This document shows, piece after piece, positions 1 to 16,549 of a DNA stretch of 16,549 nucleotides; positions within the stretch are counted from its first letter, which is position 1, and every line of letters begins with the position of its first letter. A model generated the notes under the pieces. It saw only the letters and a list, made by a program, of their open reading frames with translations, searched no databases and was not told the DNA's origin. Origin of the DNA: Ginkgo biloba (lineage: Eukaryota; Plantae; Ginkgophyta); assembly GCA_024626585.2 (NCBI GenBank), contig JANKJI020000004.1, positions 87,471,018 through 87,487,566 on the forward strand, read 5' to 3'. The position numbers and the translations under genes were made by a program.

Positions 1-638
1 ACACAACACATTAACATTTTTTTCATCTCATATAGAATAATTTTTAATTTTTAATATGAATTCAACACCTATAATAACACAAAAACAATCATATCACCAC
101 CTCCAAATTAGTTAATAAAAAAAAATTATTTTAAAACACTTTTTAAAATAATAAAGAATATAAATTAAATTATTAAAAACAAAAAAGCACTCACAAGGTA
201 AAAGCAAAACAACTAATTAATTAAACAGATGTTGCTATAGAAATTAGTTGTCTACGGCAGTTTTGGCAAGCGCGACTTTATTATGATCTGCCCAATCCCA
301 ACGTATATACAAAGGATCGGCAATCAAGCATGGTTTGCAGTGGAATTTCAAGACATCTGTGCAGCTTTTCATGAACGTTTACGAAATGATACACGCAATT
401 TTTACAATAAAAGGATGAAATTTCAATTAGTAGTGCAGATGGATTCTCTCATAATAAACATACTGAGAAGGACAGAAAAAAATTGATGGCTGCAAATGCC
501 CGTCAATATAATATTATCAGTAGCTTGTATTCTTTTTCCTGAATCTATAGCCGATGGGAGTAAGTGAACTGTGAAGTAAATTCAATGTTGATAAAGTCTT
601 GAACATATTTTGAAAAATTTACGCATGTGCAGAGCTTA

Positions 639-1196
639 ATGCATATCACTAGAATATGTCCATGTCTGCCAGGCTTATGCAAAACAACAAAACCAACAAA
701 GCCACTTTCTTCTCCCACCATTACAACAGTTAGTGCTACTCGCGAAGGAAAACCCACACAAAAATTAAATGGAAAATCACAAGCCAATAACAGCCCGCAT
801 GCCATCACTGCGCGTTTTAATGCTCTGGACGTGAAATCTCTTAGAGAAGGCAGGCAAACCCATGCCCATATACTCATAACTGGACTCCACCAAGACGTTT
901 TTTTGGTGACAAAACTTTTGAGCATGTATTCCAAGTGCGGATGTCTAGTTGATGCACGCCTGGTTTTTGACAGTATACAAAAACCAGACGTGTTTTCGTG
1001 GAATGTGATGATCAGAGGATACGTTATGCACGGACAATGGGAGGAAGCCCTTAAGCTGTATTACAAGATGCAACGGACAGACGTGCAGCCGAACAACTTT
1101 ACCTTTCCTTTCGTTCTCAAGGCTTGTGCTATCTTGTCAGATCTGCAAAAGGGTAAAGACATCCATAAATCCCATAAGCCCCTTCGAATGAATTAG
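639..1196 (+). pseudogene. Truncated PLS-class pentatricopeptide repeat (PPR) protein ORF (about 3 motifs); pseudogene or gene fragment
   Basis: The translation contains typical PLS-PPR motifs: SLREGRQTHAHILITGLHQDVFLVTKLLSMYSKCGCLVDARLVFDSIQKPDVFSWNVMIRGYVMHGQWEEALKLYYKMQRTDVQPNNFTFPFVLKACAILSDLQKGKDIH. Similarity stops abruptly after KDIH (about 1166) and TAG follows at 1194-1196, with no E/DYW domain. The first in-frame ATG is at 639 (the ORF track starts at GTG 627). The N-terminus is Ser/Thr/Lys-rich and could be a transit peptide. Confidence 0.85.
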
Positions 1197-1834
1197 TTGA
1201 AGTCGTGTAAGTGGTGACCGCAAACATATTTTTTGATTATATATTTTCCATATAGATCATTCACATATATCTATTATTGACTTGATTTGACTAAGTTTTT
1301 AGCTTTTATGACTCTATGGTCCAATGTGTGAGGCATTAGTCTTTACATAGAGATATATTCTTTTGTTGGCTGAATTATCCTCTTCTCCATAGAGCCAATG
1401 TTGACTCATCATTGTTTTTTATAATTTTTATGGATTTCATTTATGTAATTTATGAAATTTTATGGATTTTATTTATGATGAGAGCATAAGGCAAAGGCGC
1501 TTGTTCCACATATCCTAATATTTTTATTGTGCATGTGCTTCTTTTTTGTAGTCCCTTGAGATTGCTTCTAAATCCTTCAATAGGTTTATCCTCCTTATGT
1601 TGTTTTGCATCCCTTTATCTAGAATTGATAATCATTTCTCTTCCTATTTCCTAATTCCATCTCTTGAAAGGCCTTTGCCCCCTTTAAAGGACAAGCCTAT
1701 GGTCTTATCATTGCCTCATGAAACCAAATAACTTTATTAAGACTCTTTAATTTTTTATTTTGGGTTTTCTTGGAAAATGCTTTCCGTTCTAAAAAATTAT
1801 TTCAATTTTTTTGAAGGAAGGGAAGAAACAAAGA

Positions 1835-1888
1835 TAGAGAGACATCAAGAGGAGGAAAAATAGAGAGATACAATGAGAGGAGGAAAAA
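1835..1888 (+). repeat. Imperfect purine-rich tandem repeat (2 units of 26-28 bp)
   Basis: tagagagacatcaagaggaggaaaaa (1835-1860) is followed by tagagagatacaatgagaggaggaaaaa (1861-1888). Confidence 0.6.
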
Positions 1889-3421
1889 TATGCACAGAGA
1901 GAGGGGGATATGTCAAATAAAGGTGGAGTTAGATCCAGAGTAACATCATTGACCATTTATTTGAATCCCTATTATATAAATATGGTCACCACCTTTATAT
2001 TAAAATTTGAATTTATTGTGGTAATTTAGAGTTCTTATACACCAGATGTGGTTTATTGTGGCCTTTTTGTGAGTAGTATTAGACAGTATGGCATGTTCTC
2101 AACTATGTCATAATCCATCTCATATATTGCTTTCTTAATAGATGGTCTCATAGAGAGACTTTAGTCTCTATATTATCATCATATTCTCAACTTTATCTTC
2201 AATATATATATAATTGCAGACCATAGATCCATAAATTAGTCTAATAATTACTCTACAGTTCTATTCACATCCTTTGGAACTTTACCTCACTATTTTGAGT
2301 GATGCCATGAGCTTAAGATTATGTTTCATGAGTTCTTGATGGAATGAATTAAGTATATTTTTACTTTCATTACATCTTGAGAGTCATTCATAGAGGATTG
2401 CTTTGCAACCGTTTGCAATCTTTCATTTCTAAACTCACAGATTACTTGGCACATCATGCAAACTACATAAAAGAGAGAGCAATTTGTAACTAGAGCCCAT
2501 TTTCTAATATTTTGTTGAAATAATTAAAATGTGATAACTCAGAGCTTGGAGGGTGATCTTATGTCTCTCACTTGATCACATCGAATCACTCAAGGGACTA
2601 AGTACTTTTTTAAAGGTTTTCTTTATCCTTTTATTGTCCTTCTTCCATGCCCGCATTGCCTCTTATTCCTTTTATCATCTACAACCATCTAAATGCCTAT
2701 TTACCTTTTCCATTATCATCCACTATNNNNNNNNNNNNNNNNNNNNNNNNNNNNNNNNAGGTCAAAGGCATAAGTAGGAGTGAGGAGTTTACAAAAGGCG
2801 TGCAAGCGAGATTATCACTCACATTTATGCAACTCACACTTCCTTTCATAATATAATTCAACTCTTTTATTCTTAATTTGTTATTGTATTTAATGTTAAT
2901 TGGTCATCTGCAATTAATTTTCCTTTATTTATTATTTATATTTTTATTCTCATGTTATGTAATATGAATTCAATAAAANNNNNNNNNNNNNNNNNNNNNN
3001 NNNNNNNNNNNNNNNNNNNNNNNNNNNNNNNNNNNNNNNNNNNNNNNNNNNNNNNNNNNNNNNNNNNNNNNNNNNNNNNNNNNNNNNNNNNNNNNNNNNN
3101 NNNNNNNNNNNNNNNNNNNNNNNNNNNNNNNNNNNNNNNNNNNNNNNNNNNNNNNNNNNNNNNNNNNNNNNNNNNNNNNNNNNNNNNNNNNNNNNNNNNN
3201 NTCAATAACAAATAATACAACATATGCCTTTTTTGAAATATTAAACTAGAAACAGAGAAAATATTTTCCACTTGTAAGTTGGAGATTGTCTTATGATCCT
3301 TATTTCAAATATATGGATCAATTGAAGAATATATCAAATTAGGTCATTTTTGTTTAGTATATCCTTTCCTATTCATATTTAGTGATCACCTCTAGGTTTA
3401 TATCTAACTCACCCATTAAGG

Positions 3422-3832
3422 GTGGCAGGAGTGGGAGGGGTTGTGTATAACCTAGATGGAAAAGTGAAAATAAAGTATGCTTGGGGGCCTGGAAACGGCA
3501 TGAACAACCAAGCTGAATTATGGGCTCTTTGGCAGGGACTCAAAATACTCCAGCAAAAAAACATTGACTCAATGAAGATCCTGGGGGACTCTTGCATGGC
3601 AATTCTTCGAGCTAGAAAAGGAGAAGAAGACCCAGAATCTGAGTTTTCTGTAATGAAAGATCAATTAAAGATAATCTCAAAAGGCTTTCAATAGTTAGAG
3701 TACCACCATATACTTCGCCATTTAAATGAAGTTGTGGATAAGTTGGCAAACAAAGGAGTCCACCTCAGTTTAGGGGAGGTGAAAATCATAGAACAAGGAG
3801 AAGAAAGAAAGTACACATCTATACCTCCATGA
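3422..3832 (+). pseudogene. RNase H domain (RNase HI-like/RVT_3 type), C-terminal end of LINE ORF2, one internal stop
   Basis: AGVGGVVYNLDG...YAWGPGNGMNNQAELWALWQGL...ILGDS...FQ*LEYHHILRHLNEVVDKLANKGVHLSLGEVKIIEQGEERKYTSIPP*. The NNxAE, GDS and HxxRxxNxxxDxLA motifs are present. Internal TAG at 3692-3694 and terminal TGA at 3830-3832. Confidence 0.85.
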
Positions 3833-4605
3833 ATTACATTTTCTTCAAGATGATTAAGGTTTCCTTGACAAAAAATAAAGACATCTCAAAGGATGCCAAG
3901 GCTATATGTTATGGCATGGGGCTTTATTTGGAAATTCTTTGGATTTCAGAAAGAAACCTATGCAGCATTCAAAGAAGGGGGCGATCATTGATTTTTAATG
4001 ATTTGAGGGAGTGGTGTCTCACCACCCGAATGAGTGGTACTCATTCTCATGAAGCAGATGCAGAGATTAACCCTGCACTCATACATAGAAGTGGAAAGGC
4101 AAGAAGGCGTAGAAGCGATCCATCATAAAGAACTTGTAACATGGGTTTCCTTTAGTTTTGCTTTGTTGAGGAAGACTGGAGTAAAGAAAATGAGCTTTGG
4201 CATAGTGAAAAGAACCTGCTGGAGCGAAGGAAATGACTCTCAATGGAGGAAGGCAGAGGTCGGGTGCTTAGTTCCAGCGGAGATAACTCTCTCACATTCT
4301 AGACAGAAGAAGCTCAAGACAGACTAATCCATGTCGTCTCTTCTCTTAACAAACAACTAGAAGCAATCCTCACAAAGATGGAATCTTTGAAGAATCAATT
4401 GGAAAAGCAATCTGAATTGCTAGAAAGTATAATTGAAAGTTTAAAGAAGGGAAGCAAAGAAGTTGACAACAACATAAAGAGTCTTTCAAATTTGGACTTG
4501 CTCAGTCAAGGAAACCCTGAGCCGATGGATGTAGATGATAGCGAAGACTGGGAGTCTCTGGTTTTGGACATAAATTTGGGGGAAAATCACTCTAAGTTAC
4601 AGTAG
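3829..4605 (+). pseudogene. Extra ORF downstream of LINE RNase H ('ORF3'), 258 codons, C-terminal coiled coil, 4 internal stops, no frameshift
   Basis: A single frame runs from ATG 3829 to TAG 4603-4605, joining the track ORFs 3829-4128 and 4378-4605. Internal stops TAA 4126, TAG 4153, TGA 4234 and TAG 4300 are each one C>T change from CAA/CAG/CGA. It contains the heptad-like segment QDRLIHVVSSLNKQLEAILTKMESLKNQLEKQSELLESIIESLKK. Confidence 0.6.
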
Positions 4606-5432
4606 TATGGTCCTTCTTTTTATCTATTTTGTAAGTGAATTATCTTCTGTTATTTTCCATCTTGATAACATTATAGAATTTTTAGAATTTTGAACTCTCC
4701 TGAGTATGTCAGGGGTTTTTAGAACATAAACTTAATCTCTATCCCTTATGTATATGTATTTTGTTGGATGCCTCCTCCTTACAGAGNNNNNNNNNNNNNN
4801 NNNNNNNNNNNNNNNNNNNNNNNNNNNNNNNNNNNNNNNNNNNNNNNNNNNNNNNNNNNNNNNNNNNNNNNNNNNNNNNNNNNNNNNNNNNNNNNNNNNN
4901 NNNNNNNNNNNNNNNNNNNNNNNNNNNNNNNNNNNNNNNNNNNNNNNNNNNNNNNNNNNNNNNNNNNNNNNNNNNNNNNNNNNNNNNNNNNNNNNNNNNN
5001 NNNNNNNNNNNNNNNNNNNNNNNNNNNNNNNNNNNNNNNNNNNNNNNNNNNNNNNNNNNNNNNNNNNNNNNNNNNNNNNNNNNNNNNNNNNNNNNNNNNN
5101 NNNNNNNNNNNNNNNNNNNNNNNNNNNNNNNNNNNNNNNNNNNNNNNNNNNNNNNNNNNNNNNNNNNNNNNNNNNNNNNNNNNNNNNNNNNNNNNNNNNN
5201 NNNNNNNNNNNNNNNNNNNNNNNNNNNNNNNNNNNNNNNNNNNNNNNNNNNNNNNNNNNNNNNNNNNNNNNNNNNAAAATAAAGGAGAAAATAGCCAATG
5301 GTATGTATTAAAGCTTAAATGGTAGTGATCCCCATGTAACAAAGGCTGAATCAATATTGCCCCATCAAAGGACAACCTAATGCAAAGGAAAATCTACTTA
5401 GAAATCCCTTTGATCAAGTAATGTAAGCTATC

Positions 5433-5881
5433 CTAAAATATGAATGGGCATCTAAAAATAACCTAAGGAGAGTTGGGGCAGGAGGTTGCATCCTCTTGTT
5501 AACAGAATGTTAGATCCTAATCTATGCAAAAAATCTTAGTTATGCCTCTAATAATGTGGTGGAGTATGAAGCAATGATACAAGGTTTGGAGATGGCCAAG
5601 AATCTAGGCTTGAAGAAGATCCTGGTTATGGAGGACTCAAGTTTATTTATTAACCAGGTCTTAGGGAAGTGGTCCAAAGTGGCATGGTCCTTAGAGGACC
5701 TTTTAGTAAAATCTCAAAATTTGGTGAATTCTTTGGAGTCTGCCACCTTCCTATATATTCTTAGGATATTCAACATGTTGGATGACCACTTGGATAATAA
5801 GGGTGTACATCTAAATGTGGGGGGGAAGATATATTTGATTATTCATAATGATATTTTGAGAAGGGGTTGTTCACCTCATGA
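5433..5881 (+). pseudogene. RNase H domain, decayed
   Basis: LKYEWASKNNLRRVGAGGCIL...*...YAKNLSYASNNVVEYEAMIQGLEMAKNLGLKKILVMEDSSLFINQVLGKW...FLYILRIFNMLDDHLDNKGVHL. These are degenerate DGASKGNPG, NNxAEY, GDS and DxLANKG motifs. NKGVHL is identical to copy 1. Confidence 0.85.
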
Positions 5882-6365
5882 TGGAAGCATCATGTCGAGC
5901 GTAGGTGAGGGGGGCTCTATTTCTTTAGACCAATATATAGAAGCTCTTGCCTTTCTCTCTAGAACTTGTTTAGATCTTGTTGTGGCTAAGTGAAAGTGTT
6001 TGGAAATAGGAAATTATGGATTCTAAGTGCCAAGACAGGGATGAAGGTGTAATGGATCCTATCTAGATGATGCACTCCAAAGTATAAGATACTAGTTCCT
6101 CTTCCTACAATGGCAAGTATAATGTCCACTAGCTGGCCGAAGAGATAACATAAATCATAAATGTTCATTTGGAACACATGGAGATGGATATCATTCAAAT
6201 GAAGGAGAACCAATGTTATTTTGGTGAGGCTCTCTAGGCTCTCATGACTACTAACATTCATGCCATATACATTATGGTATACTTGATATCCAGGGAGAAG
6301 CATTGAGTTAGCCAGTTCAAAATCTTGAAGGGTGCACTAGAGAAGTTGAATAAAAATCTTAGAGC
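5878..6365 (+). pseudogene. Decayed extra ORF ('ORF3') of LINE copy 2; runs into the N gap
   Basis: The frame from ATG 5878 reads MMEASCRA*VRGALFL*TNI*KLLPFSLELV*ILLWLSESVWK*...DTSSSSYNGKYNVH*LAEEIT*IINVHLEHMEMDIIQMKENQ.... It has 11 stops, 8 of them TAG, consistent with CAG>TAG decay. It shares LW[IL]SE and the coil pattern with copy 1. Confidence 0.5.
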
Positions 6366-6783
6366 NNNNNNNNNNNNNNNNNNNNNNNNNNNNNNNNNNG
6401 ACATTAAGAATAGGTTTAGAGTCCCATTTATTAAGAAGCAAATGCCTAGTGTAGTAAGTTTTGTTGGTCTAATTCTATCAGATGGTTGATGCCCTATAAT
6501 TTAGTTTTATAACGTGTTATGGGGTTAACCCAGGCCAACCTACTATGCTATCCTCTTTTCTTTCTCTCTATATGTGTTATGTAGGCTTCTTCTAAATGGG
6601 AATTAGTGGTCCCTTTGGCATTATGTATGTGGTCCTATTTGTGGGGGTCTTAGAAGTGTTTTGTCACTAGACCTTAATATACTAGTCTATCNNNNNNNNN
6701 NNNNNNNNNNNNNNNNNNNNNNNNNNNNNNNNNNNNNNNNNNNNNNNNNNNNNNNNNNNNNNNNNNNNNNNNNNNNNNNNNNN

Positions 6784-6805
6784 AAAAAAAAAAAAAAAAA
6801 AAAAA
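6784..6805 (+). repeat. Poly(A) tract (at least 22 A), probable LINE tail
   Basis: A22 immediately after an N gap, downstream of a T-rich UTR-like region. Confidence 0.7.
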
Positions 6806-7435
6806 GAGAGGCTAAATCAAGATTGGATTTAAGGACCTATGTAAAGTTTCATTAATATTTATCCAAAATAAAAGAAAATGATGGCATTGACCTATTAAAG
6901 GAAATTGGTAAAAAATTAACCCTTATAGTACAAACCTATTCAAGAATGAAAATCATCTTGTAAGGAATATTCTCATACTATGAATACCTATAGAATCTTG
7001 AAGATTATTGGAAGAATAAGAAGAAAATTACGAAATAAGAACAATAATGGTTTGTTTTCTAAATTACACCTATTACCACATCATAATCTATCAAAGTCCT
7101 GATTGTATCCACCTAGTTTATGGTATTAAAATATTTATTTTTGATGATTGTACCTACATCGTGCTTATGTGTATGGAATACTAGGTTATTTTTCAAATGC
7201 ACTAGTACTAAGTATACTAATGAGCATTAAGGATATAAAGGACGTGAACATCAATACCAAATATGATATATTCTATATAAGTGTAAGAAAATATAGCATG
7301 GTAGAAAAAAGATCAAAACATTCTCAAAGTTGATTATTATTTGGACGAACATTCAAAGGTTTAATTATAACATCATCTAGTTTAAGCGAGATTAGAGGAT
7401 TTATAGGATCTTTGTCCTTTATAATTAAAACATTA

Positions 7436-8478
7436 TTGGATCTACCCATATTTATGGTCTTAAATATAGAGAATGACACCTATGCACACACAAATATTTG
7501 TAGTATGATTGTAGTGTAACTGATAATATAGTAGTGAGTGTTTGTCATAACCTTAGGGAGACCAACATATGACTAGTATAGAAAGAAATATACCATAAAA
7601 CATTAATAGAATCATAATGTAGTTGAAATAATAAATAAGGAGGATTATACCTATTAAGAGTCATCACATACTATCTTTAACAAATTGAAGAATCTCTAAC
7701 AAAATAGATATAAATCTATTCATTATTAGAATAAAAATTCAAGATGTTGATTAGTAAGATGCCTTATTTAACATCATAAGAGTAGAAGATTGATTAGTTT
7801 ACACGAGTATTATCTAAGCACAAGTGAAGTAAGGGGATGAAATTCTTATAATAAAGTAATAAAGTACTACAAAAGGGCATCTAAATAGAAATTAATGCTA
7901 GTTGAATGAGGATGAATGTGTACATAATACTATTGAGTTGTTTAAACCTATAAAATAACTACAATAATTAATGACAAGGTTGGCAANNNNNNNNNNNNNN
8001 NNNNNNNNNNNNNNNNNNNNNNNNNNNNNNNNNNNNNNNNNNNNNNNNNNNNNNNNNNNNNNNCCACTATAAGAATATAGTGATTATTGGGAAAGTAAGA
8101 ATCAACTAAGAGAGTACCTTATGTAATAAAAGTTACTAGAAGAGTCATCATAAGAAGAACTCAAGCAATTATTTTCTTATATATAAAATATAGAAGTATA
8201 GTAAAAATGACTATTTGATAGAGAAGAATCATAAACAACCACAAAATTATGATAATAACTACCAGTGTAATGTTACCATTAAAAATATTTAAGGCGATGA
8301 AGGATCGTCCAAAGTCTATAGGACGAAGATACAAATAAAGGCGGGAGACATTCGTATAGTGAAATACTTCAAATGTAATGGTTAAGGACACATGTTTAGA
8401 TATTTTCCATTCTCCATACTAGATTTTAAAGTCTACCAAGTTTATGGGGTGGGATGCCACAAAACTAAGGACTATTTA
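7436..8478 (+). pseudogene. Gag remnant with two degenerate CCHC zinc knuckles
   Basis: Gag-like segments: LDLPIF (7436), FVITLGRPTYD*Y (7541), LKNL*Q and FKMLISKMPY...KID*F. The knuckles keep C-X2-C-X4-H-X4-C spacing: Y-FK-C-NG*G-H-MFRY-F-P (8365-8409) and Y-QV-Y-GVGC-H-KTKD-Y (8434-8475). Most Cys codons are changed to Tyr by G>A. Confidence 0.75.
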
Positions 8479-9040
8479 ATACTCTTAGAGAAAAATCTAT
8501 TAAACTAATATGAGATAAACCTAATCCAAAATAATGATAAGGTAAGGAAATCAATCTGACTATGAGATCCCATTTTCAAGGATTTGCAACCCATCTATAA
8601 TGTTTGAGAAAAAGGAAATTTCTTAAGGGAAAGTTTTTCCTAAAAAAAATTACGCAACATATAAAAATGGAAAGGTAAAAGAAGAATATCTAAATCCTAA
8701 AGTTGAAAAGGATGTCTATAAGAAGGCTAAGGAAGTGATTTAGAAATCAAAGAACAAGGAAAAATCATGGGTTCTAAGACCCCTATAAATTCATCAACCT
8801 ANNNNNNNNNNNNNNNNNNNNNNNNNNNNNNNNNNNNNNNNNNNNNNNNNNNNNNNNNNNNNNNNNNNNNNNNNNNNNNNNNNNNNNNNNNNNNNNNNNN
8901 NNNNNNNNNNNNNNNNNNNNNNNNNNNNNNNNNNNNNNNNNNNNNNNNNNNNNNNNNNNNNNNNNNNNNNNNNNNNNNNNNNNNNNNNNNNNNNNNNNNN
9001 NNNNNNNNNNNNNNNGAAATTGGTGGTGTAGAACATCAAG

Positions 9041-9340
9041 GTAAAGAACATTATGGTTGATATTATATTAGAGGTCAATCTTATCTCTCTAAAAATGCTG
9101 AAGGAATTGGGATGTTTCAAAATGATAAAATGTTGAGATCATCATTAGAAAGTCATATCAGTACCAAGTGGTCCCAAAAGAGTTGTTGAAACTAAAAATT
9201 ACTTGTGAGAGCCTTGAGGTAAAGAAATAATTTGAGCTAATCTACCTAATCTTCTAATTGTGCTATTAGGAAGGTCATGGATTAAAGCCATGAAAGGTTC
9301 TATAAGATTTAAAAAGGACCAAATTAAGTTTAAGTAAGAA
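9041..9340 (+). pseudogene. Retroviral-type aspartic protease remnant
   Basis: VKNIMVDIILEVNLISLKMLKELG is a degenerate D[TS]G active-site context (Asp codon 9059-9061). VLLGRSWIKAMKG (LLGRSW at 9263-9280) matches the LLGRPW C-terminal motif. Confidence 0.75.
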
Positions 9341-9654
9341 AGGACTTGGCTTTATGATCTTTAGATAGATCTAAGGAAGCATTAGAAATTGTAAAGGAGG
9401 ATGAGGTCTACTTTGAGGAAGAGTTATATGATGGTAATTCTAAAATGGAATAAAATATTGAGAACACATATAATTGTATAAAGAAAATATGCGAGCTAGA
9501 TGATGATGGTGTATTAATCCTTGGAAGCATTAACTCAGACATTACTAATTTTGATAACTCAGTAATGGAGTGGGAGAATGAGATGCAAGAGATGCACTAT
9601 TTTGATAATTTTAAAGTTCTACATAAAGAAGACCCAATATTGTTTAATTAGTTA

Positions 9655-9826
9655 AGGGCCAAGATATTCAATGGGTGAGGGGATCCTAAGGAACATTTAA
9701 AGTGGTTCACAATGGTCATCAAATATAAAAACAAGGACTAGAAGGCATATTGGTTTATAACTATATTAAGGGGATAAGCCTTATGGTGCTTTACTACACA
9801 TTTTTATCAATGACAAACATGGAAGA
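9655..9826 (+). pseudogene. Second Gag capsid-like segment, downstream of the protease (left half)
   Basis: KIFNG*GDPKEHLKWFTMVIKYKNKD*KAYWFITILRG*ALWCFTTHFYQ*QTWK matches the F-x-G-x-x-D-P-x-x-H-L ... L-R-G-x-A-L-x-W-F ... T-W pattern of retrotransposon Gag. Confidence 0.6.
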
Positions 9827-10132
9827 TGATGTAACCCAAATCCTAGGTAACCCTTAACTTTTCTCTACTCACAGACTTAAACACTAGCAGAAATACACAT
9901 GCATAACAAGGTTAATAATAACTTATTTTCATTAAAATCCAAATCTTTTGTTATATTACATCACAACCCATTGGCATTTCCACATTATTACACACACATT
10001 CATCCCATAGTCAATGGTTACATCTAACACCCCATACATAGGGTCTATGATTACCCATTATGAGGCTCCCTCCTTGGGGTGTCTCAACAAGCTATACCTA
10101 ACTGCCCCACTCAACTCTTCTATCAATCCTCT

Positions 10133-10336
10133 CCTTGAATTGTATATCATTCATCTTCATCCTTTTACTCTCGCTCCTCATTCGCTTTCTGAATTTGTTG
10201 ATGAAATCGTTGGCTTCCTTGTTGATCTCCTCGGGAGGAATTATATTTGAGCGAGTGATCCGTTTCGGATCCCAACAATCAAGATTTCTGTCCATTTTTC
10301 GTGAAGTCCCAACTTGCGGTAGAAATTTGGAGAAAA
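10133..10336 (-). pseudogene. Foreign gene fragment inside the 3' LTR, resembling a DUF761 (cotton fibre-expressed protein-like) motif
   Basis: MDRNLDCWDPKRITRSNIIPPEEINKEANDFINKFRKRMRSE resembles the DUF761 consensus [DE]-[IV]-D-x-x-A-[DE]-x-F-I-x-x-F-x-x-x-[LM]-R. ATG at 10295 is in a gaaaaATGG context. The segment is absent from the other LTR and flanked by a 41-bp identical duplication. Confidence 0.55.
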
Positions 10337-10772
10337 GTAATCAGTTTTGAGTTGATNNNNNNNNNNNNNNNNNNNNNNNNNNNNNNNNNNNNNNNNNNNN
10401 NNNNNNNNNNNNNNNNNNNNNNNNNNNNNNNNNNNNNNNNNNNNNNNNNNNNNNNNCTATACCTAACTGCCCCACTCAACTCTTCTATCAATCCTCTAGT
10501 TCTATCCTCTTTTGTGTTGCCTTAAATTTGACATGTACAATCCTTATTCCTCTCTATTTTAATCCTCACCTTCCTTCAACTACCTCATGGTTGATGTCTA
10601 CATTCTTTCTTTCTCTCTATTTTATTCCTTACTTTTCAAGCTTCCTCACAATTGACGATCTACTTGGTTCTCCTTCATCTTGACTTTATCTTCCAATGTG
10701 CTTCCTCATGGTCAAGGGTATGCACTATTATCTCCCCCTCCTATAGTATCATTTTGAATGAACACTTATATA

Positions 10773-10814
10773 GGATTTCAAATTATTCCTTGTGGATTTC
10801 AAATTATTCCTTGT
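10773..10814 (+). repeat. Perfect 21-bp tandem duplication within the LTR
   Basis: ggatttcaaattattccttgt occurs twice (10773-10793 and 10794-10814). Confidence 0.9.
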
Positions 10815-12301
10815 CACCAAATTCTCTCACTCGATGCTCTAGTTGGTGAGCTCCATTACTGATCACTTTTAATTCTCCTCTGGAACATAATAACCTTCCA
10901 TCTTCTCCTCCTTCTAGTCACTACTCCCTAAGAGATACAACTTGATCTCTTCCTTAAAAATGGTATGGTGCCTCCCTTGGCATTATATATGAGTCTTTAT
11001 CACTTCACTCCACTGTCAGGGAAGAGGATTCATCATAATTACTTCCCATACCTTAGGTATGGTTCCTTGTTGAGTTATCTTTGTTGTGGTATGACCCCTT
11101 GCATGTCATCCTTGTTGTCTTTTGACCTTTAGGGTATTCCAACACTCCATCTCCTCACGTAGTTCCTTACACCTTACTAAAAATCCCAAAACCCAAACTT
11201 TGAATATTGCCTCCAAAGTCTCTAGATATGAGGCTTTTCTTCACTAGGGATTACTTCTCCTTTTAGGTCCATAGGATGTAGAGAAGTCAAGCATCCACCT
11301 ATTCCTTCTCAATATTTGAACTTCTAAACTCTATTTTATNNNNNNNNNNNNNNNNNNNCATTCTATTTTTATTTTGAGTCCATAGGAACATAACTTCACT
11401 TGGTTCTTCCCAACCTCTAGTCACTTCTTCCTTCATAGCTTCGGACGTGAAGATTTTCTCAACTTGAATTTAATCTCCCTTAAAGTTTACACCCACTCCT
11501 TAGGGATTTTAAACATGGGATGACCTCTTATACCTTCCAAACCTCTGAATACCCAAATGCCTGATACTTGAGATTTTTTCTCTCCCCTTCCACTTGGCCT
11601 TNNNNNNNNNNNNNNNNNNNNNNNNNNNNNNATCGCCTGATCCTTTCCTGTTGTCATTACTTGGAGCTCAACACAAACCTTCTCTTCTTCCTATTTGTAA
11701 TCACTCCTTCTCCTTCTCCTCCCTACTTGTTATTAATTTTCTCTATTAGGTGTCATATCCCTTATCCACTATTGGATCTCACCTACCATTGCAGCTTATC
11801 GGTGCTCACCAAATCACCTCTACCATAATTGATTTTTCCAACATCCACCTCCTTTTGTCTTTATCTTCATGCACCTATTATGCGCTCCCTTGTTAGACAT
11901 ATTTATTCATTGCCACAAGACTATTGTCAATGGTCCTTCTATCATCAAAGTCATTTTTTGTTGCTCCTCTATCACTGTTAGATCCTACGACTTGATCTAT
12001 TATCATCTTGATGCACCTTCTATGCTCTTCATGGCCTTCAACTAACCCTTCTTCTCCATCATCATTAAGACCTCTCATTTTCTACCTCTATGTGCCTATA
12101 ATGCACCTTCCTTCTATCATCAATGCTATTGAATACCTTTCCCTTATCTTGGAGTTATCCCTTTTTCTCTACCATCTAACCACTATTGATTATCTCTCTT
12201 TTTTCCGTACCATCCTTGCTTCCTTAAAATGACCTATCAATATTCTTTATCTCCATCCCTACATTAACTCTACTAAAATAGTTGAGGATATGCGTGCATC
12301 A

Positions 12302-12311
12302 TTCTCCCTTT
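12302..12311 (-). promoter_or_regulatory. Polypurine tract (PPT)
   Basis: On the minus strand, AAAGGGAGAA lies immediately before the TGATG start of the 3' LTR. Confidence 0.8.
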
Positions 12312-12369
12312 ATTACAAAATTTTGTATGAGATACTACTCGTGCCTTTCAATCATTCCCTTGGTATTTT

Positions 12370-14008
12370 ATTTACTTGACTTTATTGGTTCTCTTTTCAC
12401 AATCCTAATGTCATCTTATGGAGGTAATATCCTTCCATGTCACCCAGTATTTTTTGTGGCTTCTTCCTAGCCTTTATTCCACTTCCTCATGCACTTGATC
12501 TGAATGCTCTACCAACACTTCTATCCTATCACCTCTACTCTTATTCAAGGGTACCTACCACACAACCATATGATTAGCCTCAATNNNNNNNNNNNNNNNN
12601 NNNNNNNGAGTTATATTTAGGTTGACCCTATCACTTGTAGCAACATCAAAAAAATATGCCTCCTTGAGGCTCTTTATAGTTTCCTCCTCTTCTACACCAT
12701 CACCTGATGGTACCTCACTCATCTCCTTTAGCTCATTTTTCGAACCTTCTATGTTCCATTCACCCAAATCCTTTGAGTCATTTGTCCAATCCCTTGGACA
12801 TTTTGCTACACTCTCTATAGGTAGTTCATCCATCTCCTCCAGATGTTTGTTCTCCTCCTCCTCCTCCTCATGGATCTTATCACCATATTTGTACACCCTC
12901 ACTTCCTTTAAGCATCCTCCCACTGATATTTCTCTTCTCTGACCTCCTATTGGTTCCTCCTTTCCTTCTAGTTCCACTATCATTAGTGCACCCTATTCTT
13001 AGTCATATTCTTCTTGATACTTTGTTAGTGTGGTCTCCTTTCAATGATACTCACTCTCATCCCTTGGATCTACCTACCAATTATTGTCATTTGCAACACA
13101 ACATACATATTCTTCAAGGATCCTTGATCCTTCTTCCTTCTCTTCCATACTAACCAATATCTCTAGGTTTTTTGCATTACTTGACTCATCAACACCTCCA
13201 AATAGATTCTGCTTCTTCTCTATGAGCCCTTTCGCATCCACTGCCTCCTTCTTAAGGCTCTTCTAATCTTCTTTTAATTTTGTACCATCCTTCATCGCCA
13301 TGCCATATTCTCACTTATCTTCGAGAGTGATCATTATCATATTATCTTCTTTATGTGGTATCTTCAAATGGTCAAGACCCCATATAGGACTACCAGAAAG
13401 ATACACCTCCTCTACACAATCCAAACACTCTTTCTTCACCACTTTAGTAGCTTCTTCTATTATCACCATAACCCCTCATCTTACATATCACCAACCATAA
13501 ATTTTAGATAGTTGAGGCCTAAATAACATAATTTCTTCATTTTTGATCGCACATATGGGACCTCCTTCTATGATGCCTTCTCAACGCATAATTTTTTTTC
13601 CTCCTCNNNNNNNNNNNNNNNNNNNNNNNNNNNNNNNNNCTCTTCAAACTCCTTTAAATATTCTCCTTCTTGTAGTTTGCATAGAACCACCTCTAGTTCT
13701 CCCTCCAAAACTTTCATTAGCACCTCACACAACACTCCCTCTGGATCATATCTCACTAGATCCTCTACATCCATAGGATTATCCCCAACTAATAAACCTA
13801 TCTTGGGTTCTATAGGAATTCTCTTAGCAGATTCCATAACTCTCTTCCTTTCTATCAACCTCTTCTATAGTCCTCTCAATAAGGATCTCATTCTCTCCAC
13901 TTGCTGGTGTCTTCAATCTTTTTCTTCTAGCTTTATGATTCTTTCCCTTAGGGCTCCCAACTCCCTATCTAATGCAACACTTTTATCTAGAACTAATATT
14001 GGTGCCAT
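12370..14008 (-). pseudogene. Decayed internal ORF of the LTR element: Glu/Lys-rich, coiled-coil N-terminus, chromodomain-like C-terminus
   Basis: From ATG 14008 it reads MAPILVLDKSVALDRELGALRERIIKLEEKD*.... One frame appears to hold from about 13500 to 12555. Near the end is RIEVLVEH...KKYWVTWK/(frameshift)LPP*DDIRIVKRE, resembling YLVKWKGLPxEDATW. No RT, RNase H or integrase motifs were seen. Confidence 0.55.
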
Positions 14009-14168
14009 CTTCACTTCCCTTATAGCCAATCCTTAGCTCTGTATGCAATTCTCACCTTTCTACAACCTTGTTCTCTCCTAAACACTTCTTAACTAGATCT
14101 TACACTGGATGACACTACCTCCACTAAATTCTTGGCTCTATAACACTTCTTCAATAATATTTCACTAA

Positions 14169-14179
14169 CTATAATACCA
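14169..14179 (-). promoter_or_regulatory. Primer binding site, tRNA-iMet type (degenerate)
   Basis: On the minus strand, TGGTATTATAG lies 2 nt after the 5' LTR end and matches TGGTATCAGAG at 9 of 11 positions. Confidence 0.75.
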
Positions 14180-14181
14180 GA

Positions 14182-16323
14182 TGATATAACATGGATCCTA
14201 AGTAAACCCAAAATATTCTCTAGTCATGGAATTAAATGTAAGTAGAATTACACATGTAGATCAAAGTTAATAGTAATCTCTTTTCATTAAAATCTAAATC
14301 GTTTATTATATTACATCATGGCCGACTAACCTTCCCATAGGATTATCTACATAGTCATCCCATAGATGGGGGTTACATCCAACACCCCACATAAAGGGTC
14401 TATAGTTATACATTACATGGTTCTCTCCTTAGGGAATCTCCACAAGATATACTCGACTGCCTTATTTGGCCCTTTTATCATTCCTCTAATTCTATCATCT
14501 TTTATGCTGCCTTATAGTCAGCGTATGCACTCTTTATTTCAATCCTCACATTCATAATTTATTGGTCTCTACCTCTTCTTGCCTCATAGTTAGCATCTTT
14601 ACTCCTTATTCCTCTTCATTTTAATCCTTTCCTTCTAGGATGCCTCACATTAATGATCTACTTGGTGTTCCTTCACCTTGGCACTATATTCTATTATGTT
14701 GCCTTATGGTTGGTGATCTATACTATTCTCTTCCCTACCATAGTCTCCTTTTGACTACATACTTATATGGGCNNNNNNNNNNNNNNNNNNNNNNAAATTC
14801 TTCCTTGACACTAAATTCTCTCACTTGATGCTCTAGTTGGTGAGCTCTATTACCGCTCACTTTTAATTCTCCTCATGACCCAGGATGGCCTTCCATCTTC
14901 TCCTCTTTCTCATCACTACTTCCCAAGAGATACACCTTGATCTCTTCCTTAAATGTGGTATGGTGCCTCTCTTATCATTATATGTGAGTCTCTATCACTT
15001 TACTTAATTTTAAGGGAGAGGGTTCATCGTAATTATTGCTCGTACCTTGGCACGATTCCTTGTTGAGTTGTCTCTATCATGGTATGACCCCTTATATGTC
15101 AGCCTTATTATCCTTCATCCTTTAGGGAATTCCAATGCTCCATCTCCTCGTGCAATACCTTGTTCCTTGCTAAAAATCCTAAAACCTAAACTTTGAACAT
15201 TGCCTCCAAAGTCTCTAGATTCATGACTTTTCTTCACTAGGGTTTACTTATCCTTTCAAGTCTATGGGATGTGGACAAGTCAAGCGTCCACCTCTTCCTC
15301 CTCAATATTTGAACTCCCAAAATTAATTTGCAATTGGGTGTAAGTCCTTTCACCAACTCTATTCTATTATGCTTTTGGATATGTGAGTATATCACTTTAT
15401 TTGGGTCTTCTTGACCTTCAGTTGCTTCTTCCTTCATTACTTTAGATGTGAAGCTTTCCTCAACTTGAATCTAATCTCCCTTCTATTATACACCCATTCC
15501 TTAGGGATTTTCAATGTAGAATATCCTATTATCCCTTCCAAACCTTTGAATACCTAAATGTATGGTACTAGAGATTTCTTCTCTATCCTTCTGCTTGGCT
15601 TCCACTTGACTCCTTTTTTGTCTATGTGGCCATCACTTAGCCCTTTTATCTGATCAATACTTGGCCCTTTCATCTTCTTACTACTTGGCCCTCAACACTA
15701 GCCTTATCTTCTTCCTCTTCTTAGTCACTCATTCTCCTTATCCTCCCTACCTATTGTTAGTTTCTCTATCGATTATTAGATCCCTTCTCCAATGTTGGCT
15801 CTAACATGCCACCTCATCTTATCAGTGCCCACCAGATCACCTCTATCACAATTAGTTTCTATGAACTCTACCTCCTTTAGTCTTCATCTTCATATACCTA
15901 TTGTTGCTCCCTCATTGCATGCATTTTTTTATTACTACTAGACCACTGTTAGTAGTCCTTATGCTGTTAGAGTTGGTTTTTATTGCTCCTCTATCATTGT
16001 TGTGTCCTTTAACTCAATCTCTTTACAACTCCATTCACCTTTGGTGATCTTCATACCCTTGACCCAACCCTTCTTCTCTTTCATCATTCGAACCTCTCAT
16101 CCGTTATATCTATATGCCTACAATATGCCTTCCTTCTATCATTGATGCTATTGGCCACCTTTTTCCTCTCTCAAAGATGTCTCCTTTGCTCTTCTATTTG
16201 ACCATTATTGGTGATCTCCCTTATGTCGGTGTCGACCTTGCTTTCTCAAAATGACCTATTGATCCTCCTTATCTCCTGCACTACGTCATCTTTGCTAAAA
16301 TGGTTGGGAATGCACAAGCATTA
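14182..16323 (-). repeat. 5' LTR (2142 bp)
   Basis: On the + strand it begins tgatataac and ends acaagcatta, each terminus one transition away from TGATG/CATCA. It is colinear with 9827-12301. Confidence 0.88.
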
Positions 16324-16549
16324 GAAGGAGATCTAGATAACATTTTTATCAAGGATTGATAGAGTGAAGGATAGATATATGGGATTATAATATAATAGAA
16401 AAATATATCCCATAGAATTTATATTGAAAGAAAAAAATATATAGAGGAAATTTCATGTTTTAGCTAATGAAAGAAGGAGGAACATTAGGCTATATGCTCT
16501 AGGAGACACATTATATGACATACCATATTAATGGAATGAAATATTAAAA
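16324..16549 (+). mobile_element. Continuation of the host gypsy element after the nested insertion (Gag-like frame)
   Basis: The rejoined frame reads TWKEI*ITFLSRIDRVKDRYMGL*YNRKIYPIEFILKEKNI*RKFHVLANERRRNIRLYALGDTLYDIPY*WNEILK. It contains the Gag TWxExxxxFLxR motif and a further Y-x-G-x-x-D-P-like unit. Confidence 0.7.

Follow-up and report, generated by a model that had tools for sequence, protein, structure and literature searches.

The 16,549-nucleotide stretch of Ginkgo biloba DNA analysed here (hereafter the window) is AT-rich plant DNA interrupted by 13 assembly gaps, and it carries on its plus strand two LINE copies in which an RNase H segment is followed at once by a long reading frame. 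Copy 1 begins with a decayed 5' remnant (3202-3418), a region in which sister contigs are present; the copy is 5'-truncated, and a search for its TSD and its true start found neither. Where the sister contigs come loose, at 3418-3427, their ends code for the beginning of the RNase H motif, a part that is absent from copy 1. Sister contigs also break on both sides of about 60 bp (3362-3420) that separate the RNase H from the linker preceding it; copy 1 has probably gained a small insertion there. The archaeal-type RNase H, the C-terminus of an L1 ORF2, occupies 3419-3832 (Pfam RVT_3, E 7e-7), with one internal TAG at 3692 and a TGA stop at 3830-3832, and ends at the same terminal Pro-stop as relatives that have zf-RVT and RT upstream. 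The stop overlaps an ATG in the motif ATGA (3829-3832), which is kept in the loose ends of the sister copies; these read in register with the start of the following frame. This extra ORF, frame A (3829-4605, 258 codons), has exactly the extent and position of the original prediction; it holds four internal stops (TAA 4126, TAG 4153, TGA 4234 and TAG 4300), its openness exceeds that of dinucleotide shuffles (P=3e-4) and the antisense frames are closed. A coiled-coil helix is predicted at 4306-4506 (AlphaFold pLDDT>90), followed by an acidic tail to 4602 and by a T-rich 3'UTR (4606-4786, 42% T). The alignment of this UTR with that of a related locus (L004) stops about 50 nt short of the L004 A-tail, suggesting that the last 50 nt or so of copy 1 and its poly(A) probably lie inside the assembly gap at 4787-5275.

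Copy 2 is a separate insertion (5360-6805), flanked by 17-bp TSDs at 5343-5359 and 6809-6825 that differ at two positions (chance 1/3000). It consists of the 5'-truncated end of an ORF2 with its RNase H (5360-5881; RVT_3, E 3e-9), the junction CCTCATGA at 5874-5881, one base shorter than that of copy 1, frame B (5878-6365; 162 codons with 11 stops, 8 of them TAG), a T-rich 3' region common to sister copies (6400-6691) and a poly(A) tail of 22 A (6784-6805) that abuts the right TSD. A single contig of sister copies, 80-85% identical to the window, spans 5384-6277 and 6452-6596. Because copy 2 has its own TSD, the gap at 4787-5275 separates two independent insertions, each frame being found on the same flank as the RNase H that precedes it, and continuity across it is neither expected nor needed. 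Contigs of run X1 bridge both gaps with approximately zero letters, but such zero-length gaps were rejected since X2, X8 and a sister copy disagree: contig 7 of X2 has 443 letters to the left of 5276 with no joint to 4786, and from 6277 to 6452 a sister copy counts 182 letters against 140 plus 34 N in the window. The gap sizes as estimated are therefore probably roughly right, and none of the conclusions hinges on them. All the X1 contigs have a depth of about 80 and the bridging contig is identical to the window; these uniform-depth contigs may derive from the assembly itself and are unsuited to closing gaps in this genome.

The rest of the window contains a PPR gene fragment that ends abruptly (627-1196, plus strand; PPR_2, E 2e-17), decayed gag-like coding fragments of a gypsy-type element (9016-9830, plus strand) and two strongly skewed units, 70-85% identical and about 4 kb apart (9807-12284 and 14162-16306), which are probably decayed LTR-element repeats. 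Minus-strand frames near these units (12555-12983 and 13568-13858) gave no Pfam match in the pieces tested. An exact 41-bp duplicate (10092-10132 and 10457-10497), whose second copy begins right after the gap at 10357-10456, is likely an assembly overlap artefact.

The two RNase H fragments have no mutual blastn match and both are RVT_3 domains with a protein similarity score of 96, bearing out the view that they are divergent. Both window copies and their nearest kin (L001 and L004) are truncated at RNase H, and the class of the window copies is therefore read from relatives. A search with the RNase H of copy 1 returned 293 proteins, among which those with long N-termini carry zf-RVT and RT; the Pinus taeda proteins PITA_11786 and PITA_36126 belong to the same RNase H family. 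Upstream of RNase H, RT and zf-RVT are found in L012, zf-RVT in L008 and RVT_1 with zf-RVT in L016, where APE motifs are visible by eye, so that, of the domains expected upstream, RT was recovered in more distant relatives (L012, L016) and putative endonuclease motifs in L016, but neither in the truncated window copies or L001/L004. The ORF2 of the relatives all end at the same Pro-stop as the window copies. At the downstream end, an A-tail with a TSD was found, as anticipated, in copy 2, L004, L012 and L014, and these four and L017 combine poly(A), a TSD of variable length and 5' truncation. Taken together, zf-RVT and RT upstream, the shared Pro-stop, poly(A), long TSDs and 5' truncation argue for an L1-clade LINE with archaeal RNase H and not for a Tat LTR element. 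Both window copies have the archaeal-type RNase H at the ORF2 C-terminus that PMC5348765 and PMC4408406, citing Smyshlyaev et al. 2013, report for plant L1 elements of the Ta11 lineage. The layout of two ORFs followed by a short 3'UTR is not that of copy 1 and about 10 relatives, whose A-rich ends lie about 0.7-1.8 kb after the stop.

We read 15 distinct loci other than the window copies downstream of the ORF2 stop. A long sense frame follows in ten (L004, L005, L006, L007, L008, L012, L014, L018, L019 and L020), two have a short UTR only (L002 and L017, A-tail at +180 and +236), L003 ends too soon to be scored, L001 breaks off after 73 codons, which include a single early stop, and the L016 frame of 135 codons is interrupted. 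The proposed occurrence in RNase H-bearing plant LINEs thus holds for about 10 of the 15 loci and fails for L002 and L017; in the RNase H tree of the search matches, presence of the ORF forms no cluster. TSDs enclose RNase H, frame, T-rich UTR and A-tail in L004 (20 bp, one mismatch), L012 (15-17 bp) and L014 (15 bp, one mismatch), and consequently the frame travels in the LINE RNA. The extra ORF is thus part of the retrotransposed unit; it has kept its reading frame, and some families do without it. Over the first 600 nt, the best sense frames of 11 loci (copy 1 and the ten long-tailed loci, copy 2 and the short loci being left out) contain 44 stops in total, against 87.5+-7 after shuffling and 88 on the antisense strand. 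Stops are present in every copy seen except L008; L007 and L020 are GC-rich, and the first half of their extra ORF is open by chance.

Several features of single loci deserve mention. A short tandem duplication with a frameshift lies inside the RNase H of L004 (5830-6080). The extra ORF of L008 (4669-5160) is stop-free, 163 codons long and preceded by an ATGA overlap, and has neither coil nor acidic tail; it is either truncated or of a different type. The extra ORFs of L005 (1830-3249), L007 (4839-5864) and L020 (8524-9551) start with a stretch rich in proline and contain a Cys-Ser/Thr-Cys-Pro motif, possibly a small metal site or a link across families. Conifer-type LINE DNA (L014/L015, L017, L004-L006) was met in marine (TARA) and JGI metagenomes and in GCA_013548415.1; the RNase H of L017 is nearly identical to a Pinus taeda protein, which makes host or pollen contamination likely.

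What the extra ORF encodes can be outlined for frame A. The AlphaFold model of 4303-4602 is a single helix over residues 2-68 (67 residues) followed by the acidic tail, and the heptad score of the coil is above all shuffles, a rough guide given its approximate scoring matrix; the model of the N-terminal piece is uninformative (pTM 0.36). Coil and acidic tail recur in most relatives, L008 excepted. The hydropathy maximum is 0.9 in frame A and up to 2.1 in others, so that a transmembrane segment is not consistent. Pfam searches with the extra ORF pieces gave generic sub-threshold coiled-coil matches only, and word searches, run with separate length-limited pieces (the RNase H of copy 1, codons 1-99 of frame A, an alignment of three sequences), were blank. 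Frame A pieces had no database homologue in searches that were length-limited and sensitive to close kin only; a metagenome scan with frame A and viral scans gave no match, and the ESM Atlas gave no usable match for frame A or for the intact L008 ORF, whose exact sequence is present there with no related fold. Between one and the same pair of elements, identity is about 25% in the extra ORF and 45-50% in the RNase H, and this faster evolution of the extra ORF fits a host conflict. Tentatively, the product could be an accessory protein that forms oligomers and acts on the RNP or on factors of the host: it would bind host factors via its coil and acidic tail and might aid RNP assembly or transport, or counter silencing.

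L1 ORF1p also carries a coiled coil, and the extra ORF might for this reason be a relocated equivalent of ORF1, an RNA chaperone, in which case the elements would have two ORFs in reversed order and not three. The elements with a clear extra ORF are too short to reach ORF1, which leaves room for this reading; calling the ORF the third presupposes an ORF1. Yet no RRM, DUF4283 or zinc-knuckle Pfam match was obtained in any piece, and L016, which has an ATGA junction and the short 135-codon frame, shows by eye a basic ORF1-like tail before its endonuclease. We regard relocation of ORF1 as unlikely, although it fares best among the alternatives to an additional gene.

Another possibility is a long 3'UTR that codes for nothing and is maintained for the structure of the RNA, its openness resulting from composition and shared ancestry. 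The comparison of related elements bears on this directly (broken frames being read with X at stops). Copy 1, L001 and L004 form a supported clade in the RNase H tree (100/92), and frame A is colinear with the frame of L004, a locus from another sample than the window, over codons 54-255 (z 10-11 in a shuffle test); L001 and L004 match with z=13, the L007 and L020 extra ORFs are 37% identical over 311 aa (E 6e-44) and L018 and L019 are homologous in the coil region (z=9.8). Across families, matches are from coil to coil only. In a frame-blind DNA alignment of frame A and L004 (nt 226-701), 10 of 14 indels are multiples of 3 and the rest offset each other in pairs, and the alignment of their 3'UTRs has no multiple-of-3 indel pattern. 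pN/pS between A and L004 is 0.81 overall and 0.68 [0.51-0.95] in the C-terminal half, compared with 1.05-1.14 in the other two frames; for L007-L020 the C-terminal half gives 0.35 [0.27-0.43], with an RNase H control of 0.32, and for L001-L004 the interval includes 1. Since the A and L004 copies are both dead, their ratio is pushed towards 1. pN/pS is thus below 1 in two family pairs, as an ORF under constraint predicts: purifying selection acts on the extra ORF within families, moderately in that of frame A. Codon-position identities are 0.52/0.54/0.46 for A-L004, where the third position is only modestly lower, a point in favour of a non-coding UTR, as are the lack of openness of frame B and the recovery of 0 reads in one poly(A) RNA run, of which 6% was read. 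The pattern for L007-L020 (0.66/0.68/0.32) largely refutes the non-coding reading for that pair, and more generally the frame-keeping indels, the pooled stop deficit confined to the sense strand and the distinct T-rich UTR that begins right after the extra ORF stop make it very unlikely.

These comparisons replace the argument by which the extra ORF was originally recognised, namely the resemblance of frames A and B. That they align could not be upheld (score 33 against a shuffle mean of 31, z=0.3). The LWISE/LWLSE block and the Ser-rich linker do stand where described (W38 in A, W36 in B) and were rejected as conserved motifs, because W38 and the Ser run are lost in the close relatives of A. 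The C-terminal coil of A is borne out by the predicted single helix. The explanation of all internal stops by single C>T changes is empty because every stop codon begins with T, and holds for any stop codon; at 4126 the differences among sister copies fall on the first and third base, unlike a C>T pattern. The claimed lack of frameshifts is not judgeable from one copy, and sister copies over B have deletions of 1 and 4 bases. With A and B not alignable and the C>T argument empty, the two-copy comparison does not carry the claim of an extra coiled-coil ORF after ORF2; what sustains it are the independent loci, the TSDs, the frame conservation and pN/pS<1, and conservation in the proper sense is found within families, only the layout being common across them. 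Regarding frame B itself, openness is not above shuffles (P=0.44-0.89), only TAA and TGA taken together being scarce (P=0.02 for the fixed frame and 0.07 when three frames are allowed), and its match to the L004 frame is weak (z=2.0), in a register that agrees with the proposed coil alignment and not with LWxSE. Frame B, inconclusive when taken alone, is probably the decayed extra ORF of a second family. At the level of families, a real extra ORF after ORF2 is thus very likely in the case of frame A and somewhat favoured in that of frame B.

The junction between ORF2 and the extra ORF is itself informative. The ATG overlaps the ORF2 stop in seven loci, as ATGA in copy 1, L008, L016, L018 and L019 and as TAATG in L012 and L014, and stops are fewest in the -1 frame in every one of them, by a margin of one stop in L016, L018 and L019. 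In L001, L004, L007 and L020 the extra frame continues in frame after a single stop, and in L005 an ATG lies four bases after the ORF2 stop. It could be argued that different families separately gained unrelated coding fragments of host genes or transposable elements by 3' transduction, so that the extra ORFs would not be a single gene and some would be passengers: L1 3' transduction is known (PMC6431247), no homology crosses families beyond the coil, lengths range from 163 to about 500 codons and the frame relative to ORF2 differs among families. Transduced DNA, however, would come after the UTR of the element, and the extra ORFs begin right at the ORF2 stop or only a few bases from it; the recurring stop/start overlap, the coil and acidic layout and the maintained selection also speak against it, and we give this scenario marginally less credit still than a non-coding UTR. 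AUGA and UAAUG overlaps are a signature of coupled termination-reinitiation, known in viruses and in the LINE SART1 (PMC5972666). By analogy, ribosomes would reach the extra ORF through termination-reinitiation at the overlap or, in the families where it is in frame with ORF2, through read-through of the stop or reinitiation close by; we infer that such translation is fairly likely, and either route implies a product at low level only. UGGGA (TURBS motif 1) was sought upstream of the copy 1 junction and not found.

Least of all can frame A belong to a neighbouring element as its ORF1/Gag, or be the eORF of a Tat lineage III LTR element of gymnosperms, which does combine a C-terminal aRNH with a 3' eORF (PMC4408406), since that eORF is antisense with a plant mobile domain where here a sense ORF without Pfam domain faces closed antisense frames, the upstream domain is zf-RVT and not integrase, what follows is a UTR, poly(A) and a TSD of 15-20 bp and not pol or an LTR, and the TSD-bounded L004, L012 and L014 refute it.

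Our preferred reading is that the window pieces are dead gymnosperm L1 LINEs with an extra sense coiled-coil ORF between ORF2 and a T-rich UTR, which we consider likely. Both pieces would be 5'-truncated L1-clade copies with an archaeal-type RNase H at the end of ORF2; the RNA of many families in this group would extend beyond the ORF2 stop through a further sense ORF, about 160-500 codons long, arranged as a variable N-terminal part, usually a coiled coil, and an acidic tail, and followed by a T-rich UTR of 180-270 nt and poly(A). It is tempting to go further and see in it an old, widespread third gene of gymnosperm L1, stop/start-coupled, whose rapidly evolving coiled-coil product would be an accessory protein (for anti-silencing or RNP transport, or env-like) unlike those described for LINEs, a proposal to which we give slightly less than even weight.

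Known systems offer partial parallels. Ta11-type plant L1 elements share the aRNH that ends ORF2 behind CCHC/zf-RVT, the 5' truncation, the poly(A) and the 15-20 bp TSD, but are described with two ORFs (PMC9033089), whereas here ORF2 and the 3'UTR are separated by a selected sense ORF. Sireviruses (SIRE1) supply the closest analogy with their ENV-like ORF, likewise a sense ORF after pol, present in some families only, with unproven function and with little similarity between elements apart from coiled coils (PMC3414828); it is expressed by stop suppression or an internal promoter (PMC3414828). Sireviruses are Ty1/copia LTR elements, not LINEs, and no consistent transmembrane segment is found here, with none clear in frame A; identity with a Sirevirus-type ENV-like ORF was therefore rejected in spite of the coil, and the likeness is one of analogy only. 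Tat eORFs (PMD-CC and Tr28-CC), first seen in gymnosperm lineage III, are also coiled-coil extra ORFs of aRNH-bearing plant retroelements (PMC4408406), but they are antisense at the 3' end or sense at the 5' end, have a PMD or Tr28 domain and belong to LTR elements, none of which applies here. The UAAUG coupling of SART1, like the arrangement in mammalian L1, serves a downstream LINE cistron through an overlapping or nearby stop/start (PMC5972666), there from ORF1 to ORF2 and here, it would seem, from ORF2 to a further ORF. Primate L1 ORF0 is a third ORF in L1 as well, but is antisense, 5', 71 aa long and primate-specific (PMC5203782). No 3' ORF of plant LINEs is described in the literature that our search covered (papers other than Smyshlyaev 2013 and Heitkam 2014, and not Repbase).

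L1 is regarded as a two-ORF element, and the plant extra ORFs that we found described, the Sirevirus ENV-like ORFs and the Tat eORFs, belong to LTR elements. A selected 3' gene in LINEs would show that the same solution arose in a non-LTR lineage. Families with and without the extra ORF exist side by side and offer a natural comparison, and because 5' truncation of LINEs leaves very many copies of exactly this end in gymnosperm genomes, the gene can be examined in depth with existing assemblies. The extra ORF is also a candidate case of reinitiation from ORF2 to an ORF3 in plants.
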